In this document: positions 1 to 64,000 of the stretch, in pieces | How the letters are laid out: every line of letters starts with the position of its first letter | Numbering within the stretch: the stretch's first letter is position 1 | DNA from: a virus | Taxonomy: Duplodnaviria; Heunggongvirae; Uroviricota; Caudoviricetes | IMG/VR virus record: IMGVR_UViG_3300027365_000008 | Reading direction: 5' to 3' (one strand) | DNA length: 64,000 nucleotides | Notes under the pieces: model-generated | What the model saw: only the letters and a program-made list of their open reading frames with translations | What the model was told of the DNA's origin: nothing | The model's database searches: none | Made by a program: the position numbers and the translations under genes

Positions 1-2
1 AT

Positions 3-221
3 TTGGATGACGGTCTGGTTCATTCAGACAAGGAAACGTACGAGACCCTCAAGGCCAATCATAATGCTCGCGGCTATCTCCACCTTGCAAGTCTCGATGG
101 GAGTGAGGTAGAATACCACCTCGAAATCATCTACCGGAACGGTTTCTTCTATGCCTATGGTAATGATCTAAACCGAATTAGAAACGACCTCGACACTGAG
201 TATAAGTTTCACCGACTGTAA
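3..221 (+). CDS. hypothetical protein, possibly the 3' part of a gene that starts upstream of the window
   Basis: ORF runs from the window edge; no recognisable motif. Confidence 0.3.
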   Translation: MDDGLVHSDKETYETLKANHNARGYLHLASLDGSEVEYHLEIIYRNGFFYAYGNDLNRIRNDLDTEYKFHRL

Positions 222-242
222 TGTCACCAAAGGAGACAATGA

Positions 243-1169
243 ATGACACGACAACTTCTCGCAGAAAAGTATCGCCCTTCCACGATTGACGGCTATGTGT
301 TTCTTGACCCCAATCTAAAACGTAGCGTGGAAAAGTGGATCGAGAAGCAAGACATCCCCAATATCCTCATGGTGGGGTCCGCAGGATGCGGCAAGACCAC
401 GCTTTCTCGCATCCTTATCAAAGAACTGGATATCCCCCAAGGGGATGTCAAGCAAGTGAACTGTTCGGCGGTCAAGGGCATGGAGTTCATTCGGGAAATC
501 CTCGAACCGTGGCTCAAGAAAGCCCCGTATGGACGTTTCAAGGTCGTTCAGCTAGAAGAGATGGATCGCCTTGGGCAAGACGCCCAGAAGGCTCTCAGGG
601 CCATCATCGAGGACAGTTCCGCCTCTGGCACACGGTTCATCGGCACTGCCAACTATGCCAAAGGCATCATCCCCGAAATGTATTCGCGTTTCGAGGATTA
701 TGACATCAATGCCATGGATGATGAAGGGATCATCGAATACATGGTGGATGTGATCGAACAAGAACAGATCATCGTTGAGGATGAAAATGTGTTCTTCGAC
801 CACATTGATGCTTACAAGCCTGACATCCGCAAGATTCTCAACAGTATCGAAGCCGCGACCGATTCTGAAGGGAAACTCCATCCTCCCCAGAAGATCACTT
901 CCAAAGGAACCGATCTCGATCAGTGGGAATCGCTTTGGAAGGGTGAGGATTTCAATCTTGAAGCGGCACTGGAACTGACCGAACTCATCGACCCCACCAA
1001 TTACGATTGGTTCTATGAGGTCATGTATTCCAATCTTCATCAGTTCGAAGACAAAGGCGCGGCATTGGTTCTCCTGTCCCAATATCTTGATCGCTCTCAG
1101 ACATCGGCTAACCTTCGCCTCCACCTCGACGCATTTCTGTATCATGCCTTCGTGGTAGGGGGAGAGTAA
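243..1169 (+). CDS. sliding-clamp loader large subunit (RFC/gp44-like AAA+ ATPase)
   Basis: N-terminal EKYRP..ID motif; Walker A VGSAGCGKTT; Walker B/DEAD-like VVQLEEMD; size ~308 aa as in T4 gp44; RBS aaaggag before the ATG. Confidence 0.8.
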   Translation: MTRQLLAEKYRPSTIDGYVFLDPNLKRSVEKWIEKQDIPNILMVGSAGCGKTTLSRILIKELDIPQGDVKQVNCSAVKGMEFIREILEPWLKKAPYGRFKVVQLEEMDRLGQDAQKALRAIIEDSSASGTRFIGTANYAKGIIPEMYSRFEDYDINAMDDEGIIEYMVDVIEQEQIIVEDENVFFDHIDAYKPDIRKILNSIEAATDSEGKLHPPQKITSKGTDLDQWESLWKGEDFNLEAALELTELIDPTNYDWFYEVMYSNLHQFEDKGAALVLLSQYLDRSQTSANLRLHLDAFLYHAFVVGGE

Positions 1170-1600
1170 TGGCGAAACAGAAAACTGATCTGTTTAAGTT
1201 CTTCGATCACATGAATCGAGGGGATTACGATTATGTCGATTCGTTGACCGAGGATGAGGTTAAGGGGCTTTCGGCCTTCGTGGTGCTGATGTGGGTTAAC
1301 GGGGCAGAGGGCAGCAATGCCCCGTATCATGTCCTACTGACCGACATGTATTGTAATCCGTATGTGTTCAGTTTGAGTCGCCATCCTCGTCTGCTTCTCA
1401 AGTTGCTGGTTGCCGCAAACAGTGGCATGGGAAATACCCGGTATGCATTCAAGAAGAATGGCATCAAGAACCATACCAAGGAACTCTATGCCATCTCTCG
1501 GTTATATCAGTGTGGAATGCACGAGGCCAAACAGTATCATGAGATTCTTAACGCTGATGAGATTGAAGAGATAGTCGATATCTTCGATTTCAAAGAATGA
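1169..1600 (+). CDS. putative clamp loader small subunit (gp62-like), assigned by synteny only
   Basis: Start ATG overlaps the gp44-like stop (TAATG), suggesting coupling; no sequence motif recognised. Confidence 0.3.
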   Translation: MAKQKTDLFKFFDHMNRGDYDYVDSLTEDEVKGLSAFVVLMWVNGAEGSNAPYHVLLTDMYCNPYVFSLSRHPRLLLKLLVAANSGMGNTRYAFKKNGIKNHTKELYAISRLYQCGMHEAKQYHEILNADEIEEIVDIFDFKE

Positions 1601-1643
1601 CTACAGGCGGTCTGTTAGGCCGCCTTTTCTTGGGAGTATTGAG

Positions 1644-2000
1644 ATGGAAGATCGTGTTCGTGACATGTTTATCGATCTCACCAATGAATGCTTTTACAAT
1701 TACGATAAAGGTATTAATGCTGCGCTTAGCGTTATTCGATACATCCATACTTTCCTTGATTACCTCGATGAAGCGCGCCGTGCGATAGACAAAACCGAAA
1801 CGTATGCGGTGATAGTCAGTGATAAGGGATGGATGACTACCATTTCTTTCGTTGATTGTTCTAATGGTGTGATCTGCTTCACTTTCGAAATACCGCTATC
1901 GAAGGCTAAGTATTCTTTCAACGAGGATGGATGCTCTGGTGTTTACCTTCATGAAGTCCTCGATGATCTCGAAAACTTGTATAGGATGAAACGGCTTTGA
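1644..2000 (+). CDS. hypothetical protein
   Basis: ORF in a co-directional, tightly packed array. Confidence 0.4.
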   Translation: MEDRVRDMFIDLTNECFYNYDKGINAALSVIRYIHTFLDYLDEARRAIDKTETYAVIVSDKGWMTTISFVDCSNGVICFTFEIPLSKAKYSFNEDGCSGVYLHEVLDDLENLYRMKRL

Positions 2001-2461
2001 AACGACCTTCAGTGGATGACATTGTTCATTTTATAAGCAGGTTAATGTTTGATTTCCGATTAGAAAAAGCTAGCAAGACGTTTTCTGGTCTGGCGGATTA
2101 CCTCGGTGAATGCACGAGGAATGGGGAAGTCGATTCGTTTAGACTCACCATTTACGATTGTGATATGGGGTCTGCTGGCATTGTATTTGATCCTACACCC
2201 GCAATCCCAGAGCATTGCAATTTTAATCCGTTCGTTTTTGATGTTGAAGGTGTCCTACAACGGAATCTGACCGAAAAGGTAGGTTTGAGAGTCAAGGAAG
2301 TCTTCGGTGAGTTGGAAGAAGAGATGAGAGTCGAAGCAGTGCAGGGTCATCACCGGGTCATCATGGGCACTCCGCTTTATGAGATGGAAGCCTTTTCAAT
2401 CGCTGAGGTCATTGGTATAATTGACCGTGTTTATGAGATCAATCGCTTACAGGAGTTGTAA
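1997..2461 (+). CDS. hypothetical protein
   Basis: ORF; start overlaps the upstream stop. Confidence 0.45.
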   Translation: MKRPSVDDIVHFISRLMFDFRLEKASKTFSGLADYLGECTRNGEVDSFRLTIYDCDMGSAGIVFDPTPAIPEHCNFNPFVFDVEGVLQRNLTEKVGLRVKEVFGELEEEMRVEAVQGHHRVIMGTPLYEMEAFSIAEVIGIIDRVYEINRLQEL

Positions 2462-2463
2462 TC

Positions 2464-2979
2464 GTGACCTTTATATACACGCCAACAGCGAGAATGATGT
2501 TCCCTGACCGGGTTGAATATAAACCCCCGTCATGGAAAGGTAACATTCCCACAACACCGACTATGGATAATCAGGTCATTTCTGAGTTCTTTAGGGCGTT
2601 CGAGACTCTGTTGGTTGGAAATCTCGATACCATGCCTCAAGCCCGTAGATTGCCTTATGCTGAAAGATTGAAGGAAGAGTGTGAGCGATGGGAACGAATG
2701 ACGAAAGACTTTAACATCGCTGCTATTCATCCTTGTTATGAGGCGAAATTTCGTTCTAATCACAGATCATTAGAAACTGTAACAGCTATCATTTTCACAA
2801 AGACGGGGTGTAAAGGTTCATATCATATTGAAATGGGGTGGTTATTGTATGAGCCTTCATTGGTGCCGATGGTGTTGATGGGTAAAATGTTCCACTGTGA
2901 TATGAAGAAGTTTAGATCGGATTTCATTGATATTATGTATTCTACTTACGAATCTATTCTGTTTAAGGATGCATTATGA
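2464..2979 (+). CDS. hypothetical protein
   Basis: ORF in a packed array. Confidence 0.45.
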   Translation: MTFIYTPTARMMFPDRVEYKPPSWKGNIPTTPTMDNQVISEFFRAFETLLVGNLDTMPQARRLPYAERLKEECERWERMTKDFNIAAIHPCYEAKFRSNHRSLETVTAIIFTKTGCKGSYHIEMGWLLYEPSLVPMVLMGKMFHCDMKKFRSDFIDIMYSTYESILFKDAL

Positions 2980-3521
2980 AAAGGAAAGACTATGCTAAAA
3001 CATTTGTCCATAACGCCGCAACGAATTACATTTGTGTGGTATCCGAACATTCTGAATACCTTTCTCATGAGAGGTTGACCCGACTTCCTACGGAACACTT
3101 GGACTTCCCGTTTAATCGTGACGGACTCTTCAAATCCATTAGAGCCATACTGGATAAGCATCAGGAGCAACCAACGTCACGCATAATTGAGTTGCATAAC
3201 AATAACAAAAGGAAGATAGAAGATTTGTTGTTTCTTGCACAACGCTATCCTAGTGTGGTTATCCACTCAGGCATCGGCCTTTCGAATAAGTTTGGATACG
3301 GCGTTCGGTGTTACTATTTCAAACTTGCTTTTGTTTTTCAGAATGATATGATGTCTGGCGGTCACACGTATTGGTTAGAGGTTGGAACCGATGACCCGTC
3401 TTTGATACACTATGACATGTTGGGGACATATTCGCGTGCCAACAGTGAAAGATTGAAGATCAATCTCCTGAATCCGCTCAAAGAACGCAGCGATGAGGTT
3501 ACATTCTGTCATGAACTCTGA
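2976..3521 (+). CDS. hypothetical protein
   Basis: ORF; start overlaps the upstream stop. Confidence 0.45.
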   Translation: MKRKDYAKTFVHNAATNYICVVSEHSEYLSHERLTRLPTEHLDFPFNRDGLFKSIRAILDKHQEQPTSRIIELHNNNKRKIEDLLFLAQRYPSVVIHSGIGLSNKFGYGVRCYYFKLAFVFQNDMMSGGHTYWLEVGTDDPSLIHYDMLGTYSRANSERLKINLLNPLKERSDEVTFCHEL

Positions 3522-3927
3522 AAACGCAAATCAATCGGTAACACTGGAACAGATTTCAACGTTATGTTACGACAACATTCTCGGGTTGACGAATGAAGAT
3601 TATATAAACACTACTTACTGTGACATTGATGACGTGATAGGCTTTGTGACTAATGAATGTCCGAATGAAGAGAGTTATACAATAAGCGTTTCCTTTTCAG
3701 TTAAACATAATTCTGAATGTGTAGCCGATGTTCGGGTGAGCACTAATGACTTAAACGAGTACGATTACATCACCTTCTTCTTCAAAAATGAGAATCTGTT
3801 GCGTTTATTCGATTTTAAAAACATTGAGGAAGTGCCCGAAGAGTGCATCATCGGTGAGTTCTCTAGGAAAGAGGTGTTTAACCTTCTCCATACCATGACG
3901 GACGCCATTAAACTTCTCGATCTGTAA
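3493..3927 (+). CDS. hypothetical protein
   Basis: ORF in a packed array. Confidence 0.4.
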   Translation: MRLHSVMNSENANQSVTLEQISTLCYDNILGLTNEDYINTTYCDIDDVIGFVTNECPNEESYTISVSFSVKHNSECVADVRVSTNDLNEYDYITFFFKNENLLRLFDFKNIEEVPEECIIGEFSRKEVFNLLHTMTDAIKLLDL

Positions 3928-3945
3928 ACAGGAGATAGACGAAAC

Positions 3946-4605
3946 GTGGAAATCATCAAGACATTCAATGAAGTCGGCAGGTTGTATGATCGAGGGTTAA
4001 TACAGAAGGACGACTCGACATTCGAATGCCCCGTCTGTCACAAGGAATACAAATCGAAAGTGGCAGGCGAAAAGCATGTCGATAAGATGGACTGCTATAA
4101 GATGCAGGATGTCTTTATGGACACCGAATACGAAGCCATGGCTCACGAACTCTATATATCGGTAATAACTAATGAGAACCCCATGGCGAGGACCGGTATC
4201 CGGGTATTCCGCAAGGCCAAGTCGTATGGCCCGTTCCTCAAGTTCATCATCTTCACCAGCTACCATCAGGTGAGCGATAAGGGGCTGTACTACTCGTGGT
4301 TGAACGAGATCGTTGGGTTTCGTTACACCAACAAGATTCTATCCGAAGGTACCAATGAGGGGCGTCTTCGTGAGTATCGTCTTTGGCTACAGCGTCATCC
4401 CCAGTACATCGACAGCCAGACTTTTTTTGAACGCCATGCAGAGGCACTGCAAAATGATCAACAATTCCTGATACGTTCCCTAGAGAAGTCTCATATCGGC
4501 ATTCGCTATCTCATGTCAGCCCACGGCTTCGACTTTGATGGGGTTGTCGATGCCCTTGATCCGGGGTATTATATGAGACTACAGACATTAGTGGAGAAGG
4601 TGTGA
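3946..4605 (+). CDS. hypothetical protein with a C2H2-like zinc-binding motif
   Basis: CPVCHKEYKSKVAGEKHVDKMDC near the N-terminus. Confidence 0.45.
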   Translation: MEIIKTFNEVGRLYDRGLIQKDDSTFECPVCHKEYKSKVAGEKHVDKMDCYKMQDVFMDTEYEAMAHELYISVITNENPMARTGIRVFRKAKSYGPFLKFIIFTSYHQVSDKGLYYSWLNEIVGFRYTNKILSEGTNEGRLREYRLWLQRHPQYIDSQTFFERHAEALQNDQQFLIRSLEKSHIGIRYLMSAHGFDFDGVVDALDPGYYMRLQTLVEKV

Positions 4606-5057
4606 TGAGTCCCGCAAGTGAGGTTCGTGAGATACTGTTACCTTTGCTTCCCGAAGTGGTAACAACCAACATTGTAACTGCGTTGGAACCGTTGGAATCA
4701 TCTTTGGTAACCAAAGTTATCAGGTCCATCGATGAATCGACCATACGAAATCATCTTATAGATGTCTACATTATGGGTCCGACTCGTTCTTATGACGTTC
4801 CCGTAGCAAAGTTCCTATCCCGTGATATTCTCATTGAAATGGGAATCTCAAGGAGGACACAAGTAACACATGTTCCTATAACCAGATTCTCTGAACATGA
4901 GAGAGTGTTTGAGTATTTCCATCGCTTCAAACGAAACATTCCTGTTATCCACACAGACCTTCCATTTCAAGTGACACCAAACATTCCCTTTCATAAGCAT
5001 CACCTTGAAGATATAGCGGAAGATGTGGTTAATATGATTAAGATGATGATGCTGTGA
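4602..5057 (+). CDS. hypothetical protein
   Basis: ORF; start overlaps the upstream stop. Confidence 0.45.
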   Translation: MMSPASEVREILLPLLPEVVTTNIVTALEPLESSLVTKVIRSIDESTIRNHLIDVYIMGPTRSYDVPVAKFLSRDILIEMGISRRTQVTHVPITRFSEHERVFEYFHRFKRNIPVIHTDLPFQVTPNIPFHKHHLEDIAEDVVNMIKMMML

Positions 5058-5064
5058 GGACTTT

Positions 5065-5511
5065 ATGTATTTGGCACGATCAGAACTTATGAGGTTGCTG
5101 AGGGAGGACGCAGAGAAGTCTTTAGGTGCAATGTATAAAGACGTGATGGAAGGGAGGCTTCCATTTTCAATTTGTTTTGCATTTAGACGACTTTCTGAAT
5201 GTGTGGTAAATCCCTCCTATAACAACATGATGGCAGCTATTGATGGGAATGTAGTTGTTGATGCGAACCAAGCACGATGTTACGGAAATGAAAAACGGAT
5301 TACATACCGCTTAAAGGTAGTTGGGATTTACGGTAACTACGGCGGTGAGGTGGTTCTAACTTCTGTTCGTTCCGACCCTATAAAAAGGAGGACTGATCGT
5401 GAATGTGTTTATCGTTGGGTATCTGATAGTGGGTATGTTACGGTAACTTCTGATTCGGTTCAGACGATGGTTATGTCTTTGTGTGATCAATACTTCTTCT
5501 CGCAACTGTAA
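5065..5511 (+). CDS. hypothetical protein (paralog of the next gene)
   Basis: C-terminus YRWVSDSGYVTVTSDSVQTMVMSLCDQYFFSQL resembles the C-terminus of ORF 5590-5955. Confidence 0.45.
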   Translation: MYLARSELMRLLREDAEKSLGAMYKDVMEGRLPFSICFAFRRLSECVVNPSYNNMMAAIDGNVVVDANQARCYGNEKRITYRLKVVGIYGNYGGEVVLTSVRSDPIKRRTDRECVYRWVSDSGYVTVTSDSVQTMVMSLCDQYFFSQL

Positions 5512-5589
5512 GGAGGAATATATGGAGTTTAGCAAATCAGAATTGAATGATAAGATGGTAGAACTGATTGTGCGTTCGTTGGAAAACAA

Positions 5590-5955
5590 ATGGAACAAGA
5601 AAGAGGCTGTATGATAATTGAACGGTCTATCAAACGGGGTATTAAAAATGGATTCATCTATGACGATTTCATGGATCGATGTTCTGGTATATCAGTTCGC
5701 GTAAGAACATTTCATGGAAGGGGTAAGTTTAAGAAGTTGCTTATGGGTGTATATGACAGGAGGGGTGGAACCGGTTGCCTAAGAATATGGTTTTGTAAAT
5801 TTTTGGTACAATCAGAAGAAATAGACCATAGATCGAACGAAATCTATCTTTACAGGTGGGTTAAACAACGAAAAGAAGCTGTCATCTCTGACCCTCGAAT
5901 ACACGACATCTTTAAGGGGTTGTGCGACCGATACTTTGTTGAGAATCTGCTATGA
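5590..5955 (+). CDS. hypothetical protein (paralog of the previous gene)
   Basis: C-terminus YRWVKQRKEAVISDPRIHDIFKGLCDRYFVENLL matches the 5065-5511 product. Confidence 0.45.
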   Translation: MEQERGCMIIERSIKRGIKNGFIYDDFMDRCSGISVRVRTFHGRGKFKKLLMGVYDRRGGTGCLRIWFCKFLVQSEEIDHRSNEIYLYRWVKQRKEAVISDPRIHDIFKGLCDRYFVENLL

Positions 5956-6383
5956 ACATATCGTCCTATGCTGTTGAACGGTTCGTTAGAGAGATCATTG
6001 TGGTAGATGTATTCTGGCAGAATGTTAGCCGAGAACAACTGTATGTCGATCATAAACCGACTTCCATACGTCTGACGTTATTCTATCATTCACACAACAA
6101 TTTCACCCTCGGGTGTGATGTTCGTTATGACGATCCATCGTTGAACACGAATCTTCCTGTGTTTTCAGAGATCGAGATTGACTTGATTAGTAGAATAGTC
6201 TTTGCGCGATCTGAAGAAAAGACAGTGAGTTGGATAAAGCCGTTTTCCAACGATCTCCAACGGTATCTCAAATGGCACTGTAAACGGCGGGCTAACAACA
6301 CATTTAAGGTTTCCATCACCTCTGAAGACGTGATATCCTCCATACACGATAAGCATTTGTCTGACATGTTGCTGAACCTTTAA
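5952..6383 (+). CDS. hypothetical protein
   Basis: ORF; start overlaps the upstream stop. Confidence 0.4.
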   Translation: MNISSYAVERFVREIIVVDVFWQNVSREQLYVDHKPTSIRLTLFYHSHNNFTLGCDVRYDDPSLNTNLPVFSEIEIDLISRIVFARSEEKTVSWIKPFSNDLQRYLKWHCKRRANNTFKVSITSEDVISSIHDKHLSDMLLNL

Positions 6384-6395
6384 GGAAATTAGATT

Positions 6396-7556
6396 ATGAC
6401 CCAGAAGAAACTCGTCCGTAAGATTGATCATCCGACACTTCCGCTTACCATTTCCAAGTACACCAAGACGGCGTTTCATAAACGCAAGTGGACTGAGGAA
6501 GTCATCAATTCACGAGGTCATGTGCATGATACAAATGGGAATCTGGTATCCTGCCCGTTCACCAAGTTTTTCAATCTGAATGAGACAATGGGTACGCGAA
6601 AGGATCATGTGGTTGACCTGATCAGTTCTCATTATCACGAAGCCGAAGTTCATATCAAATACAATGGTCACCTTGGGATTCTATTCAACTATCAGGGCGA
6701 GTGGATTAACACCACGTCTGGGTCATTCGAACACGATTTCATTAAGCCGGATCGTAACATCATCGACGAGAATGGATTCACGCCTGAACTATTAGATCGT
6801 CTTCCGTCTTCATGGACGCTGATCTTTGAAATCATCGGTGAACACGATCCCCATGTGATGACACCTATTCATCAACAGGAGTTGGGACGTGATAGCGCAG
6901 CCGTGCTATTAGGCGTTTACGATTCAACCACTCGTCAACCGGTTGATAACTACGAGAACACCATACTTTCTATCTGGTCTGAACTGGGGTGCAACACATA
7001 TCCGTTGTTCGCCAAGAAGCACAACTTCCGCGATCTGGTTCCTGTTAACACCAAGGAAGCTATCGGTGACTTCTTGGACGAGATGAAAAAGTGGGAAGAT
7101 ATGGAAGGGGTTATCCTTCATGTCCCGTCTATTGACTATAGGGTCAAAATCAAAACTGATTGGTTCATCAAGCATCGGTATATGCGTCAGTTCGATCATG
7201 CGAAGACGAAGGAACTCTTCGTGAACCTCTTTGATTCAGAGAAGGCATTCACCAAGATTCCCGAGGAACTGCATGAAGCCTATGAAACCTTCATCGGTCA
7301 ATACCGAACGTTCGAATCCAGCTACAAGAACACCATCATGGACACGGGAAAGCGTATCGTGGAAGCGTTCAAGACCCGTGATCTGATGAATCACTTTATT
7401 GACACAACAACGGAAATCAAAACAGAAGCGGAACGGGAGGTCATTAAAAGCTATCTCAATGGAGATTCAGATTCTGACCGTCTGATGCGTAACATCTTCG
7501 CTGAGAACATTGAAAACTTTTCGCTTATCGATCAATATATGATGAGTGATACCTAA
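6396..7556 (+). CDS. rnlA: ATP-dependent RNA ligase, T4 Rnl1 (RnlA)-like
   Basis: KFFNLNE motif shared with T4 Rnl1; candidate adenylylation lysine in HIKYNGHLG (KxNG for KxDG); 386 aa, close to T4 Rnl1 size. Confidence 0.65.
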   Translation: MTQKKLVRKIDHPTLPLTISKYTKTAFHKRKWTEEVINSRGHVHDTNGNLVSCPFTKFFNLNETMGTRKDHVVDLISSHYHEAEVHIKYNGHLGILFNYQGEWINTTSGSFEHDFIKPDRNIIDENGFTPELLDRLPSSWTLIFEIIGEHDPHVMTPIHQQELGRDSAAVLLGVYDSTTRQPVDNYENTILSIWSELGCNTYPLFAKKHNFRDLVPVNTKEAIGDFLDEMKKWEDMEGVILHVPSIDYRVKIKTDWFIKHRYMRQFDHAKTKELFVNLFDSEKAFTKIPEELHEAYETFIGQYRTFESSYKNTIMDTGKRIVEAFKTRDLMNHFIDTTTEIKTEAEREVIKSYLNGDSDSDRLMRNIFAENIENFSLIDQYMMSDT

Positions 7557-7569
7557 GAGGACATCTATC

Positions 7570-8739
7570 ATGCTAATCCTGTTGCGCTCGATTTCCTGTA
7601 TGGGGAAATCCACGTTGCTCAAGGCATTCGACAAATCAGACTACGTTTCATCCGATGATCTACGGGTGGAACTGTATGGCACCTACAATATCGATCCTGC
7701 CAAGTCTCAACACGTTTGGAAGGAAATGGCCCATCGCATCGATCTTCGGATGCGCCATGGGCGCTTTACGATTGTAGATGCCACTAACATCTCATTGAAA
7801 GGTATCAATGGGATGAAGCGTATCGCCGAGAATCACGGTCAGGAGACGCGCATCCTCAACATCGTGCCTGACATCAACCTTGCCATGAATCGCCTCTCGC
7901 GCCGCCGTGTGGGCGCTGCTGAGGGTGTTTTGATGCCGGATGCTGCTCTCCTTTGTCAACACGAGAAGTATCAGCGCGAAACGCCCAAAGTCATTGAATC
8001 CCACTCGGATATCTTCTACTCAGGAGATTACAATTCGGTTGAGACTCGGTTGAACTATCTGGCCCATCGTCGTAACAATTACATTGCCGAGACGGACAAC
8101 GTCTTTGTGATTGGCGACATTCATGGCATGAAATCAAAACTGAAAACCATGCTGGACAATCTTCCCAAGGAGTCATTGATTTTCAGTCTCGGTGATATGA
8201 TTGACCGAGGTGAAGATTCGATGGGGACGATCCAGATGCTCATGAACGACCCGCGTTTTGTGGGGTTCACCATGGGCAATCACGAGAAGGCGTTTCTTAA
8301 CGAACTGGAAAACGGAGGCAAATCGGTTTCTAATGCTCGTCAGGTGACCCATCAGGAGTTCAAACGCCTCAAAGTGACACAGCGAAAGGAGATTGTCGAG
8401 TTCCTGAAGCAAGGGAAGACGCATATCGTCCTTGAGCGATCCATCACTGGAAAGCGCTGTCTTCTCACTCATGCAGGGCTGGGTCATTATGATCCGATTC
8501 GGGTGACGTATGATCAGACCATTACTGATAAGGTCAATCCTGTTTCAGAGGTTCCTTCGGATTGGTTTGATATCCAGATTCATGGACACATGAGTTGGGA
8601 ATACAATGGTAACCTTGATGGAGCCGTGAAGAACATCGATTCCGGGTGTGGGCATGGGAAGGAGTTGACGGCTTACAATCCGTTTGACCCATCCCAGACG
8701 ATTGTGGTAACCTCGGATGGATATGTCATTCGGGGCTGA
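7570..8739 (+). CDS. bifunctional polynucleotide kinase / metallophosphoesterase (Pnkp-like)
   Basis: N-terminal P-loop kinase (SISCMGKST, IVDATNISLK as in T4 Pnk) fused to calcineurin-like phosphoesterase motifs (VIGDIHG, SLGDMIDRGEDS, GNHE). ATG at 7570 has RBS aagagga 8 nt upstream; a GTG at 7546 is the alternative start. Confidence 0.7.
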   Translation: MLILLRSISCMGKSTLLKAFDKSDYVSSDDLRVELYGTYNIDPAKSQHVWKEMAHRIDLRMRHGRFTIVDATNISLKGINGMKRIAENHGQETRILNIVPDINLAMNRLSRRRVGAAEGVLMPDAALLCQHEKYQRETPKVIESHSDIFYSGDYNSVETRLNYLAHRRNNYIAETDNVFVIGDIHGMKSKLKTMLDNLPKESLIFSLGDMIDRGEDSMGTIQMLMNDPRFVGFTMGNHEKAFLNELENGGKSVSNARQVTHQEFKRLKVTQRKEIVEFLKQGKTHIVLERSITGKRCLLTHAGLGHYDPIRVTYDQTITDKVNPVSEVPSDWFDIQIHGHMSWEYNGNLDGAVKNIDSGCGHGKELTAYNPFDPSQTIVVTSDGYVIRG

Positions 8740-8747
8740 GTAACGCC

Positions 8748-8775
8748 AACCGCCCTTCGGGGCGGTTTCTATTTG
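8748..8775 (+). terminator. rho-independent terminator
   Basis: ccgccc-ttcg-gggcgg hairpin followed by tttctatttg. Confidence 0.6.
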
Positions 8776-8776
8776 T

Positions 8777-9400
8777 ATGGGAGGTGCTATGGCAAAACAC
8801 AATTACGTCCGCCGAGTCTATGATGTTGATATCGATGTCAACAAGGATTGTGACAAGGACCAGTACGGCACGCGAGCCATGCTTTACAATCAGGAATCCG
8901 AAACCATCACATCACATCCATCGGGCTATTACCTTGAATCGGTTCCTGTCGATCCAGAAACCGGGTGTTGTGCGTTTGATTATGAGTACGGTGACGAGAA
9001 GGGATTCCACAAGATTGACCTGTTGACCAATAGTTCGTACAATGGGTTCTCGTCCAAACAGGAAGTGATCAATGCCCTGACCAGTGAACCACCATGGTCG
9101 AAACTGGGTGACCCTGAGTTTGTTGCCAAATTGCCCCACATCGCCAAACACTTTGATGTGGTGAGTAAGGTGCAACCGCGTTCAATCGAAGAACTGGCAG
9201 ATGTATTGGCTCTGATCCGACCGGGCAAGAAGCACCTTTTGGATGCTTATCTGAAGAACCCCAAATCGGTTCGCAGGAATCTTTACAAGCGATCTACCAA
9301 CGAGCAGATGTACTTCAAGAAGTCGCACAGCATCAGCTATGCTGCTATGATTGTCTGTGTGATGAACAAACTATCTAACCGAACAGCCTTTGTGTGGTGA
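8777..9400 (+). CDS. hypothetical protein
   Basis: ORF; alternative ATG at 8789. Confidence 0.4.
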   Translation: MGGAMAKHNYVRRVYDVDIDVNKDCDKDQYGTRAMLYNQESETITSHPSGYYLESVPVDPETGCCAFDYEYGDEKGFHKIDLLTNSSYNGFSSKQEVINALTSEPPWSKLGDPEFVAKLPHIAKHFDVVSKVQPRSIEELADVLALIRPGKKHLLDAYLKNPKSVRRNLYKRSTNEQMYFKKSHSISYAAMIVCVMNKLSNRTAFVW

Positions 9401-9403
9401 CTT

Positions 9404-9736
9404 ATGAACGGCGTTGAACGATTCATCAAATTCTTTGGAACCAAAAGCATTCATGGCGATGATGGTGATGTGCGTGTGTTTGGATTTGAACGACTTAGGA
9501 CGCAATTCATCGATACCTATGAGCGATACCTTGCGATCAAGGATGATCCAACGTGGAGTACACCTAAGTTCCCCGTCCACATCGTTGTGGATATCTATAC
9601 CACTCGTGATATAGGGTGCGATGTTTACAATTACATTATCAAGCGCATTGAAGCTAATTTTAACTTTCAATTACACCGATACGGGAAAGCACAGAGTGCG
9701 AGTTATCAATTAACGCGAAAAACCTCGTACTTCTAG
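9404..9736 (+). CDS. hypothetical protein
   Basis: ORF ending at the left IS boundary. Confidence 0.35.
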   Translation: MNGVERFIKFFGTKSIHGDDGDVRVFGFERLRTQFIDTYERYLAIKDDPTWSTPKFPVHIVVDIYTTRDIGCDVYNYIIKRIEANFNFQLHRYGKAQSASYQLTRKTSYF

Positions 9737-9771
9737 TGCGAGGATGGATAGCGTGGGGCGCGTCAGCGCCC

Positions 9772-10188
9772 CTATTCCGGCCTTGTTTGCTGCTCGATAT
9801 ATTGCTTGACGACACTCAGCGGTGCTCCGCCGACGCTCCCCGCAAAATAGCTGGGGCTCCATAACGCATTTTTCCTATAGGCAGGCTGCACCAACTCAGG
9901 GTGAAGTAGTTTCATCCGCCTACTCGAAACGCCTTTTAGGCTGTTGACTAGCCGGGAAACCGCCACCTTGGGTGGGAAATTGACCAGCAAGTGAACATGA
10001 TCGGTTTCGCCATTGAATTGCTTTAGTTCGGCCTCGAAGTCCTGGCATACCCGCTTGAACAGGCTTTCAAGGGAATGGAGATGCGCATCATTGAATACCT
10101 TGCCACGATATTTAGTCACAAAGACCAAGTGGGCGTGCATCTCAAAAACGCAGTGCCTGCCAGTTCTGATTGAGTTGATTTTGTCCAT
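9772..10188 (-). CDS. tnpA: IS200/IS605 transposase TnpA (Y1 HUH transposase)
   Basis: HAHLVFVTKYR, HVHLLVNFPP (HUH), VNSLKGVSSR and YFAGSVG motifs; 138 aa. Confidence 0.85.
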   Translation of the reverse strand: MDKINSIRTGRHCVFEMHAHLVFVTKYRGKVFNDAHLHSLESLFKRVCQDFEAELKQFNGETDHVHLLVNFPPKVAVSRLVNSLKGVSSRRMKLLHPELVQPAYRKNALWSPSYFAGSVGGAPLSVVKQYIEQQTRPE

Positions 10189-10209
10189 AGACCCAGTATA
10201 CTCAAAGCC

Positions 10210-10311
10210 ATGAAGCAGACCAAGACATTAAAAGTTCGCGTAAGAGACAAGCACGCTGCCCAGCTTAACCGCATGGCACGCAGCGTGAACTTCGTCTGGT
10301 ATAATTAACGA
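10210..10311 (+). pseudogene. tnpB: tnpB 5' remnant (33 codons)
   Basis: MKQTKTLKVRVRDKHAAQLNRMARSVNFVWYN then a stop; matches the TnpB N-terminal consensus ending in VYN/WYN. Confidence 0.6.
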
Positions 10312-10324
10312 AAGCTAAACGGAG

Positions 10325-10858
10325 TTGATTATGACGACTTGGAAGGACATAGCAGGGTACGAAGGGCTTTACAAGGTGAGTGACGACGGGCGTGTTCGGA
10401 GTTGTGACCGGGAGGTTGGTCACAGATGGGGTGGCACAGCGACGAAGAGAGGCAAGGAGCTTAAATGTCGACAGGATAAGGACGGTTACAGCATTGTCAG
10501 TCTATGCCGAGACGGGAAGAGCAAAACGGCGAAAGTTCACCGGCTCGTAGCGGCACATTTCTTGACTGGGTTTGCAGATGAAAAAGAAGTGAACCACAAA
10601 AACCTCGTCAAATCGGATAACCGAGTAGACAATCTGGAAATAACAGACCGCCGAGGCAACCAACAACACGCGGCTAACTCTGGTGTATTTAGTGGTACGA
10701 AAAACAGCAAAAGAGCCAAGAAACTCACAGCGGCCAAGGCAGACGAGTTACGCTCCATTAGACAATCAACCGAATTAAGCTTCAAAGAATTAGGGCGTAA
10801 ATTCGGAGTGAGCGCCGCAACGGCTTACCATGTATGCAAGAGGGACACATGGACGTGA
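10325..10858 (+). CDS. HNH homing endonuclease (NUMOD4/HNH_3 with a C-terminal IENR/NUMOD-like HTH)
   Basis: WKDIAGYEGLYKVSDDGRVRS (NUMOD4-like); HRLVAAHF..EVNHKN..DNRVDNLE (HNH_3); C-terminal SFKELGRKFGVSAATAY HTH. Confidence 0.75.
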   Translation: MIMTTWKDIAGYEGLYKVSDDGRVRSCDREVGHRWGGTATKRGKELKCRQDKDGYSIVSLCRDGKSKTAKVHRLVAAHFLTGFADEKEVNHKNLVKSDNRVDNLEITDRRGNQQHAANSGVFSGTKNSKRAKKLTAAKADELRSIRQSTELSFKELGRKFGVSAATAYHVCKRDTWT

Positions 10859-10980
10859 ACTCGCGAAGGGAATGCGCGGAGTGTGGTGTGCTCCACGACC
10901 GGGACGTGAACGCGGCCCGGAATATCCTCAGTCTTGCGCTCGGGCATGAGCGTCCAGAAGTGGGAATCCCCGTCCTTTAG
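10849..10980 (+). pseudogene. tnpB: tnpB 3' remnant (zinc-finger C-terminus)
   Basis: ECAECGVLHDRDVNAARNILSLALG, the typical TnpB C-terminus; different frame from the HNH ORF. Confidence 0.6.
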
Positions 10981-10993
10981 GGCGGGGAGGATG

Positions 10994-11310
10994 TCAAGAA
11001 GAGGTGATGCGTTTGGTCTTTCTCTCAAAGGAAGTTTGACCTAGTTCTTTGTAGCTATCTGTGATAGCCTTCTTAGCAATGACCACCGGGGGCTGGATGG
11101 CAACATGCGGGTAGAACTTGGCTTTGAACACCGAGAAGCGCAGCATCGGATACTCCATCTTCCAATGGATAGCAATCGCCAGCAGTTCGGGGGCATTATG
11201 ATTGGAACCGAAATCGTAAAAGATGACCTGCTTCTTGGTGCAGAAGTCAACGATTCCTTTGTAGTAAATGTCTTGTGTTTGGATTACATCAAGTAGGGCT
11301 TCTTGCATAG
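10994..11310 (-). CDS. hypothetical protein
   Basis: Minus-strand ORF abutting the IS right end. Start placed at the internal ATG (MQEALL...) preceded by gagg, because the longer ORF overlaps the next + gene. Confidence 0.35.
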
Positions 11311-11354
11311 TGACCTCGTTTTGCAGTGTATTTATAAGCGAATTGTAAGGAACA

Positions 11355-11948
11355 ATGAAAATGATAATCGAATCAGTTGAACACTTCACCGACAAAGAAG
11401 AAGCAATGTTATCTTTCTGTGCGAGCATCATTCGTGTGGATATAGATTCCCCACTGGCTCGTTCTCTCTATGAGGAATGGGTTAACCACGTCGGTACTAA
11501 GGCACACCAAGAAGGTTTCTATGTAGATTTCAAATTAAGTGCTCTGTATGATTATGCTGGGGAGCGTAGTCTATTGTATGATATTTATGGGGATAATGCT
11601 GGAAACAGTTTTATAAGAATCGATGAAGCGGTGACAGGATCATCAGGAGACAGTATTTTGTTTGGTTATGAACCTCCTTATGGTGGTGATTTTTTGATGT
11701 TATATGGTATTTCGCCTCGCTTTCGATCAAAACATCATAGGGTAGGTGAGCCAATAGACAGCCCGATTGTTTGGTTAATAGCCAACCAAAAGGGATTTTA
11801 TCTCGTCACACCTATCACTGATGAGTTTTATAGTCATTTGAAATATGTTGTTGGTGAAGAGGAACTTAGAGAAATTCTCAGTAAAGAGATTGGATCAGAA
11901 GAAATGAAAGATGATCTTAACAATATGATTTCAATGAAACATCTGTGA
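11355..11948 (+). CDS. hypothetical protein, member of a tandem paralog family
   Basis: N-terminus IIESVEHFTDKEEAMLSFCASIIRVD resembles the next gene. Confidence 0.45.
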   Translation: MKMIIESVEHFTDKEEAMLSFCASIIRVDIDSPLARSLYEEWVNHVGTKAHQEGFYVDFKLSALYDYAGERSLLYDIYGDNAGNSFIRIDEAVTGSSGDSILFGYEPPYGGDFLMLYGISPRFRSKHHRVGEPIDSPIVWLIANQKGFYLVTPITDEFYSHLKYVVGEEELREILSKEIGSEEMKDDLNNMISMKHL

Positions 11949-12605
11949 TTGATGGATAGGAGAGTCTTCATGATGATCGAATCTGTTAAGAGGTACGATG
12001 AAACGGAATCAGCTTTCGTCGGGTTCTGTGCTAGTCTTTTGGGTGTTGACGATGAATCCAAATTTGCCGCTTCCATGTTTCGCTGTTGGAGAATGTATGT
12101 TGAAAAGCGTTATAATCAGGGTATCAAGCGCGCTATGGTGTTGAACTTCGTTGATATGATATTCCATGAAACACTGTTGAATAGGGAGTCGTTGCCCACC
12201 GACTTCTTCTATCACGTCTTCCATGATAAAACCTATTTGAAAGAAGGGTCTATCGATATAGACGAACGTGCAAAAGGCTCAAGAGGGGTTCGACATTTGG
12301 GATTCGATGGAGTTGCGAGGAAAGACTTCCCATTAATGCTTCTGGGGCAAGTTATGATAGAGATTTTCACGGTACACCCTGATTACAATCAGCCCGCTTG
12401 GATGATAAAATTCGAATCTACTCCCTACTATGTTCTCAAATCAACACCCATTGACGGGGATGATACGGTTCGCCATCTGCCATATATGTTAGATGAGACT
12501 GTTGATGAAGGTCTTACAATGTTACAACAGATCACCGAGGAATCCGAGAACGAGGAAATGCTTAAAGCATCGATCAATAATATCTGTAGTTTCAGAGCAT
12601 TATAG
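11949..12605 (+). CDS. hypothetical protein, member of a tandem paralog family
   Basis: N-terminus MIESVKRYDETESAFVGFCASLLGVD parallels the 11355 product. Confidence 0.45.
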   Translation: MMDRRVFMMIESVKRYDETESAFVGFCASLLGVDDESKFAASMFRCWRMYVEKRYNQGIKRAMVLNFVDMIFHETLLNRESLPTDFFYHVFHDKTYLKEGSIDIDERAKGSRGVRHLGFDGVARKDFPLMLLGQVMIEIFTVHPDYNQPAWMIKFESTPYYVLKSTPIDGDDTVRHLPYMLDETVDEGLTMLQQITEESENEEMLKASINNICSFRAL

Positions 12606-12611
12606 GAACAG

Positions 12612-12932
12612 GTGATGTTCAAACAGACCTTCATAATGACTGATTCTGTTCCTATTTCCCTTTCATCTTCAACTAGCAGCGTTGATTTGATACTGAGTGG
12701 GCGAAAGGTTATTCGCCGCGTGACTGGCGACCTGAATGAGATTCTATCTAGGGTGTTAATGAAGGTAGATAACGAGACGGTCAATTTCCGGTGGTTCTTC
12801 TGCCATCGAGGAACCCATGGACATATCATTCTCAGTGAGGTAACCTATCTTCAGGCTAAGGAACTCGCCGTCATGGAGTCTATTTACGACCCCGTGGATA
12901 TGAAAGAGATACTGGCGTTCTTGTCTTTGTAA
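12612..12932 (+). CDS. hypothetical protein
   Basis: ORF. Confidence 0.35.
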   Translation: MMFKQTFIMTDSVPISLSSSTSSVDLILSGRKVIRRVTGDLNEILSRVLMKVDNETVNFRWFFCHRGTHGHIILSEVTYLQAKELAVMESIYDPVDMKEILAFLSL

Positions 12933-12942
12933 GGGGAATACA

Positions 12943-13464
12943 ATGCCAATTATCACAGAAGTGCGTCGAACGACTACTTTCAGAGACGCCATGAGGCTGT
13001 TGCTGGAAGTTGGATTGAACTCGTATGACATCAGTGAATCAGAAATAGATCGACTGTATGAAAAATGGCATCGCAGTGTGTTGGACAAGGTTGAACATAG
13101 AGGTTATACAAAGATATTTGTAGATGCAGAAATGTTGGTAGAGATTGGTGATTTTGCTGACGGGATACATATCTTCGTTGACGAAGGCGGTGGTCGTAAA
13201 TCGGCTTTTAAGTATCTATTTGAAGATGAGAAATCGTATGAAATGTGCAATCTTCTCTTAGATGTTGTCGAGCCGACATCGAATAGAAATCACCTGACTG
13301 CGGCTTGGCTTTTTGGCTTCGGTGATAGTTTCTTTGTCATTAAGAATGGAAGTAGACGTGAAGAACTCCATTTTTCTTATGTGTTGGAATCTGCATTTGA
13401 TGAAGTGGGCGTCATCGATCTGGTAACCAACTCCAAAGATGCTGAAAGTTCCGTGAACATATAG
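12943..13464 (+). CDS. hypothetical protein, possibly a third member of the paralog family
   Basis: N-terminal EVGLNSYDISESEIDRLYEKWHRSV.KVEHRGY resembles the SLYEEWVNHVGTKAHQEGF region of the 11355 product. Confidence 0.4.
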   Translation: MPIITEVRRTTTFRDAMRLLLEVGLNSYDISESEIDRLYEKWHRSVLDKVEHRGYTKIFVDAEMLVEIGDFADGIHIFVDEGGGRKSAFKYLFEDEKSYEMCNLLLDVVEPTSNRNHLTAAWLFGFGDSFFVIKNGSRREELHFSYVLESAFDEVGVIDLVTNSKDAESSVNI

Positions 13465-13489
13465 TAAATCACTTGGGTATGAGGTCACT

Positions 13490-14011
13490 ATGAACCCGGT
13501 TCTAAAACAATACGAAACAGAAAGCGAAGCCCATTATGCGGTATTACGACACGTCCGAGAATTGTCTGTTTACGAGATCGATGGGATAAAGTTCATCGGT
13601 GATATGCGTCTAATCGCCCAACGCGGGCGTGACACCATCGGTATACTCGGACGAGAGAATAGTAGTACCGAACTGATGTTAAGTTTCGATACTAACTATA
13701 TGGATGGAGATAGCATCAAATCGACCGAAGGTGAATTGAAGAACGGTCACTGGGCAATTGCTGGCAGAGTCAGTTATCATGATTGTGCCGTCATATACAC
13801 CAACTCTCAGCATGGCATTTGGGTTATCTCTAACATTACATTTCAAACACTTGATGATTTGATGTCTATCAATAGTAGTATTGAATCCGATGACGGTAGG
13901 GAGAGCCACGATGTTGTCAAATGCATTATCAATCCTATTCTTGAGTATCATGATGATCCTGATGGCTTGGTTGAGTATGTGACCAACGTCCAAGGGATGC
14001 GCAACCTATGA
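13490..14011 (+). CDS. hypothetical protein
   Basis: ORF. Confidence 0.4.
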   Translation: MNPVLKQYETESEAHYAVLRHVRELSVYEIDGIKFIGDMRLIAQRGRDTIGILGRENSSTELMLSFDTNYMDGDSIKSTEGELKNGHWAIAGRVSYHDCAVIYTNSQHGIWVISNITFQTLDDLMSINSSIESDDGRESHDVVKCIINPILEYHDDPDGLVEYVTNVQGMRNL

Positions 14012-14040
14012 TGACTTGACAATCCATCGCCAATCGGTAC

Positions 14041-14202
14041 AATATCGCCTATGAACGATTCCTTTGAACAACTCAAGTCTGATATAGTCATCGCTGCCGG
14101 GCTTCAATCTCAGGAAGCTACCGGATTCTATGCTATCCATTGCCGTTTGTATAGACTTCGACATAAGGTTCAAACTTGTTCGATTTGGTTAGGTTTGTGG
14201 AG
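14041..14202 (+). pseudogene. divergent duplicate of the primase 5' end (about 32 codons homologous, then out-of-context residues)
   Basis: [31 protein letters not shown] here versus [31 protein letters not shown] at primase gene 15019; its 3' part overlaps the HNH gene end. Confidence 0.55.
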
Positions 14203-14918
14203 GCATCTATGATTTGTAAATTCCATGGCACATGAAGACCGCTGACCAACTTCCCTTGAAGTGGAATGATATGGTCTACATGAACATCATACCCTTGTTC
14301 TCGAAGATTGGTAGCTTCTGCATAGATGGATTTGATTTCATCTTCAAAACCTTCAAAGGAACGATTGAGTTTAGCTGCACGGCGTTTAGCTGCTGATATT
14401 TTTGTCCAAAGTCGTATCTTGTTGATGTTATTTGTACGATACATAGCATACCACTGTTTACGGATTTCGATATTCTCTATCCGCCACCGGGCATGGTACT
14501 CATTGCGTTCCTTGCGATTATCAACTTGATATTGCTTCTGATACTCAATTCGTTCTTCTTGATGGCGTTGGTAATAGTCTTTTTGGTACTCTAAACGGGA
14601 TTCGCGGTTCTCTTGATAATACAATCTATCTTTCTCGTTCATAAGATCACGGTTTTCTTTGCGATAGATACGCTTAGATTCCTTAATCTTCTCTTCATTT
14701 CGTTTTCGATACGATTTGGCGCGTGCTTTAATTTCATCGTGTTTCTCTACCTCATAAACAAGTTGACATCGGAGACATTTCCCGTTACTAGCGTAACGTA
14801 TTGATATATGCCCGTTACCACATGGGTTTCCTGTAAAGTAATAGCGTATTCCACGTTCTTTCGCGGTACTTCGAGAAATGAGTTGTCCATAGTGCGGGTG
14901 GATGGTGTCACTGATCAT
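14133..14918 (-). CDS. free-standing HNH homing endonuclease
   Basis: C-terminal [36 protein letters not shown] (HNH); N-terminal [19 protein letters not shown] zinc-binding motif; long R/K/E/Y-rich repetitive middle. Confidence 0.7.
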
Positions 14919-15018
14919 TGACTTCTCCTTCGAGGTTTGTTTAAATGACTAGATTGGGTAGCGGCAACGTCTCTATCCTCAATATTTACCTGCCTACCAA
15001 TTCGAAGGAGTCGCTTAT

Positions 15019-15966
15019 ATGAACGATGCATTTGAAACTATGAAACACGATATAATGCTGGCGTGCTCACTCACTACCCAAGAAGCAACAGGCTTTTATG
15101 CTACCAACTGTCCTATATGCAAAAAACAGGATAGAAAAACAGGGGGGTTTTTGTTTGAATCTGATACCTGTGTATTTCAGTGCTTTCGTGGATCATGTGA
15201 TGCCACTTGTGTTTACCGCGTAGGTGAACCAGTATCTCGCAAGTTCCGGCGTCTCATGGAATCTATTCATGTTTCAATTCCACTTGAATTGCGGATGGTC
15301 AAGTCATCATTCAAGAAAGCCCTAGAAGAGAGTCTGGATGAGTCTCTGTTCAAGAAGCATCATTACAAACAGATCAATATGCCGGATGGTTGGGTTCCAT
15401 TGCATTCCGTATCGGATCAGAAACAGGCATTCTGGCTCGATCATTATGACCGTAGGGCAGTGCCTACCCATGACATCCTTTACATCGAGAAGGGCACCTA
15501 CAAGGGGCTGACTGCCATTCCTGCGTATTACTATGATAAGCTGATTGGCTTTCAGGTTGTCAATCCAAAGGGTCGGGTCAAGTACATAACAGAAACTGAT
15601 AACACGCACATGATCTATGTCCCTGATCGGTTTCCCGGTGAACGTATTATCGTGGTGGAAGGCATCTTAGATGCCAAGTGCTTTCCGATGACCTGTGCCG
15701 TCATGAGAAGCAGCATCACGCCAGAACAAGCCTACTTCTTGAAAGGTAAAGACGTTATCTTCTTGCCTGATCGAACTGGAAACCATTTCATCGATCAAGT
15801 CAAGGATTATGGGTGGAAGATGTGTGTTCCACCTTGGAAGGAAAAAGACTTGAACAGCGCAGTGATCAAGTACGGGGTAATGGCTGTCGCCGAGATGATC
15901 CATGAGAATACATTTGAAAGTTATCTCGACATCCGAGTTAGATACGATCTTTGGAGGCAGAAATGA
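15019..15966 (+). CDS. DNA primase (DnaG/T4 gp61-like: zinc ribbon plus TOPRIM)
   Basis: CPICKK..C..C zinc ribbon; TOPRIM motifs IIVVEGILDAKC and VIFLPDRTGNH. Confidence 0.7.
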   Translation: MNDAFETMKHDIMLACSLTTQEATGFYATNCPICKKQDRKTGGFLFESDTCVFQCFRGSCDATCVYRVGEPVSRKFRRLMESIHVSIPLELRMVKSSFKKALEESLDESLFKKHHYKQINMPDGWVPLHSVSDQKQAFWLDHYDRRAVPTHDILYIEKGTYKGLTAIPAYYYDKLIGFQVVNPKGRVKYITETDNTHMIYVPDRFPGERIIVVEGILDAKCFPMTCAVMRSSITPEQAYFLKGKDVIFLPDRTGNHFIDQVKDYGWKMCVPPWKEKDLNSAVIKYGVMAVAEMIHENTFESYLDIRVRYDLWRQK

Positions 15967-16490
15967 TCTTTACTGATGAAGCCGTTCACGTCACAAAAAG
16001 TGTTCACCGTGCGCATAACATAATCAGGTGTTCTGTGACGGACGAAGAAAGAGACGTGATATGTTCCTCGATGAATGACATCCTAACTATCAGCACCAAT
16101 AAGCCAGATCACGTTATAGGCGTTACACAATCCTCTTCTCTCTGGGATGATTGTTTAGGAATCGATATCCTAGACCGCATCCATGAAAGACAGGTCGGGA
16201 TGAAGATGATTATCATGTTCGATCCGTTTTGTGATTGTGGGTCTTTCAGTGTTGGCATCCATCAACTTGCGTCATTCGACCCAATAAACACAAACAAACC
16301 GAAGATCATAGACCGTGAACTGTTCTCTGCCAAGATATTGCGCCATGTCATTCAGCGAAGTGATGAGATAGACCGCATCATGTTCCCCAATGCCCCCGTG
16401 TCGGCAACCGAACTGTATATAGCTGCCTTCTTACCTGAATCATGGAGCGATTTCGACCTTGATACACTCGTCAAGTTGCACCGTCTTTGA
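15951..16490 (+). CDS. hypothetical protein
   Basis: ORF; start overlaps the primase stop. Confidence 0.4.
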   Translation: MEAEMIFTDEAVHVTKSVHRAHNIIRCSVTDEERDVICSSMNDILTISTNKPDHVIGVTQSSSLWDDCLGIDILDRIHERQVGMKMIIMFDPFCDCGSFSVGIHQLASFDPINTNKPKIIDRELFSAKILRHVIQRSDEIDRIMFPNAPVSATELYIAAFLPESWSDFDLDTLVKLHRL

Positions 16491-16499
16491 GGATTAGAC

Positions 16500-16850
16500 A
16501 TGGAACCTACATCAGAAAGGCAATCGGTTTATGCTGCGATAATAAAAGACGATTTCGACAAGGCGTTCGAAACGCTGTTGATGACTGATGTCGAGAAGAG
16601 CGTCTTGGTGGCTAGGGCACTTATCGATGGGAGTGGGGTCATCGTTGCTACTGACGTTGTTGAGAATGAGGACTGTCTTTCTTATATGATTGTTATCCGT
16701 GGTGGGAGAACAATTAAATCGATGATAGATACCCATCACCGCCCAGAATATTTTGAAACCAAAACCTACTTTCAATCGATAGAACCATCGACTATCAATC
16801 CGAGTACGATTGTTAAGATGAAGGATTTGATTGCTTTCTATAACATCTAA
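16500..16850 (+). CDS. hypothetical protein
   Basis: ORF. Confidence 0.4.
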   Translation: MEPTSERQSVYAAIIKDDFDKAFETLLMTDVEKSVLVARALIDGSGVIVATDVVENEDCLSYMIVIRGGRTIKSMIDTHHRPEYFETKTYFQSIEPSTINPSTIVKMKDLIAFYNI

Positions 16851-16862
16851 AGGAGATTCAGA

Positions 16863-17357
16863 ATGACTACCAAAAATGAACTGCTTTACTTCCCCCAAGT
16901 CAAACCACTGGACACGTTGGCCATGGCGCTTGAGACGAAGGTGTTAGAAGACCTTGAACGTGTGGAATACAGACTCGAACAATCTAAAATGATTCGACAA
17001 GGGTTCTTTTCAAAGTGCGAAAAACTTTTCAGTGCCTATCGAGAGAATTTCCACATCAGCATCCCGACAACGCAAACTGCTACAGAAGTCTTCGATCATG
17101 AGGATGAGGATAAGAAGACGTGGAAAGCAAAATTTGTGTTGAGGGGTTACAATCCTGCTACCAAACGAATTAGAACGATCAACTCTCGTGGTATAATCTA
17201 TTCTGGTAGTGAAAACATAAATGGGGATTTGTTGGTGTGCGAACTCGCCCTATGGTCAAAGCTGCATGAGGTGAGGGTGCATGATATCGCCACACAAATA
17301 GCAATCGATGCATTGGAAGCAATCGATGCATCGGTACGCTTTGCCTACGCAATGTGA
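16863..17357 (+). CDS. hypothetical protein
   Basis: ORF with RBS aggaga. Confidence 0.45.
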   Translation: MTTKNELLYFPQVKPLDTLAMALETKVLEDLERVEYRLEQSKMIRQGFFSKCEKLFSAYRENFHISIPTTQTATEVFDHEDEDKKTWKAKFVLRGYNPATKRIRTINSRGIIYSGSENINGDLLVCELALWSKLHEVRVHDIATQIAIDALEAIDASVRFAYAM

Positions 17358-17569
17358 TCAGACAGAGCCTATGCCTAACCCAGTAGTCGATGGTTGACAT
17401 ACCTTGTCGATCATGGGATACTGGGCTTCTTGTTATATGGATACTGTGGCATTTAATGGCAGCCTGAGACGGTTGAAAGAAGACATGGTATCGTTGGCAA
17501 AATACCTCTATTGCTTCTGAGACTAACTACGGCACCATTCTATACCTAACACACGTCACAAGGAGAACT

Positions 17570-18967
17570 ATGTCAGACACGATTAACAAGAAAGAGAAGA
17601 TTACCCTTGAGTATGCCCTGTCCGACAGGGAACTCTTTCTTAAAGCCCATTCTGTTCTGAAACCATCATACTTCGAACGACCGCTGGATGCGGTTGTCGA
17701 ATATGCGCTCGAATACTTTAGCAACTACCACAAGATTCCCGACTTCGATCTGATCGAGGCAGAAACCAACGTCTCGTTGAAATACCGAGATGTTGATGAT
17801 AGTGATCGTCAGTATGCGGTGGATGAGATTGAACACCACTGTGCCAAACAGGCAATGGTCGAAGCTATCCTGAAAAGTGCCGATCTGGTCAACGATGACG
17901 AAGTTGATTTGACTCAGGTACAGACCCTAGTCAGGGATGCCCTGATGGTCAAGATCGACAAGGTTCTGGGTACCGATCTATTTGAATCGCCGAGGGAACG
18001 TCGAGAACGCTCAGAACTTAACGTCGATGGGAAACTGATGGGCATTCCGGCTCTCGATGAGATTGCCGAAGAATGGCGGCGCGGCGAATTGTACTTCTTC
18101 GTTGCGGGCACATCCGTGGGTAAGTCTGTCATGCTGGGTAACGTGGCAGAACGGTTCTCATCACAGAAAGAAGACGTGATGATCTATTCGGTGGAGATGA
18201 ACGAAGACCTCTATAGCAAGCGTCTGGATTCTATCGTTACCGGAACGCCTATCAAGGAACCCGATGTCGATGAGATCGTTGACTATCTGGAATCCAATCG
18301 TGAAGATTATGGAAGGATTACAACCAAGAAGGTTAACACCAAGTTCGGAGTAGAAGACCTTCGGGCGCATCTACTCGAATACCACATGACCTACGGCAAG
18401 TATCCCGATGTCTGTATCATCGACTACATCGATATTTTTGGAACGGGTGCCGCTCAATCCAAGAACATGAACAAGTATGATATCGATGAACACAAAACGC
18501 ATTCTATTCGTGATCTTATGGATGAGTTTGGAATGCGAGGCTTCACGGCGGCACAGATGAACCGTGATGGCTATGGTCTGGCGGATATCGGACCTCAGCA
18601 CGTTCAAGGCGGTCTGTCCAAGCTGCAAGGCGCGGATGGGGCGTTCGCACTGGTCGCTACCGAAGAGGACTTGGAAAACGATCAGCTTCAGTGCAAAGGG
18701 ATCAAACTCCGTAACTCCAACAACAAACACAAGGTGATCACCCTGTATCGGTGTCCCAAGACATTGCGGGTTACCGATGAACCGTTAATCCCTAAGCAAA
18801 AGAACCCTCTTGACAAGCGTAAGGCAGACAAGGACAATGGGGGTCCGAGCAACACCCCCAAGAAAACGACATCCAAATCAACATCCAAAAAGGATTTGAT
18901 TAAGGATACGCCCAAGTCGGGTAAAGACAAACTGAAACAGGCGATGAGCCTAAGTCGAGGACTCTAA
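17570..18967 (+). CDS. replicative DNA helicase (DnaB family, T4 gp41-like)
   Basis: GIPALDEIAEEWRRGELYFFVAGTSVGKSVMLGN Walker A; DVCIIDYID Walker B; RecA-like core with a DnaB N-domain; 465 aa. Confidence 0.8.
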   Translation: MSDTINKKEKITLEYALSDRELFLKAHSVLKPSYFERPLDAVVEYALEYFSNYHKIPDFDLIEAETNVSLKYRDVDDSDRQYAVDEIEHHCAKQAMVEAILKSADLVNDDEVDLTQVQTLVRDALMVKIDKVLGTDLFESPRERRERSELNVDGKLMGIPALDEIAEEWRRGELYFFVAGTSVGKSVMLGNVAERFSSQKEDVMIYSVEMNEDLYSKRLDSIVTGTPIKEPDVDEIVDYLESNREDYGRITTKKVNTKFGVEDLRAHLLEYHMTYGKYPDVCIIDYIDIFGTGAAQSKNMNKYDIDEHKTHSIRDLMDEFGMRGFTAAQMNRDGYGLADIGPQHVQGGLSKLQGADGAFALVATEEDLENDQLQCKGIKLRNSNNKHKVITLYRCPKTLRVTDEPLIPKQKNPLDKRKADKDNGGPSNTPKKTTSKSTSKKDLIKDTPKSGKDKLKQAMSLSRGL

Positions 18968-19578
18968 TGCGAATTATCGGGTATGCGGCAGTCGATAGTG
19001 ATGATGTCATTTGTGGTGAAGTCAATGGTAGGATGCGGCAGACTTCTTACTTCGCCAAGCCGCTCACGAAAGAACTGGATAAGCAGTTCCTCATGAAACA
19101 CCTTCGTGGTTATTCGAGGGTGTTGTACGTGTGCGGTGAGAACACGTATAACGACTGTCAATTCATGTTGAGTCGTGATTCCTGCATGGCGTTGGTGACT
19201 TCCCCCAACGAAATCAAATTGTACAACCACACGACCTTTGTGGTTGACGAAGCGGAGTTGCACAACTCCGCTATTGGACGTGCAATGGATCAATACGATC
19301 CCGATGACCATGAATCGACTGCCAAGCTGGCTCACATTCTGGCATGGCACAATCGGCTTGATGCTATCGTGGTGCTTGGTGGCGTATCGGTTTACGATGC
19401 GTTCTCTGATATCTACACCGATTTCTATCTGTCAACCATTAATGGGTCGATCAGAAAAGAAGTGGATGGTGAACGAAAATCCATTCCTATGACACTTTGG
19501 CATGTGCGTGATCGCCTTCGGGCTAAGTATCCACTTGAAGTTTCGTTTGGCGATTACAAGGTGGTACATTATTCATAA
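18967..19578 (+). CDS. hypothetical protein
   Basis: ORF; ATG overlaps the helicase stop. Confidence 0.4.
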   Translation: MRIIGYAAVDSDDVICGEVNGRMRQTSYFAKPLTKELDKQFLMKHLRGYSRVLYVCGENTYNDCQFMLSRDSCMALVTSPNEIKLYNHTTFVVDEAELHNSAIGRAMDQYDPDDHESTAKLAHILAWHNRLDAIVVLGGVSVYDAFSDIYTDFYLSTINGSIRKEVDGERKSIPMTLWHVRDRLRAKYPLEVSFGDYKVVHYS

Positions 19579-19588
19579 GGAGATTGTG

Positions 19589-19792
19589 ATGGATAAACAA
19601 GTTATCAATGCATATTCGGACAGCATGATCAACGAGGCGGCTGCCGAACTGGGACTTGCCAGCGAATATGTCAACAGTCATACCTCGGTCGAATGGGACG
19701 AGAACGGAGATGTGACGATCTCGGTCATCGTGGAAGACGATAATGGTATGACTGTGACCAAAGAAATGACCCTCAAACAACTCAACGGCTAA
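19589..19792 (+). CDS. hypothetical small protein
   Basis: ATG with RBS aggagattg. Confidence 0.35.
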   Translation: MDKQVINAYSDSMINEAAAELGLASEYVNSHTSVEWDENGDVTISVIVEDDNGMTVTKEMTLKQLNG

Positions 19793-19799
19793 AGGAGCA

Positions 19800-21746
19800 A
19801 TGATGAGTTCATACGATCTTCAATACCAAGCGGCACTCAATCGTATTCTTCAATATGGATACGATTCTGATGACAGAACCGGTGTCGGAACCCGAAAGAT
19901 GTTCGATGTCAACTTCAATGATGATCTGCGTCATGAAGTGGCTGACGAATATAAACTACCGGCACTAACCATTCGCAAGGTCTTCCCCCGCACGGCATTC
20001 TATGAACTGATGTGGATGCTCAACGGGATTACCAACGTCGATTGGCTATATGAACGAAACATCAACATCTGGAATGGAAACAGCACTCGGGAGTTCCTTG
20101 ATTCTCGTGGTCTGTATCATATCCGTGAAGGGCATATCGGTCGCGGCTATGGCTATCAGATTCGCAACTTCAATGGGGTCGATCAACTCGAAGAACTGTT
20201 CAAGGGACTGTATTACAATCCTAACGGTAGGCGACATCTAATCTCATTCTGGAATCCCGGCGATCTGAAAGAGATGGCTCTGCCTCCATGTTTCGTTGCG
20301 GGAACACAGGTTGCTCTCGCTACAGGGGAATATAAGGCCATCGATTCGATTTCGGTAGGTGATTCGGTCTTAACATCATCCGGCGAATATCATCAGGTCT
20401 ACAATGTGATGAAAACCCCTTATGACGGGGATTTTGTAACTATCAAAGCTACGGGAATTCCAAACACGACATGTACTCCAAACCATCTCTTTCTGGTCAA
20501 GGACAAAGGATATGTTAAGGCTTCTTCCATCAACGTAGGTGACTTTGTGCTTGTTAGAGGGGCAAGCGAACACGAAAATATTCCTTCTTTCGAAATCAAG
20601 AAACATTCTAAAGCGTGGGGGGTAGAATCAGAACGAACGGAAGAAATATTTAGATTGGATTCCGAAGAGAAATGGTTTATGCTTGGGTACTTCGTAGGTA
20701 ATGGGTATGTGACATCTAATCGAGAGGGAGCAAAGCCAGACCGAGGAACGATATCAATACCTCTACATAAAGAAAATGATATAATCAATAGGTTTGGTGG
20801 TGTTATTAATCTCTATGTCAAGAATAGAACACAATCCATGGTGGCTATGGAATTCAGTTCTCGTAGATGGTCGACTGTCTTTAGAGAATTCGGGAGCAAA
20901 GCGCATGGGAAATTCATCCCTACGTGGGTTGAAGAATCTCCTAAGTGGGCAATTGAATCTTTCCTTGAAGGATATATCGCAGCAGATGGATGCATACTAG
21001 GAAATTCGTATTCGATAACGACGGTATCGCCATCATTGGCATACGGGGTTCAACGGTTATTCACTAAAATGGGTAAATCGGCTCGGGTCAGTAAACAAGT
21101 TCGACCAAAGACTACGATCATAGAGGGCAGAATTGTCAACCAAAGAGACACGTATACAATATCCGTAAGGATTGATGAGACAAAACGAAGATCATTCAAT
21201 TTCATCCATAATGAGAGTGGGATGTGGTGTAAGGTGGCTAAAGTTACCCACGAGAAGTCGAATGAACACGATGGGTTTGTGTATAACCTTAGCGTAGATA
21301 CTGATCACACGTACACTGCGAACAACATAGTCAATCATAATTGCCATTTATTGTACAATTTCGTTGTGACCGGGGAATATCTCAATCTGAAGTTCTATCA
21401 GCGCAGTGCCGATATGATCCTCGGGGTTCCGACAAACATCTGTTTTGCGACATTCTTCCTGACACTGGTCGCCAAATCACTTGGTTTCAAGGTCGGCGAA
21501 GTGGCCCATTCGATTGGGGATGCTCATATCTATTCCAATCATATTGAAGTCGCCGAAGAACTCGTTAATCGAGATGCCTTCGATCAACCCGTCTTCTCGA
21601 TGTGGGTTCCCAAATACGATCCGACGCAGGGAATCGAAAGCGTGCTGGCTCCTTATCGTGATGAAAACGCATGGGAAACGTATGTCCACCTGACCTACAA
21701 ATCTCATCCGCCCATTGACAAGTCACGGCTGACCATGGCAGTATAA
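19800..21746 (+). CDS. thyA: thymidylate synthase ThyA interrupted by an in-frame intein
   Basis: ThyA motifs (GYQIRNF, ALPP-C-H..YNFVV, DAHIY); a 351-aa insertion begins directly after ALPP and ends VNHN before the catalytic Cys. Confidence 0.85.
   Translation: MMSSYDLQYQAALNRILQYGYDSDDRTGVGTRKMFDVNFNDDLRHEVADEYKLPALTIRKVFPRTAFYELMWMLNGITNVDWLYERNINIWNGNSTREFLDSRGLYHIREGHIGRGYGYQIRNFNGVDQLEELFKGLYYNPNGRRHLISFWNPGDLKEMALPPCFVAGTQVALATGEYKAIDSISVGDSVLTSSGEYHQVYNVMKTPYDGDFVTIKATGIPNTTCTPNHLFLVKDKGYVKASSINVGDFVLVRGASEHENIPSFEIKKHSKAWGVESERTEEIFRLDSEEKWFMLGYFVGNGYVTSNREGAKPDRGTISIPLHKENDIINRFGGVINLYVKNRTQSMVAMEFSSRRWSTVFREFGSKAHGKFIPTWVEESPKWAIESFLEGYIAADGCILGNSYSITTVSPSLAYGVQRLFTKMGKSARVSKQVRPKTTIIEGRIVNQRDTYTISVRIDETKRRSFNFIHNESGMWCKVAKVTHEKSNEHDGFVYNLSVDTDHTYTANNIVNHNCHLLYNFVVTGEYLNLKFYQRSADMILGVPTNICFATFFLTLVAKSLGFKVGEVAHSIGDAHIYSNHIEVAEELVNRDAFDQPVFSMWVPKYDPTQGIESVLAPYRDENAWETYVHLTYKSHPPIDKSRLTMAV
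20289..21341 (+). other. intein with a LAGLIDADG homing endonuclease domain inside thyA
   Basis: Block A CFVAGTQVAL; two LAGLIDADG-like motifs (LGYFVGNGYV, LEGYIAADGC); C-terminal IVNHN followed by +1 Cys, which is the ThyA catalytic cysteine. Confidence 0.75.
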
Positions 21747-21754
21747 CCATTAGA

Positions 21755-21778
21755 GGGGAACGATACGTTCCCCTTTTC
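21755..21778 (+). terminator. rho-independent terminator
   Basis: ggggaac-gatac-gttcccc followed by tttt. Confidence 0.65.
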
Positions 21779-21797
21779 CATAAAGGAGAACTAGAAA

Positions 21798-22010
21798 GTG
21801 ATCACCAAATCCAAACTGAAAGAAATCCTCTTAGAGCCTCTGGTTCTGTTCACCCTCATTGCACTGCCACTTGCTTATACAATCGGTGCGTTCACGAGTC
21901 TAAGTCTGAATCCTTTCGAGTGGGGAGGAATGACTCGATTCTTCCTTTCCCTTTTCATCATTTACAGCGTCATCATGGGTGGCGTCTTCTCTCACTTCAA
22001 ACGGTTCTGA
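21798..22010 (+). CDS. small membrane protein
   Basis: Two hydrophobic helices; GTG or ATG start. Confidence 0.4.
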   Translation: MITKSKLKEILLEPLVLFTLIALPLAYTIGAFTSLSLNPFEWGGMTRFFLSLFIIYSVIMGGVFSHFKRF

Positions 22011-22011
22011 T

Positions 22012-22563
22012 ATGAATACACTGATTCTCGATGTCGATGGTGTGCTGTTAGATTACGAAAAAGCGTTCAATCGTTTCTTTGGACTGGGCATGGAATTTTG
22101 GGAGATGAAGCGCAATGAAAGCGAAGTCGCTATCCCCATGTACCACTATTTCAACGACTCCGATGCCTTCGGTCTTATTGGTCCTGTGACTGGGGCGAGA
22201 GAGGGCGTACAGCTTGCCAGACGGCTTTTCGATAACGTAGTGGCAGTCACGGCTTGCGGTGATTCAGAAGTCACCAGAGAGCGTCGTGTGGCGAATTTGA
22301 ACCGGGTCTTTGGTGAATGGGCATTCGATGAAATCCATGTCCTTCCCGTGGCCTCATCCAAATACGAAGTCTTTGAGGAATATCAAGGTGGACCCGTGAT
22401 GCTCGTGGACGATTCGGCCCGTCACATCAAAACAGGAATGGAAAACGACTGGCACTGTGTCTATTTCGACACCAAGTACAATAGTGATCCCCATCCCGAT
22501 TTCATTGCTGCCAATGGCTGGGGTCTTGTTCAATTGCAATTCAAGGAGTTTCTAAATGCCTAA
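22012..22563 (+). CDS. HAD-superfamily 5'(3')-deoxyribonucleotidase-like protein
   Basis: Motif I LILDVDGVLLDY (DxDGV); size and position within a nucleotide-metabolism cluster. Confidence 0.55.
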   Translation: MNTLILDVDGVLLDYEKAFNRFFGLGMEFWEMKRNESEVAIPMYHYFNDSDAFGLIGPVTGAREGVQLARRLFDNVVAVTACGDSEVTRERRVANLNRVFGEWAFDEIHVLPVASSKYEVFEEYQGGPVMLVDDSARHIKTGMENDWHCVYFDTKYNSDPHPDFIAANGWGLVQLQFKEFLNA

Positions 22564-23143
22564 CCTAATGGATGCGATTAAAGCGACTCACAACGCCAAA
22601 GACCTCGTGGTGTCTGACGAATGTCCTCTTATCACCAAGCGGTTCGAGGGTTGTGTCCTCGAAGCCTATCAGGATACTGGTGGGGTATGGACAATCGGCT
22701 ATGGTCACACCGGATCAGATGTCACACCGGGTATGGTGATCGACATGGATACGGCGTTGCAGCTTCTCAAGCAAGACCTCAATGAACATGCGGATTATGT
22801 TCGAGAAGCGGTTTCTGTTCCTATTACCCAATACCAGTTCGATGCGCTGGCAGATTGGACCTTCAATCTGGGCGGTCATGCCCTGATGGAGTCTACTCTA
22901 CTGTCAAAAGTTAATGCATCGGCATCTGATGATGAAATCGCTTATGAGTTCATGCGCTGGGTCTATGATAATGGTCAATGGCTTCATGGCCTCACCAAAC
23001 GTCGTCAGGCAGAAGCATTACTGTTTTGTGGTATGGATTCATTAGACTTCGGTGAGTGGAAGTCTTACAATAAACGTCGATACAAGAAGTGGCTCAACAC
23101 GGTTGATTTCAAAGCAGTAGAACTGGAAAGATACGGACACTAA
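22556..23143 (+). CDS. GH24 phage lysozyme (T4 e / lambda R family)
   Basis: FEGCVLEAYQDTGGVWTIGYGHT, the catalytic E..D..T signature of GH24 lysozymes. Confidence 0.75.
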   Translation: MPNLMDAIKATHNAKDLVVSDECPLITKRFEGCVLEAYQDTGGVWTIGYGHTGSDVTPGMVIDMDTALQLLKQDLNEHADYVREAVSVPITQYQFDALADWTFNLGGHALMESTLLSKVNASASDDEIAYEFMRWVYDNGQWLHGLTKRRQAEALLFCGMDSLDFGEWKSYNKRRYKKWLNTVDFKAVELERYGH

Positions 23144-23156
23144 AGGAGAATAGAAT

Positions 23157-24224
23157 ATGCGAGAACTGGCAACGATTCGTCGGGTTGACGAAGTGACTCC
23201 CATTGAAGGCGCTGATGCCATTGAATGTGTCAAGGTGGGTGGTTGGCGTGTGGTAGCAAAGAAGAATGAAATGAAGGAAGATGATCTGATTGTCTTCTTC
23301 GAGATCGATAGCTTCCTTCCATCTTCCGATGAACGGTTCGCTTTTCTGATGCAACGCGGAACGAAGACTCTGAATGGTGTCGAAGGCTTCCGTTTGCGCA
23401 CGGTGAAACTTCGTGGGCAGGTATCCCAAGGGCTGGCTCTTCCCCTGTCCCTCTTCCCTGAACTCGAAGGGGTAGAAGAGGATACCGATGTATCAGAAAC
23501 GCTCAATATCATCAAATATGAGCGTCCTGAGCCTCTACGTGGTAAGAAGCCATCACATACCAAAGGTGACTTCCCGTGGTTCATTAGTAAAACCGATGAG
23601 CCGCGTATCCAAAACGTCAAACCGATAACAATTCAGCAACATCGTGATACGCTGTTTGTCCCTACGCTGAAACTGGATGGCAGTTCAACGACCGTGTATT
23701 ACGTCAAGGACGAGCGATACTTCATCAAACCCGAGGAAGGCGAAACCGAACAGGTAGGAATCTGTTCTCGAAATCTGCTTCTTGATCCTAATAAAGACCC
23801 GGATAACCATTTCGTTCGTGGCGCTATCGCCAGTGATCTATTCGAAATCGTGGCGCAGATTGGTCGTGATCTGGATTGGAACCTTGCGCTACAAGCGGAA
23901 ACCATCGGTGAAGGTATCGTTAGGTCTTGGGAACAGATTGAAGGCCCAGTATCGTTGGTGTTCTCCATCTATGACATCGACCGTGCTGAGTATCTGCCTG
24001 CCGGGCGTCTCATGGAACTGATCAAGACCTATGACATTCCTAGTACGATGTTTTACGATCCTATCTATGCATTCAGGGATTACACCCAAGACGAACTGAT
24101 TGCAATGGCTGACGGACCAAGCCTGAAGAATCCTATTCGTGAAGGGCTGGTATTCAAGGCGATGGATGGATCGTATTCCTTCAAGTCCATCAGTAACAAA
24201 TTCCTTTTGAAAGGCGGCGAATGA
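23157..24224 (+). CDS. ATP-dependent nick-sealing RNA ligase of the DraRnl/NgrRnl (Rnl5) type
   Basis: Nucleotidyltransferase motif I TLKLDGSS (KxDG) about residue 170 with a distinctive N-terminal domain (IEGADAIECVKVGGWRVVAKK.E.KEDDLIVFFEIDSFLP); 355 aa. Confidence 0.55.
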   Translation: MRELATIRRVDEVTPIEGADAIECVKVGGWRVVAKKNEMKEDDLIVFFEIDSFLPSSDERFAFLMQRGTKTLNGVEGFRLRTVKLRGQVSQGLALPLSLFPELEGVEEDTDVSETLNIIKYERPEPLRGKKPSHTKGDFPWFISKTDEPRIQNVKPITIQQHRDTLFVPTLKLDGSSTTVYYVKDERYFIKPEEGETEQVGICSRNLLLDPNKDPDNHFVRGAIASDLFEIVAQIGRDLDWNLALQAETIGEGIVRSWEQIEGPVSLVFSIYDIDRAEYLPAGRLMELIKTYDIPSTMFYDPIYAFRDYTQDELIAMADGPSLKNPIREGLVFKAMDGSYSFKSISNKFLLKGGE

Positions 24225-24416
24225 ATGAATTACCTCAAACGAGGCTGGCAAGCGCATATCGATGTCGTGGTCACACTCATTGGCATCGCCTTGTACATCA
24301 TTGCCGCTATGACCGGGCTGGGTGACGGGGCTTATCTAATCTCGCTCGTCATGACACTCGCCGGGTCTTCTTGGACTTGGCTTGGACTTATCCAACGGTG
24401 GAAATATAATGACTGA
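24225..24416 (+). CDS. small membrane protein
   Basis: Two TM helices. Confidence 0.4.
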   Translation: MNYLKRGWQAHIDVVVTLIGIALYIIAAMTGLGDGAYLISLVMTLAGSSWTWLGLIQRWKYND

Positions 24417-24588
24417 CTACATCAAAGAAATCGGGCTGTTCTTGGTAACAGTCATGTCAATCGTAATCCTCTTCGGGGTGATTGGTTGGGGGCTGGTGTT
24501 TTTCGCTATCGCTATCGTCGGTCTGTTCCTGATTGGCGTTATCGTCGGGACTTACGAAACCATCAAAAACAAACTGAAAAGGAAGTAA
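24409..24588 (+). CDS. small membrane protein
   Basis: ATG overlaps the upstream stop (ATGACTGA); two TM helices. Confidence 0.4.
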   Translation: MTDYIKEIGLFLVTVMSIVILFGVIGWGLVFFAIAIVGLFLIGVIVGTYETIKNKLKRK

Positions 24589-24589
24589 T

Positions 24590-24832
24590 ATGTTTAAACG
24601 ATTCCATGAAATGTTGGTAAAGATTGTATTCTTGATCCCATTCACGATAACTTTCATTCTGATCTCCATCGGGGTGATCTCGGTGATGATCGGATACACT
24701 ATCCATCGGGCAATCGCCAAACTTCACAATTGGTTTCTGCCCAAGGATTCAAAATGGAAGCGTGTTGAAATGCCAGAATTGACTAAGGTAGTCAAATCCG
24801 CAATCAAAGAGCATAAGGAGGAATCAGAATGA
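24590..24832 (+). CDS. small membrane protein
   Basis: Two hydrophobic helices. Confidence 0.4.
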   Translation: MFKRFHEMLVKIVFLIPFTITFILISIGVISVMIGYTIHRAIAKLHNWFLPKDSKWKRVEMPELTKVVKSAIKEHKEESE

Positions 24833-24933
24833 GCGGCTTGGATTGGATTTTGGTTGCGTGTGGTGTCGGGCTTGTGGTTGCGGGTCAGCCGATTCTCGGT
24901 ATGATGTTCATTCTTCTTGCGGCGGTATTTTGA
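24829..24933 (+). CDS. 34-aa membrane peptide
   Basis: ATGA overlap with the upstream stop; a single TM helix; not in the supplied ORF track. Confidence 0.3.
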   Translation: MSGLDWILVACGVGLVVAGQPILGMMFILLAAVF

Positions 24934-24942
24934 GGGGTTAGT

Positions 24943-25218
24943 ATGGCTATAAAATTCAAAACTAAACGACCGATTTTTCATGTGTCACATTGTTCTCTTC
25001 CGTGTATTATCGAATACGGGAGGGGCGTCTATCTCGTCAATTTTCATCCGAAGGATAGTCACCGTGTCGTGATGATGAAGATTCATGATCTGACGGGTGG
25101 AAGTAATTGTATCGATGAACATAGTGCGGTGATAATCTTGCCATTAACATCACTCAATGGCTTTCCTTATCATGTCGGACCAATTCAATTGGAAAACGAT
25201 GGTATTGAAGATTGCTAG
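24943..25218 (+). CDS. hypothetical protein
   Basis: ORF. Confidence 0.4.
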   Translation: MAIKFKTKRPIFHVSHCSLPCIIEYGRGVYLVNFHPKDSHRVVMMKIHDLTGGSNCIDEHSAVIILPLTSLNGFPYHVGPIQLENDGIEDC

Positions 25219-25227
25219 AAGAATGGT

Positions 25228-25256
25228 TTGACTCCACTCCCATACCATAGTAGAAT
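25228..25256 (+). promoter_or_regulatory. sigma70-like promoter upstream of nrdA
   Basis: TTGACT, a 17-nt spacer, then TAGAAT. Confidence 0.5.
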
Positions 25257-25273
25257 CATCTGGATAGACCGCT

Positions 25274-25305
25274 CGGGGAAGATAAATAGACTTCCCCCTT
25301 TTTTA
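25274..25305 (+). promoter_or_regulatory. hairpin plus U-tract in the nrdA leader (terminator of the upstream gene and/or an attenuator)
   Basis: ggggaag..cttcccc stem followed by cttttttat, 25 nt before the nrdA ATG. Confidence 0.45.
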
Positions 25306-25329
25306 TGACACACAAGGAGAAAGGCATAT

Positions 25330-28300
25330 ATGTCAACGATTATGGTTACCAAGCGTGATGGAAGCGTGGAAGACTTCAAGGTTGAGAAGGTTCGCAAATG
25401 CATCAACTGGGCATGTGAAGGTCTTCAAGTCAATCCTCTCGCATTGGAATCCCGTTTCAATGAATATCTCCAAACCGAAGTAACCACCAAAGTCATTCAA
25501 GACAGCCTCGTGTTCTGTGCGCGTTCCCTAGCCACGGCGGCTGATTCGGATTTCGTGTTCGTCGCGGGTCGCCTGATGACCATGAACATCTGGAAAGAGA
25601 CGGGCATCTATGAGAAGCCCTTCTATGACGTGCTGACCGATGGCGTGGTTCCCTATGCTATCGATAACACAATTCTTTCGAAATACACCAAAGCCGAGAT
25701 CGAGGAACTGGGTTCCTATATGGTTCAGGAACGTGATCTGAATCATAGCTTTGGTAGCGTTCTGACGGCGATCAACAAGTACCTGCTTCCTAATGAAGCC
25801 ATCCAGCCGATGATCATGGCATCCTCGATGATCATTGCCAGTGTGGAGGATCAGGAGATTCGTGTTGCGAAGGCCAAAGAGTTCTATGATTCTTTGTCAA
25901 ATCGTGAACTTTCTTTGGCAACTCCGTGGTGGGGTAACCTGCGCAGCGATGGCAATATCAGTTCGTGTTTCATCATCAAGCCGAGTGATAGCCTCGAATC
26001 GATCTTCGCTAATGTGACTCGTGCCGCAATGACTTCCAAGGCGGGTGGTGGCCTTGGCGTGTCTATGGCAGCTATTCGTGCCCAAGGCTCTCCGGTCGGT
26101 GGGCGTCCCAACTCGTCCAAAGGCGTATTCAATTGGACGAAGATTTTCAATGATGTTGCGATTGCGGTTGACCAGTGTTTTCATCCTGATACACTAGTCA
26201 CCACTCAGAATGGATTCAAGGCAATCAAAGACATTATTCCCCGCGAGGATCGTGTTCTCACCGACAACGGGAAGTTTAACCGGGTAGAAGAAAAGATCAT
26301 GTATGAGCAAAGCGAGCCGATGTATCGTGTTCGCACAGCACATGATCTTGTCGATACCTTTGTAACCGGGGAACATCCCGTTAAGGCTCTTACCAATCTG
26401 GATACCCTTGAACATGGTTACTTGGATGTGAAGGACTTGGAGATTGGTGATTATCTGGGTCAGAAGATTCCGTCTTATACGATTGAATCGGAGTTGACCC
26501 ATGAAGAACTGTACGCTTATGGTACGTCGCTCATGCTTCCGGGGGCAAATCACATCGATTCTCGATTCCTCCATATTGAACCTGAGAAACAGATGTCGAT
26601 TATCTTTGGTATGATCGATGCCAAAGGATCGGCTGACAATGCAAATGAACTGATCATCGAATCTGCGAATCTGGCTCATGAGATTCGATATCTGCTTCTC
26701 CGTAATGGAATCCCAGTAAAATCAGAATACGTCGGGGGATCATTCAAACTCACTATCCAAGCCACTGGCAAGCTGGCTCTTATGCTTGGTGTCAACGATG
26801 TCGAAGAGGTTGACTGGATCGTTTCGGATGGGTATATTTTCAGCCCCATCACTGAGTTTGAGGACGGGATTGAATACAATTCAGAAGTTTACGATCTGCG
26901 TGTGCAGAGTATTCCGTCTTATCAAACACATGCGTTCATGGCTCACAACGGCGGCAAGCGGGCAGGAGCCATTACCGTCGAACTCCCGATCTGGCACCGT
27001 GACATCGAAGGGTTCCTTGAGATTCAACATGAAACCGGCGATCTGCGCACCAAGTGCTTTGACATCTTTCCGCAAGTCGGGATGCATGATCTGTTCATGA
27101 AAATGGATGCGGCTGATGGTGAAAACGATTGGCATACATTCTGTCCGTATGAAGTGAAACAGGTTCTCGATATCCAACTGGATGAAGTTTACGGCAAGGA
27201 GTTCGAAAAGGCGTACAAGAAGTGTGTCAAAGCCTATGAGAAGGGTGATCTGAAGAACGTCGCCGTGTACAAGACACGTAACCTGATCAAGTCGATGATG
27301 CGTACCCAGTTCGAATCTGGTCTTCCGTATGTGGCCTATCTGGACACCATCAATGATGACAACCCGAATGACCATGAAGGCACGATTCCTTCCGTCAACC
27401 TTTGTGTCGCTCCCGAGACTTTGGTGCTGACTGACAAGGGCAATCTTCCTATCGTAACACTGAAAGATCAGTGGGTTAACGTCTGGAATGGACACGAGTT
27501 TAGCGAGGTCTTGGTTGAAAAGACGGCGGACCATGCTCATCTGCTGCATGTAGAAACGGAAGGCGGTCGTTCACTGGATGCGACGGACTATCACAAATGG
27601 TATCGCGTCGTCGATGGTGAAATGGAAATGGTTCGGACCTTTGAACTGAAACCGGGCGATGAAGTTTGTGTAGTCGATAACTATCCCATTGATCGTATCA
27701 AGTCTATTGATGACCAATACCGGTGGTCTGATGTATACTGTTTCAATGAACCGAAACGGCATCTGGGCGTATTCAATGGCATTATCACCGGGCAATGCAA
27801 TGAGTCATTCAGTGTCGTCAAGCCGGATGTCTATGGTCACTCGTGCAATCTGATCTCTATCGTCGCCGGTCGAGTTAAGGATTACGAACATCTGGAATAT
27901 CTGGCAGGTCTTGCGACTCGAATGCTTGACAATGGGATCGAACTGACCAAAGACCCCATGGACATTGCCGGTGCCCATAATGAGCGTTACCGCACGATTG
28001 GTATTGGCATCCAAGGTCTTCACGATTGGCTTGCCAAGAATCGCAAGATGTACAACGATACTAAATTCATCGGTGAGTTTGCAGAGACGATTCAATTTGG
28101 TGCGGTGAAAGAGAGCATCAAACTAGCTAAAGAACGCGGCGCGTATCCGGCGTACTCGGGTTCTCGGTGGGATACCGGTAAGCAGATTGCCAAGTATCGC
28201 AAGCACAGTCGTCGTGGTCTTGACTGGAATTCTTTGCAAACTGGACTTGATCAATATGGCATCCGCAATAGCCAATTGACTTCTCCGGCACCGAACACAA

Positions 28301-28695
28301 CCACGTCCATTTTCATGGATGCAGGTCCGGGCGTGATGCCGTGCTATGGTGGGTTCTATCTCAAGGACAATACCAATGGGGAGTTCCCGGTTGCCGGTAT
28401 GTATCTGAAAGAGAATCCGTTGTGCTATGCCAAGAATGCGGCTCGCTATGATCATGAAACACTCGTCAATGCGGTTGCCGAAATCCAGAAGTTCACGGAT
28501 GCGGGCATTTCGAGCGAGTATATCTTTGACCACAACAAAGAGGGCTTCAGTGCGAAAGAACTGTATGATCTGATTCATCTGGCATGGCGTAAGAAGACCA
28601 AGGCGGTCTATTACATTCGTAACATCAAGAAAGGTTCTAACCTCGAAGAAGAGGTCGGCATGAGCCAAGCATCATGCGAAGGTTGCGCAAACTAA
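25330..28695 (+). CDS. nrdA: class Ia ribonucleotide reductase alpha subunit NrdA carrying two inteins
   Basis: ATP cone (VTKRDGSVEDF); SSCFII (Cys225 region); GGKRAGAITVELPIWH; NLC-N-E active-site loop; C-terminal CEGC. Two in-frame insertions carry intein blocks. Confidence 0.85.
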   Translation: MSTIMVTKRDGSVEDFKVEKVRKCINWACEGLQVNPLALESRFNEYLQTEVTTKVIQDSLVFCARSLATAADSDFVFVAGRLMTMNIWKETGIYEKPFYDVLTDGVVPYAIDNTILSKYTKAEIEELGSYMVQERDLNHSFGSVLTAINKYLLPNEAIQPMIMASSMIIASVEDQEIRVAKAKEFYDSLSNRELSLATPWWGNLRSDGNISSCFIIKPSDSLESIFANVTRAAMTSKAGGGLGVSMAAIRAQGSPVGGRPNSSKGVFNWTKIFNDVAIAVDQCFHPDTLVTTQNGFKAIKDIIPREDRVLTDNGKFNRVEEKIMYEQSEPMYRVRTAHDLVDTFVTGEHPVKALTNLDTLEHGYLDVKDLEIGDYLGQKIPSYTIESELTHEELYAYGTSLMLPGANHIDSRFLHIEPEKQMSIIFGMIDAKGSADNANELIIESANLAHEIRYLLLRNGIPVKSEYVGGSFKLTIQATGKLALMLGVNDVEEVDWIVSDGYIFSPITEFEDGIEYNSEVYDLRVQSIPSYQTHAFMAHNGGKRAGAITVELPIWHRDIEGFLEIQHETGDLRTKCFDIFPQVGMHDLFMKMDAADGENDWHTFCPYEVKQVLDIQLDEVYGKEFEKAYKKCVKAYEKGDLKNVAVYKTRNLIKSMMRTQFESGLPYVAYLDTINDDNPNDHEGTIPSVNLCVAPETLVLTDKGNLPIVTLKDQWVNVWNGHEFSEVLVEKTADHAHLLHVETEGGRSLDATDYHKWYRVVDGEMEMVRTFELKPGDEVCVVDNYPIDRIKSIDDQYRWSDVYCFNEPKRHLGVFNGIITGQCNESFSVVKPDVYGHSCNLISIVAGRVKDYEHLEYLAGLATRMLDNGIELTKDPMDIAGAHNERYRTIGIGIQGLHDWLAKNRKMYNDTKFIGEFAETIQFGAVKESIKLAKERGAYPAYSGSRWDTGKQIAKYRKHSRRGLDWNSLQTGLDQYGIRNSQLTSPAPNTTTSIFMDAGPGVMPCYGGFYLKDNTNGEFPVAGMYLKENPLCYAKNAARYDHETLVNAVAEIQKFTDAGISSEYIFDHNKEGFSAKELYDLIHLAWRKKTKAVYYIRNIKKGSNLEEEVGMSQASCEGCAN
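26176..26949 (+). other. intein 1 in nrdA (258 aa, LAGLIDADG-type) with a non-canonical +1 residue
   Basis: Block A CFHPDTLV; block B TGEHPVKALT; IIFGMIDAKGS LAGLIDADG-like; block G VYDLRVQ...HAFMAHN; the next extein residue is Gly, not Cys/Ser/Thr. Confidence 0.65.
27403..27795 (+). other. intein 2 in nrdA (131-aa mini-intein) ending in Gln
   Basis: Inserted at NL|C-N-E; block A CVAPETLVLT; block G VYCFNEPKRHLGVFNGIITGQ followed by +1 Cys (the active-site Cys439 equivalent). Confidence 0.65.
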
Positions 28696-28710
28696 GGAGA
28701 ATTTGTTTTA

Positions 28711-29724
28711 ATGGCAGACATTACCAATCGACCGTTGTTCAATACTGCCGGGGATGATTCCCCGGCGTCTCAGAGCCTCATCGGTGCCAACCCGACTGGG
28801 ATTCTGAATCTGGACGAGTGTCGTTATGCATGGGTCAATCCCATGTATCGCAAGATGATGGGGAACTTCTGGATTCCCGAGAAGGTTGACATGACATCGG
28901 ATCGGGTTAATCGTTCTCACCTGACGGACGATGAGGATGCCAGTGTCCGGGCTACCCTTTCGTTCCTGATCTATCTGGATAGCGTTCAGGTTTCCAATCT
29001 GGACAACATTGCGTCATACATTACCAATGCGGGGGTATCGAATCTTCTGAAGGTTCAAGACTTCCAAGAAGTCGTTCATACGATGTCCTATCAGTACATC
29101 CTTCAGAACATCTACCCGCACTTTGAACGTCAGGAGATTTACAACCTGTGGCGCACTAATCCAATTCTGCGTAAGCGGAATGAGTTCATTGCGTCGATCT
29201 ATCAGAGGTTCATCGATGACCAGACCCTTGACAACTTCAAGCGGGTCATCGTGGCTAACCTGCTGCTGGAAGGTATCTATTTCTATCAGGGATTCAACTT
29301 CTTCGAACAGCTTGCCAGTCGTAATAAGCTGGTTGAAACCAACAAGGTGATTCAGTACATCAAGACGGATGAGAACACCCACCTTGCGCTGTTTATCAAC
29401 ATCATCAATGAAGGGGAAATCGTTGATGTGAAAAAGGATGCCGAGTGGATTTACGAGATGGTGGATGAAGCCGTTCGTCAGGAAGTAGAGTGGTCCCACT
29501 ACACCTATGGCAACCGTATCATGGGTATCACCGAGAACTCGTCGGAAACCTATATCAAGTGGCTGGGCAACAATCGTCTCCGTGCGATTAAACTCAATCC
29601 GCTCTACGAGAATGTCAGCAACCCGTATCAGCACCTCGACGGTGCCAAGGAAGCCAACTTCTTTGAAACTACGGTGACTGAGTATAGTCGTTCTGAATCT
29701 ATTGATGGTTGGGAGGATTTCTAA
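28711..29724 (+). CDS. nrdB: ribonucleotide reductase beta subunit NrdB
   Basis: Ferritin-like di-iron/tyrosyl radical protein (EEAVH..SY, E..H motifs); 337 aa directly after nrdA. Confidence 0.8.
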   Translation: MADITNRPLFNTAGDDSPASQSLIGANPTGILNLDECRYAWVNPMYRKMMGNFWIPEKVDMTSDRVNRSHLTDDEDASVRATLSFLIYLDSVQVSNLDNIASYITNAGVSNLLKVQDFQEVVHTMSYQYILQNIYPHFERQEIYNLWRTNPILRKRNEFIASIYQRFIDDQTLDNFKRVIVANLLLEGIYFYQGFNFFEQLASRNKLVETNKVIQYIKTDENTHLALFINIINEGEIVDVKKDAEWIYEMVDEAVRQEVEWSHYTYGNRIMGITENSSETYIKWLGNNRLRAIKLNPLYENVSNPYQHLDGAKEANFFETTVTEYSRSESIDGWEDF

Positions 29725-29955
29725 TTGGAAAAGTTCATCATCTATTCAAAGGAAACGTGTTCCTTTTGTCGGCGTGCCAAGGAACTGTTGGATAGTGTGG
29801 GGTTGGAATACGAAGAACGCAATCTGGTTGACTTCCCTGATATGCATCGGTATTTCGTGGAAAGTGGGTTCCGAACGGTCCCCCAAATCTACTACAAGGA
29901 TGACCATATCGGCGGGTACACCGACCTTGAGCAATACCTTCTCGATGTGATGTAA
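29725..29955 (+). CDS. glutaredoxin (NrdH/Grx-like)
   Basis: CSFC active site, TVPQIY, GG.TDL; TTG start overlaps the nrdB stop. Confidence 0.7.
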   Translation: MEKFIIYSKETCSFCRRAKELLDSVGLEYEERNLVDFPDMHRYFVESGFRTVPQIYYKDDHIGGYTDLEQYLLDVM

Positions 29956-29961
29956 AGACTG

Positions 29962-29990
29962 AACCCCGGACACCGATCCGGGGTTTTCAT
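29962..29990 (+). terminator. rho-independent terminator
   Basis: aaccccgga-caccga-tccggggtt followed by tttcattt. Confidence 0.7.
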
Positions 29991-30018
29991 TTACTGATCA
30001 TCATGATACGATGAATCG

Positions 30019-30345
30019 TTGATAGACATAGTGAGGCGAGTGATGAAGGATGTTGATTTGATGGGTATTGATTTGATGGATGAATTGGTAAGCAAACAGA
30101 TCGATATCATTCAGGTTGAATTTGATCAGATGCTAGAATACACCGAAAGGAGCGGCATCCTAAAAGACACACAGTATGGTAATAAGGAATCCGTGTTAGA
30201 ACACATCGTATATGTTTACCGATGGATAGCGTCTGGTGGTATTGATAACAGGAATCACCATGCGTCCGAAGAACTGATTTCTAATCTATCCGAGTGCGAT
30301 ACGGTAGAAAATGTCCTCGATATGCTCAAGATGGAGTCGCTGTGA
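30019..30345 (+). CDS. hypothetical protein
   Basis: ORF. Confidence 0.4.
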   Translation: MIDIVRRVMKDVDLMGIDLMDELVSKQIDIIQVEFDQMLEYTERSGILKDTQYGNKESVLEHIVYVYRWIASGGIDNRNHHASEELISNLSECDTVENVLDMLKMESL

Positions 30346-31076
30346 TGAGTGATACGTTTGGATTGCCCTATGATGCGTTTGATAAGATTAAATCCTGTAT
30401 GGACATCATTGATGTGTTCCGTTCTTGTTGTGCTGAACGCTTCAAATTGGATTTGGACAAGTGCTTTGTCCTGTTTGATAGTTCTATGGATGTGGCGATG
30501 GGTAACGTCAACCTCGATTCTCAGGATGAGTATAACCGTATCGGATTGAGTCTATCATTCGTGATTGCTGTTCCTAATCTGTTATGGAATGGTAATCAGC
30601 ATAACGAAGACTATGATGCTGAAGATATGAACAGCAATGGAGATAAGGTAAGAATCTATTGTGACGTGTCTCACATGGTGGACAATATCAATTGCCCAAA
30701 GTCTGACAATTTCGATTTCCTCCATGTGGGTGGAGATATTACTTTCGAATCGAAGGACCGAGATAAGATCAATAGCATCCATGCAATCATGTGTGATTTG
30801 GATAACGACTATGCCGATTTCAATTCTGATCTGGCAGTCCACATAGAACACACGCTTGAAAGGGAATACGATAAGTCTTCTTACTCAAAAACCTACCAGC
30901 GTGCAGATGAGATCAATCGTTCTTTCATGACGGTCCAAAGTCGTCTGCACAATTGGTTCAACAAGATTTCTTATTACATAGAAATGGATATCGAAGAGGA
31001 TGTGGCGAATGACTTGATTCGTGAAGGACGAATGGATAGACTCGGAGGGCTACTGGAGGAACGGTTTCATGAGTGA
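30346..31076 (+). CDS. hypothetical protein
   Basis: ORF; start placed at the ATG overlapping the upstream stop. Confidence 0.4.
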
Positions 31077-31166
31077 GCAATCCAAATCAGTCATGTTGTC
31101 GATTCTTCTTATCTATGGAATCGAATACGCGCTGATGATACATCCAACCCAACTCGCACTAGGAGG

Positions 31167-31490
31167 ATGAAAATGGCGACCTATATGGGCGACTTTAACA
31201 ATGGCTACCGGACCGTCATTGATACTTATCGAACAAATCGAAAGTGGGGGACCACAATAACTGATCGTTCAATATCACCATTCACACCAGAAGATATCAC
31301 AATAGAAACCAAACTCGCTGTTAAGATCAAGAATGGCGAGATTAAGTCTTTAGAAATGGATCGTGCCATGGAACGTAAAGTGATTACGGTTCTAATCGAA
31401 TCCGAAAAGGACGAATCCACCAAAGACGCAATATACGATTGTACCACCATCAACCAAGCCATCGAAATTTACCGATTAAAAAGTCTTTGA
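31167..31490 (+). CDS. hypothetical protein
   Basis: ORF with RBS aggagga. Confidence 0.45.
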   Translation: MKMATYMGDFNNGYRTVIDTYRTNRKWGTTITDRSISPFTPEDITIETKLAVKIKNGEIKSLEMDRAMERKVITVLIESEKDESTKDAIYDCTTINQAIEIYRLKSL

Positions 31491-31559
31491 CGCTGTAAGT
31501 AATCTTCGATAGACTGGGTTCACACATCAACAATCAATCCCACCACAAAGGAAGCAATC

Positions 31560-32501
31560 ATGAAGAAAGCATTCAAACGTATCGGGTACGCTGTCGGTAT
31601 CGCCTCTCTCGGTCTGTTTCTCTCTGGATGCGGTGATCGTGTCACGGTACCTCCCGTCAATGTCGGCAAGGTAATGGACACTGATGGTTACAAGGAAGGC
31701 ATCATCCCAACCAGCACTTTCCGGCTAGATGCCTGCTGGTGGCCCGGAGCCGTGTGTCAAAAACTGGTGCTTCTTGACATCTCTGATTTCAAGAAGACAG
31801 AGCATTTCAAGCTGTTCATGCCCAAGGACAAACTTGAAATGGATTTCACCGTCAACCTGACACTGGCACCTAAGCCGGGAGAACGCGACAAGCTGTTTGG
31901 ATTGCTCAGTCCGATGCAACATGGGAAGGAAAACTATAGCATCTCCAATGAGCAAGGATACAGTACCTATGTTCAGCCGGTTGTGTCTCGGGAAGCCCGC
32001 GATTTCATGAGCAAATTTTCAATCATGGAGATTGCCAACAACCGAGAAGCCATTTCGAACAAACTGGCAGACCGTCTCACGGAAGTGATCTCGAAACGCA
32101 CACCGTACATGGCTAAGATGGTTGATTTGGCAGAAACCAACTACCCTGACATCATCACCAAGGCCCAACAGAAAGCCGCCGAACGGCGTGAACAAATCCA
32201 ACAGGTCGAAGCCGAAAAACAAATCAATCGGGTCCGCATGGAAAAGGATTTGGAACTCGCCCAGAAGCAACGCAAGATTGATGTTGAGAAGGCCCAAGCC
32301 GAAGCCAAAGTCAACAAGATTCTGGCAGAGAGTATGACCCCGGCTTACAAGGAATATCGGATGCTCAATGCGCTCGACAAGATGGCGGAATCTGATAACA
32401 CCAAGTTCATTCCGGTCGGTATGCTGGATAGCATGGCAGCCCAAACGATGGTCGGAACCGACGACATGAAGTATGACCTCTCGAAGTCCAACCTGAAATA
32501 A
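31560..32501 (+). CDS. lipoprotein with an SPFH (band-7/prohibitin/HflK-like) domain
   Basis: Signal peptide plus lipobox LSGC; SPFH-like core followed by a long AEQ-rich coiled coil (EQIQQVEAEKQINRVRMEKDLELAQKQRKIDVEKAQAEAKV). Confidence 0.55.
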   Translation: MKKAFKRIGYAVGIASLGLFLSGCGDRVTVPPVNVGKVMDTDGYKEGIIPTSTFRLDACWWPGAVCQKLVLLDISDFKKTEHFKLFMPKDKLEMDFTVNLTLAPKPGERDKLFGLLSPMQHGKENYSISNEQGYSTYVQPVVSREARDFMSKFSIMEIANNREAISNKLADRLTEVISKRTPYMAKMVDLAETNYPDIITKAQQKAAERREQIQQVEAEKQINRVRMEKDLELAQKQRKIDVEKAQAEAKVNKILAESMTPAYKEYRMLNALDKMAESDNTKFIPVGMLDSMAAQTMVGTDDMKYDLSKSNLK

Positions 32502-32521
32502 CACTCACCAAACCAAAATAA

Positions 32522-32541
32522 GAGGGGCCAATTGGCCCCTC
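32522..32541. terminator. perfect palindromic hairpin (intergenic; likely a bidirectional terminator)
   Basis: gaggggccaattggcccctc; an identical copy lies at 54666-54685. Confidence 0.5.
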
Positions 32542-32563
32542 AGTTATAACAGGAGAACTGAAA

Positions 32564-32992
32564 ATGCAAGTCTATTTCTACAATGTCATGATGGCGTTTG
32601 TTACCAACTACGGTATGGTCATCGTCGCAATTCTGGCGCTGATGACTCTGATCTGGTTAATTTTCAGCTACCACATGAAGACCGCTTCGCCCGAAGCCAA
32701 GTTTAACATGAGTCAGAATCGTAAAGGTCTGATGAAATGCTTCGGGTATCTCATCGCAATTGTAGTGGTAGCAGGGGGCATTCTCACTACCACGGACGCG
32801 AAATACACCTACAAGAATGAAGCTGGACCCACACCACAGGAAATTCGTTACAAACAGGATTCTTACCAGTATGAAATGAAGAGCAATGCTAAGGAAGCTG
32901 GACCCATTACCCTCGATGGTGCCCAACTGCCCGAATCCAACGAATCCCGTAAAGCACGGATTGATAAACTCCTTGATTGGAAGGACGACTGA
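32564..32992 (+). CDS. membrane protein
   Basis: Two N-terminal TM helices. Confidence 0.45.
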   Translation: MQVYFYNVMMAFVTNYGMVIVAILALMTLIWLIFSYHMKTASPEAKFNMSQNRKGLMKCFGYLIAIVVVAGGILTTTDAKYTYKNEAGPTPQEIRYKQDSYQYEMKSNAKEAGPITLDGAQLPESNESRKARIDKLLDWKDD

Positions 32993-33448
32993 ATGAATCA
33001 GAAACGAAACGATACCACCTTCATGAACGCCGCATTGGGATTGGCACAAGACTCCCACTGCGTATCGAAACAGGTTGGCTGCGTTATCGTGGCCAACAAT
33101 AGGATTGTAAGTAGTGGTGTAAATGGAACCCCTGTGGGGTATCATTTCAACTGTGATGATCTCTTCTCGAAGGCAGAGTTTGATCGAGAGGAACACCACC
33201 AATGGAGCCTTGTGCATGAACTGCACGCGGAAACCAATGCCTTCATGGGGCTGGTAGGGGCTGGTGTATCGGTAAACCATGCTACCTTGTACGTCACCCT
33301 ACAGCCCTGCACTAGCTGCGCCACCATGATCGTGGCATCGGGTATCATCTCGCGTGTTGTGTATCACACGGCATATGACAAAGGATCGGCAAAATCTCTT
33401 GCCTTTTTAAAAGAAAACGGTATCATTGTTGAGCAGTTCGATCACTGA
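32993..33448 (+). CDS. dCMP deaminase (cytidine/deoxycytidylate deaminase family)
   Basis: HAETNA and PCTSCA zinc-binding motifs. Confidence 0.8.
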   Translation: MNQKRNDTTFMNAALGLAQDSHCVSKQVGCVIVANNRIVSSGVNGTPVGYHFNCDDLFSKAEFDREEHHQWSLVHELHAETNAFMGLVGAGVSVNHATLYVTLQPCTSCATMIVASGIISRVVYHTAYDKGSAKSLAFLKENGIIVEQFDH

Positions 33449-33475
33449 CCCACACCCAAAGGAGTATAGAAACTG

Positions 33476-34192
33476 ATGGATATCATCAATCTGAAAGAAG
33501 TCCTGCAAGAAATCGACAAGGTTGGCATCACCGAGTGTGTCATCGAACCGGGGGATGAAGACGGCAAGACGCGCATTCGTGGGGCATCTAAGGATACCTC
33601 CGTCATCATCTTCGACACCATCGATTCTGAACTCACTGAAGTTCCGATTGGAATCCAATCTGTCAAAGGTTTTCTGTCTCGTCTCAAACTGTTTGACGGG
33701 GACAAGGCTTCTATCGCCCTGAAAAGTAACGACAAGTTTGCCGTGAACGCCACCATCAAACAGGGGCGTCGCCTAGCCAACTTCCGATTTGCGCCGCCGA
33801 ACACCCTGCAAGTGCCGGATGCCATGCCTGATTGTGAAGAACCGCCGTTCATCGAATTGGATGAGCAGTATGTGGATTTCCTTTCTACCGCCATCGCTTC
33901 GATGAGTTACACGGGTAGCAAAGAAGAACGCACGATCAGTATGAAAGTCAATGATGGCGATCTCGGTATCAACATTTTCGATGGCGAAGACGATTGCTTC
34001 GATGATGTGATGGAAGTCGAAGGTGTTACTGAGTTGCATAATGGTAGCTGGGAACTGGTTCCTTTCCATCTGGTCATGAAGCAATCACGTCTCTACAACG
34101 ATACCAAAGCCATCTTCACCATCAACGACTATGGCGTGGCGATCTTTAAGCTGGAAACGATCAAGGTGATGGTTTCCCCGATGATGGGATAA
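33476..34192 (+). CDS. sliding clamp (T4 gp45-like)
   Basis: Size 238 aa; local resemblance to T4 gp45 (ANFRFAPPNTLQVP versus TIFWPAADPSTVVAP); acidic; sits beside the gp32-like gene. Confidence 0.5.
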   Translation: MDIINLKEVLQEIDKVGITECVIEPGDEDGKTRIRGASKDTSVIIFDTIDSELTEVPIGIQSVKGFLSRLKLFDGDKASIALKSNDKFAVNATIKQGRRLANFRFAPPNTLQVPDAMPDCEEPPFIELDEQYVDFLSTAIASMSYTGSKEERTISMKVNDGDLGINIFDGEDDCFDDVMEVEGVTELHNGSWELVPFHLVMKQSRLYNDTKAIFTINDYGVAIFKLETIKVMVSPMMG

Positions 34193-34205
34193 TTTGGAAA
34201 AAGGG

Positions 34206-34233
34206 GTTGCAACTTTCCAAAGAATCGGTAGAA
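34206..34233 (+). promoter_or_regulatory. sigma70-like promoter upstream of ssb
   Basis: TTGCAA, a 16-nt spacer, then TAGAAT. Confidence 0.4.
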
Positions 34234-34406
34234 TGGGTTTCAGATTGAAGGGAGAGGAAACGATGTAACAGCAAGACATGATCAATCGGCAAACTAACCA
34301 TCTTAGAAGTGTATAAATACGTTTGTCTTACGAGACACTAAAGAAAATCTAAGGCAAACGTAACGTAAACCAAAGTTATTCAACGGAAATCAAAAGGTAA
34401 TCTCAA

Positions 34407-35369
34407 ATGGGTATCAAAAAACTGAATCTCGGCGTTAAGAAAGGTCTGAAGAAAGAAATCGAGCGTGAAAGCAACGGTGGTCGTGACACCCGCTTCCTGA
34501 ACTATTTCGATCTGAAAGACGGCGAGAAGATGAAGATCATGTTCCTTCCTGATGCCAATGGCAACTTCTGGGCGAAGTTCCATAAGCACGGCCCCAACCT
34601 GCGGGTTCCGGGTCTGGAAGGTATCTCCTGCCCCTACAAGTCCCAGCGTCAGACGTGCCCGGCATGTCAGAAAGGATTCGAACTGCTGAACGAATCCAAA
34701 GAAGCCGGCGGTGAATCCACCGGACGAGGCAAGGCACTCAAGGAAGAAGCCAAAAAGTGGTTCGCCAAGGACTACACCATGGTTCAAGTTCTGGTGCTGG
34801 AATCACCTTGCGAAATCGCACAATCTGACGATGGTAACGAAGTCAAGCTGATGTATCTTCCGTTTGCCGTCGAGAAGATCATCAAGAACACTCTGACCGA
34901 AGGTATTCTGGAAGAGGACGAAATCTGTCAGACTCCGTTCTACATCAAGAAGACGATGAATCAGGGTGGTCAGGCATCGTATTCTGATAGTTACTTCGAT
35001 CTGCGTCACGAGATCACCGAAGACGATCTGGCTTATTTCGATGATCTCAAGGTTGAACAGTACGATTACGACAACCTCGATGTGATTCCGGGTGACGTGT
35101 CTACCGAAGAAGTGGAAGCATGGCTCGTGAAGGCCGAAGAAGCTGTCGCCAAGAAGAATGAAAGCAATGATGGTAACAAGGGTGGGGGTAACACTCGGGA
35201 CCGTGTTAGCGACCGTCTGGGGCGTTCTAAGGTCAAAGAAGAGGAAACCCAACCGGCTGAAGACGCTGAAGACGCTGAAGAAGGCAATCAGGAACCGGAA
35301 GAAGAGAAATCAGAATCCACCGCATCACGGGGTGCCAGCCTCCGTGATCGCCTGAACCGCAAGCGTTAA
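34407..35369 (+). CDS. single-stranded DNA-binding protein (T4 gp32-like)
   Basis: IMFLPDANGNFWAKFHKHG resembles the gp32 core; Cys cluster CPYKSQRQTCPACQ (zinc site); very acidic C-terminal tail. Confidence 0.7.
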   Translation: MGIKKLNLGVKKGLKKEIERESNGGRDTRFLNYFDLKDGEKMKIMFLPDANGNFWAKFHKHGPNLRVPGLEGISCPYKSQRQTCPACQKGFELLNESKEAGGESTGRGKALKEEAKKWFAKDYTMVQVLVLESPCEIAQSDDGNEVKLMYLPFAVEKIIKNTLTEGILEEDEICQTPFYIKKTMNQGGQASYSDSYFDLRHEITEDDLAYFDDLKVEQYDYDNLDVIPGDVSTEEVEAWLVKAEEAVAKKNESNDGNKGGGNTRDRVSDRLGRSKVKEEETQPAEDAEDAEEGNQEPEEEKSESTASRGASLRDRLNRKR

Positions 35370-35383
35370 TCCTACCTAAACAG

Positions 35384-35410
35384 GCGGGGCTTAAACGCCC
35401 CGCTTTCTTA
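35384..35410 (+). terminator. rho-independent terminator
   Basis: gcggggc-ttaaac-gccccgc followed by tttctt. Confidence 0.7.
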
Positions 35411-35427
35411 TCAACAAAGGAGATTCT

Positions 35428-35889
35428 ATGACCGAACGCCTTTTCTATCGCCACTACCATATGCCCGAGGTCGAAAGCAAGTCTCTGACCTTCGCAATCA
35501 TGGTGGACTCGGCAGACCCTAATCGATTTACCTTCGCTTGGTCAATGTGCCAACCGGAAGACAACTTCTCACGCAAGACAGGACGTGAAATCGCTAGTAA
35601 TCGGTTTGCATCAGGAGACAAACTAACCGGTATCAGAAACCACAATCGTCCACTGATTCAAGACATCCTCGATACCATCACTGATTACATGGAGCGGGAT
35701 TATGATCTTCTCGGGGAAATTAACCCATTCCATATGGAAACGGTAGATGCTCTTGAGTATTACCACCGGCTGGAAGAGATTGCTCACGATCTAAACGACA
35801 CGCTATATCGAGTTTCACTGCCTTGGCACAAACGTATTATGCTTTGGTTCTTTGAGAAAACCTTCGTCGCAAAACTACTTGGCTGGTAA
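35428..35889 (+). CDS. hypothetical protein
   Basis: ORF with RBS aaaggag. Confidence 0.45.
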   Translation: MTERLFYRHYHMPEVESKSLTFAIMVDSADPNRFTFAWSMCQPEDNFSRKTGREIASNRFASGDKLTGIRNHNRPLIQDILDTITDYMERDYDLLGEINPFHMETVDALEYYHRLEEIAHDLNDTLYRVSLPWHKRIMLWFFEKTFVAKLLGW

Positions 35890-35893
35890 TCCA

Positions 35894-36073
35894 ATGTCCA
35901 TGTACGTGTATCGCAATATCGGCGGTGAGACGTTCCGATGGGATGCTTCAACCAACATCCTCTCACGGCAATACGGAAACGAGTTCATCGCTATCGATGT
36001 GATTGAAACAGTAACTGAACTTAACGAACGAATTGAATCTGAACTGAAAAAGGAGCAAGTCTATGAACACTGA
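35894..36073 (+). CDS. hypothetical small protein
   Basis: ORF. Confidence 0.3.
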   Translation: MSMYVYRNIGGETFRWDASTNILSRQYGNEFIAIDVIETVTELNERIESELKKEQVYEH

Positions 36074-36350
36074 AAACGGTATGTCCAAAATCGTCCCCCT
36101 GTCTGATGTCACCGATCAAGATGCCCTGCTGCTGATTCGCCGCAATGAAGACGGTTCGGTAACCATGCACATGGCATCGAATGATCCCGATCAGGTTGAT
36201 GCAACTGCGTATCTTCTCACGACAGCTATCATCACTGCCAGCACCAAGAACATCGAACTCATCGAGTCCGAGTATGCGGCACTGGTGCAGATGGTTAACG
36301 AAGCGGCAGAGAAAGAAGAAAGTGGCGCTTCTGATGAGTCTGGTGTATAA
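36063..36350 (+). CDS. hypothetical acidic protein
   Basis: ORF. Confidence 0.4.
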   Translation: MNTENGMSKIVPLSDVTDQDALLLIRRNEDGSVTMHMASNDPDQVDATAYLLTTAIITASTKNIELIESEYAALVQMVNEAAEKEESGASDESGV

Positions 36351-36400
36351 TGAAATGGACCTCATTGAACGAGGTCCATAGCAGTCCAACTCAGCGCCTT

Positions 36401-36427
36401 CGCCCCGCAATTAGCGGGGCTTTTTTA
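36401..36427 (+). terminator. rho-independent terminator
   Basis: cgccccgc-aatta-gcggggc followed by tttttt. Confidence 0.75.
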
Positions 36428-36474
36428 TGACCACGATTCCTGTTCTAAATAGAATAGATACGACAAGAACAGGA

Positions 36475-36924
36475 ATGCATGTTATGCCAAGAAACTATTG
36501 CCAAGGGGTTTACGAGATACAGAATTGGGATAAGTACATGGGGACCAAGAATCCCACCTATCGATCCAGTTGGGAACGAGACTTCTTCACTTGGGCGGAT
36601 CGTTCACCTGCTGTGATTGAATGGGGATCAGAAATCATAGTGGTTCCTTATTGGTGCAAGGTGAAACAAAAGAAACGTAGGTATATGGTAGATATTCTCA
36701 TCAAGTATAAGAATCGGTATGGGGATATCAAGACTGAGATCGTGGAGATTAAGCCTGCAAGCCAAGTATGCGCTCCTAAGAAGGGAAGGAAGAAACCATC
36801 CACTTACCTCGAAGAACAATTGACATGGCAAGTGAATGTTTCCAAATGGGAAGCGGCTACCAAGTATGCCGAGGAAAGAGGATGGAGGTTTCGTATAATG
36901 ACTGAAAACGAAATGTATAAGTGA
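36475..36924 (+). CDS. hypothetical protein with a PD-(D/E)XK nuclease-like motif
   Basis: VDILIKY...TEIVEIKP (D...ExK); start uncertain (36427 or 36475). Confidence 0.35.
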   Translation: MHVMPRNYCQGVYEIQNWDKYMGTKNPTYRSSWERDFFTWADRSPAVIEWGSEIIVVPYWCKVKQKKRRYMVDILIKYKNRYGDIKTEIVEIKPASQVCAPKKGRKKPSTYLEEQLTWQVNVSKWEAATKYAEERGWRFRIMTENEMYK

Positions 36925-36936
36925 AGCCGTTCAGCT

Positions 36937-37497
36937 TCACTTGAGTTCTCCTGACTTCAGTAGTTCCGTATACCGATCCATGATGAGAAAATCGACATCA
37001 TTGTAATTGAGTGTCACGGTGATGGTATTCGGCTGTCCATCTTCCATCATGGCTTCACTGTGCGTGATCGATTCGATGATACAATCCCGAAGCACATAAC
37101 CTTCCGTCATCGCGTCACGGCTGTTGTAGAGGCTCACCATCACATCAAACCGATAGTGCCGATCCATGTCATCCCCGTTGATTTCTCCGATCCTATCCAA
37201 GCCCGCATTGGCTTGAGCAAAGACCTGTGCATACAGGAACATCGAGGTCAACCCTTCCTCATCATCTTGAAAGATGCAATCGACCGTCGAATAGCTTACC
37301 CTTCCATGGGAGGTAATGTTGGTTCGGCGGGTCTTGATGTCCTCGTTCTGGAAGGTGACCGTAGGACGGCTAATCGATTTCACCTGCTTACCGAGAAAGT
37401 TCCCTGCCAGTTCTTGCATCTTGAAAAACTGAACGTAAAAGTTATCACTCTTACGATTCTGATTAGCCCTATTGATCAGTTTGTCTTTATCTTCCAT
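36937..37497 (-). CDS. putative tail tube protein (T4 gp19-like)
   Basis: Size and C-terminal pattern (ITVTLNYNDVDF versus T4 gp19 FEVTLALDYWE); weak resemblance only. Confidence 0.4.
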   Translation of the reverse strand: MEDKDKLINRANQNRKSDNFYVQFFKMQELAGNFLGKQVKSISRPTVTFQNEDIKTRRTNITSHGRVSYSTVDCIFQDDEEGLTSMFLYAQVFAQANAGLDRIGEINGDDMDRHYRFDVMVSLYNSRDAMTEGYVLRDCIIESITHSEAMMEDGQPNTITVTLNYNDVDFLIMDRYTELLKSGELK

Positions 37498-38186
37498 TAC
37501 ACACTCCCATCAACAATAACAGACTCTTCCAATGGATCATTCGGTAGATCAGGGTCAAAGATGCGTTCCTTGATGATTTCTACCATCGGTGCATCAAGGT
37601 CCATCGGATAACGAAGGCGGATGGGGCATGAGAATGTTAGGCTCATCATTATCGTGCGACTATCTTGACCCATCGGATAATTGACTTGATCCTCAATCGA
37701 TTCCAATGCCAACTCAGTAATGTAATCCGAGTTGAATACACTGTTTGATGTTTGGAATGCGACACGCGGGTTAAAAACAAGTAGAATCTGTTCAAGAATC
37801 TCGAACATTTGTGTGGTGCTGGATGCATAGATGTCAAGGCGCGTCATAAGCGTCAGGGGCGGCCCCACAAGACGTTCTGCAACCTTCTTGGTACCATCCA
37901 CCGTCTCATAGGCCACGGCGTCTACATGGTGATGTGAACGCTTCCTAGAGGGATCGGGCTGGATGCTATCGACGCTCACCGAGAACATTGGCAACACTTG
38001 ATTCGACAGGCTATCGCGCTTGTTAAGCACGGTAGCGACGATGCGTGACATGTTGCCATAGCGAACGGGTACGGTACGGAAGTTGTTGTCGTCCATACGC
38101 ACCTGAAAGCCACTGAAGACACGCATGATCTGCCCAATGTAGGTCATGAATTGGGCGTCATATTGATAGGGATAAGGACTAGCCAT
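37497..38186 (-). CDS. putative virion (tail tube/baseplate-tube family) protein
   Basis: Co-transcribed upstream of the tube-like gene with overlapping stop/start. Confidence 0.3.
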   Translation of the reverse strand: MASPYPYQYDAQFMTYIGQIMRVFSGFQVRMDDNNFRTVPVRYGNMSRIVATVLNKRDSLSNQVLPMFSVSVDSIQPDPSRKRSHHHVDAVAYETVDGTKKVAERLVGPPLTLMTRLDIYASSTTQMFEILEQILLVFNPRVAFQTSNSVFNSDYITELALESIEDQVNYPMGQDSRTIMMSLTFSCPIRLRYPMDLDAPMVEIIKERIFDPDLPNDPLEESVIVDGSV

Positions 38187-38257
38187 GTGGTATACTCTCC
38201 ATTTACCTATCTATTTAGAACCCCTAACTACTAAATAGATGACAGCGAGGAATCTAT

Positions 38258-39049
38258 ATGTTTGAAGACCTGATTGAAGAAGAGATGGCATTCAGCAATG
38301 CATCCTATATGGATGTGACTGATCTCAGAGCCTTGTATTACAACCGGCGTGATCTGTTTGTATCGTTCACCGACCAAGGGGATTACTACATCGACCCTCA
38401 ATACAATGAACTGGATAGGCCCAATAGTATCGTTTGTTACCGGGTCGAGGATGTGGTTGGACGCAAGGTGGCAACGTCCTATTTCTATGCCAACGTCTTT
38501 CGCCTGAAGCTGTCTAATTCTTTGCAATGGATCGATAACATCAGGAAGTACAGTTGGCGGGCGCTCGATCTGGATGTGTTGTCCCTAGAATTGCTTGGTT
38601 ACACTGATCCGACCAATGTCAAGCGCGTGGCTGATAATGTCATGAAGATGACTACCATTCGCTCGCCTTTCGAGAAGCTATGGACGATCACCGAATACAT
38701 TGCAAAGGATGCAGGAGGGGATGACTATGCCTCGCTGTGGCGTAAACTCCTGCTTGATCTCGGGTATGGGGCCATCACTGATCCTACCAAGACGGGCATC
38801 CTGACGGGCGAGAAGAAACCGGTGACTATCTATTTGGATTTCGGGGCTAGGGAAGACTTGGATATCCTCAACATTCAGCGTTACCGTCAGGATCATCGTC
38901 AGCGAGTTAAACAACACATCGATCTGAAACTGAAACGTATGGCTAATTCTCGCAACCGAATTGCAAAGGTCAACCCGGATCAATATAAAAACTCGAAGAA
39001 AGGAGTTGACTTCGAAAAGATTATCACTAAGGCGACAGAGTATCTATGA
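38258..39049 (+). CDS. hypothetical protein (possibly structural)
   Basis: ORF. Confidence 0.4.
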   Translation: MFEDLIEEEMAFSNASYMDVTDLRALYYNRRDLFVSFTDQGDYYIDPQYNELDRPNSIVCYRVEDVVGRKVATSYFYANVFRLKLSNSLQWIDNIRKYSWRALDLDVLSLELLGYTDPTNVKRVADNVMKMTTIRSPFEKLWTITEYIAKDAGGDDYASLWRKLLLDLGYGAITDPTKTGILTGEKKPVTIYLDFGAREDLDILNIQRYRQDHRQRVKQHIDLKLKRMANSRNRIAKVNPDQYKNSKKGVDFEKIITKATEYL

Positions 39050-39732
39050 AACGTAAAATCGGCGTATACGGGTCGAAGACTCGGAAGATGCAGCGCAGCT
39101 TGACGCGGGAGGCATTCGCTCTCACGTTCAAGTGTGCCAACGTCTATCGGTATCTGGGGAGTGACGAAAGCGCCACACCTAGCATCGATGACATCCAAAC
39201 CACCACATTCTTCGAAGTGCCCGATAGGGTATATGATCAGAACACGGTAGAGATAAATATCTATTTCGAAGCTATGAACGAAAGCCAAATGGACTTTAGT
39301 CGCTTTGGCATGATCAGTCCACTCGGTAACGAACAGACCATCCGGGTTCATCTGGACGACATGAAGTGTCTTGGACGCTGGTTGGTGGTTGGTGATGTGA
39401 TTGAAATCCCATTCTTCGAACGCGATGGTAAGAAAGCCTTCTGGGAAGTCACAGATGTGGATGACAAACCTTCCTATGAGAAGTTCTATGTCACCGTGTC
39501 CATCGCCACACTGGGCGACAAGCGTGAGACGAAGGACATTCCGTTCGAACGGTCTACCATTGAGATCGACCAAGCCCTTATGGGACAACAGGATGCGGAC
39601 TGGGAAGCTGAAGTGCCCTATGAAGGTATTGACACCCCGGCCCAACCGGAACCTGATCCTAAGCCCGTGAGCAATCGTCGTCCGAAACAAGGATCATTCC
39701 TTGACGACCCTACTAAAACATTCGAGGACTAA
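39046..39732 (+). CDS. hypothetical protein (possibly structural)
   Basis: ORF; overlapping stop/start. Confidence 0.4.
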   Translation: MKRKIGVYGSKTRKMQRSLTREAFALTFKCANVYRYLGSDESATPSIDDIQTTTFFEVPDRVYDQNTVEINIYFEAMNESQMDFSRFGMISPLGNEQTIRVHLDDMKCLGRWLVVGDVIEIPFFERDGKKAFWEVTDVDDKPSYEKFYVTVSIATLGDKRETKDIPFERSTIEIDQALMGQQDADWEAEVPYEGIDTPAQPEPDPKPVSNRRPKQGSFLDDPTKTFED

Positions 39733-40466
39733 TGCATATGACATTTGAAGACTTCAAAGACGAAATTATCGTCTCGCTGGGCGGCAATCTGGTAGATGTG
39801 GAATTGGAAGACCGGGACATTAAGGTGGCTTTCAATCGTGCCAAGCGCACATACAAACAACGGGGACCGGATAACGCTCGTCGTCGGTTCCTCAAGCTAC
39901 CGGTCAAGAAGGCCATTCGGGAATATAGCCTTCCATCTGAGATCGATACCGTGATTCGAATCATCCAGCCTTCATTCGGATGGGATATCGAATCCACTGA
40001 CGCATTTGCATTGCAAGCATTCAATGATCTGTTCATGAATGATGGTAAGGTGGGGTCCGGTGACTATCTCACCTATGAACTAGAATTGCAACTGGACGAA
40101 ACGTACCGTCGATATGCCAACTTCGAAATCCAATTCGATTACGACAAGTATACCCACAAGTTGCGTCCACTCCATGCACCGCGCAGCGACAACATGAACT
40201 GGATCATCGAGTGCTATGCCTCTTTGTGTGACGAAGAATACATGGAGATGTGGTGGATTCTGGAATGGTCTATCGCGGAAGCCAAGGAAATTCTCGGCAT
40301 GGCGTATCGGAAATTCAGTTCTCTTCCGGGGCCAGATGGCGGGAGTGTGTCTTTGAATGGGGAAGGGATGATTCAGGAAGCGGCACAAGCGAAGCAAGGT
40401 CTGTTAGAAGCCATCACCAACCTCGAATCGGGGGATGTTGACTACTATGAAATCACCATGGGGTGA
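39732..40466 (+). CDS. hypothetical protein (possibly structural)
   Basis: ORF. Confidence 0.4.
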   Translation: MHMTFEDFKDEIIVSLGGNLVDVELEDRDIKVAFNRAKRTYKQRGPDNARRRFLKLPVKKAIREYSLPSEIDTVIRIIQPSFGWDIESTDAFALQAFNDLFMNDGKVGSGDYLTYELELQLDETYRRYANFEIQFDYDKYTHKLRPLHAPRSDNMNWIIECYASLCDEEYMEMWWILEWSIAEAKEILGMAYRKFSSLPGPDGGSVSLNGEGMIQEAAQAKQGLLEAITNLESGDVDYYEITMG

Positions 40467-40841
40467 TTAGACGTTCTTCATGACTCGAAGCAATGACGCC
40501 ATCTCGATAATCAAATCGAGATGGCGTTTTTGTAAGATGTATCTGTAATTCTTTCTACCTGCGAAGTTGCTACTGTAGAACTGAAGAAATACCGGTTCGT
40601 AATTGTTAACGAACCCGCCCAATGCCATTGATCCTTTCCCTGACGAACTCAAAAAGAAAGCCACGTCCACGGCTTCATTTAGCGTGTCGCCGTAGAACTC
40701 GATCAAGTCTGCCATGCGCCGTAGAGCAATGAAGCGCGGGGATTCGTCAAGGCTCGAATCGACAATATCTTGCTCTAGGTCAAGAAGGGCTTGTTCTATT
40801 ATGGCATCTTCCTCTAAACGATCACCAACGCATTGAGTCAT
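40467..40841 (-). CDS. hypothetical protein
   Basis: ORF. Confidence 0.4.
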   Translation of the reverse strand: MTQCVGDRLEEDAIIEQALLDLEQDIVDSSLDESPRFIALRRMADLIEFYGDTLNEAVDVAFFLSSSGKGSMALGGFVNNYEPVFLQFYSSNFAGRKNYRYILQKRHLDLIIEMASLLRVMKNV

Positions 40842-40870
40842 TCACGTCCCACCAATAACATCTCCTTGCA

Positions 40871-41236
40871 TTATAGATCAACCCACTTTAACGAGTCAAG
40901 CAACGTTTGTTTCATATCATTATTTAGACGATGTGGTTTGAACTTATCTTCATCCATTCCATGACAAAGAACAAGTTCATCATTACGATCCAATAGTAAT
41001 TCCAAGAAAAGCAAATCGGACGAACTGATGTAGAAGTGCAATACCAGAGCCGCCGTTTTAAAATGCTTCGAGAATCGCAATTTGAGATAGCAGGTTCTCC
41101 TGTTTTTACCGAAAACTTTTGTTGGGTCTATGGACAGAACTTTAACAACCCGCTGATCTACAATGCCCTGAATCATTCTATCCATAAGACGATTCACGAA
41201 CTCATCATTTGTTCCGATAGAAGACATGATTGCCAA
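40871..41236 (-). CDS. hypothetical protein
   Basis: ORF. Confidence 0.4.
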   Translation of the reverse strand: MAIMSSIGTNDEFVNRLMDRMIQGIVDQRVVKVLSIDPTKVFGKNRRTCYLKLRFSKHFKTAALVLHFYISSSDLLFLELLLDRNDELVLCHGMDEDKFKPHRLNNDMKQTLLDSLKWVDL

Positions 41237-41600
41237 TCCTCCCTACTTCTGCCAGTAGATTGTAGTTCCAATTTGGTTTGATAGACGACGCATGGTAGTA
41301 CAGTGCGTTGTTCAAGTAAGGTTCATCGCCACTGTAGTAGACCATGGTGGCCAATTGTTTTGCAATCTCTTTTGAATCATTATCCCTCATCTTTCTATTT
41401 GTAATCTGATCGATGAAAGAGAACTGTTTGGGCTGATCCCTGACCTGACAGAAAGTGTCGGGGAACTGGTCACTCAGAACCCGATTTCGGGCCACCAGCA
41501 TAACAGCAAGCATCCCCCCGACACCTTCCCCGCGTGCTTCGAAGTAAGCGATCTCCTGAAGGCAGTGAATCTGGGCCGCCACAATTAGTGAAGTGATCAT
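41205..41600 (-). CDS. SleB/CwlJ-family cell-wall hydrolase (candidate endolysin)
   Basis: EIAYFEARGEGVGGMLAVMLVARNR, the hallmark of the Hydrolase_2 (SleB) family. Confidence 0.7.
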   Translation of the reverse strand: MITSLIVAAQIHCLQEIAYFEARGEGVGGMLAVMLVARNRVLSDQFPDTFCQVRDQPKQFSFIDQITNRKMRDNDSKEIAKQLATMVYYSGDEPYLNNALYYHASSIKPNWNYNLLAEVGRIGNHVFYRNK

Positions 41601-41821
41601 AGTTGATAAATCCCAATCAAATCTTTGACTTCTTTGTATTCTGAACGATATATCGGATTATGTTTTTTGAGGCGATGTTTTTCAATAAGCACAATCCCTA
41701 AGTAACGCCTCCTTTCCATGGTCGGGGCTGGGGCATTATCACATCCCACATACAATTCATTCTGTTTCAATAGTACATAATGATACTCCCCCTGAACTAT
41801 ATGTACTGTATCAACCTCGTT

Positions 41822-42025
41822 TCAAACCAGATACATCTTACTCGAATCGGAAAAGATCACTGCGGGGGTTTCGAGGATGTATTGTAGATTTTTCTTTATT
41901 TCGAATGATCCTGCTACTATTACTGCCAACTGACACAGCAACCAAATAGAAACCGGAACTCCAATTCCGACGAAGAACACTCCAATCGTTGCCATTGTAT
42001 ATCTCCTATAATTTGGTAAATCCAA
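41822..42025 (-). CDS. small membrane protein (holin/antiholin candidate)
   Basis: Two TM helices; lies upstream of the lysin. Confidence 0.4.
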   Translation of the reverse strand: MDLPNYRRYTMATIGVFFVGIGVPVSIWLLCQLAVIVAGSFEIKKNLQYILETPAVIFSDSSKMYLV

Positions 42026-42404
42026 CCATATCCATCATGACTTTGTATTCTTTTCTGCACAAGATGTTGTAAGGGCTAACCTTGTTATCTTGGCAGCGAA
42101 GTGAGGGTTGAATCCAAAGCGTGATAGGATTAGATTCTTTCCCTTTGCCAACATAATACCCGATTTTGCTTTTCATCAAGCATGAATAATACTCCGTCTC
42201 CCCCTTACAGAACCGTTCATACTCCTTTCGATTATAGATAATGACGGAGTGATCGAGAGGAACCCCGGCAATGATCTCTGGATCATCAATAATCGATCTC
42301 ATACAGATTTTCGCCTTGATCGATTCGCCAAGTTTGGCACCGATAAGAAAGAGAAGCCACGTCGATGTCAGGCAGACAACCGAAAATGAAAATATAGTCA
42401 TCAC
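42006..42404 (-). CDS. membrane-anchored protein (lysis accessory candidate)
   Basis: N-terminal TM helix. Confidence 0.4.
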   Translation of the reverse strand: MMTIFSFSVVCLTSTWLLFLIGAKLGESIKAKICMRSIIDDPEIIAGVPLDHSVIIYNRKEYERFCKGETEYYSCLMKSKIGYYVGKGKESNPITLWIQPSLRCQDNKVSPYNILCRKEYKVMMDMVGFTKL

Positions 42405-43039
42405 AGCATGAGCATCCGGTATTGAAGGTCATGGATTTCAATCAACTTATCGTACTGTTTACGATTGAAATGATTCCTCTTGATGACTCGCTGCGGACAC
42501 TTCCCTCCTTTATATTTTCTCGGGTGGTCAATCAAAAACACTCGGCGAGTGCGGTCCTTACAGTCGCACAGGTCTACCACAACATGGGTCAATGCCCAAT
42601 CGAACGTCATGAACTCATTAGTGGAGAGCCAGTTTGACTCTTTCATGGCTAACGCCAGCCCAAACAAAATGCTATTGTCCGACCAAGATACTGGGGCGTT
42701 TGTGACCAGTAGAAAAGCCTCTTCGGTCTGGTGGATCGTCCCACTACCTGCCCGACCTAGCACCATAGAAGAGTCCATGTGTCGTACCGCATCATTAAAC
42801 AACAGTGCGTTATGAACCTTCCGAATGAAGACCGCAATATCATAGCAAGAACCAAATAGGAGTCCAACCGCTAGACTCCAACCAATCGATACATCCCATA
42901 CGAAAAACCACAACAAGGAAACACACGCCCCGTATGACCAGAACAACAACGATTTAATTGGATTGTGTGACCCGCCATCGATTATCCATCCGGTCATGGC
43001 TCTCATCGACTTTGCAAGAGGTTTCATAAGTCTCCCCAA
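42401..43039 (-). CDS. membrane protein
   Basis: Multiple N-terminal TM helices. Confidence 0.4.
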   Translation of the reverse strand: MGRLMKPLAKSMRAMTGWIIDGGSHNPIKSLLFWSYGACVSLLWFFVWDVSIGWSLAVGLLFGSCYDIAVFIRKVHNALLFNDAVRHMDSSMVLGRAGSGTIHQTEEAFLLVTNAPVSWSDNSILFGLALAMKESNWLSTNEFMTFDWALTHVVVDLCDCKDRTRRVFLIDHPRKYKGGKCPQRVIKRNHFNRKQYDKLIEIHDLQYRMLML

Positions 43040-43099
43040 TGCTAGTATGTCATATATGAGAAAACGCCCCAGAGACGATTCTGAGGCGTTCTGAGGGCA

Positions 43100-44137
43100 T
43101 TACAGGGTGTAGAGGTCAGCCAGTTCACTCACCCCACACTCGTACATGCTGTTTGCAGCACGCCTCACATATTGCCGTGACTCAGGCAAGATATCAGGAA
43201 GCAAAGAAAGGATCGAATCTTCGTCCACATAAACATGGGGATTCTCGGCGATATGCTTCCCTGCGAACGTCAACAGTGGCATCCGGCGCTCAACGAGCGG
43301 TCGTTTATCGATACCAATGCGAAGTTTCGACAGGCTATCAAGCATGTCAACCGCATAGAACATCTCACCGGCTTTCTCTTGAACGACGAACCCTTCAACA
43401 ATGAACCCATCGTGATATGCCGTTGGTTCGCCATCGAAAAACTCGAATACCGTTCTGGCGAACTCAATCATATCGCTACGCATAGCGGCATGGCTATGAA
43501 CAGTTCCGTTTTCGAAACGAATCTGAACGACCGGCTCGCCATGAGAATGAGAAGCAAACAAAAACGCCCGTGTCCCTCCTACCACTTCATCAAAGAACCA
43601 TTCCTTCGACTGGGTTGACGCGGGGAATGTTTTATGCTCCGTGCTAGGAGACATCCCTTGCAGGCTGAGACGATTTTTGAAATACTCGGGCCACAGAGTT
43701 TTCACCTCTTCGTCTGTCAGTCCCGTGTCAAACCCATGGGTGATGATGTCAGTGACAAACTGAATCATGTCATACTTATCAGACATGTGCAGTAAAAGCG
43801 CGGTCGAGTGAAGTGTGTGGAAGAACTCATGGATATTGCTCGGATTGCGAGCAAGCACCGCGAAGACCATGAAGAGATCGTCTTCCGTGATGTCGGTAGA
43901 ACGCTCCAACGTCTGGGTAAGTTGTTCATACCGTTCCCGGTCACCATCACTGATTTCGATATTGTCAAGATCAGGAAGGTCATCAAAAAACATATTCACT
44001 TGCGGGGAGTGAAAGACATTGACAAGCCCACGGAACATGTAATCGTCTTGGTATTGCTCTTTAACAAACGCAATCCTGTCTTCAGAGGATTGGATTGCTC
44101 GCAACTCATTGAACACGTCAAGGTAACTGTTTGCCAT
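43100..44137 (-). CDS. hypothetical protein
   Basis: 345-aa ORF; no motif recognised. Confidence 0.45.
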   Translation of the reverse strand: MANSYLDVFNELRAIQSSEDRIAFVKEQYQDDYMFRGLVNVFHSPQVNMFFDDLPDLDNIEISDGDRERYEQLTQTLERSTDITEDDLFMVFAVLARNPSNIHEFFHTLHSTALLLHMSDKYDMIQFVTDIITHGFDTGLTDEEVKTLWPEYFKNRLSLQGMSPSTEHKTFPASTQSKEWFFDEVVGGTRAFLFASHSHGEPVVQIRFENGTVHSHAAMRSDMIEFARTVFEFFDGEPTAYHDGFIVEGFVVQEKAGEMFYAVDMLDSLSKLRIGIDKRPLVERRMPLLTFAGKHIAENPHVYVDEDSILSLLPDILPESRQYVRRAANSMYECGVSELADLYTL

Positions 44138-44240
44138 CGGTCTTTCCTTATACTTCCTGCGTGAATGTCAGAATCATGGTACCCGATGGCATTAAGGGTG
44201 TCAACCAATAAGAAAAGCCGGGGATATCCCCGGCTACCGA

Positions 44241-45128
44241 TCATTTGAATCCAAATAGACTACGCTTCACTTCGTTTTTTCTCGATTGGATATCGAATCC
44301 CATACCCTTGAGGTAGTTGTTAATCGTCTTGTTGGCTTTCTCCCATTGTTTGTCGTAATCGATAATGATGTCATCCATGAAATCGGGAAGTGTCATGGCG
44401 TCAACCGGATATGCGATGTACTTGGACTTCGGATGCTTGATGTACACCACACCGACCTTATCACCGGGCATGATCTGACGATCTGTTTCAGAACACATTG
44501 AATTGTAAAACATCGAGGCGCGAACCGTATAATGAAATCCATGTTGGCTCCCGGTTTGCTCAAAGATGTCAAGACACTTCTTCAGAGTGTTGCACCCTGA
44601 CGGTGATGCAATCTCCTTCAAAGGCGCTTGCTTATATTCCTGTTTGAACTGCTTCACCATGCGACTCAATTGGGCAGCATCCTTCCCGTCGATAATCGCT
44701 TCCACCACTTCAGTCAGGAATTGCTTCAGGAGAACCGGGGTGTTGCTCTTCCTGATCTCAAGCCCCATCAGCTTCAACGAGTCGGTCGGCTTCCCTTCCT
44801 TGTTGACCACATGAGCAGCGTACCGCTTCTTGGTCAGGAAGAACGACTTATCCGATATGATCTCTCGATCTGTCTGAATAACGTCCTTGCGGTCCTCGGG
44901 GACATTGAAGGCATCCATGATGAACTCGGGGAAAAGAGAATTGACATGCTGACCAATCTCATCCGCGATTTCACAGACCTCATTCACATCAGCATCCGCG
45001 TCGAAGAACGGGAGTTTCATGTAACACGAGTCCGTGTCCCCGGCAATCCCCATGTCAGCATGATAGCTTCGATAAACGAATTTATCCCCCTCTTTGAAAA
45101 GGGCTGGAAATTCAATCTTATTGCTCAA
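44241..45128 (-). CDS. family-B DNA polymerase, C-terminal cistron (gp43B-like: palm motif C plus thumb)
   Basis: IAGDTDSCYM (motif C) and KKRYAAHV (KKRY). TTG start preceded by AGGAG with a 6-nt spacer; overlaps the 43A stop by 11 nt. Confidence 0.75.
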   Translation of the reverse strand: MSNKIEFPALFKEGDKFVYRSYHADMGIAGDTDSCYMKLPFFDADADVNEVCEIADEIGQHVNSLFPEFIMDAFNVPEDRKDVIQTDREIISDKSFFLTKKRYAAHVVNKEGKPTDSLKLMGLEIRKSNTPVLLKQFLTEVVEAIIDGKDAAQLSRMVKQFKQEYKQAPLKEIASPSGCNTLKKCLDIFEQTGSQHGFHYTVRASMFYNSMCSETDRQIMPGDKVGVVYIKHPKSKYIAYPVDAMTLPDFMDDIIIDYDKQWEKANKTINNYLKGMGFDIQSRKNEVKRSLFGFK

Positions 45129-46893
45129 GACATTCTCCTGCTTCTTTAATTGTATCGTTAACCATCTTCATCTGTGCTTTCGAAATGATCTGTCCAGTCA
45201 ACGTGATTGACTTACCGAGATCGATGTCAAAGAATCGGAAGTGGTTATTGGTGATGGCACCATAGGCGCTGTTGATGACGATCTTGCTTGCCATCTGGTA
45301 GAGGTCGTACAGGGCTTCTTTTTCCTTGTCTCCAGCCTTAGCGGCTTCCTTCATCATTACTTTGTAATGCTTTCGAGTCTCGAAACCATTGCGAATGACT
45401 CGTGACACGAACCCATCTTTTCCGGTGAAGATGCATCCGTTGGCAGAGATACAGTACCCCTGTTCACGAATGAACTCCATCGCTTCCTTGCCGGTGAAGT
45501 GGAAGTCTTCGCCCTTCAGGTGGCGATAATCCACATGTTGTCCGACCGCTTGCAATACCACTTCATCCTCGCTTTCGGTTACGATCTTGATGTAATCCTG
45601 AAAGCGATTCTTGGCTTGGAAGATGTAGGTTTCTGGACTGATACCAAGCATCATCATCACGGACGGATACAGACTGGTCAAGTCATACGATGCCATCCAT
45701 TCGTGTCGCCCGGTCATCGTCTCATAGACGTAACCCCCTTCCAAGGTTTCCTTGTCATGGTCCTTCTTGTCAGGCACCACCACTAGCTGATTGGGATCAT
45801 GAGTATGGCAATAGTTGACCACCAGTGATTCAATCATCTTTACGGTACCCAGAACGTCAGGGAACCGAATTGTAGCTTTGCGTCCCAACTGAATCAGAAG
45901 TTCGATGATGCGCTTCTTGTCATTCAGCTTCTTGAGCAATCGGGCATCCTGAAGGCTGTATTCAAAGAATGTCTGCGGGTCATTCCGATAGAGTTCACCG
46001 AGGTTATCATCATAATCGGTTTTCTTCTCGCCCAGTTCTTCCTCGGCAATAGCATTCAGGGCATAGGACCGCTTGACTTCATACGTGAACTTCTTATAGA
46101 TGTCCAGCATGTCGAGGTGAAGGCGTCCGACGAGTTCCCATTTGGTGAAGTCATTTCCAAAAGCATCGACCTTCTCAGACGACTTTGCCAAGAAATCATC
46201 ACGACAGAGTAGCGAGGGTGCCGATGCTCCGAAGTGTTTAGTAGCCCGCGCCATGATGTAGGGAATATCGAACTTATCCCCGTTCCAAGCGGTTAGAATA
46301 TCGATATCCTTGATGACATCGGCAAAGCACAATAGAAGATCACGCTCATTGCGCGTGCGATGGATTATGACAGGATATTCGCCATCCGGGTCTTTCAGAG
46401 TGACTTTGTTGAGTTCCGGGGTATCAAACATCAACATATGATATTCGCCTTTAGCGGTATCAAACAGGCTGATGGCGTTGATCTCCCCAAAAGGATTCTC
46501 GGGTCTTGGATAACCTAGTCCGTCCTTCAGGTTGAAATCGACCTCAATATCAAAGAATCCGATGTGAACCGGAACTTCCGTATCAGTGGAATGGTAGGTA
46601 TCAGAAAGATGTTTGTATTCGGGAGCGATGTCCGATTCAAACAGATCGTTGCGATGACTTTTGAAGTCTTTGAACTCCTTGAAGGACTCGAAATCGACTC
46701 GCTTCACCGGGTCACCGAAGATACTGACGGCTTCCGGGGTGGCGGACTTCATGTAGCAGTAATAGGGGGCCGGAACCACATTCGTAAAGAGTTCACCATT
46801 ACGATCTCGTTCCCAGCACCAAACTTCGTCTCGAATACGAGTTGCGTCAATGTACATCAAATCTCCTTCATTCAGATAGAAAAGGGAGGACAC
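45118..46893 (-). CDS. family-B DNA polymerase, N-terminal cistron (gp43A-like: 3'-5' exonuclease plus motifs A and B)
   Basis: Exo I FFDIEV; Exo II WNGDKFDIPY; motif A YDLTSLYPS; motif B KIVINSAYG. Confidence 0.85.
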   Translation of the reverse strand: MSSLFYLNEGDLMYIDATRIRDEVWCWERDRNGELFTNVVPAPYYCYMKSATPEAVSIFGDPVKRVDFESFKEFKDFKSHRNDLFESDIAPEYKHLSDTYHSTDTEVPVHIGFFDIEVDFNLKDGLGYPRPENPFGEINAISLFDTAKGEYHMLMFDTPELNKVTLKDPDGEYPVIIHRTRNERDLLLCFADVIKDIDILTAWNGDKFDIPYIMARATKHFGASAPSLLCRDDFLAKSSEKVDAFGNDFTKWELVGRLHLDMLDIYKKFTYEVKRSYALNAIAEEELGEKKTDYDDNLGELYRNDPQTFFEYSLQDARLLKKLNDKKRIIELLIQLGRKATIRFPDVLGTVKMIESLVVNYCHTHDPNQLVVVPDKKDHDKETLEGGYVYETMTGRHEWMASYDLTSLYPSVMMMLGISPETYIFQAKNRFQDYIKIVTESEDEVVLQAVGQHVDYRHLKGEDFHFTGKEAMEFIREQGYCISANGCIFTGKDGFVSRVIRNGFETRKHYKVMMKEAAKAGDKEKEALYDLYQMASKIVINSAYGAITNNHFRFFDIDLGKSITLTGQIISKAQMKMVNDTIKEAGECLEQ

Positions 46894-46930
46894 TTGTCCT
46901 CCCCCATATTACCACTTAACTATTCAGCTT

Positions 46931-47221
46931 TCACTCTTCCGGGCGCTGACCTTTCGCATTGCGAGCGGCGGTTAGCAGTTCTTCATTGAACTCGATGATT
47001 GATTCGTTCTTCTCATAGGTCTTGGTAGCAGTCTGATTGAAACGCTCCTTGACCAGTGCATTGAATTGAGAAGACTTCAGCTTCAGTTCCTCTTTGGCCC
47101 GTTCGGCAACGTCCTTACGAAACTGCTTCTCGGAATCTTCACGGATCAGGCTGTCCACGGCTTCCTCGATCATGTCGTTCAGCTTGACGAGTTCGGGCTG
47201 GGTATACTGGAAATCGCTCAT
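46931..47221 (-). CDS. hypothetical small acidic protein
   Basis: ORF. Confidence 0.4.
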   Translation of the reverse strand: MSDFQYTQPELVKLNDMIEEAVDSLIREDSEKQFRKDVAERAKEELKLKSSQFNALVKERFNQTATKTYEKNESIIEFNEELLTAARNAKGQRPEE

Positions 47222-47264
47222 GTGTTTCTCCTTTTGAATGTTTCAACTAAAGTTGGTGTATCGA

Positions 47265-47567
47265 TTACTTACGATTGGTTGACGGATGGAGTTCGAGTTC
47301 ATCGACCAGTTTGGCCAGTCGGTTCACGTTATCAAAGATGTAATGATTCGGAAACCAGCGGAAACCATAGGTTTCGATAGTGTTGATTTCGTTTGCGATT
47401 TCAATCTGAAGTTCTTTAGTTTCCATAGTGGTGCGCAGGTTACGCATCCGCGCCCGAGTCTTGCGATATAGCCCCTCGATGGCTGGGACACGACGCGGCT
47501 TGTCATTCTGCTTATGGGACTGCTTATTGCGCTGCTGAGACTTTGCAAGATTCTTGAAGTATGCCAT
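47265..47567 (-). CDS. hypothetical basic protein
   Basis: ORF. Confidence 0.4.
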   Translation of the reverse strand: MAYFKNLAKSQQRNKQSHKQNDKPRRVPAIEGLYRKTRARMRNLRTTMETKELQIEIANEINTIETYGFRWFPNHYIFDNVNRLAKLVDELELHPSTNRK

Positions 47568-47583
47568 GGGTCTTGTTTCCTAT

Positions 47584-48069
47584 TCACATATCTTTGGTAA
47601 ACATACGATTGAGTTGCTTCTTACTACGGGTTGTCTTTGTTCGTTTGGATTTAGTCTTTTTCGGAGACTCGTCTAACTCATGGTTTACTTCCTTTGCCGC
47701 TTTCGTCTTATTCTCATTTTCCAATTTATCATCGTTCGAGTCAACACTTTTCTTTGCTAATGCATCGTCATTTACTAATTCATTGGAAAACATGATTCGT
47801 TTATCAAACTGATAACATCTAAGTTGAATGTCATCTGGATCATAATCGAACTTCTTGGTTTTCGACCCGTTGACTTTCAAAAGAATTTTCGAATCGTCAA
47901 ATCCTACTATCTCACCCGGATTGGTAGCAGTTGACGGATCAGACAACCCAATGGTCACTTTGAATCCAATCATCCACTCGGCCATATTCTCGGGCCTGAG
48001 TGAGACACAAGGGACCACTGTGTAGCCCCTATCGTTGATCGGATAGCGAGTCAGATCAAGCGTATCCAC
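47584..48069 (-). CDS. hypothetical protein with a lysine-rich C-terminus
   Basis: ORF. Confidence 0.4.
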   Translation of the reverse strand: MDTLDLTRYPINDRGYTVVPCVSLRPENMAEWMIGFKVTIGLSDPSTATNPGEIVGFDDSKILLKVNGSKTKKFDYDPDDIQLRCYQFDKRIMFSNELVNDDALAKKSVDSNDDKLENENKTKAAKEVNHELDESPKKTKSKRTKTTRSKKQLNRMFTKDM

Positions 48070-48072
48070 TCA

Positions 48073-48783
48073 TTAACCCCCGCTGTAGGACGAAGAACGG
48101 GCTACACTGGAAGTCCCACGGAAAGGATTCGAACGTGTCGTTACCTTACCCGTCGAACTTGATACATTGATACGCGAAGCCGTCTTGTTGGATTTGAAAG
48201 CACCAATTGCCCTAGAATTGGAAGAGAAATACGTGCTGTTGCCATAGGACTTCCGCTTCTTTCGATTATCGGTGTAGTACATCTGTTTATATCGGTCGCG
48301 GGTATGGCTGTTGCCGGTTACATAGCCAGCGAGTGCCCCAATGCCCCCGGCCAGAAGCATGGATGTCATGATGTCATTTGACATGTCCTCATGCCGCTGT
48401 TCGCCAGCAGAATCCCGATACACTACCCTCGTCTTACAATCAGAATCAATGATCTTCACATCCACGATGTTAGGATTCTGTTGCATGAGATCATTGCGCA
48501 TCTTATCGAGATCGATGCCCAGACGTGCAAACATGGCATCGCTGGCAGTTTCGATGAAATACCCAGCCTTTTCATACATGAAGGCCAGCGCATTGTCCAT
48601 TGCGGCAGAATAATCGTCCACTTCTTCCGCATCAAATTCTGCGATTTTCAGTGGCGACTCGGATAGGAAGTTAGGAACCAAAACTTCCAACTCGTTCCGA
48701 TTGTGTTGATAGATACCCCATGACAGGGTATCTTCAAACATGTTTTCGAGTGAAAGCTGATACGGAACTTCTTTGATCTTCAC
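48073..48783 (-). CDS. hypothetical protein with one TM helix and an S/T-rich tail
   Basis: IMTSMLLAGGIGALAGYVT helix. Confidence 0.4.
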   Translation of the reverse strand: MKIKEVPYQLSLENMFEDTLSWGIYQHNRNELEVLVPNFLSESPLKIAEFDAEEVDDYSAAMDNALAFMYEKAGYFIETASDAMFARLGIDLDKMRNDLMQQNPNIVDVKIIDSDCKTRVVYRDSAGEQRHEDMSNDIMTSMLLAGGIGALAGYVTGNSHTRDRYKQMYYTDNRKKRKSYGNSTYFSSNSRAIGAFKSNKTASRINVSSSTGKVTTRSNPFRGTSSVARSSSYSGG

Positions 48784-49784
48784 TGGCTATCTCCATTCTG
48801 AATCAATCCTCGCCCTTCGGTCCCTGTTTTGAAGTTCCCACAATCCACATCACCAAGATCGGTGTGTACCAGAATGTCACCGGTCTTGCGGATTACAAAG
48901 TTTCCCTTGCCGATAACATCTTTCAGGCGTTCACGCAACTTCTTCTCACTCAGTGAGTTATCATAAGCATCTTTACCAATGAATCGAAGTGCGTCAGTCT
49001 CATCACCCGTGTGTTCTTCCGTATCGGTTCCTTTGAACACAATATCAAACGGATCATATTCCTCTTCCGACATTTCACTGATCGACACTGGAATCAGGTT
49101 TCCAGTTGAATCATTGACGAGGAAGGCTTTTCCTTCATAGACCACCACGTTGTGAAGTTGGGGAGTCATGTTGTCCCGCTTCATGAAGGTGTTCCAATCG
49201 ATAGCCTTGCCGCGTTCGATAACATCCCCATCGGTGAGCCAGACTTCGGTATACTTGATCTTGTCCATCTCGTATTCATTCAGAATGCTACCGAACACTT
49301 CCTGAATGTAAGCATCGAAGCGACGCTTGTTGTGAACGAGCAGATCGTTGTGCTGGTCAGTCTTACCACCATAGCCGTAGAACTCACGATGACCCATGAA
49401 CTCAGTATGCGGCTGCGTCACACGCACTTCACCAACCGCCCACAGCATGAACCCGGCTGACGCCACTTGGCTACAGGCGACGGTGATGGTGTGCTTGAAC
49501 ATCTTCATGATGCTTGCCAGTTCGAGCAGCATATCTACCCGACCGCCACTGGAATTGATATAGAAGATGGCACTGGTGTACTTCTCAGCCAATTGATACA
49601 GTTCTACCAGTTCATTTGTATTCTCTTGCGGGCTACTGAAATTGCCGCGTAGATGAACCTCCACCCGTTGCTTCTGTTCATCGACCTTCACCGTCATGAA
49701 CTTGGCGAACTTAGCCGCCAGCGGGAAACCACCATCATAGTTGGTTGCGTTGAAGTCTTGAACTACCGGATTGTGTTGGATCAT
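48780..49784 (-). CDS. ClpP-family (S14) serine protease-like protein with a long C-terminal extension
   Basis: YINSSGGRV and TVACSQVASAGFMLWAVG match ClpP's YINSPGG and GQAASMG motifs. Confidence 0.6.
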   Translation of the reverse strand: MIQHNPVVQDFNATNYDGGFPLAAKFAKFMTVKVDEQKQRVEVHLRGNFSSPQENTNELVELYQLAEKYTSAIFYINSSGGRVDMLLELASIMKMFKHTITVACSQVASAGFMLWAVGEVRVTQPHTEFMGHREFYGYGGKTDQHNDLLVHNKRRFDAYIQEVFGSILNEYEMDKIKYTEVWLTDGDVIERGKAIDWNTFMKRDNMTPQLHNVVVYEGKAFLVNDSTGNLIPVSISEMSEEEYDPFDIVFKGTDTEEHTGDETDALRFIGKDAYDNSLSEKKLRERLKDVIGKGNFVIRKTGDILVHTDLGDVDCGNFKTGTEGRGLIQNGDSQ

Positions 49785-49794
49785 ACGGATTCCT

Positions 49795-50232
49795 TTATTT
49801 GACCTTGTGATTGAGCAGGAATGTCATGCGGTGTTTGCGTGTCATCCCGCTCAACATAGAATACAGATCACCGCGTTCAAGGTCAAGCCCTTCTTCCACA
49901 ACCATCGAATAAACACCATGAACGGTGGGGTCATTCATCATGCGTGACCTAGCGGACCCCATAAACGCAGTTAGATGGTCGATAGTTTCCTTGGCGGACG
50001 GGTCCAATTCATCAACTTTTGCCAATGCGTCCTCGCGTGACAGATCACCGACGAGCATCATGGCATTGAGCACTTCCCCGGCCTTGTGCTTCGGCATGGG
50101 CAACGCCATGAACATGTCGAGATGAAATTCGTCGTCGCCAGTCTCGGTCATACGCTCGATGGTGGTGAACAGGTATTCAGTTTCCATTTCACAACTCCCC
50201 GATAAGATTGTAATAGTGATTAGCTGTTTCAC
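49795..50232 (-). CDS. hypothetical protein
   Basis: ORF. Confidence 0.4.
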   Translation of the reverse strand: MKQLITITILSGSCEMETEYLFTTIERMTETGDDEFHLDMFMALPMPKHKAGEVLNAMMLVGDLSREDALAKVDELDPSAKETIDHLTAFMGSARSRMMNDPTVHGVYSMVVEEGLDLERGDLYSMLSGMTRKHRMTFLLNHKVK

Positions 50233-50467
50233 GAATTGTTTCTATCACCAACTTTTCATTCCGTTTCAACTCATCGAATGATGCCGAACGCAAATGAAAA
50301 ATCCAAAACGGCACGTTGGGGCTTAATGTAATGAGGGCAAACCTATTGGATTCCGCCCTAGCGATTCCATCTACGTTGCGCAATCGCTTCAACCACGTTA
50401 CATCACGTTTTTCCATAGTAGCCTCGACCATATCAACCACATGGTCGCGCAGTTCATCGCGTGTCAT
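50189..50467 (-). CDS. hypothetical protein
   Basis: ORF. Confidence 0.35.
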   Translation of the reverse strand: MTRDELRDHVVDMVEATMEKRDVTWLKRLRNVDGIARAESNRFALITLSPNVPFWIFHLRSASFDELKRNEKLVIETIRETANHYYNLIGEL

Positions 50468-50530
50468 AAAGTGCCCCTTTTAAACGCAAAGAAGGCCCGC
50501 CATGGGCCTTCAATATACTACCTTCACTGG

Positions 50531-50935
50531 TCACACACAAACCATTCCCAACGCCGTGTCGGTGCTTCCTGACAGCTTCTTGAGCATGTGCCGCGTGTCA
50601 TTGTCATAGTCGCAGTCAGTGACAAATGCAGGCACTTCAGCCGTACATGGGCAACTGGTGCGCACTGCCATTAGGGCTTTGTTGACATCCGATGAACCGT
50701 CGTCAACGATGAACGACGTTGCTGCCAATTCTGCACCGGCTTCGTCAAACACACGAACGACGAAAAGGCCGGTCATGGAAATAGCGGTCAAATGACCTAT
50801 TCTGTTATAGTCCTCTTTCAAAACAGATTGTAAAAGTTTGCCATTGTCCCGATTATATTCTGTTGGATCATCTGCGACAATAGCCAGTGAGATCACATCA
50901 GAAATTCGATTAACGAATATATCGTGCATGTCCAA
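50531..50935 (-). CDS. hypothetical protein
   Basis: ORF. Confidence 0.4.
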   Translation of the reverse strand: MDMHDIFVNRISDVISLAIVADDPTEYNRDNGKLLQSVLKEDYNRIGHLTAISMTGLFVVRVFDEAGAELAATSFIVDDGSSDVNKALMAVRTSCPCTAEVPAFVTDCDYDNDTRHMLKKLSGSTDTALGMVCV

Positions 50936-51144
50936 TCATTCTTTATAGTACGCCCCTGCTTTGCGCACCGTAGCTATCCAGCTTCTTTTTCTTCCGTCCT
51001 TGTGGCCAGTATGGGGCTTTCATACCTGACTCTCTGCGCGTCCACAACCCATCTTAACAGACCATTACCGGATATCAAAGCCCTAATGCCTAAAGATTAG
51101 TCATCTCATGCTAATACTTAGGTATTAGACGGCAGCCATATCCA

Positions 51145-51297
51145 CTAAAAAGCCCGCGTGTTAGCGGGCTTTTTATGCTTCTGTTTGCGTTTGTACTTCG
51201 TCTTATCCCTTTCGACTTTTGGCCGATAGGTCGGAGACGTTACCAACGCTTTCAAGGCATTATCCTTTACCTTGCCACGCTTACTGTCATGCTTCAT
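51145..51297 (-). CDS. arfA: ArfA-like alternative ribosome-rescue factor (50 codons)
   Basis: MKHDSKRGKVKDNALKALVTSPTYRPKVERDKTKYKRKQKHKK... aligns with E. coli ArfA ([40 protein letters not shown]). The last 9 codons are encoded by the terminator hairpin; not in the supplied ORF track. Confidence 0.6.
   Translation of the reverse strand: MKHDSKRGKVKDNALKALVTSPTYRPKVERDKTKYKRKQKHKKPANTRAF
51148..51176 (-). terminator. rho-independent terminator hairpin embedded in the arfA-like 3' coding end
   Basis: aaaagcccgc-taacac-gcgggctttt; the TAG stop overlaps the U-tract. Confidence 0.65.
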
Positions 51298-51437
51298 GCC
51301 ACTTCCTTAACCAACTTCGCTTTCACTTTACAACGCCCACACTCGGGACACTCATCATCTACCACTTCCTCGTCCATTTCAATCCATTCGGATTGACATT
51401 CAGGACAACAATAGTACAATTCAAAAAGAGGTTCCAT
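51294..51437 (-). CDS. 47-aa zinc-ribbon protein, translationally coupled to the arfA-like gene
   Basis: CCPEC...18 aa...CPECGRC; start overlaps the upstream stop (TAATG) and its stop overlaps the arfA ATG (ATGA). Confidence 0.4.
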   Translation of the reverse strand: MEPLFELYYCCPECQSEWIEMDEEVVDDECPECGRCKVKAKLVKEVA

Positions 51438-51865
51438 TACCAACCCATCAGACCTTTGATTATCATGAACGCAGTAGGGATCACAACGGAAGTCAACCCC
51501 CCGATGGCAATCTTTAGCGTCTTCGCGTTATTGCTTGCTTCTTGTTGTGTTGCTTTCAACTCATCTTTAATGCGTCCCAATTCCTTTTCTGTCTCAGCCA
51601 GTCGATACTTGATGTTCGACAGTTCCTTATCATGGCGATGTAGCATTTCCGCAATCTGAGAAACAGAATCAGAAATCTTCAACAGTTCGTCTCGCTGATT
51701 GGCAAGCAACGTCTGCGTCTTCACCACTTCCTTGAGAGTATTAGAAATCTCTTGCAAGGATTCCTTATTAAACTCATTGGCTGCTTCAAGGGACGCTACC
51801 CTTTCACTAATTCTCCTTTCTTCGTATCCAGATTCTAATGACATAGCAGTTGCCCTCAAATACAT
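51437..51865 (-). CDS. coiled-coil protein with a C-terminal TM anchor
   Basis: Heptad-rich middle; C-terminal IAIGGLTSVVIPTAFMIIKGLMGW. Confidence 0.4.
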   Translation of the reverse strand: MYLRATAMSLESGYEERRISERVASLEAANEFNKESLQEISNTLKEVVKTQTLLANQRDELLKISDSVSQIAEMLHRHDKELSNIKYRLAETEKELGRIKDELKATQQEASNNAKTLKIAIGGLTSVVIPTAFMIIKGLMGW

Positions 51866-51995
51866 TCTTATAAGATGTATTTATCGGCAACTGCTTTTAC
51901 ATTATGTCACTTGTCCTTCATTAAGTCGATAAGGACTGCGGCCCCAATAATGAAGAAAGTAACTATCATCGAAACGGAAAGCCACCCTAACCATC

Positions 51996-52457
51996 CTATC
52001 GCCATTTCTCCATCATCCGTTGTTCATGCTCAAGCGCACTATAGTATGATACCAAGTCATCCCCACATGATGCCCTCAGTGTAGCATACACATGCTTATT
52101 GTATAGGCTCCATGTGCCGATATTGCCCGGATAATCCCGATACGTCAGTTTCTTATGTTCAACAAAGAAACGACATACCGCTGCACTTCGTGACATGCCC
52201 GCATCACAATGGACTAGGATTTGCTTGTCCGTGTTCATGACAGAATCAACCATCTTGATAGCCATGTCCAAATCGAACATCACGTAGCCACAAGTTTGGA
52301 TTGTAATGTCATCGAACTCAAACCTAACCACATCCTCCCATCCAGATAGATTAGCCTGATCGTTAGGATGAGTAATGCTTATCACTCGGGTATCCGTTAA
52401 CGCATCCATAGACTCGATGATATGACGAGGAACAAAACCTATTGACCTAGTTATCAT
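51996..52457 (-). CDS. dual-specificity (Cys-based, CX5R) phosphatase
   Basis: VHCDAGMSRSAA P-loop of PTP/DUSP enzymes, the family that includes RNA 5'-phosphatases. Confidence 0.7.
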   Translation of the reverse strand: MITRSIGFVPRHIIESMDALTDTRVISITHPNDQANLSGWEDVVRFEFDDITIQTCGYVMFDLDMAIKMVDSVMNTDKQILVHCDAGMSRSAAVCRFFVEHKKLTYRDYPGNIGTWSLYNKHVYATLRASCGDDLVSYYSALEHEQRMMEKWR

Positions 52458-53032
52458 CTGATTGCCACGCTCGGGTCAGATTTGTTCAGGAAATGTTTTT
52501 CAGCCGGGCTATGGATGCGAACCCAACCAATAACCGCGTCAAAATCGCGCACCATGCGCTTAGACGAGCCGAAAGAACCCTTCCGTAGCAACGCCTTACT
52601 GTCACCGTTGTCGTCTTTAAACAGGCACACAACGCGATATACGGTGCCTTTCGGTGATTCCCACATCTCATGGGGGCGAAATACCTCACAATCTCCATAC
52701 CGGGCATCATATACCTGATATTGAGAAAGATTGAATTGGCCTTCGACCGAATCCCGCTTGCGGCGAAGGTAGTCCTCCCAAATGACCCACCCCCGATGGT
52801 CATCCGCCAGTGCGTAGAGTTCGTCGGTCACATCTTTATGTGCCCATCTTGCGAAGTCATCCAGACTCATCGAACGGAATTTGTTTCCTGTTGCAATCGA
52901 AGGTGAATCGTATTGGACTTGATTGTTTCCAATCCAAATAACTTGCCGGTCATTTACATAACCGGCACCTGCCTGACAAGGCTTCTTCCCACGATACACA
53001 CGATTCTTTTGAATCTCTTCAGGCTGCATCAC
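52454..53032 (-). CDS. hypothetical protein
   Basis: ORF. Confidence 0.4.
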   Translation of the reverse strand: MMQPEEIQKNRVYRGKKPCQAGAGYVNDRQVIWIGNNQVQYDSPSIATGNKFRSMSLDDFARWAHKDVTDELYALADDHRGWVIWEDYLRRKRDSVEGQFNLSQYQVYDARYGDCEVFRPHEMWESPKGTVYRVVCLFKDDNGDSKALLRKGSFGSSKRMVRDFDAVIGWVRIHSPAEKHFLNKSDPSVAIR

Positions 53033-53336
53033 TGGTCGTCTCCCCTCGTTCTACCATTGAATCGCACAGTTCTACCATGAGCGGAATCGCTTCATCAGAA
53101 ATCATGTAGAACACACTTTGCCCCACCTTTCGACTGGAAAGCACACCAGACAGCTTCAGAACAGAAAGATGCTGGGACACACTGGATTGAGACAACTTCA
53201 GTGCCTCCGTGAGTTGTGTCACGGACAGTTCGTGGTGCTGGTGAACCCAACGAACGATCTTCAGTCGGTAAGGATTGCCCAGTGCCTTGAACACTGACGC
53301 TACTGCATCATCGAGAACCATGGATTTGGTAGTCAT
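53019..53336 (-). CDS. ArsR/SmtB-family winged-helix transcriptional regulator
   Basis: LGNPYRLKIVRWV...LSVTQLTEALKLSQSSVSQHLSVLKLSGVL. Confidence 0.7.
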   Translation of the reverse strand: MTTKSMVLDDAVASVFKALGNPYRLKIVRWVHQHHELSVTQLTEALKLSQSSVSQHLSVLKLSGVLSSRKVGQSVFYMISDEAIPLMVELCDSMVERGETTSDAA

Positions 53337-53431
53337 GTCGGTATCCTTTGGTTTGCTGTTGGACAGGCTCAGTATAGCACTATCTCAACCTATGTTAAAG
53401 GGGACTCGTCCAGATTGAGTCCCCTTTGGGG

Positions 53432-54028
53432 TCACGCCGCTTCTACAGCGGTTTCTGCGTCCCACGGGTCAATCTCGTCCGTGACATCTTCGAGTTTGAC
53501 GTTTGATTCGCTTTTGACGAATCCTTTCTCTACTGCCGCCTTGCGAGCATCATCCTCGGACGCTGCCACGATGTACATGCTTCGCTTGTTACGGTTTGTG
53601 GCTTTGAACGTCATGAGATCGGGACGAAGGTACGTCATTTCTTGCGGGACCATTCCCGTGTTGACATACAGGCGCTTGAAGTCCTCTTCACGGTACACGC
53701 GATAGCTAACCCCCGCAGTGTGTTGAGTTGAACGGTTAGACCATGTTCTCACCCCGGAGTGCCACTGGCGATTCTTCTTTGAATCAGGATAGAACTCGGC
53801 GATTGCGAATTGGTTTCCATTCCATTCTTCAAACGAGATCGTAACACGCCCGCGTCCTTCAACCCACAACACAACCCCACGGACATGGTGCATGATTTTG
53901 TTGTCGTAGCACAGGGTAACGCGATCACCAGCCTTGAGTTTGGTAGTCATTGCTTGTCTCCTTTTAACTGACATGAGAGAGCGTCTTGTCACGACGCTTG
54001 CGCATATTGTGTCGAGCCGTTCGGTCAC
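53432..54028 (-). CDS. hypothetical protein
   Basis: ORF; possibly a later start (MTTKLKAGDR). Confidence 0.4.
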   Translation of the reverse strand: MTERLDTICASVVTRRSLMSVKRRQAMTTKLKAGDRVTLCYDNKIMHHVRGVVLWVEGRGRVTISFEEWNGNQFAIAEFYPDSKKNRQWHSGVRTWSNRSTQHTAGVSYRVYREEDFKRLYVNTGMVPQEMTYLRPDLMTFKATNRNKRSMYIVAASEDDARKAAVEKGFVKSESNVKLEDVTDEIDPWDAETAVEAA

Positions 54029-54398
54029 ACCACGTATTCACTGCGCTACGTGAGCAGACAACCCGCTGGTGGCCCTTGACATGCTTCAGGTTCACCGCCC
54101 TAGCACCAACCTCCATCAGTATTGCCGTATCGAGGTTTGCCATCGCGGGCATACAGTCACATTGTATCGTAACAAAGCGATTGAAGGCAAGGTTTTTCTT
54201 GACCACACAATCAATCGCCTTCACCAAGGCTTCGTATTCTGATTGTGTTGATCCAGTCGTGATTCCACTTCCAGACCGGCGGATCAAGTTTCCATTGGCA
54301 CCATATTTGATCCAGAATGCCCATCCGAATACATTAGTGTTCGAATCGTAACTGGCATCCGTGAAAATGGTTAGAGATAGTTCGGGGTCAAACGGCAT
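53964..54398 (-). CDS. rnh: ribonuclease H (RNase HI-like)
   Basis: IFTDAS (Asp), SEYEAL (Glu), QCDCM (Asp), VKGH, NTWCDRTA (Asp). Confidence 0.7.
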   Translation of the reverse strand: MPFDPELSLTIFTDASYDSNTNVFGWAFWIKYGANGNLIRRSGSGITTGSTQSEYEALVKAIDCVVKKNLAFNRFVTIQCDCMPAMANLDTAILMEVGARAVNLKHVKGHQRVVCSRSAVNTWCDRTARHNMRKRRDKTLSHVS

Positions 54399-54410
54399 GG
54401 GATGTCCTCA

Positions 54411-54650
54411 TTATCCTTTATAACAACGGTGCCATGTGAATCGTCCGTCATCCACTAGAAGTACGTTGAAGTGTTCGAATTGTTGTTCAAACAACCCATG
54501 ACGCTCGCCGCCATCTTCCGCAACATCGCCCTGTTCGGTCATCCACACCACACCATCTGCGAATGCTTTAGGAATGTGTTTATCCCATGATTCCATACGC
54601 TTGTGTTTCTTCAAGTTTTGACGCTTCATGTATTGAACCCACATACCCAT
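54411..54650 (-). CDS. hypothetical protein
   Basis: ORF. Confidence 0.35.
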   Translation of the reverse strand: MGMWVQYMKRQNLKKHKRMESWDKHIPKAFADGVVWMTEQGDVAEDGGERHGLFEQQFEHFNVLLVDDGRFTWHRCYKG

Positions 54651-54656
54651 ACCTCG

Positions 54657-54690
54657 ATAAAAAAGGAGGGGCCAATTGGCCCCTCAATGG
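54657..54690 (-). terminator. rho-independent terminator
   Basis: gaggggccaattggcccctc followed on the minus strand by cttttttat. Confidence 0.7.
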
Positions 54691-54715
54691 TTGCACGCAA
54701 CGTCGAACAGCGTTG

Positions 54716-56137
54716 CTACCCTACATCGCGCATGTAGATCGTCTTGCAGTCTTCCAGTTCAATATCTGAAGCGCCCTCGGATGTAATCACCAGCAGGTTT
54801 CGACATTCCATCGGAAGCGCCGATTCCAGTGATTGGTGGGGGATATAGCCATCCGTGAAAATGATGAGTGCGTTGATAGGCTCACCATCATCCAGTTTCT
54901 CGCCAGCATATTCAGCCAACGGGGCCATGTCCGTTCCACCCCCGCCAATCCAATCGAGACTGACGTTACTGAAGTCGTCACCGTCCTCGGAGTTGTAGAT
55001 ACCGATAACGTGATAGCTGGTATCACATGTCACCAGATGCACGGTCCATGACTCAAATTGATCGAGAATACCCTTAAGTTCGGCAGCGGCTTCCTTGAGT
55101 TCACGTTCGCTCATCGAACCTGACGTGTCAACACCCCACACCAGTTCAATCTTGCTCCCTGTCAAACTCGGGAACACCACACCACCTTCACCCGTTCGAC
55201 GGGACAGACGATTGTAGGTCGGGCGTTCCTTAGTGGAGGCAACGATGTTTTCGTTAAGTTCATCTTTCCAGTTAACGCGGGGCTTCGCTAAGTCTTGGAA
55301 AGAACGCACCATGTCGCCTTCATGCTCACCAATACTTTTTGTGGCACTGGCGTTCGCAACAGCAGCCGCAGCTTCCTGACGGTTCATGCCCTTTTCACCG
55401 TCGCTTTGCTCACGCCCCGAAACGCTATCCATGGGCATCTGACCAGCCGGAGCGCCACCCGCGCTTCCTTGGCCCTTCGATGGCTTGTCCTTTCCTTGTT
55501 GCCCGGCTTGACCTTCACCGTCATCAGGGCGCTGACCGCCGCCGTGGGCTTCGCACGCTTTCTGCGCGTCACCATCGTTCTCTTCAAGCAACAGATGGTA
55601 AATCTCATCAGATGACATGCCCACGAAGCGTTCTTGATATAGAACGAACTCGGGCCGTTCTACATAAAGACGAAATCGCTCATCATGCGAAACACCATCG
55701 TTCTCAGTCTTGTACGTACCTGAACAGAACAAATTGATGTTGTAATCCGTGGCGATGTTCCACAATTCAGGATTGTAACCGGATTCCATCTGACGCCCGG
55801 AGTGTTCCTGAAAGATATGAAGAATCTCATGGAGCAACACGAACGCCCGCTGTTCGTTGTTTTCCAAACGATTCATCCAGAATACCGGGTTAATGAAGAT
55901 CATGTTTTTGCCATTGACCGGCATCGCGCCAGCCGTGGGCAGATCGGGCGACCAGAAATACACACACTGAAACATCAGATGCGCCATGAGCGGGGATGCA
56001 ATCGCAATGCTCGCTCGTGCTTCCGAAAAGGTTTCCATCCATTCAGGCTGAATGTCCTTGTCTTTGATTAGAGTCGGCATCCGGGTCAGCATGACCTCGC
56101 CGATGCCATCCTCTTTCTTATCAGTCTGTGTGGTCAT
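54716..56137 (-). CDS. VWA-domain protein with an N-terminal DUF2201-like HExxH domain (CobT-like partner of a MoxR ATPase)
   Basis: LLHEILHIFQEH; MIDAS motif WGVDTSGSMS; G/Q/A-rich linker. Confidence 0.65.
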   Translation of the reverse strand: MTTQTDKKEDGIGEVMLTRMPTLIKDKDIQPEWMETFSEARASIAIASPLMAHLMFQCVYFWSPDLPTAGAMPVNGKNMIFINPVFWMNRLENNEQRAFVLLHEILHIFQEHSGRQMESGYNPELWNIATDYNINLFCSGTYKTENDGVSHDERFRLYVERPEFVLYQERFVGMSSDEIYHLLLEENDGDAQKACEAHGGGQRPDDGEGQAGQQGKDKPSKGQGSAGGAPAGQMPMDSVSGREQSDGEKGMNRQEAAAAVANASATKSIGEHEGDMVRSFQDLAKPRVNWKDELNENIVASTKERPTYNRLSRRTGEGGVVFPSLTGSKIELVWGVDTSGSMSERELKEAAAELKGILDQFESWTVHLVTCDTSYHVIGIYNSEDGDDFSNVSLDWIGGGGTDMAPLAEYAGEKLDDGEPINALIIFTDGYIPHQSLESALPMECRNLLVITSEGASDIELEDCKTIYMRDVG

Positions 56138-56205
56138 TCTCGTTGCTCCTTTGCTCGGTTGACCCGTATATCATGGCACACATGGCGATGATACACAAGG
56201 TTTTG

Positions 56206-56436
56206 TTAATGCTTCGTCAGACTCTCTTTTTCAATCTGACGTTGACGCCCATAATGTCCTGTTTCTTCACGACTCATAACAGGAACCGTTAACGCTTCTT
56301 CCAACGTCCAATCTGATTTGAGTCTCCGTCTAACCGTATCAGGTTTGATATTGTGTTTCCGGGCGAGCAAAGCCAATTCTCCGCGTTTCAGTTTACGATT
56401 AGATTTAGCAGTGACGATTTCAGATTGTGTTAACTT
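56206..56436 (-). CDS. small putative DNA-binding protein
   Basis: Basic, helix-rich 77-aa ORF (MKLTQSEIVTAKSNRKLKRGELALLARKHNIKPDTVRRRLK). Confidence 0.35.
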   Translation of the reverse strand, partial: KLTQSEIVTAKSNRKLKRGELALLARKHNIKPDTVRRRLKSDWTLEEALTVPVMSREETGHYGRQRQIEKESLTKH

Positions 56437-56515
56437 CATTCCCGTGCGTCCTATAAACAAGTCTGAGACACAAAAAAGGGGAACCGAAGTTCCCCTTTCA
56501 CCTTCCGAGTGTAAC

Positions 56516-57709
56516 TTACTTCACGCCCTTCAGCTTGGACAGAATCTTAGTCACTTGGCCTTGGAAAGCCTTGAACTTGCGGAACTTGGTGACCAGCTTG
56601 ATATCTCGCTTGATTGTCTTCATGACGATGATTTTCATCTCGTCGGGGAGTTGTTCGAGGACTGTAGTAAGGTTATCCATGTCAGTTGTCATGTCAACCT
56701 CTTTGCCGTTCTCTTTCTCCCCATGGCGTCCCAGCGCATCCATAATCTCGAATGCCATGGAAGTCGATACCGCGTACTTGACTTCCTCGCGTCCTTCCGG
56801 CATTTGATACTTCAGCGTACCCTTACGAATGGCGCTCCAGTCGGGAAGTTCATCATAGAAGCGACGGAATCCCATGAACTTCGTGGCGATTTCTGAACCG
56901 ATGGCACCGGCAACCGCAACCGTCAGCAGGGAGTCATCAGCGGTCAGCGCCGTGTTGTTCAGATGACGATTGACGAACTCCCATGAACGCGGTGTGGTGA
57001 AGGCCGCTTCCGTGTCATTCGGAGCGTTGTAGATGTCCTTTTTCGACCAGCTAAGGAAGCCAATGATAGACGGATTGAAACGACGCTCTACCGCATACGT
57101 CAGGAATGATTCAGCCGCTTGCTTCGGGTCGATTTCCAGATGCATACCGAAACGGTTAGCCGCAGCCGGAAGCAGTTCCCGCGCACCAGTCTTGTCAGAC
57201 TTCAGGTTACCCGCCGCGACGATGGCGCAAGTGTCTGGTAGCTTCGTGCCATTCTGAACAGTGCGGTCCAGAATCAGACGATAGGCGGCGTGTTGAACAT
57301 GCGGCGGTGCGTTTTTGATTTCATCCAGAAACAGGATGTAAAACTTGTTCGGGTCTTGCGGCCACCATGACGGAGTAGAGAAGAACATCTCTTTCGCATC
57401 ATAAGTGGTTTCTTCACCGTTGCGATAGTGGCTCATTTCATAGCCCGCATCCGCAACATATGGAATGCCCTGAACGTCAGCGGCTTCCATGGCTGACAGT
57501 CGAATGTCAACGACTTCGACCGGCTTGCCGAGACGTTCGCCGAGACGCTGGGCGAGTTGTCCGATGATGGCACTTTTGCCCAGACCGGGGGAACCGTGCA
57601 AACAGACCGGATCAGGGACGTAACCAGCGGTAAAGGCGTCGCCGAAAGATGCTTCGATCAGGGTAGCGGCTTGCTTGATGTTGACGACGTTTTGCTTGTT
57701 GCCAGACAT
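56516..57709 (-). CDS. MoxR-family AAA+ ATPase (CobS-like)
   Basis: Walker A LHGSPGLGKS; Walker B YILFLDEI; sensor motifs; 397 aa. Confidence 0.75.
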   Translation of the reverse strand: MSGNKQNVVNIKQAATLIEASFGDAFTAGYVPDPVCLHGSPGLGKSAIIGQLAQRLGERLGKPVEVVDIRLSAMEAADVQGIPYVADAGYEMSHYRNGEETTYDAKEMFFSTPSWWPQDPNKFYILFLDEIKNAPPHVQHAAYRLILDRTVQNGTKLPDTCAIVAAGNLKSDKTGARELLPAAANRFGMHLEIDPKQAAESFLTYAVERRFNPSIIGFLSWSKKDIYNAPNDTEAAFTTPRSWEFVNRHLNNTALTADDSLLTVAVAGAIGSEIATKFMGFRRFYDELPDWSAIRKGTLKYQMPEGREEVKYAVSTSMAFEIMDALGRHGEKENGKEVDMTTDMDNLTTVLEQLPDEMKIIVMKTIKRDIKLVTKFRKFKAFQGQVTKILSKLKGVK

Positions 57710-57806
57710 TGTATCGTTTCCTTTGCAGTGAATAACGGTTTGTTTCGATTACATGGGTAGGTTACAAGGATGAGAGGGTCACGTCAACCCTCCCAAAGCA
57801 CATCCA

Positions 57807-59555
57807 TCACATTTTGCTTTTAGCCAACTTCGCCATGGTGGTTTTGATCATTTTCCATGACCGCTTGGCAATCATGTCGTGAAACTCGTTGAGACGTTCC
57901 GGCTTGTCCTTGAGTGAAGACGCGAAGTATTCACTCATCCCTTCGACCACACGGTACATGCTATGGTCGGTTTCCTTACTCTTCACGCTGGAATCGTAAT
58001 ACGCCGCCGCATTCTTGCGATGCTGTTCCGGCACGTTCGCTTCCTCTAGCACCGATTCGAGCATGTTGAGCGCGAATTGGCGGTCGAACTTGCTATCCAG
58101 CATTAGTGCAATCATCGGCTGAATCGACTCATTCCACTCTTTAATCAGATTGGTGATGGTCGTTTCGAACGCGATATGGCTTTCCACCACCCCACGAGTA
58201 TGCCGCGCAGTCAGATTGAAATTCTGCGAAGTCAACCCCATGAGTTCCGTGCCAGTGTCCACATTATGGGCGAGCAGACGAAGGTGATGCTTTTTCGTCC
58301 CGTCGATAGACGTGATTAGCTGGACAGTCATCTTGATGTTGTCGCGGCAATTCGAAGCCAGCCGGTCCTCGATGTCAATGGTCAGGGACTGTCGTCCACC
58401 TTCCTGCGACACGTAAACCCGTTGCGGCTTGTGCGGAATTTCCATCGCTTCGAGTTCATGCCGGAGCGATTCGTAAGCGGCTTTCGGGGGCAGTACCCCG
58501 TACAGTCCGGTTACAGTAGAAATGACCTGCTTCTCACCGATACGGTCACGATCAGTCACCACACCGAAAAACTGAGTATCACGCCCGCTGGTGGTAATGC
58601 CCTTCGCTTCCTGATAATCGTCGTTCTCTTGGAAGTACAGCGGCACCACATCGAACGGATAGTCTACGCAGTCGATAGCCATGTCCCAAGCGTTTTCGAC
58701 TTGGGTCAAGTCCATGACGCCTGTCGGGTACTTGGCAATCGGGTTCATGCCTTCCGGCTCGGGTTCCGGTTCAGACTGAGTTTCTACGACTTCAGGTTCC
58801 TCTTTCTTTTCTTCCTCGGGAAGCGGCTTGTACTTGTCCGGGTTGCGCATGAACTCGGGCAGGGAACTATCATCGTCTACCCCGTCCAGCAGACTCATAA
58901 ACTCTGCCCAATCCTTAGCCTCTTCCTTCGTATCAGGCTCGATGGTCGGTTCCTCTTCGACCGGCGCGGAAGTGGATTCAGTCTTTTCTTCCGAGACAGG
59001 CTCAACTTCGTCGGCCTTGCCTTCGGATTCCACTTCCACATCATCGAGTGCGGACAGATCGACCACCGGAGCCTCTTCCGTTTCCGGGGCTTTCTGTTCC
59101 TGTTGTTCGACCGGGGCAGCCTTCGGGCGGCGGAACTTGGGCTTGGCGGGCTTCAGCTTTTTCAGTTCACGCACCAGCGGGGCCGCAGCGGGCGGATATT
59201 TCTGACCGGACTGCTTTGATTCCTCTTTCAGCACCGTATCGAGGAAATGTACCAGACTGCCAAGGTCCGTACTCAGAACCTCATAGTTTGGCGCGTAATC
59301 CTGTTTTTCTGTCGCGCTATCGTCGGCGAAGGGAAGTACGGTCCCCCCTTCGAGTTCACCGCTGTCAAGCGCTTCGTTGTGACGCTGGACTGCCCAGTTG
59401 AAGTGCGGGGCAGCTTTCGGAGTCAGGGACAGTTTCAGGTTCAGTTCGCGTGCCATTGGAATCACCTTCAAATCGTTTTGTTTACGTGACCAATCATATT
59501 CCAGATTAGAAGACGTGTCAAGATTCTGTTTGGATAATCTTATCGAGCATTTCAC
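57807..59555 (-). CDS. hypothetical protein with an E/P/K-rich acidic linker (alternative start MARELNLK at 59456)
   Basis: Long ORF immediately upstream of the MoxR/VWA pair. Confidence 0.45.
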   Translation of the reverse strand: MKCSIRLSKQNLDTSSNLEYDWSRKQNDLKVIPMARELNLKLSLTPKAAPHFNWAVQRHNEALDSGELEGGTVLPFADDSATEKQDYAPNYEVLSTDLGSLVHFLDTVLKEESKQSGQKYPPAAAPLVRELKKLKPAKPKFRRPKAAPVEQQEQKAPETEEAPVVDLSALDDVEVESEGKADEVEPVSEEKTESTSAPVEEEPTIEPDTKEEAKDWAEFMSLLDGVDDDSSLPEFMRNPDKYKPLPEEEKKEEPEVVETQSEPEPEPEGMNPIAKYPTGVMDLTQVENAWDMAIDCVDYPFDVVPLYFQENDDYQEAKGITTSGRDTQFFGVVTDRDRIGEKQVISTVTGLYGVLPPKAAYESLRHELEAMEIPHKPQRVYVSQEGGRQSLTIDIEDRLASNCRDNIKMTVQLITSIDGTKKHHLRLLAHNVDTGTELMGLTSQNFNLTARHTRGVVESHIAFETTITNLIKEWNESIQPMIALMLDSKFDRQFALNMLESVLEEANVPEQHRKNAAAYYDSSVKSKETDHSMYRVVEGMSEYFASSLKDKPERLNEFHDMIAKRSWKMIKTTMAKLAKSKM

Positions 59556-59823
59556 TTACCTTGCCCAGCTTGAAAGCCATTTGTTCGGCGTCATTAACCG
59601 CACGGAGCATGACTGCCTGATTTGACGCTTGAGCGCGACGCAAATCTTTTTGCAGCAGCTTCGCATGAAAGCGCCGGGCTTCCGGGTCACCGATACGCTT
59701 GATTTCTTCAGCGCGGGCGATGACGGCTTTCGGGTCAGTTGAAATAGTCTTAACGTTGGTCATGTTCGTTACCCCTGCGTGATGGTGGCCCCCACATAAG
59801 GGGCGGTTGACCGGGGCATCCAT
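59518..59823 (-). CDS. hypothetical protein
   Basis: ORF. Confidence 0.35.
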   Translation of the reverse strand: MDAPVNRPLCGGHHHAGVTNMTNVKTISTDPKAVIARAEEIKRIGDPEARRFHAKLLQKDLRRAQASNQAVMLRAVNDAEQMAFKLGKVSEMLDKIIQTES

Positions 59824-60193
59824 GGCTACTTCGATAAGTCCTGCGTTGGACTCGCCCCCGTTTCTCGAAATAGCGCAAAGCCTGTACTACGTCTGCCTTG
59901 TCTTTACTTGACTTCGCGTTCAAACCCGCGCTTTCCGTAATGTCAATAGTAGACAAGTCATGCTGTTCGGTCAAGATACAAATCAAAACCTTTTTTCGAA
60001 TTTCCTGCGTTCGTTCGTTGAGTGGCCTTCCAATTCGACCGCTAACCACTTCGTCGTCATACTTTTCCATCACTAACTCCTTGATATGAGTGATGTTAAT
60101 GATTGGGCGCGATTTAATTGTACGCGCCCAATTCACTTCTAAGTCTCTTAGCGAGTCACTTCTTTCACGTCCCAAATGTGGATAACATGCCAT
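59750..60193 (-). CDS. hypothetical protein
   Basis: ORF; overlaps its neighbours, so the true start is probably internal. Confidence 0.3.
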   Translation of the reverse strand: MACYPHLGRERSDSLRDLEVNWARTIKSRPIINITHIKELVMEKYDDEVVSGRIGRPLNERTQEIRKKVLICILTEQHDLSTIDITESAGLNAKSSKDKADVVQALRYFEKRGRVQRRTYRSSHGCPGQPPLMWGPPSRRGNEHDQR

Positions 60194-60513
60194 CCCGCTT
60201 TCGCTGCCGCCGCCTTGGCTTCACGTTCCGCCTGTTCCCGAAAGATGGTATCTGACGTATGCGTATAGAGTTGATACGGCTTGAGCAGGCTGGGCGACTC
60301 CCTAACCACTACATCAACACGCAACCCTTTCACCGGGGACACGACAGGCTCGGGACGTTTGTGTTTCGGCTTCCCTTCCTTGAAATTTTCGAGTACCCGC
60401 TTCGCATTCCTCTCAAACGCCTTCAAATCCTTATCCATAAACCACCTTTCTAATTCTATCGTTAAACGTCTAACCACGAATCTAATGGTAACCGATTGAT
60501 CGCGTTTAGACAA
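60148..60513 (-). CDS. hypothetical protein with a Vsr/DUF559-like C-terminus
   Basis: C-terminal GWHVIHIWDVKEV resembles the G[YW].V.R.W..EV tail of DUF559/Vsr endonucleases. Confidence 0.3.
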   Translation of the reverse strand: MSKRDQSVTIRFVVRRLTIELERWFMDKDLKAFERNAKRVLENFKEGKPKHKRPEPVVSPVKGLRVDVVVRESPSLLKPYQLYTHTSDTIFREQAEREAKAAAAKAGWHVIHIWDVKEVTR

Positions 60514-60716
60514 TACCCTTTCGATTCCAATTCTGTTACCACGTCCTGATACTGTTTCAGATTCGCAACCCGCAACCGCTTCGCTGCCCCTGAGCCGATC
60601 ACGAAGAAGCCCTTTTCCAAGGAAAAGGCCCGGTATGTCATGGGCGGGGAATCGACATGGGGGAACACGGCGATGGTAGCAGTACCTTGCCTACGGAATG
60701 CAGCATCAAGTCGCAT
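60462..60716 (-). CDS. hypothetical protein
   Basis: ORF. Confidence 0.3.
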   Translation of the reverse strand: MRLDAAFRRQGTATIAVFPHVDSPPMTYRAFSLEKGFFVIGSGAAKRLRVANLKQYQDVVTELESKGYCLNAINRLPLDSWLDV

Positions 60717-60727
60717 AGCAGACTCCT

Positions 60728-60991
60728 TTACTCGGCGGCGAGCATCGTGATAATCTCTATCCGCCTTAGCTGTTTATTAATACGGTCAGGGTGACGCTTA
60801 GTACCTTTCAGATACTCAAGGAAGTCTAATTCCTTGAGCCATGCCGCGTCAAACTCATCAGCAGTCATTCGCCGATATGACTCCACCATTGGAAGTTCGG
60901 AATCGAGAAACTTTTTGTTACATGCCATGACAATGCCCCCATAGTTCACCGTCTTCATCAAAGTCATATTCATTCGCTTCAATGGATTCAA
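60728..60991 (-). CDS. hypothetical protein
   Basis: ORF. Confidence 0.35.
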   Translation of the reverse strand: MNPLKRMNMTLMKTVNYGGIVMACNKKFLDSELPMVESYRRMTADEFDAAWLKELDFLEYLKGTKRHPDRINKQLRRIEIITMLAAE

Positions 60992-61628
60992 TCACCGCTT
61001 CGTCGCTAGTCAGATATTCGTATTCCTTTTCCAGATTGCGATAAATCCAATCGGCAAACGAACGAAGAGTATCTTTCAAATGATCGTGATTGTTTTCAAC
61101 CGCGTCCTCCATGAGTTTGAACGCGGCTTCCTCGCCCATCAAATGTTCAACGGGTATCCATTTGTCAGAATCCGCTTCGATATGAACATCCATACAACCT
61201 GAATTGTAATAATAATGATGACCATCGTGTTTCATTGTCGCTTCGAGCGAATACCGGGCATCTTTCTGAGCCGCTTCCAAGGCTTCACCAATCTTAATCA
61301 GGGCTTGTAAATCGTCACCACCAACATGATCGGTCAGATTTGCTTTCCAATCCTTGTTGTAAGTGTAACTTCCTTCGAAACAAGCCCCATCGCCTTGACT
61401 ATAGAATCCCGAAAAGTAAACATTTTCTATCTCGATTCCCAACGTCTCGCCAATCTGCTTGGCGGCTTCTATCGTGAAGTCATACCATTCATGATCGATG
61501 TTTATATCCCTGAATCGCTCGATTGCATTCTCTTTTGCATCGTCAGACAATTCATTGAACTTGAAAAGTGTCACTTCGACTTTAGTAGGCATCTTTGAAC
61601 TTCCTTCAATGATTGGTATTAAGCACAA
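60918..61628 (-). CDS. hypothetical protein
   Basis: ORF with a conserved-looking SGFYSQGDGACFEG segment. Confidence 0.4.
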   Translation of the reverse strand: MCLIPIIEGSSKMPTKVEVTLFKFNELSDDAKENAIERFRDINIDHEWYDFTIEAAKQIGETLGIEIENVYFSGFYSQGDGACFEGSYTYNKDWKANLTDHVGGDDLQALIKIGEALEAAQKDARYSLEATMKHDGHHYYYNSGCMDVHIEADSDKWIPVEHLMGEEAAFKLMEDAVENNHDHLKDTLRSFADWIYRNLEKEYEYLTSDEAVIESIEANEYDFDEDGELWGHCHGM

Positions 61629-61990
61629 AATGGCGGCAAGTCGTCAATGTCAAGGTTGATAACATCATCGTAATCAACAACTTCCCGCAATTTTCTAATC
61701 AGTAAGACATTAGCCCTTCGATTCGGATAATACTCATCCAAGGCATCGAAGTAAGCAGACAGCTTTTCTGGCATTGCCCTTTCACACTCTTCAAACGTGT
61801 TTTTCTTAACATACTCAAACAAGTCTTTAAAGTGACCCCGTACCTTCTCGTCGGCATATTCATTAGCTTCATCGACACGACGAAGGTACTCACGGAATGG
61901 CATTGCTACGGTAACAGACATAATCGAACTTCCTTCGTTGGTGAGTTTTGCGAGGGACATTCTAACACGAATGCCCCTGACAAACTTCAC
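61619..61990 (-). CDS. hypothetical protein
   Basis: ORF. Confidence 0.4.
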   Translation of the reverse strand: MKFVRGIRVRMSLAKLTNEGSSIMSVTVAMPFREYLRRVDEANEYADEKVRGHFKDLFEYVKKNTFEECERAMPEKLSAYFDALDEYYPNRRANVLLIRKLREVVDYDDVINLDIDDLPPFCA

Positions 61991-62550
61991 ACGTATACTT
62001 GGTCATCGTCACCAAGATACACGTCAACTGACCCGTAGACGTTCGCGGCTTCCGTCAGACGGTCGCCCAACTCACCTAGTCCCAGGTCCCAGAAACCGGC
62101 ACCATGACGGTTTCGAGTCAGGGCGAAGTCATGCCCAAGATAATGCCACGGTGTCCCTTCACTCGGGTCATATTCTCGGCGTTCGACATACTCCAAAACA
62201 TCATCCATGTTATTGGAAAGAAAGTCATCAACATCGTCACGAGACGCTTTGATAAGTTCCTCGGACGCTTGGAACCATTCTAATCCGTCAAGCATAGGCG
62301 GTTCTTCACCAGAATGTTCCCATGCTGCCCGGATGGCATCTTTTTCAGATTTAAAATCACCGTGGCCTTCTGTCAAATCATCGAGTTCCCATGCCCATCC
62401 CCGTGAACGGTCAGGCAACAAGCGAACGCGATACCCGTCAGGCGCTTCACTATAATCAGGTTCGCCGCCTGTTGACCACAACAGGGCTTCGATATAGCCA
62501 GCGATAACAGCGTCACGGTTCTTTTCGGCAATGTCAGCGAGAGTAGGCAT
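61987..62550 (-). CDS. hypothetical acidic protein
   Basis: ORF. Confidence 0.4.
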   Translation of the reverse strand: MPTLADIAEKNRDAVIAGYIEALLWSTGGEPDYSEAPDGYRVRLLPDRSRGWAWELDDLTEGHGDFKSEKDAIRAAWEHSGEEPPMLDGLEWFQASEELIKASRDDVDDFLSNNMDDVLEYVERREYDPSEGTPWHYLGHDFALTRNRHGAGFWDLGLGELGDRLTEAANVYGSVDVYLGDDDQVYV

Positions 62551-62820
62551 GACAGAATCCCCTTTGAATGGCTACGGTATGAATGATAGTGGAAACAGAA
62601 TCAGATTGCAACCGTCAGGATGCAATCGAAACAGGAACAGCGGAAGGCTTGGCGTATCTGACACCAGAAACGAATTGCGTTTCTTTTGCCGGAATCCTAA
62701 CTAGAACACACTCGGATTCGATGAGACGGCGACGGCGCTTGTCTCGCGCCGCTTCCCGTTCAGTGATTAGCGCACCGCTGGGGATAGACCCCAGCGACTT
62801 TTTAGCTTGATAGTAACGCA

Positions 62821-63003
62821 TTAGTGAAACTCCCTTTCACATTGGTCGCTCGACATGATTGATACAATGTCGGCACAACTTGGCGGATACTGGTCACCGA
62901 ACACGAAGCGCACGAAGGCTTCATTTGGGCCTTCGACTTCCTTTACCATGATGCAATCGTTGACAGTATCGTGAGCGATGACGACGAAAGTTTGCATAGC
63001 CAT
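62821..63003 (-). CDS. hypothetical small protein (MAMQTFVVIAHDTV...)
   Basis: Internal ATG of ORF 62821-63216; the longer version overlaps the upstream gene. Confidence 0.3.
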   Translation of the reverse strand: MAMQTFVVIAHDTVNDCIMVKEVEGPNEAFVRFVFGDQYPPSCADIVSIMSSDQCEREFH

Positions 63004-63040
63004 GATGTTCCCTTTGAGTTCCCTTGGACAGTATAGACTA

Positions 63041-63283
63041 TTAGACGACGAGTGTGACCGGAACGATTTGACTAGCATCATCAAATGTCCTACCACGTTT
63101 GACTGAGTAAGCACTAAACCCACGTTTCTTACACTCGTCATACGCGATACGCTGGTGAGACTCGGACGATTCTCGACCATCAACGATGATAACCGCCCGG
63201 TCGCCGCACGCTTCAATCAGGCGCTCACTGTATCCGTTGTGGATAGTCGGCACGGCGCGGGTATAGAATTGGATAAAGTACAT
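63041..63283 (-). CDS. hypothetical protein
   Basis: ORF. Confidence 0.35.
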   Translation of the reverse strand: MYFIQFYTRAVPTIHNGYSERLIEACGDRAVIIVDGRESSESHQRIAYDECKKRGFSAYSVKRGRTFDDASQIVPVTLVV

Positions 63284-63315
63284 TTCGATTCCCCTTTGAA
63301 CTACGTTTTGGTGGA

Positions 63316-63360
63316 TGACACTTCAACCATGCCGACTCATATAGAATCGGCATGAGTAAA
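63316..63360 (-). repeat. intergenic palindromic motif, copy 1
   Basis: Minus-sense gatctttactcatgccgattctatatgagtcggcatggtt; near-identical to the copy at 63893-63940. Confidence 0.5.
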
Positions 63361-63362
63361 GA

Positions 63363-63728
63363 TCACGCCATGTCTAGGTCCATCGAGGATGCGTCAGGTA
63401 GCATGGATGCAACATGGCTTCCATTCCATTTCACTTCCTGACCACCATGCGTATAATACCATTTCCAATCGCGTTGGTATATACTACCAATCCCCATAGG
63501 AAGATTGTCAATCATAGCATTCAACCGCGATTTGGTCGTCCGAGTTTGATAACCGGCGTCAGTCAGGTACGTTACCAGACCACAATCCATACCATTTGCA
63601 ATCATGTGTCCGTGCAGAAACACCTTGAAATACTTTCCTGACTTCGAATGGCGTACTTCCGTATTGCCTGATTTGAAGTCTTTACGTTCACGAATAGCGT
63701 CGATCATCTGGCGTTCAACTTTGCGCAT
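63363..63728 (-). CDS. hypothetical protein
   Basis: ORF. Confidence 0.4.
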   Translation of the reverse strand: MRKVERQMIDAIRERKDFKSGNTEVRHSKSGKYFKVFLHGHMIANGMDCGLVTYLTDAGYQTRTTKSRLNAMIDNLPMGIGSIYQRDWKWYYTHGGQEVKWNGSHVASMLPDASSMDLDMA

Positions 63729-63892
63729 GATATTTCCCCCTTTAAACAGATTATGTCACATTGATGTTGCTTTGATAAAAGCAAGGTAGAACATCCCGAA
63801 AATCAAAAGGCCGGGAATCAATTCCCGGCCCACAATCCAAAGCAAGCGCATCTTACATATCCCATTGCAGTAGGAAACGGATTTTAGTTGGT

Positions 63893-63940
63893 ACCCGAGA
63901 GACACGAAACAACCATGCCCACTCATAGAATGGGCATGAG
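63893..63940 (-). repeat. intergenic palindromic motif, copy 2
   Basis: Minus-sense gatctttactcatgcccattctatgagtgggcatggtt. Confidence 0.5.
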
Positions 63941-64000
63941 TAAAGATCAAAGATCGCGTTTGCGTTGAACATCAATAACCGCTTCGGTCAAAATGACGCC

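Follow-up and report, generated by a model that had tools for sequence, protein, structure and literature searches.

TnpB, the ancestor of Cas12, is understood to keep IS200/IS605 elements from loss; in IscB, which has a 5′ omega RNA, an HNH domain is inserted into a RuvC protein. For TnpB and its omega RNA, nuclease-stimulated recombination that biases the inheritance of a selfish element is described in two reports (PMC10055086; PMC10690162). HgcC and sotRNAs are located at the 3′ ends of tnpB genes (PMC4615843). Long-term nesting of selfish elements is exemplified by the IStron, in which a group I intron is fused to an IS605-type element (PMC4227781; bioRxiv 10.1101/2023.11.20.567912). Co-conversion of flanks and mosaic boundaries have been described for phage nuclease genes generally (PMC10448857). 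No description of an HNH gene nested in tnpB, the arrangement reported here, was found in the literature searched.

In the window, by which we mean the whole 64-kb stretch of phage DNA analyzed, an IS200/IS605 element inserted after TTATC spans positions 9708–10997. Its parts follow in the order left end (LE), Y1 tnpA, tnpB codons 1–30, a 564-bp HNH cassette, the last ∼38 tnpB codons and right end (RE). The features are listed below.

9703–9707, plus strand: TTATC, the TAM-like target pentanucleotide, directly left of the element
9708–9772, plus strand: LE, two hairpins (stems 9723–9743, imperfect, and 9755–9772)
9772–10188, minus strand: tnpA, intact Y1 (HUH) transposase of 138 aa (Pfam Y1_Tnp)
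10175–10202, plus strand: candidate sigma-70-like promoter (TTGATT-16-TATACT) ahead of the tnpB start, known only as a weak consensus-scan match (9/12)
10210–10299, plus strand: N-terminal tnpB stub, codons 1–30; the open reading frame extends to a stop at 10306–10308
10297–10305, plus strand: extended −10 of the cassette, TGGTATAAT, its TGG shared with the N-terminal stub
10300–10863, plus strand: HNH cassette, in place of the tnpB core
10321–10324, plus strand: cassette ribosome-binding site, GGAG
10331–10858, plus strand: I-HmuI-like HNH homing-endonuclease gene, 175 aa, NUMOD4 and HNH_3
about 10864–10980, plus strand: C-terminal tnpB stub, with the last CxxC of the zinc finger, HDRDVNAARNIL... 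and the stop
10883–11010, plus strand: 3′ region with omega-RNA-like structure (HgcC-like in Rfam), which overlaps the C-terminal stub and RE and reaches into the flank
10937–10997, plus strand: RE, three stems (10937–10952, 10954–10963 and 10967–10988) and terminal GGATGTCAA
10998–11013, plus strand: candidate guide-like flank, from the known TnpB/omega-RNA layout
Predicted empty or resealed donor site (reconstructed): ...GAGTTATC joined to GAAGAGGTGATG...
Predicted RE-LE circle junction: GGATGTCAA joined to AATTAACGCG

By alignment, the backbone is a Halomonadaceae IS, 88%–94% identical to intact tnpA/tnpB elements. Copies with an intact tnpB, a search for which had been proposed in an earlier note on this DNA, were found in Halomonadaceae genomes, where tnpA and tnpB are divergent, and on the IMG/VR contig L243. 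Identity to the intact Halomonadaceae copies is 88% over 9703–10299 and 89%–94% over 10868–10998. The transposase, already recognized as intact in that note, covers the full Pfam Y1_Tnp model (1–121 of 121, E 2.5e-40). HVHLL (HUH) and SPSYF (tyrosine) motifs are visible in its translation, and it is 91%–94% identical to Halomonadaceae TnpAs annotated as IS200/IS605 transposases (94% to Phytohalomonas/Halomonas).

The ends of the element are well defined. LE folds as DNA with −19.5 kcal/mol (z −4.1) and RE with z −3.7; the hairpins of both are conserved in intact copies, in agreement with the earlier proposal that IS200-type hairpins bound the element. The limits first given, 9740–10995, miss the first ∼32 nt of LE. 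LE is 87%–89% identical to that of the intact Halomonas IS copies and of the metagenome contig L004. The terminal motif and hairpin of RE are common to all intact copies checked that have a complete right end and to six HNH-bearing lineages, with the exception of contig L149, and the flank diverges straight after ...GTCAA. A terminal inverted repeat was looked for in the element and none was found. Every copy of this IS type has TTATC abutting LE: the window element, five from Halomonadaceae, one from Bacillus phage Dartukuta, L004 and the mini-element L259, with a different sequence farther to the left in each. The empty site was sought in three ways: a DNA search with the flanks against GenBank phages matched only the IS itself, tblastn with the upstream ORF gave no match, and IMG/VR, scanned for peptide patterns of the two flanking ORFs, gave no relatives. 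The nearest named phages are Alishewanella phages, only 54% identical in a neighboring protein.

Both tnpB stubs align to full-length TnpB, so that neither refutation named in the earlier note (stubs foreign to TnpB, or hairpins other than IS ends) applies. In tblastn, residues 1–30 of the N-terminal stub align to residues 1–30 of the proteins of Ralstonia phage Dimitile (63%) and of Dartukuta; its first 28 residues are identical to intact Halomonas TnpB (91% nucleotide identity to the intact gene), and the left junction falls exactly behind the W30 codon. The reading frame of this stub has 32 codons and a stop, not the 33 codons counted previously. The C-terminal stub matches TnpB residues ∼321–357 at 69%–72% (tblastn), and its match to Pfam Cas12f1-like_TNB (E 9e-7) is above the cut-off, which bears out its reading as a zinc-finger C terminus. 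Its last 26 residues are identical to Halomonas TnpB, with nucleotide identity to the intact IS starting at 10868. The two stubs share one reading frame. What is left of TnpB in the window is residues 1–30 and ∼316–353, and the RuvC motifs lie within the lost core. Relative to intact Halomonadaceae copies ∼859 bp of tnpB is missing, and no homology to the intact IS was found between 10300 and ∼10867; the alignments indicate that the core is replaced, not simply interrupted. No second tnpB is present in the window.

The protein encoded by the cassette matches NUMOD4 (E 6e-16) and HNH_3 (E 3e-7), both above the Pfam cut-offs, and I-HmuI (PDB 1U3E; E 8e-17). In an alignment of the subclade with the window protein among its members, the invariant columns cover H70, N88, H89, N101, N110 and H113. 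Residues ∼133–170 gave only sub-threshold helix-turn-helix matches (HTH_31, 17.7 bits against a cut-off of 27); of the original designation NUMOD4/HNH_3/IENR, the first two parts stand and the IENR label was not confirmed. Values of dN/dS of 0.11–0.38 among relatives indicate that the gene is under purifying selection. A look-up of the exact 175-aa sequence gave no match, probably owing to a gene call that starts with the TTG at 10325; other proteins of this phage are recorded on metagenome contigs of 158,006 and 56,259 bp. Elsewhere in the window, the PHROG label “HNH endonuclease” for 54716–56137 was rejected, since Pfam gives DUF2201 instead.

Other metagenome contigs that look like phage have the same layout of stub, HNH gene and stub, and their HNH proteins are as little as ∼50% identical to that of the window; the sample is about a dozen contigs, several of them short. 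Both stubs and a recognizable RE surround the HNH homologs of L004–6 (98% amino acid identity), L007, L147/148 and L008 (52%) and L144 (51%); L149 (52%) has both stubs, with a shorter C-terminal stub and a degenerate right end. The junctions occupy the same positions across the cassette copies, on the left after the VNFVW codons and on the right just before the last CxxC. Some relatives carry the cassette inverted, between the same stubs (L145, L146, L150/151 and L163), some are without RE, and the cassette of L007/L147 has its own duplicate of the VNFVW codons. In the sister elements an RHH (ribbon-helix-helix) gene stands in place of tnpA. Wherever a cassette-bearing contig is of sufficient length for a judgment, it looks phage derived (portal, terminase, ERF, dUTPase). 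The layout was absent from 50,697 GenBank phages, the IMG/VR loci retrieved and the GTDB hits. Among GenBank phages no HNH relative exceeded 42% identity, and the matches in GTDB genomes and further IMG/VR records were at most 49% identical. Broad searches of IMG/VR, GTDB genomes, JGI metagenomes and GenBank phages with the HNH protein matched generic NUMOD4/HNH genes by the hundreds and added only L163, and tnpB remnants were seen in none of the 80 IMG/VR and 80 metagenome loci of distant HNH relatives that were scanned. On this distribution, the HNH-in-tnpB layout is a family trait, not a single event. A dead IS copy struck once by a phage endonuclease gene and a deletion, without biological continuity, would account for the non-functional tnpB and for the presence of the element as a single copy in the window. 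This is highly improbable: tnpA is intact, the HNH gene is under purifying selection, and it is already contradicted by independent samples, in which at least six further backbones have the same architecture.

Comparison of individual copies bears on how the cassette has traveled. Between the window and L004, which has an RHH gene where the window has tnpA, the cassette is identical at 557 of 564 positions (98.8%), as against 93% for the N-terminal stub, 93% for the C-terminal stub and RE and 89% for LE. The two share the junction-proximal 27 nt on the left and about 40–70 nt on the right, and the distal parts of their stubs match different intact IS types (L155-like versus L152-like), a compensatory stem included. 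This identity pattern is, as read from the alignment, a co-conversion gradient. Between L007 and L147, the cassettes are 95%–100% identical and the flanks within the element 60%–80%; dS is 0.073 for the HNH gene and 1.40 for the adjacent RHH gene, a roughly 19-fold contrast. On L243 the order is LE, RHH gene, intact tnpB (350 aa, OrfB_IS605 and TNB) and RE. Its sequence matches the two flanks of the L007 cassette at 98.7% and 99% identity, and between them L243 has a tnpB core of 901 bp and L007 a cassette of 595 bp. The two represent an intact and an invaded allele, compatible with either direction of conversion. A single ancient capture followed by strict co-divergence was rejected, because the window stubs are nearer to intact Halomonas IS copies (91%–94%) than to other cassette-bearing stubs (50%–76%). 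These comparisons show movement of the cassette between IS backbones, apparently repeatedly into tnpB genes. Of the two readings offered in the earlier note, invasion of an IS by a homing endonuclease is thus the better supported, given the same junctions, a cassette far more similar than the backbones and the 99% twin with intact tnpB.

The reading we prefer, at a probability of about 0.6, is that of an HNH homing endonuclease that has tnpB as its homing site and is carried in a shell that probably still transposes. A Halomonadaceae-type IS200/IS605 element would have inserted beside TTATC in a large lytic phage genome, and an I-HmuI-like cassette with its own extended −10 promoter would have replaced the tnpB core. 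The cassette, from an HNH subclade living inside tnpB, would be the active selfish unit and would spread between IS backbones by recombining through the short stubs of tnpB. Such spread would most likely be set off by homing, with cleavage of an intact tnpB by the HNH enzyme and repair from a cassette-bearing copy; the repair would copy the deletion as well, removing the target and destroying the RNA-guided nuclease. Because the shell retains LE and RE together with the structured 3′ region, and its tnpA is intact in the window, the composite should remain movable by TnpA. Among the contigs examined, two copies of one cassette-bearing backbone at different sites were not seen.

Several observations do not sit easily with homing. 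In a conservation scan of the junctions in four intact tnpB genes, the junction regions were not outstandingly conserved and gave no clear candidate site. Identity falls from high to low within a very short distance of the cassette edges, which speaks against homing. Neither the inverted cassettes nor the duplicated VNFVW codons are predicted by simple homologous homing.

The scan result would also fit an HNH gene that is a mere passenger in a tnpB-defective IS, serving the phage (for instance, in attacks on the DNA of hosts or competitors) and not directed at tnpB, with the mosaics arising by ordinary homologous recombination between IS copies in co-infection. Phage NUMOD4/HNH_3 genes are indeed very common, with matches in 1,799 GenBank phage records, and mostly free-standing in GenBank phages and IMG/VR, and the inversion of some cassettes and the duplication of junction codons point to illegitimate events. 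We nevertheless consider such passive carriage unlikely. Only one HNH subclade is tied to tnpB, always with the same two junctions across ∼50% protein divergence, and the sharp drop in identity at the edges, the dS contrast and the intact-tnpB twin fit endonuclease-driven conversion better than random exchange.

The position of the HNH gene, exactly that of tnpB in an otherwise complete element, raises another prospect: the enzyme might do the job of TnpB, which two reports present as the homing nuclease of the element (PMC10055086; PMC10690162), and cut the emptied donor site after excision by TnpA so that the element is copied back. The insertion sites of the copies are unrelated, however, and have in common only TTATC or TCATC, on the left, whereas a protein-only enzyme of the I-HmuI type has a fixed specificity and cannot follow variable sites. 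Moreover, the cassette is inverted or RE lost in some relatives, and most sister elements are without tnpA and have nothing in cis to excise them. Such a replacement of function is quite improbable. “Chimeric mobile element,” the second of the earlier readings, is a fair description in that the element keeps LE, RE and tnpA intact; there is no support for a takeover of TnpB function by the HNH enzyme.

The 3′ end of the element retains RNA-like structure. The HgcC match extends over the full model length with 25.1 bits (E 0.005), below the gathering score of 50, and intact relatives give the same match at the tnpB 3′ end. An Rfam scan of 9000–12000 at E ≤ 1 returned only the sub-threshold HgcC and sot0042, and no IStron-type ribozyme (group I intron) was detected in that interval. 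Across 10 elements, the consensus fold of the 3′ region has 28 pairs, 7 of them compensatory. By analogy, the flank at 10998–11013 would be the omega-RNA guide were TnpB supplied in trans. The tnpB deletion ends ∼19 nt ahead of the HgcC-like match and the structured region is whole in most copies, as might be expected if the HNH protein worked with the retained RNA as a new RNA-guided nuclease. The protein, however, is a typical DNA-binding I-HmuI homolog without an RNA-binding module, four lineages have its gene in the opposite orientation to the 3′ end, L149 has lost part of the structured region, and recent descent from intact IS copies suffices to explain the retention. A partnership of this kind is exceedingly improbable.

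If the HNH enzyme treats tnpB as its homing site, the locus would be a clear case of one selfish element parasitizing another, with two layers of mobility, transposition by TnpA and endonuclease-driven conversion, in 1.3 kb. An enzyme that recognizes tnpB would be a natural antagonist of TnpB-bearing transposons and a compact nuclease whose target is multi-copy in many bacterial genomes, and some phage tnpB pseudogenes would be explained. It is possible, at somewhat less than even odds, that a protein-only HNH lineage has specialized on the gene for the transposon's RNA-guided homing nuclease, cutting intact tnpB and overwriting its core; IS200/IS605 elements in phages would then become carriers movable by TnpA in cis or in trans, and tnpB copies on host chromosomes may also be cut during infection. 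The intact and invaded pairs (L243 versus L007; Halomonas IS versus the window) make the homing idea directly testable.

Relative to described systems, the element resembles IS605-type members of IS200/IS605 with divergent tnpA and tnpB in its Y1 HUH transposase, subterminal hairpins, apparent insertion 3′ of TTATC and a tnpB 3′ end that overlaps a putative structured RNA; relatives are the ISPa83/ISMex20-like annotation in Ralstonia phages Dimitile and Hyacinthe and the intact Halomonadaceae copies. It departs from them in that tnpB is reduced to its two ends, the core with the RuvC motifs having been exchanged for an unrelated nuclease gene. With I-HmuI-type and free-standing phage homing endonucleases (“intronless homing”), it has in common NUMOD4 and HNH_3, presence/absence polymorphism between near-identical alleles, and flank co-conversion with mosaic boundaries at the nuclease gene. 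In contrast to those, what is colonized is neither an intron nor a conserved gene of the phage but the gene for a transposon accessory nuclease; the cassette takes the place of a large segment instead of being intergenic, and the host locus is itself mobile.

As in IStrons, a second selfish element is nested on an IS200/IS605 chassis, but in this case that element is an endonuclease cassette that codes for a protein, and tnpB is destroyed instead of coexisting with it. As in IscB/HEARO, an HNH nuclease lies inside an IS200/IS605-like element beside a structured RNA (putative in the window), but the window protein is an I-HmuI homolog without a RuvC domain. The likeness to the TnpB/omega-RNA system would be nuclease-stimulated recombination that biases the inheritance of a selfish element; here recognition would be by protein only, and it is probably the cassette that benefits and not the transposon, which loses its RNA-guided enzyme.

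The core of tnpB in an IS200/IS605 element of the window is replaced by a cassette (10300-10863) that carries an HNH gene. For the gene layout, window 8800-11800 was read and its ORFs listed:

9404-9736, + strand: phage ORF, left flank of the element
9772-10188, - strand: tnpA (Pfam Y1_Tnp, E 2.5e-40)
10210-10308, + strand: 32-codon ORF from the ORF listing, the tnpB N stub
ATG at 10331, stop at 10856-10858, + strand: HNH ORF of 175 codons (NUMOD4, E 6e-16; HNH_3, E 3e-7)
to 10980, + strand: TnpB C-terminal ORF fragment ending in RRECAECGVLHDRDVNAARNILSLALGHERPEVGIPVL and a stop (Pfam Cas12f1-like_TNB, E 9e-7)
10994-11311, - strand: phage ORF, right flank of the element

GGAG precedes the ATG of the HNH ORF, and its product matches I-HmuI, an HNH homing endonuclease of solved structure (1U3E), with E 8e-17. 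The two short fragments lie in one reading frame and, aligned with full-length TnpB from phage-borne IS copies, cover its residues 1-30 and ~321-357. The arrangement proposed in an earlier note, an intact Y1 tnpA next to a TnpB start and zinc-finger C terminus with a NUMOD4/HNH_3 endonuclease gene between these stubs, is thus borne out. Further look-alikes of TnpA, TnpB or this HNH protein were absent elsewhere in the 64 kb.

TTATC forms the last bases left of the element in the compared copies of the window's IS type, and GGATGTCAA terminates every copy whose right end is complete (all but locus L149); beyond these the flanks diverge. The element therefore spans 9708-10997, with TTATC at 9703-9707. 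The hairpins of the left and right ends (LE and RE) fold significantly better than shuffled sequence, in agreement with the suggestion that IS200-type hairpins bound the element. Both flanking phage ORFs end with codons and a stop from inside the IS ends (about nine codons for the left ORF and the last codon for the right), and the insertion therefore altered both C termini. The closest TnpA proteins (91-94% identity) are from Halomonadaceae, and those genomes hold intact elements in which tnpA is divergent to a tnpB of 346-357 aa. By blastn, these intact elements match window 9703-10299 at 88% and 10868-10998 at 89-94% identity; between the blocks they have about 859 bp of tnpB, in place of which the window carries unrelated sequence of 564-568 bp. 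On the left, the break comes exactly after the W30 codon (GTCTGG/TATAAT versus GTCTGG/AACTAC) and on the right just upstream of the zinc finger's last CxxC.

The earlier note had also proposed to look for an omega-RNA remnant at the right end. The 3′ 130 nt match Rfam HgcC over the full length of the model, but with a score below threshold, and intact relatives match likewise; HgcC and sotRNAs are non-coding RNAs at tnpB 3′ ends (PMC4615843). A consensus fold over ten 3′ ends has 28 pairs, and compensatory changes occur in seven. Given the recent descent of the stubs from intact elements, this shows an intact structure without showing its continued use.

The window comes from a large lytic phage, known solely through metagenome contigs, and corresponds to its region for replication and nucleotide metabolism; it holds other selfish elements. 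A thymidylate synthase gene (19800-21746, +) is split in frame, at about aa 163-514, by an intein containing a LAGLIDADG homing endonuclease (Pfam Intein_splicing, LAGLIDADG_3, Hom_end and Hint). The 1121-aa ribonucleotide reductase large subunit (25330-28695, +) has a ~250-aa insert between its N-terminal part and barrel domain, a possible second intein with a sub-threshold Intein_splicing score. A gene resembling RNA ligases (6396-7556, +) and the kinase/phosphoesterase fusion that comes after it (7546-8739; AAA_33 and Metallophos) look like an RNA-repair pair. Tandem ORFs at 11355-11948 and 11949-12605 (+), and perhaps 12943-13464, share the N-terminal motif ..IESV..F..E.A...FCAS.. and look like a local paralogue family; none of them has a Pfam match. 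A 473-aa protein (54716-56137, -) is labelled "HNH endonuclease" by PHROGs (phrog_1314), a label that looks misleading given its Pfam hits, which are limited to DUF2201_N and DUF2201 (metallopeptidase/VWA-like).

A search with the HNH protein returned a small subclade of relatives (P0001-P0011, 44-98% identity). The order N stub, promoter, HNH, C stub and RE, in the orientation of tnpB, recurs in loci L004-6, L007, L147/148, L008 and L144; L149, oriented likewise, keeps both stubs, with a shorter C stub and a degenerate right end. The cassette is inverted relative to the tnpB remnants in L145, L146, L150/151 and L163. An inverted C-stub remnant lies upstream of HNH in all four of these lineages, an inverted N stub was read downstream of HNH in L145 and L150/151, and the inverted cassettes bring along their own VNFVW-like 15-mer and promoter. 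The contexts of cassette-bearing contigs are phage-like (portal, terminase, ERF, dUTPase). Around more distant HNH relatives, tnpB remnants were found at none of the 80 IMG/VR and 80 metagenome loci scanned; hits in GTDB genomes and at another 47 IMG/VR loci reached at most 49% identity to the window protein, and GenBank phages gave no HNH relative above 42% identity. In one subclade member (P0003, L008 277-918), the HNH ORF reads on into the TnpB C stub without a change of frame, and the product is a 213-aa fusion to the TNB domain. This protein belongs to a cluster of 16 members; the 957-bp carrier contig, seen in 17 samples, retains only the 3′ half of tnpA.

Among the elements retrieved, only the window copy has a complete tnpA. 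Sister elements usually have in its place a small ribbon-helix-helix (RHH, CopG-like) gene, located as follows within IS200/IS605-type elements:

L004 ~5680-5823, - strand: RHH gene
L007 5752-5883, + strand: RHH gene
L147 595-759, + strand: RHH gene
L144 2746-2880, + strand: RHH gene
L243 2501-2629, + strand: RHH gene

The gene is divergent from the stub in L004 and lies upstream in L007, L147 and L144, its stop overlapping the tnpB start; in several elements the overlap is ATGA/GTGA. An ORF-less, TTATC-flanked mini-element of about 260 bp in another viral contig (L259 2530-2791) matches the LE of L004 at 53/53 nt and has an RE 92% identical; it is PATE/MITE-like and derives from the same IS type.

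A search of IMG/VR with the RHH proteins recovered L243, a viral contig with an intact RHH-tnpB element: LE, RHH, a 350-aa tnpB (OrfB_IS605 and TNB) and RE. Elements of this kind with intact tnpB, which the earlier note had proposed to look for, occur both here and in Halomonadaceae genomes. L243 2386-2696 and L007 5637-5947 are 98.7% identical, and L243 3598-3699 and L007 6543-6644 are 99% identical; between these blocks lie a 901-bp tnpB core in L243 and a 595-bp cassette region in L007. The match between the two ends inside GCGGGCGGT, 22 nt ahead of TGGTATAAT, and is regained at CATGATCGTGA, about 17 nt past the stop. The two elements are at different sites, each after TCATC. A backbone differing by about 1% therefore occurs in both the intact and the invaded state, and the same cassette (97%) is also found in a backbone that is 23-28% divergent (72-77% identical).

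Comparison of the window with L004 gave 557/564 identities in the cassette, 93% in the N stub, 93% in the C stub/RE and 89% in the LE. The 27 nt adjoining the left junction are identical, and only three differences occur in the first ~40-70 nt beside the right junction; both stretches hold bases common to the window and L004 but absent from intact IS copies. The distal parts of the stubs track different intact IS types (L155 for the window, L152 for L004), including a compensatory stem (GCTC/GAGC versus GGCG/CGCC). This pattern is a co-conversion gradient. L007 and L147 share 95-100% identity in the cassette and 60-80% in the remainder of the element, and their phage flanks are unrelated; synonymous divergence is 0.073 for HNH versus 1.40 for the neighbouring RHH gene. 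The window stubs resemble intact Halomonas IS copies (91-94%) more closely than they do any stubs outside their own clade (50-76%), which excludes a single capture with strict co-divergence thereafter.

The simplest account of cassette spread is classical homing. The HNH enzyme would cut cassette-less tnpB alleles, and repair would copy from the cassette-bearing element via the N and C stubs, carrying the deletion along, so that the target vanishes and TnpB is destroyed. TnpB itself serves the transposon as homing nuclease (PMC10055086 and PMC10690162); the cassette would therefore swap an RNA-guided homing device for a protein-only one working to its own benefit. All that TnpA needs is kept in the IS shell, and the composite should still be movable: the window element has TnpA in cis, and sister elements would depend on TnpA in trans. 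The presence of these ends at separate TTATC-flanked sites in L004 and L259 suggests that copies have been mobilised. Homing accounts poorly for the inverted cassettes, for the duplicate VNFVW-like 15-mer accompanying the cassette in L007/L147 and the inverted copies, and for the 17-nt identity (GTCTGGTATAATTAACG) between L144 ~2729-2745, in the promoter region upstream of the RHH gene, and window 10294-10310, the junction and promoter upstream of HNH. The last hints that the left junction may have been born through GTCTGG microhomology, and all three point to occasional illegitimate events.

Full-text literature searches, which brought up among other papers a 2026 review of homing endonucleases and OMEGA systems, returned no description of a cassette for a protein-only endonuclease lodged inside tnpB. 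Each component is of a kind already known: IS200/IS605 elements, homing endonucleases of the I-HmuI type, and nested chimeras, of which IStrons are an example. What is new here is their combination and the apparent target.

Follow-up and report, generated by a model that had tools for sequence, protein, structure and literature searches.

A putative homing-type HNH endonuclease gene between two diverged copies of a primase gene start in a tailed-phage genome

Mobile endonuclease open reading frames (ORFs) have produced hybrid genes in fungal mitochondria, as described for atp6 of Allomyces macrogynus, for atp6, atp9, cox2 and nad3 of Glomus sp., for atp9 of Rhizopus and for cox2 of Mortierella (PMC3630166). 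In these hybrids, the mobile ORF brings in a foreign gene end that is fused in frame and leaves the gene functional, as is proposed below for a phage primase gene (PMC3630166). The native end is displaced and kept as an extra diverged copy, whose protein sequence remains similar and whose DNA sequence is much less so (PMC3630166). In T4-type phages, the free-standing homing endonucleases SegF, SegG, SegB and MobE mediate intronless homing, and the antisense-oriented gene segD is probably barely expressed (PMC2988022). Experiments with the td intron of T4 demonstrated that homing can be one-sided, illegitimate junctions forming at microhomologies (Parker, Belisle and Belfort 1999, as summarized in PMC2988022). 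According to that summary, the other junction forms after resection and the route was proposed as a way for elements to invade new sites (PMC2988022). Genes can also be split by endonuclease insertion, as in the Aeh1 nrdA gene with mobE and the T4 gene 39/60 with mobA (PMC2988022), and 'fractured genes' with split inteins have been reported (PMC2677866).

The stretch of phage DNA analysed here (64,000 nt, hereafter the window) contains a locus with the layout of the mitochondrial hybrid genes: an endonuclease ORF is located between two diverged copies of one gene end, one of which is in frame with the rest of the gene (Table 1).

Table 1. Features of the primase locus, in window coordinates.
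Feature	Position	Strand	Basis or remark
Upstream gene, 173 aa, no known family	13490-14011	+	ORF
Sigma70-type promoter match TTGACA-16 nt-TACAAT, 11/12	14016-14043	+	In the 39-nt gap after the upstream gene
Orphan copy of primase codons 1-31	14051-14143	+	Gapless alignment
HNH-type endonuclease gene, free-standing, 261 aa, intact	14133-14918	-	PHROGs and catalytic motif
7-nt junction zone where primase-derived DNA gives way to HNH-derived DNA	14144-14150		Homology ends at 14143; conserved HNH end at 14151-14153
Divergent spacer, 100 nt	14919-15018		Two ribosome-binding sites
Primase codons 1-31, in-frame copy within the working gene	15019-15111	+	Gapless alignment
gp61/DnaG-type primase gene, 315 aa, intact	15019-15966	+	PHROG 47 and invariant residues

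The first-pass annotation had pointed to a primase-like fragment with diverged DNA on the far side of the endonuclease gene, and the similarity is significant when scored. The two copies share 19 of 31 amino acids and 57 of 93 nucleotides, without gaps and in register at an offset of 968 nt. A repeat search recovered both halves at this constant offset (14050-14068/15018-15036 and 14111-14142/15079-15110). Aligned ungapped to the primase N-terminus, the fragment reaches a BLOSUM62 score of 106, the runner-up in the six frames of the window scoring 26, and 200 shuffled queries gave window maxima of 27 +/- 4.1 with a top value of 41. With tblastn, E was 1.5e-7. The similarity is far above chance, and the duplicate is truly the 5' end of a diverged primase gene. 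The homology covers 31 codons, not the 32 initially counted, and lies inside a plus-strand ORF of 53 codons (14051-14212) that is unrelated to primase beyond codon 31. Possible homology 5' of both ATGs (CCAAT..CG..TCGC) was considered and is too weak to claim.

The divergence between the copies is that of coding sequence. Identity at first, second and third codon positions amounts to 20/31, 25/31 and 12/31, respectively, the corresponding 11, 6 and 19 mismatches being unevenly distributed (chi-square p = 0.028). Synonymous differences are found in nine of the 19 conserved codons, and the orphan copy displays neither indels nor stops across its 31 codons. Members of the primase family match the orphan fragment at 14.5 of 31 positions on average, versus 12.4 for the in-frame copy. 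As the divergence is concentrated at third positions and the fragment is typical of the family N-termini, both copies evolved as functional genes in separate lineages. A foreign lineage as the source of one copy, suspected in the first-pass annotation, is thus implied by the third-position bias and the synonymous changes.

The gene that the in-frame copy opens matches PHROG 47 'DNA primase' (5.5e-8) and codes for a CPxC...CxxxxC zinc ribbon and a TOPRIM domain. The invariant residues C31, C34, C55, C60, G215 and D218 and the near-invariant E214 and D251 are all present (alignment A1). Besides the protein itself, 46 homologues were collected, and the GenBank matches carry a DNA primase annotation. 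In viral contigs, relatives surfaced only with a profile, a single-sequence scan with the primase having returned none. In a profile comparison, the TOPRIM region weakly resembled the T4 primase chains 8gao_G and 8dvf_H (E = 0.05). Pfam yielded no match for the primase, and a search with the neighbours added nothing useful for either the primase or the HNH gene.

The last homologous codon of the orphan fragment encodes Cys31, with which the invariant CPxC zinc motif opens (C31, P32, C34; alignment A1), and the following 22 codons are the antisense of the HNH C-terminus. Searched against 1.84 billion representatives, the 31-residue fragment had a single, irrelevant match inside a 1502-aa protein. 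On the other side of the junction, the final codon of the conserved HNH C-terminus (...FEPYVEVY) is situated 7 nt from the fragment end. It is followed by a tail of five codons (TNGNG), of which the last three and the TAG stop fall within the primase fragment. In at least nine of 41 HNH homologues, the stop directly follows the conserved C-terminal residue; the ORF is five codons longer here. Such a short readthrough ending within the fragment would be expected if the junction lay at the outermost 3' part of the HNH gene. The history proposed below leaves one coincidence unexplained, the position of the junction no more than a codon or two from where this ORF ends.

The identification of a minus-strand HNH endonuclease gene upstream of the primase was supported by matches to PHROGs 26577 (5.3e-19), 1035 'endonuclease VII' (1.2e-17) and 1081 (6e-12) and by the catalytic motif HVDHIIPL...N, Pfam remaining silent with no family even at E = 10. 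Residues D215, H216, H229, N233 and N242 are invariant in 51 homologues, as are the zinc-ribbon residues C33, C48 and C51, and all invariant residues are retained here. The protein combines a zinc ribbon at its N-terminus with seven helical repeats of 15 residues and a putative beta-beta-alpha-metal motif at its C-terminus. In its AF2 model (pLDDT 89), strands 212-216 and 234-238 precede a helix at 239-245, and the top Foldseek matches in the PDB are Cas9 HNH domains and the colicin E7 DNase, all weak (E = 0.3-2.5). A sequence search of the PDB gave a spurious match only. PF01844 was reached by only three of the 51 relatives, at E values of at least 0.004, and two relatives are labelled McrA by JGI. 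As far as could be told, the family has no Pfam match and no sequence relative of solved structure.

The HNH gene is contained in neither an intron nor an intein, as it lies on the strand opposite to its neighbours and has its own start and ribosome-binding site. A group I or II intron was ruled out, Rfam being empty at the gathering threshold and at E <= 1. The family is promiscuous: homologues were found in 66 GenBank phages of many genera, and at about 40% identity they sit among tail genes, between the lambda-type tail genes L and K, or beside a T4-type portal gene. This sporadic distribution, with the gene missing at related loci and scattered in unrelated phages, is that expected for a homing endonuclease gene and agrees with the first-pass description of a free-standing, homing-type gene. 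Partial duplicates adjoining the endonuclease gene were found at none of the three other homologue loci examined. At one homologue locus (L048), old tube-like paralogues flank the endonuclease gene on both sides. At the DNA level, the whole locus gave only a 66-bp match in GenBank phages, to the HNH motif of Pseudomonas phage PAB2. The GC content dips slightly over the HNH gene (0.38-0.40 versus 0.42-0.46), which is not diagnostic.

The upstream gene ends in ...AAC CTA TGA, the CTATGA stop/start overlap typical of the family, and no primase follows that ATG here. Among 5.8 billion proteins the upstream protein matched only itself, and it is absent even in the closest relative. The -10 hexamer of the promoter lies 7 nt 5' of the fragment ATG with no Shine-Dalgarno sequence between them, and the promoter points through the HNH gene, in antisense, toward the primase. 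The locus, initially taken to start at 14041, starts slightly upstream with this promoter. The window contains 26 sites of at least 10/12 (14.6 +/- 3.8 in shuffles), seven of which are intergenic and co-oriented with the next gene; only this one and a site at 40870 (-) are intergenic, co-oriented and reach 11/12. A 7-nt direct repeat, CCTATGA (14004-14010 and 14048-14054), bounds the 37 nt in which the promoter lies. The repeat is at most a possible target-site duplication, because ATGA is constrained in both copies. In the divergent spacer, the ribosome-binding sites of the HNH gene (14925-14933) and of the primase gene (15002-15010) form a perfect 9-nt inverted repeat, TCGAAGGAG, and no promoter match of at least 9/12 is present on either strand. 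For the HNH gene, no promoter was found among sigma70 matches or as a T4-type late motif; the latter, TATAAATA, occurs at chance frequency and never near the locus. A terminator scan detected one weak site (14380-14395), no more than chance.

The comparison with relatives lacking the endonuclease gene, recommended in the first-pass annotation, covered about 25 related primase loci: all have a single primase start, and none has such an HNH gene or a second start. Of 20 related loci, 10 show a 4-nt overlap between the upstream gene and the primase start, and in nearly all relatives the primase is coupled to the upstream gene without a promoter. Close relatives of the phage itself were found in no collection searched. 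When the end of the upstream gene was sought as an exact pattern in the viral contigs, nothing matched, the phage being absent from that collection.

Which copy is native was assessed against L001, the relative nearest to the genome backbone, and L002. The helicase has L001 as its nearest relative in 2000 of 2000 bootstraps, and the in-frame primase has L002 in 1902 and L001 in 83 of 2000. The difference in identity, L001 minus L002, is +0.15 (0.10 to 0.20) for the helicase and -0.04 (-0.10 to 0.01) for the primase. Over only 31 residues each, the identity to L001 is 0.68 for the fragment, close to the 0.66 expected from the helicase (z = +0.15), and 0.52 for the in-frame N-terminus (z = -1.6). 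These values weakly suggest that the orphan fragment is the native copy and the in-frame start the import. The first-pass annotation had regarded the endonuclease gene as the carrier of the orphan fragment; the polarity is weakly the opposite, as the fragment fits the L001 backbone and the in-frame primase is nearer to L002. This polarity is weak because the fragment has only 31 residues and groups with L001 in just 41% of bootstraps, and because the primase of L002 shows unusual closeness to all the others (mean z = +1.0). The residual of the window primase against L001 is z = -0.75 only.

On balance, it seems probable that a 968-bp homing-endonuclease cassette sits effectively inside the primase gene at codon 31/32 and supplies it with a replacement start. 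The unit would extend from about 14144 to 15111 and consist of the opposite-strand HNH gene, the 100-nt spacer that gives each divergent gene one ribosome-binding site, and 31 primase codons reading in frame. The nuclease would have cut a cassette-free primase allele within the conserved zinc-motif coding sequence. Conserved coding sites such as CPxC are typical targets of homing endonucleases. The right broken end would then have paired with the donor primase, and copying would have proceeded leftward through the primase start, the spacer and the HNH gene. Since these phages have unrelated upstream genes, the left end would have found no homology to use and would have been fused illegitimately to the extreme end of the HNH ORF, leaving the recipient's own first 31 codons stranded upstream, right behind their promoter. 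We infer the cleavage site solely from the Cys31/Pro32 breakpoint, and the repair route is likewise deduced.

Such an entry would correspond to one-sided, partly illegitimate double-strand-break repair; only one-sided homology would have been available, since even the closest relative lacks a homologue of the upstream gene. Co-conversion during homing, as first suggested, fits only in part, as it does not account for the second copy. In two-sided homing, donor sequence replaces that of the recipient and no second copy is left. The duplication therefore needs either one illegitimate junction, as in one-sided repair, or a gene-internal cassette with its own 5' end. Once in place, the orphan fragment and the primase body could serve as left and right homology arms, so that the unit could home as a block. 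It is conceivable, if rather doubtful, that the HNH gene, ribosome-binding site and exon-like start constitute a restart cassette, a distinct intron- and intein-free lifestyle inside an essential phage gene, homing as a block. Each jump would then overwrite the recipient gene start with an immune version.

The insertion may also be read the other way round, as the first-pass annotation did. In that case the primase would be native, and the promoter, the fragment and the HNH gene would form a single insert of about 1 kb at the stop/start overlap, the fragment being a souvenir of the cassette's previous host. The fragment adjoins the 3' end of the HNH gene, whose stop it contains, making them physically one block. 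Moreover, since relatives lack a promoter at this position, promoter and fragment could have come with the cassette, which counts against an imported primase start; relatives have no gap here either, and 14011-15022 is readable as one insert. The CCTATGA repeat bounding the promoter-bearing 37 nt points in the same direction, but would arise by accident about 1 time in 64 given the ATGA constraint in both copies. The in-frame N-terminus also carries the ACSL motif (residues 15-18) of L002/P0003, the nearest relative of the rest of the protein, as in a coherent gene. Against this, the fragment matches L001 on a par with the helicase and the in-frame primase is not closest to L001. Besides, native status of the primase would only relocate the duplication to a previous host and would require the one-sided event there. 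This reversed polarity is considered rather unlikely. A function for the fragment is less probable still. It could encode a leaderless 53-codon peptide, or be the promoter-proximal part of a long transcript acting at once as primase mRNA and as antisense RNA that damps HNH expression. The promoter match just before its ATG, the strongest intergenic one in the window, the frame open over all 53 codons and the lack of any other promoter match from there to the primase would fit such a role, and invading endonuclease genes are noted in reviews of T4 as able to shift or add promoters and to yield antisense transcripts (PMC2988022). However, the arrangement is unique and has no conservation support, the codons past Cys31 are simply HNH antisense, and 31 residues without the zinc ribbon have no obvious activity. 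A function would in any case fit either origin and leave the duplication unexplained.

Two further explanations carry very little weight. A local tandem duplication of the primase start, with one copy decaying and the endonuclease gene inserted later between the copies, would be expected to leave direct repeats around the insert, as observed. Nevertheless, a dead copy would show even mismatches, stops and frameshifts, whereas the mismatches are skewed (11/6/19), stops and frameshifts are absent, 9 of 19 conserved codons differ synonymously, and the fragment is nearer to the family consensus than the working copy; a tandem origin is accordingly very improbable. A chimeric contig of two phage variants is the least credible of all. 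The window is metagenomic, and one public call of the primase gene (P0001, 236 aa, on a 56-kb contig), 100% identical to residues 80-315, begins only at Met80. However, the Logan assembly of SRR5818261 is identical over 13,951 bp including the entire structure, and the HNH and upstream proteins are each found on two contigs (the longest 158 kb; JGI, Logan and ENA sources). The 61% DNA identity between the copies is too low to mislead an assembler, the three ORFs are intact and the join yields a complete in-frame primase.

Rare illegitimate events are the presumed route by which homing endonuclease genes arrive at new sites. To our knowledge, natural fossils of such events have seldom been pointed out in phages. 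If a cassette did invade the primase gene as proposed, this locus would be a preserved fossil of an illegitimate invasion with both boundaries readable. It would provide a predicted target, the CPxC zinc-motif coding sequence of gp61-type primases, for an HNH family that is widespread and unusual in its DNA-binding architecture, and would indicate that an essential gene can outlive an internal insertion through restart. The locus also offers a search image, an orphan diverged gene end beside a nuclease gene, that may reveal more cases and nuclease-driven chimerism in phage replication genes. Should the restart cassette be real and general, diverged orphan gene ends beside endonuclease genes would mark a common and so far unnoticed way in which genes are invaded internally and chimeric replication genes arise in phages.

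The principle is not new, the mirror-image structure being already established in fungal mitochondria, and the footprint described here is incremental. In mitochondria, the 3' end is duplicated and the ORF, of the GIY-YIG or LAGLIDADG type, shares the strand of the gene and is often in phase with it (PMC3630166). Here, the 5' end is duplicated, the enzyme is of the HNH type and encoded on the strand opposite to the gene, and a large phage is the host. A duplicated 5' end also obliges the cassette to supply a ribosome-binding site. The native copy was proven in the mitochondrial cases by a close relative (PMC3630166), while here it is designated by sequence comparison, and weakly so. As in T4 intronless homing, an endonuclease gene outside any intron or intein lies by a conserved replication gene of a T4-like phage and is absent at this site in relatives, and cutting of the neighbour gene in cassette-free genomes followed by copying-in with flanking donor sequence would likewise be expected (PMC2988022). 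The T4 cases nevertheless involve clean replacement (co-conversion and marker exclusion) between genes, none being described with a duplicated end or a restarted target (PMC2988022). With the td intron, as summarized in PMC2988022, homology on one side of the break suffices for acquisition of the element, as proposed here, in a laboratory system with engineered substrates in contrast to this natural locus. Finally, split and fractured genes also harbour an endonuclease gene inside an essential gene whose function is kept (PMC2988022; PMC2677866). They rely on two polypeptides or on protein trans-splicing, with no duplication, whereas the primase gene of this phage encodes a single complete polypeptide from a new start.

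The duplication at the primase locus is confirmed. Codons 1-31 of a small ORF upstream of the HNH gene align without gaps to codons 1-31 of the primase, with 19/31 residues and 57/93 bases identical, and a repeat finder recovered both halves at a constant spacing of 968 nt. The ungapped pairing has a BLOSUM62 score of 106; no other placement, in any of the window's six frames, scores above 26. Shuffled queries run over the whole window reached 27 +/- 4 (largest 41), hence the similarity of this diverged primase 5' end, proposed in the first-pass annotation, is significant. The duplicate described there as a 32-codon fragment is real; its homology spans 31 codons and lies within a 53-codon ORF.

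Coordinates of the features at the primase locus, elsewhere in the window and in related sequences
Feature	Sequence	Position	Strand
Y1 transposase gene	window	9775-10188	-
Counterpart of the ~105-115-aa gene	window	about 10994-11308	-
Neighbouring paralogous genes	window	11355-11948; 11949-12605	
173-aa gene	window	12943-13464	
Upstream gene, 173 aa (ORF)	window	13490-14011	+
CCTATGA repeats and the 37 nt between	window	14004-14054	
Small ORF, 53 codons, starting with the fragment	window	14051-14212	+
Primase-like fragment, 31 codons	window	14051-14143	+
HNH-type endonuclease gene, 261 aa (ORF)	window	14133-14918	-
gp61/DnaG-type primase, 315 aa (ORF)	window	15019-15966	+
In-frame primase codons 1-31	window	15019-15111	+
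DnaB-type helicase, 3' of the primase	window	17570-18967	
Thymidylate synthase	window	19800-21746	+
Ribonucleotide reductase large subunit	window	25330-28695	+
Second exact promoter match	window	51393-51420	+
~105-115-aa gene	L001	6749-7093	-
~105-115-aa gene	L010	5602-5940	-
~105-115-aa gene	L047	3233-3559	-
Tube-like paralogues	L048	4433-4939; 5717-6190	

The 315-aa ORF encodes a gp61/DnaG-type primase, with a match to PHROG 47 'DNA primase' (5.5e-8) and, itself excluded, 46 homologues in public data. In the family alignment, the zinc ribbon residues C31, P32, C34, C55 and C60 are invariant, as are G215 and D218 of the TOPRIM domain, E214 and D251 being nearly so. Against T4 primase structures, the family profile gives a weak match in the TOPRIM part (E = 0.05). 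A public gene call on a 56,259-bp JGI contig (P0001) is 100% identical to residues 80-315 and starts at Met80, which could reflect a gene-calling choice or a contig breaking within the locus. The source of the window is a large T4-like phage, as indicated by a T4 gp15-type tail protein and a source contig of up to 158 kb. Its closest GenBank relatives are two Alishewanella phages with a primase identity of just 41%.

Other mobile or duplicated elements are found in the window. A solitary IS200-type Y1 transposase gene (PF01797, E = 2.5e-40; PHROG 2577) lies on the opposite strand to the surrounding array of early and replication genes. The thymidylate synthase is split by an intein with a LAGLIDADG homing endonuclease (Thymidylat_synt matched as two segments, with Intein_splicing, LAGLIDADG_3 and Hom_end matches), while that of L001, L002 and Slicko01 is uninterrupted, at about 300 aa. 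The ribonucleotide reductase large subunit (1121 aa) has its barrel domain matched in two stretches and a weak Intein_splicing match at residues 732-912, and may contain a second intein. Two neighbouring genes are paralogous (38% identity over 50 aa), and the two genes next upstream of the locus, each exactly 173 aa, have no detected mutual similarity.

The endonuclease has no Pfam match, and its PHROG matches are 26577 (5e-19), 1035 'endonuclease VII' (1e-17) and, for the N-terminus, 1081. Across 51 aligned homologues, a zinc ribbon (C33, C48, C51) and the residues D215, H216, H229, N233 and N242 of an HNH-type motif HVDHIIPL...N are invariant. The AlphaFold model (pLDDT 89) starts with a small ribbon at the N-terminus, continues as a long series of helices and ends in a C-terminal beta-beta-alpha unit; among PDB folds, Cas9 HNH domains and colicin E7 match it best, without whole-chain significance. 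Residues ~70-174 form seven tandem 15-residue repeats (Y-R/Y-x-x-N-R/E...), modelled as a chain of 14-residue helices that links the zinc ribbon to the catalytic motif. The number of repeats differs among homologues, which range from 166 to 383 aa, and the chain is possibly a modular DNA-reading array. Nearly 3,000 homologues were found, the nearest 47% identical and some in 66 GenBank phages of many genera; examples with about 40% identity are located in a set of myovirus tail genes, between the lambda-type tail genes L and K, and beside a T4-type portal gene. No RNA family and thus no intron was detectable at the locus. This profile fits a putative free-standing, promiscuous homing endonuclease gene, in agreement with the initial description of a minus-strand HNH gene. 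In another phage (L048), a homologue sits between tube-like paralogues with 25% identity over 101 aa, probably an old paralogy rather than an insertion scar.

Identity between the two primase starts is 20/31, 25/31 and 12/31 at the three codon positions (mismatches 11/6/19; unevenness p = 0.028), and of the 19 codons with a conserved residue, 9 show synonymous differences only. The fragment contains no stop or indel in its 31 codons and matches other family members at a mean of 14.5 of 31 residues, against 12.4 for the in-frame N-terminus. By these patterns, the two copies diverged inside functional primase genes of separate lineages, and they do not suit a copy that was duplicated locally and then decayed. 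The structure is not an assembly accident, since the Logan assembly of run SRR5818261 reproduces 13,951 bp of the window without a difference.

Related primase loci were collected by exact protein look-up (2), profile scans (43) and from GenBank (1). Neither a second primase start nor this HNH gene is present in any of them. The upstream gene and the primase start overlap by 4 nt (ATGA) in 10 of the 20 loci examined; in the others, the two are separated by a few bases, by about a hundred bases (one distant locus) or by a conserved gene of ~110 aa on the opposite strand. In nearly every relative, an opposite-strand gene of ~105-115 aa occurs upstream of the primase, one or two genes away, and is a conserved part of the replication module. 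In the window, ATGA begins both primase copies. The upstream gene, for which no homologue was found in the closest relative or elsewhere, retains the family-typical CTATGA end.

The homology of the fragment ends at Cys31 (14141-14143), the first cysteine of the invariant CPxC within the most conserved block of the primase N-terminal domain. The conserved HNH C-terminus ...FEPYVEVY, directly after which at least 9 of 41 aligned homologues terminate, ends at 14151; the window's ORF continues for five extra codons (TNGNG) to a TAG inside the fragment. The boundary between primase-derived and endonuclease-derived DNA is therefore confined to 7 nt, 14144-14150, and the endonuclease gene has lost its own 3' flank or never had one. 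At its other end, 100 nt separate the divergent HNH and primase starts, and the two ribosome-binding sites of this spacer form a perfect 9-nt inverted repeat, TCGAAGGAG.

The 39-nt gap 3' of the upstream gene holds a promoter match, TTGACA-16-TACAAT (11/12), whose -10 hexamer ends 7 nt 5' of the fragment ATG with no Shine-Dalgarno sequence between. Since sites of at least 10/12 are more frequent in the window than in shuffles (26 compared with 14.6 +/- 3.8), and seven of the 26 are intergenic and co-oriented with the next gene, this promoter is probably real. No further match lies between it and the primase, whose transcription probably starts there and runs antisense across the endonuclease gene. 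The exact sequence TTGACA-16 nt-TACAAT occurs a second time, antisense inside an apparent small CPEC...CPEC zinc-ribbon ORF on the minus strand; about 0.02 occurrences are expected in the window by our estimate. The 37 nt holding the promoter lie between two direct copies of the 7-mer CCTATGA, and excising one copy with these 37 nt would recreate the family-typical stop/start overlap between upstream gene and fragment. The repeat may have been left by a small insertion that carried the promoter, or have arisen by chance (~1/64, as ATGA is constrained).

Because no close relative of the window phage was found, the native copy was sought through congruence with the helicase 1.6 kb downstream of the primase. 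The nearest relative of the helicase is L001, the closest relative of the genome backbone, in 2000/2000 bootstraps; for the in-frame primase it is L002 in 1902/2000, with L001 nearest in 83. Identity to L001 minus identity to L002 comes to +0.15 [0.10, 0.20] in the helicase and to -0.04 [-0.10, 0.01] in the primase. When the identity of primase segments was regressed on that of the helicase in 253 pairs of other loci, the fragment proved as close to L001 as expected (0.68, with 0.66 predicted), whereas the in-frame N-terminus (0.52, z = -1.6) and primase residues 32-120 (0.55, z = -1.2) fall below expectation. The in-frame primase is also unexpectedly near those of L005 (z = 2.7) and L006 (z = 2.65), residuals among the largest of 276 pairs. 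These comparisons favour a native fragment and an imported in-frame start, perhaps with much of the primase. The reverse, a native in-frame start and a foreign fragment, is about half as probable. The comparisons are limited in that the L002 primase is near all other primases (mean z = +1.0), the whole-primase residual to L001 is just -0.75 and the fragment has only 31 residues. With the fragment as the likelier native copy, the polarity implied at first is probably reversed.

Two-sided homing replaces the recipient sequence and cannot leave two copies, so one non-homologous junction is needed. We infer a cleavage site, a repair route and a renewed ability of the cassette to home. The nuclease would have cut a cassette-free primase allele at the CPxC-coding sequence. 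Only the right-hand end would then have found a homologous donor partner, since the primase is conserved and the upstream genes are unrelated among these phages; copying from the donor would have extended it through the primase start, the spacer and the endonuclease gene. The left-hand end, with recipient codons 1-31 and the promoter, would have been attached by an illegitimate junction where the endonuclease ORF ends. The resulting unit (~14144-15111) would be a gene-internal element with its own replacement first segment and ribosome-binding site, which could later home as a block with the orphan fragment as left homology arm and the primase body as right. One-sided homing with microhomology junctions was demonstrated for the T4 td intron and proposed as the way in which new sites are reached (Parker et al. 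1999, cited in the review PMC2988022). The initial interpretation as a co-conversion footprint is only partly supported: plain co-conversion does not suffice, as the duplication needs one-sided repair, and the polarity is probably reversed.

In the full-text literature, of which coverage was incomplete, no case was found of a phage endonuclease gene flanked by a diverged duplicate of its target gene's end. The HNH gene shares its lifestyle with the free-standing endonucleases of T4-type phages, but these leave clean co-conversion (PMC2988022), and split genes (nrdA/mobE, gene 39/60/mobA) and 'fractured genes' survive insertion by ways other than that of the primase locus. The locus is a neat natural fossil of an invasion by an endonuclease gene, and the target that it predicts is testable. 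Among described structures, the nearest are fungal mitochondrial mobile-ORF hybrids, in which an endonuclease ORF brings a foreign C-terminal segment in frame with atp6, atp9, cox2 or nad3 and the native C-terminus remains as a diverged extra copy (PMC3630166). The primase locus is their mirror image in a phage host, with the 5' end duplicated, an enzyme of HNH type encoded on the opposite strand and a ribosome-binding site brought by the cassette.

Follow-up and report, generated by a model that had tools for sequence, protein, structure and literature searches.

The window, a 64,000-nt stretch of DNA from a virus of the Caudoviricetes, contains a thyA gene whose single uninterrupted frame occupies positions 19800–21746 of the plus strand. 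The frame comprises 648 codons plus a stop and encodes a precursor of about 74.0 kDa. An AGGAG at 19793–19797 is separated from the first ATG by just 2 nt, so translation may in fact begin at the second ATG (19803). The Pfam profile Thymidylat_synt (PF00303) matched the ORF in two stretches that flank an insert (E = 6e-65; 219 bits against a cut-off of 24.3), and the NCBIfam model TIGR03284 (thym_sym), applied with the insert still in place, reached 174 bits where 108 are required. Profile matches of this strength are well outside what chance would give. All three parts are on the plus strand: an N-extein of 163 aa ending in LKEMALPP (19800–20288), an intein of 351 aa (20289–21341; 1053 nt, 39.4 kDa) and a C-extein of 134 aa plus the stop codon, reading CHLLYNF...RLTMAV (21342–21746). 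The intein sits between Pro163, which is the −1 residue, and the catalytic cysteine. A sequence-only reading of this DNA had proposed that a LAGLIDADG intein interrupts ThyA at that cysteine, and the intein and LAGLIDADG profiles, the alignment of the spliced protein and the fold all agreed with it. The proposed junctions (ALPP/CFVAGTQV...IVNHN/CHLLYNF, 351 aa) are exact to the base in the ORF. The end coordinate given there, 21344, includes the +1 Cys codon; the intein itself ends at 21341.

The predicted spliced ThyA has 297 aa (34.6 kDa; junction peptide EMALPPCHLLYNF). It aligned with solved thymidylate synthases without a gap through ALPPCH, best with 5by6 (E = 7e-54) and T4 TS 1tis (E = 6.5e-47). 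Its DRTG, QRSAD and PTN motifs aligned with the solved sequences; it also contains GDAHIY and ends in MAV. Since removal of the insert restores a gap-free thymidylate synthase, the +1 Cys (TGC, 21342–21344, plus strand) is the nucleophile of the enzyme, as had been claimed. The same residue would be the trans-thioesterification acceptor during splicing, before it takes its place in ALPPCH. An IMG/VR scan for close relatives of the spliced ThyA gave none above 34–38% identity and none with useful context.

We aligned the intein with 117 related inteins. The splicing residues C1, F2, T63, H66, N346, H350, N351 and the +1 Cys are all present and conserved, so the intein claim also held on closer alignment. 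Cys1 (TGT, 20289–20291, plus strand), the block A nucleophile, and Phe2 are invariant (117/117). In block B (T63-P-N-H66; 20475–20486, plus strand), the Thr is found in all 117 members and the His in 116; the residue after this His is Leu67 in the window copy and Pro in 112 of the 117 relatives. Blocks F–G (VYNLSVDTDHTYTANNIVNHN; 21279–21341, plus strand) contain the penultimate His350 and the terminal Asn351 (AAT, 21339–21341). At +1, 116 members have Cys and one (P0098) has Ser. At highly conserved columns, the window copy departs from the consensus at 6 of 48, including P67L and W140Y, against a family median of 2. Pfam Intein_splicing was matched above its gathering score both in the ORF (E = 5e-13) and by the insert alone (E = 9e-14). 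The intein has a GC content of 0.421, compared with 0.466 and 0.481 for the exteins, and a GC3 of 0.40, compared with 0.50 and 0.55. This composition appears foreign to the host gene and would support the reading of a mobile element. Proline at −1 blocks most tested inteins (PMC6486613). Given that 113 of the 117 members have Pro at this position, the family must cope with it.

The AlphaFold2 model of the intein was confident (pLDDT 94.3, pTM 0.92). Foldseek matched it to intein and hedgehog HINT structures, with the Tli VMA intein on top (7qsu, E = 1e-18), followed by PI-SceI, PI-PkoII and PI-PfuI. In Tli VMA (7qsu/7qss), PI-SceI, PI-PkoII (2cw7) and PI-PfuI (1dq3), as in the window intein, the HINT domain is split by a two-motif LAGLIDADG domain, and all have Cys1, the block B T..H, the terminal His-Asn and the +1 Cys in common. 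The best PDB sequence match was 2cw7, but identity to the solved endonuclease-containing inteins is just 13–18%. The window intein also differs from them in its small size (351 aa, without their large accessory or DNA-recognition domains), its ThyA host, its −1 Pro and a block C Asn accompanied by Pro158 and Lys161. By its splicing residues and fold, the insert belongs to the canonical class-1 inteins and encloses a two-motif LAGLIDADG domain; protein splicing is predicted.

The nested endonuclease domain covers 20655–21188 of the plus strand (about intein residues 123–300) and forms two alpha-beta-beta-alpha-beta-beta-alpha halves in the model. Pfam LAGLIDADG_3 was matched above its gathering score (E = 1e-10), and the domain matched I-DmoI in Foldseek with a target-normalised TM of about 0.6. 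The two LAGLIDADG-like motifs of the sequence-only reading were located as LGYFVGNGY (block C; 20682–20708, plus strand) and LEGYIAADG (block E; 20964–20990, plus strand). The modelled topology is that of a pseudo-dimer, with LAGLIDADG helices at residues 126–138 and 219–233 and beta hairpins after each. The second helix ends in the catalytic Asp233 (GAT, 20985–20987). The first ends in Asn138 (AAT, 20700–20702), at the position of the catalytic Asp. Lys208 (20910–20912, plus strand), in a block D-like K-x-I-P, is conserved in 115 of the 117 members, and P211 in all of them. Asn138 aligns to a Glu of PI-PkoII, and the residue at this position is Asp in 79 of the 117 relatives.

We compared the Asn and Asp subtypes. 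The Asn subtype comprises 29 deeply diverged clusters. Two residues in the stretch Pro158...Lys161 (20760–20771, plus strand) covary with Asn138: within the Asn subtype, 93% of members have Pro158 and 90% have Lys161, and no member of the Asp subtype has either. The ratio of endonuclease to HINT identity is 1.12 in the Asn subtype and 1.09 in the Asp subtype, the domain lengths are 174 and 175 aa, respectively, and the remaining conserved endonuclease residues are all kept. Because the Asn subtype is old, conserved and covarying with Pro158 and Lys161, its sequences indicate that Asn138 is the mark of an established subtype and not of recent decay. The claim that the intein is probably an active homing endonuclease is nevertheless not established. 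Asn138 replaces the block C Asp, and the endonuclease of the PhoVMA intein is experimentally inactive owing to loss of the block C/E aspartates (PMC8966425). Since the Asn-subtype domain is conserved like that of the Asp subtype, activity cannot be judged from sequence.

Inteins at the same site were found in 66 metagenomic ThyA or DHFR-TS clusters and in the Aeromonas phages PS1 and PS2. A second ThyA site is occupied by related inteins, as is the catalytic Pro-Cys of C5 cytosine methyltransferases. The nearest relative of the window intein has only about 40% identity. The nearest non-ThyA relatives, about 35% identical over the whole intein, are those in motif IV (Pro-Cys) of C5 cytosine methyltransferases. 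Their carriers include the E. coli jumbo phages JNE01, TH47, ph0011 and UE-S1, the cyanobacteria Microseira and Calothrix, and many metagenomic Dcm proteins. Like the window intein, they have CF...HN/C ends and are placed between a Pro and the nucleophilic Cys of an enzyme. In contrast, their host fold is unrelated, the block C Asp is present in 33 of 35, and they form a clade of their own (95% bootstrap). In the neighbour-joining tree, Dcm together with a DHFR-TS subgroup had 53% bootstrap and monophyly of the ThyA site 15%, values too weak to show which of ThyA and Dcm was the donor.

With regard to mobility, PS1 and PS2 of the genus Ferozepurvirus carry an Asn-subtype intein, whereas the thyA genes of ACP1, pAEv1810 and AVP1, at 83–85% nucleotide identity, are uninterrupted. 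This presence and absence may be a sign of mobility within the family. An intein-less near relative of the window phage was found neither by megablast against phage records nor in the IMG/VR scan, and therefore nothing shows recent mobility of the window copy. When the gene and the surrounding 24 kb were compared by megablast with 50,697 phage records, a single chance-like match of 36 nt came up and no relative. A GTDB scan for cellular ThyA inteins found none; it used a single peptide pattern that would miss the window's own motif and is a weak negative. The predicted intein-less target reads GGCGATCTGAAAGAGATGGCTCTGCCTCCA up to the junction and TGCCATTTATTGTACAATTTCGTTGTGACC after it, and the 60-bp joined site is GGCGATCTGAAAGAGATGGCTCTGCCTCCATGCCATTTATTGTACAATTTCGTTGTGACC.

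We consider it probable that a class-1 intein carrying a nested LAGLIDADG domain separates Pro163 from the catalytic Cys in this phage ThyA, and that it works as follows. The 74-kDa precursor would be unable to make dTMP, because the active-site strand is interrupted and the nucleophile serves as the intein +1 residue. Once the intein has folded, Cys1 would replace the Pro-Cys peptide bond by a thioester, and the N-extein would be passed to the +1 Cys, which is to become the nucleophile of ThyA. Cyclisation of Asn351 and an S-to-N shift would then release the 297-aa ThyA with a native ALPPCH and a free 39-kDa intein. As DNA, the element would spread, or would have spread in the past, by homing into the intein-less thyA of co-infecting phages. 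The first catalytic centre seems to be remodelled (Asn138, Pro158, Lys161) and the second canonical (Asp233, Lys208). Since only one centre is altered in this way, binding of the DNA target is expected to be kept, and cutting may be asymmetric, as by a nickase, or weak in comparison with a standard double-strand cutter. PI-SceI mutants of the D218N type reportedly have a strand-specific phenotype; we found no D218N paper in the literature and did not use this as evidence. A wider proposal is that one lineage specialised on the nucleophilic Pro-Cys of ThyA and C5 cytosine methyltransferase, two pyrimidine-C5 enzymes unrelated to each other, splices efficiently beside −1 Pro and still drives homing in phages with an Asn138/Pro158/Lys161 nickase. 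We put it forward tentatively, as a combination that is rather unlikely to hold in all its parts.

The most serious competitor is an intein that splices but whose endonuclease is dead: a parasite late in the homing cycle, stranded in thyA and kept since imprecise loss would destroy ThyA. This is a real possibility, if not the one that we favour. Asn138 at the block C acid position, the inactivity of PhoVMA without these acids (PMC8966425), the greater than usual divergence of the window copy at conserved columns, and the failure to find recent movement of this copy by megablast against phage records or the IMG/VR scan all point this way. However, Asn is common to 29 deeply diverged clusters whose endonuclease domains match the Asp subtype in conservation and length, and the truly degenerate members, which have lost both acids, have shortened domains (152 aa compared with about 175 aa). 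Moreover, the covariation with Pro158 and Lys161 resembles coordinated change and not random decay, and an Asn-subtype intein is present in some and absent from other Ferozepurvirus phages at 83–85% thyA identity. A less probable alternative is that the intein was co-opted as a post-translational switch, in which redox or metal would gate splicing, and with it dTMP synthesis, through Cys1 and the +1 Cys, in the manner proposed for other conditional inteins. The enzyme can have no activity before splicing, its nucleophile being a splice-junction cysteine; the NrdA of the same phage is likewise interrupted by an intein at its thiyl-radical Cys; and DnaB inteins are documented to splice conditionally on oxidation or zinc (PMC6195587, PMC7360933). 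Against a switch, the sequence has no specific sign of regulation, and the patchy distribution in related phages and the foreign composition are more what one would expect of a selfish element than of a fixed regulator; we regard a switch as improbable.

Loss of splicing, which would leave thyA a disguised pseudogene or yield cleavage products only, seems very unlikely. It would draw on the −1 Pro, on Leu67 at a position next to the block B His where Pro is nearly invariant, and on the further deviations from consensus. But the family normally has Pro at −1, the frame of 1947 nt is unbroken and contains all essential splicing residues, the exteins retain every ThyA hallmark motif and the C-terminal MAV, and the structure model is confident throughout. 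Least credible, to the point of being negligible, are the readings of the insert as a chimera of the assembly or as a bacterial intein-like (BIL) domain in place of an intein, despite the fact that the sequence is known from metagenomes only and that the second-best PDB sequence match of the N-terminal part is the BIL domain 2lwy (E = 8e-6). A chimera is made implausible by the occurrence of the identical protein in JGI, Logan and ENA data, where the contigs measure 158 kb and 56 kb. BIL domains lack a +1 nucleophile and occur in variable, non-conserved proteins and not at conserved enzyme sites (PMC4031507); the +1 Cys, the location in the ThyA active site and the nested homing-endonuclease domain speak against this class.

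Two other systems invite comparison. The sequence-only reading remarked that T4 td carries a group I intron instead. The intron is genuine, since the annotated CDS of T4 td comes in two pieces and contains I-TevI, but the site is not equivalent. Exon 1 reads to a stop at codon 184 and the catalytic Cys is residue 156, so the T4 intron lies about 27 codons downstream of this cysteine. Both elements are of the self-splicing, mobile kind that carries a homing endonuclease, in the same host gene family of a large phage; that of T4 splices at the RNA level and encodes the GIY-YIG endonuclease I-TevI, whereas the window element is a protein with a LAGLIDADG domain. No group I intron or any other Rfam family was found in the window at the gathering threshold. 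The only thymidylate synthase inteins found in the literature are those of ThyX in mycobacteriophages and bacteria (PMC5050341, PMC4760082, bioRxiv 10.1101/2025.01.02.630785). They likewise interrupt a dTMP-making enzyme of phages, but ThyX (COG1351 / IPR003669) and ThyA (PF00303) are not homologues, and the site and the mechanism, which has no cysteine nucleophile, are different.

Our literature search on ThyA, DHFR-TS or cytosine methyltransferase inteins gave these ThyX inteins and lists naming C5 methylase, and nothing on ThyA. The family is sizeable, and we found no published description of it. The element itself is of an ordinary kind; the novelty is its host gene. The folate-dependent thymidylate synthase joins the intein-invaded enzymes, as another clean case in which the catalytic nucleophile of the host is the splice-junction nucleophile. 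Because of this double role, dTMP synthesis would depend strictly on splicing. The predicted splicing beside −1 Pro, where most tested inteins fail, makes these inteins candidates for proline-tolerant tools in protein engineering. In addition, the first LAGLIDADG centre, in its conserved Asn form, offers a testable lead to a possible natural LAGLIDADG nickase.

The NrdA that adjoins this thyA holds two inteins, of which one has no +1 nucleophile; one is located at the thiyl-radical Cys. In the record of Aeromonas phage PS1 and similar public records, the intein-bearing genes are annotated merely as thymidylate synthase, a plain annotation that affects phage ThyA gene lengths and protein clusters.

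The thymidylate synthase (ThyA) precursor is encoded by an uninterrupted plus-strand ORF of 648 codons (19800..21746). Because just 2 nt separate the Shine-Dalgarno sequence AGGAG (19793-19797) from the first ATG, the second one (19803) may be the true initiation codon; with its 647 aa, the database copy P0001 would match this start. The junctions were read from the window as CTG CCT CCA/TGT TTC GTT (20280-20297) and GTC AAT CAT AAT/TGC CAT (21330-21347), and the precursor protein thus reads ALPP/CFVAGTQV...IVNHN/CHLLYNF. The intein comprises 351 aa (20289..21341, plus strand) and is followed by the +1 Cys codon at 21342-21344; the sequence-only reading had placed the element and its length exactly. 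The GC content of the intein (0.421, GC3 0.40) is lower than that of the exteins (0.47-0.48, GC3 0.50-0.55), which points to a foreign origin, but since 8% of same-size windows equal or undercut it, the statistic is suggestive at most.

The host enzyme was assigned with Pfam Thymidylat_synt, which matched in two stretches, one on each side of the insert (E 6e-65), and with NCBIfam TIGR03284, which scored 174 bits (cut-off 108) with the insert still in place. Joining the flanks gave a protein of 297 aa (34.6 kDa) that aligned with solved thymidylate synthases without a gap through ...NPGDLKEMALPPCHLLYNF... (5by6, E 7e-54; T4 enzyme 1tis, E 6.5e-47). The DRTG, QRSAD and PTN motifs were aligned, and the spliced product also has GDAHIY and a C-terminal MAV. 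The Cys of P-C-H is the nucleophile of thymidylate synthase (E. coli C146, human C195), and Cys156 of T4 Td lies within the same motif, MALPPCHMFYQF. The closest intein-less ThyA among cultured phages was that of Cobetia phage Carin-5 (50.7% identity). T4 td had been offered as a contrast, and it does carry a group I intron, with I-TevI. However, this intron follows Cys156 at a distance of about 27 codons; the two elements thus occupy different sites, and the comparison is loose. No Rfam family was detected anywhere in the 64-kb window.

Scanned alone, the insert matched Pfam Intein_splicing (E 9e-14) and LAGLIDADG_3 (E 2e-11), both above gathering scores, and several Hint models weakly. We aligned 117 related inteins, taken from the precursor-search matches and phage PS1. 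The residues that are invariant or nearly so, namely Cys1, Phe2, Thr63, His66 (block B), Asn346, His350 and Asn351, are all kept in the window copy, and no splicing residue was found missing. The AlphaFold2 model (58-sequence alignment; mean pLDDT 94.3, pTM 0.92) placed LAGLIDADG helices at 126-138 and 219-233, each followed by beta hairpins. Foldseek against the PDB ranked endonuclease-containing inteins at the top (Tli VMA 7qsu, E 1e-18, then PI-SceI, PI-PkoII 2cw7 and PI-PfuI 1dq3), followed by I-DmoI, which matched the inner domain, and by hedgehog, which matched the splicing (HINT) part. Domain matches, alignment, fold and junctions all bear out a LAGLIDADG intein at the catalytic Cys. 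A BIL domain was rejected, because BILs have no +1 nucleophile (PMC4031507) and the insert has a +1 Cys. The insert is a class-1 intein of canonical type that encloses a LAGLIDADG domain.

Beyond the observed anatomy, site, fold and family, we infer the splicing steps from the established class-1 pathway (PMC4031507). An N-S acyl shift at Pro163-Cys164 would be followed by transfer of the N-extein to Cys515, the future ThyA nucleophile, cyclisation of Asn514 and an S-N shift to give native ALPPCH. With 351 residues inserted into its active-site strand and its nucleophile placed at a splice junction, the unspliced precursor, judged from its sequence, cannot be an active ThyA. The freed intein would be a candidate homing enzyme for intein-less thyA alleles, with an expected target spanning CCTCCA/TGCCAT.

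All thymidylate synthase inteins found in the literature were ThyX inteins (COG1351/IPR003669) of mycobacteriophages and bacteria, and C5 methylases appeared only within lists of actinophage intein hosts. No paper describing a ThyA or DHFR-TS intein was found in the literature searched; names of the kind "thymidylate synthase/intein/homing endonuclease", assigned automatically at JGI, do occur. ThyA as an intein host is not described in that literature. The kind of element itself is known, and the rule for inteins is to sit at catalytic motifs of enzymes for replication and nucleotide metabolism (PMC5050341). Three details are unusual: the -1 Pro, the conserved Asn block C subtype and the kinship with Dcm Pro-Cys inteins.

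The full-precursor search returned 557 proteins at E <= 1e-5, and junctions were analysed in the best 120 of these 557. They revealed one intein lineage at three insertion sites. The ThyA catalytic Cys, including that of bifunctional DHFR-TS, accounted for 66 clusters (LPP/CF...HN/CH). Motif IV of C5 cytosine methyltransferases, where the intein again directly precedes the nucleophilic Cys of the enzyme, accounted for 35 (GFP/CF...HN/CQxFSxAG). The remaining site, elsewhere in ThyA (GP/CF...HN/CYGxQWR), was found in 15 clusters (matched proteins P0061, P0063, P0068-P0074, P0076, P0078, P0079, P0081, P0084 and P0098). Here the +1 Cys stands where the GP(V/I)YGxQWR motif normally has Val or Ile, and would stay as a scar after splicing. 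The -1 residue is Pro in 113 of the 117 related inteins. Since a proline in this place is reported to be generally incompatible with splicing of natural as well as engineered inteins (PMC6486613), the family is evidently adapted to it.

Among 50,697 phage records, 3,852 of which had a ThyA match, a homologous intein-bearing ThyA occurred only in Aeromonas phages PS1 and PS2, annotated simply as thymidylate synthase. The precursor is 752 aa long (PS1 gene, locus L001, 3764..6022), and its 337-aa intein carries no annotation as an intein. The methyltransferase version is carried by the E. coli jumbo phages JNE01, TH47, ph0011 and UE-S1. The Dcm-site inteins (record matches H5, H6, H9 and H11; loci L014-L016, 2501..3571) read GFP/C...HN/CQxFS, with 29-32% identity in those records and a mean of about 35% over Dcm-hosted relatives; several of the phage genes are labelled hypothetical or just methyltransferase. 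Cyanobacterial Dcm hosts include Microseira and Calothrix. A single-pattern scan of 185,579 species-representative genomes, with a pattern that would miss the window copy, confirmed three full-length relatives, all cyanobacterial Dcm. In the bootstrapped neighbour-joining tree the Dcm inteins were monophyletic (95%), and support was too low to order the invasions of ThyA and Dcm.

The endonuclease had been called probably active. The domain is present, and its motif 2, LEGYIAADG, has the expected Asp233. Motif 1 is LGYFVGNGY, and the Asn138 that ends it takes the place of an acid, which is Glu in PI-PkoII and Asp in 79 of 117 relatives. The PhoVMA intein endonuclease is inactive for want of block C and E acids, and grafting the acids back restores cleavage (PMC8966425). 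By this analogy, activity is doubtful on the block C acid criterion alone, and the earlier wording was overstated.

The Asn state, however, is no private lesion of the window copy. Of the 117 relatives, 33 have it, and 29 of those are ThyA-site inteins, with the window copy and PS1 in this number; most group within a single large and deep section of the tree. The endonuclease-to-HINT conservation ratio (1.12 in the Asn subtype, 1.09 in the Asp subtype) and endonuclease domain length (174 and 175 aa) are alike, and the Asn subtype retains Lys208, Pro211, Asp233, Thr245, Ser247, Gln255 and Arg281. Six sequences that are neither Asp/Asp nor Asn/Asp mostly have a shorter domain (median 152 aa). 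Two residues covary with Asn138: Pro158, present in 93% of Asn-subtype members where the Asp subtype has Asn or Ala, and Lys161, present in 90% where the Asp subtype has Asp or Gln. The AlphaFold2 model puts them where the second beta strand ends and the next helix begins, a region that we take to correspond to Q47 and R51 of I-CreI; by analogy, peripheral active-site residues would sit there. These patterns suggest that one of the two catalytic centres changed in a concerted way and was kept thereafter; an enzyme that still binds its target but whose catalysis is asymmetric (nicking) or altered would fit better than decay.

Mobility of the Asn subtype is independently supported by its presence in PS1 and PS2 and the uninterrupted thyA of the other Ferozepurvirus phages ACP1, pAEv1810 and AVP1 (83-85% DNA identity). 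ACP1 has Ala at -1 (LTA/CH), and Carin-5 ThyA has PCAH in place of PCH; both are possible variants of the target site. Support for mobility and activity is weaker for the window copy itself. It departs at 6 of 48 highly conserved columns (median 2), including Leu67 (Pro in 112 of 117) and Tyr140 (Trp in 107), and its nearest relative shares about 40% identity. Megablast of phage records and the IMG/VR scan found no intein-less close relative of the window phage. The wider proposal, a lineage that is specialised on Pro-Cys in two families of enzymes and includes a LAGLIDADG subtype acting as a natural nickase, seems to us rather unlikely.

The upstream neighbours of thyA encode a DnaB-like helicase and a protein with weak similarity to DHFR, and downstream are lysozyme, RNA ligase, NrdA and NrdB; this is a replication and nucleotide-metabolism module of a large phage. 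The DHFR-like ORF (18967..19578) begins at the last base of the helicase ORF (18967); its DHFR match is sub-threshold (E 9e-4; 19 bits, cut-off 25), and it had no PHROG match. As a DHFR partner for ThyA, should it be one, it would be very divergent. The DNA polymerase ORF (45118..46893, minus strand) matches PHROG 262 over roughly its first two thirds only (positions 9-563 of 856) and is overlapped by 11 nt by the ORF at 44241..45128 (minus strand), and the gene at 44241..46893 may be split or frameshifted. A 473-aa ORF (54716..56137, minus strand) matched the HNH endonuclease family PHROG 1314 (E 2e-67), possibly another mobile-element gene in the module. Megablast of a 24-kb stretch of the window against all phage records gave no match beyond a 36-nt exact one (10963..10998) to Ralstonia phage RpY1 (MN996301.1, 337-372).

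The most striking passing observation lies in NrdA (25330..28695). A 258-aa HINT/intein-like insert (26176..26949) interrupts RNR loop 2 (AVDQ/CFHPDT...TGEH...HAFMAHN/GGKRAGA). Blocks A, B and G are intact, and the +1 residue is Gly (GGC) of the native Q-G-G motif, so the insert has no +1 nucleophile. Among 138 representative same-site homologues with a readable C-terminal junction, +1 is Gly in 99 and Ser in 39. With both junctions resolved (n = 135), the Gly group (96) has Cys1 in 94 and His-Asn in 92, and this group clusters phylogenetically. The only precedent known to us for splicing without a +1 nucleophile is aminolysis by type-A BILs. That route has been described (PMC4031507), and the insert may be more novel than the ThyA intein. 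NrdA also contains a 131-aa mini-intein (27403..27795; SVNL/CVAPETLV...GIITGQ/CNESF), which ends in Gly-Gln instead of His-Asn. It directly precedes the Cys of N-L-C-x-E, the counterpart of the thiyl-radical Cys439 of E. coli NrdA. In this one phage, the catalytic cysteine is thus an intein site in ThyA and in NrdA alike.
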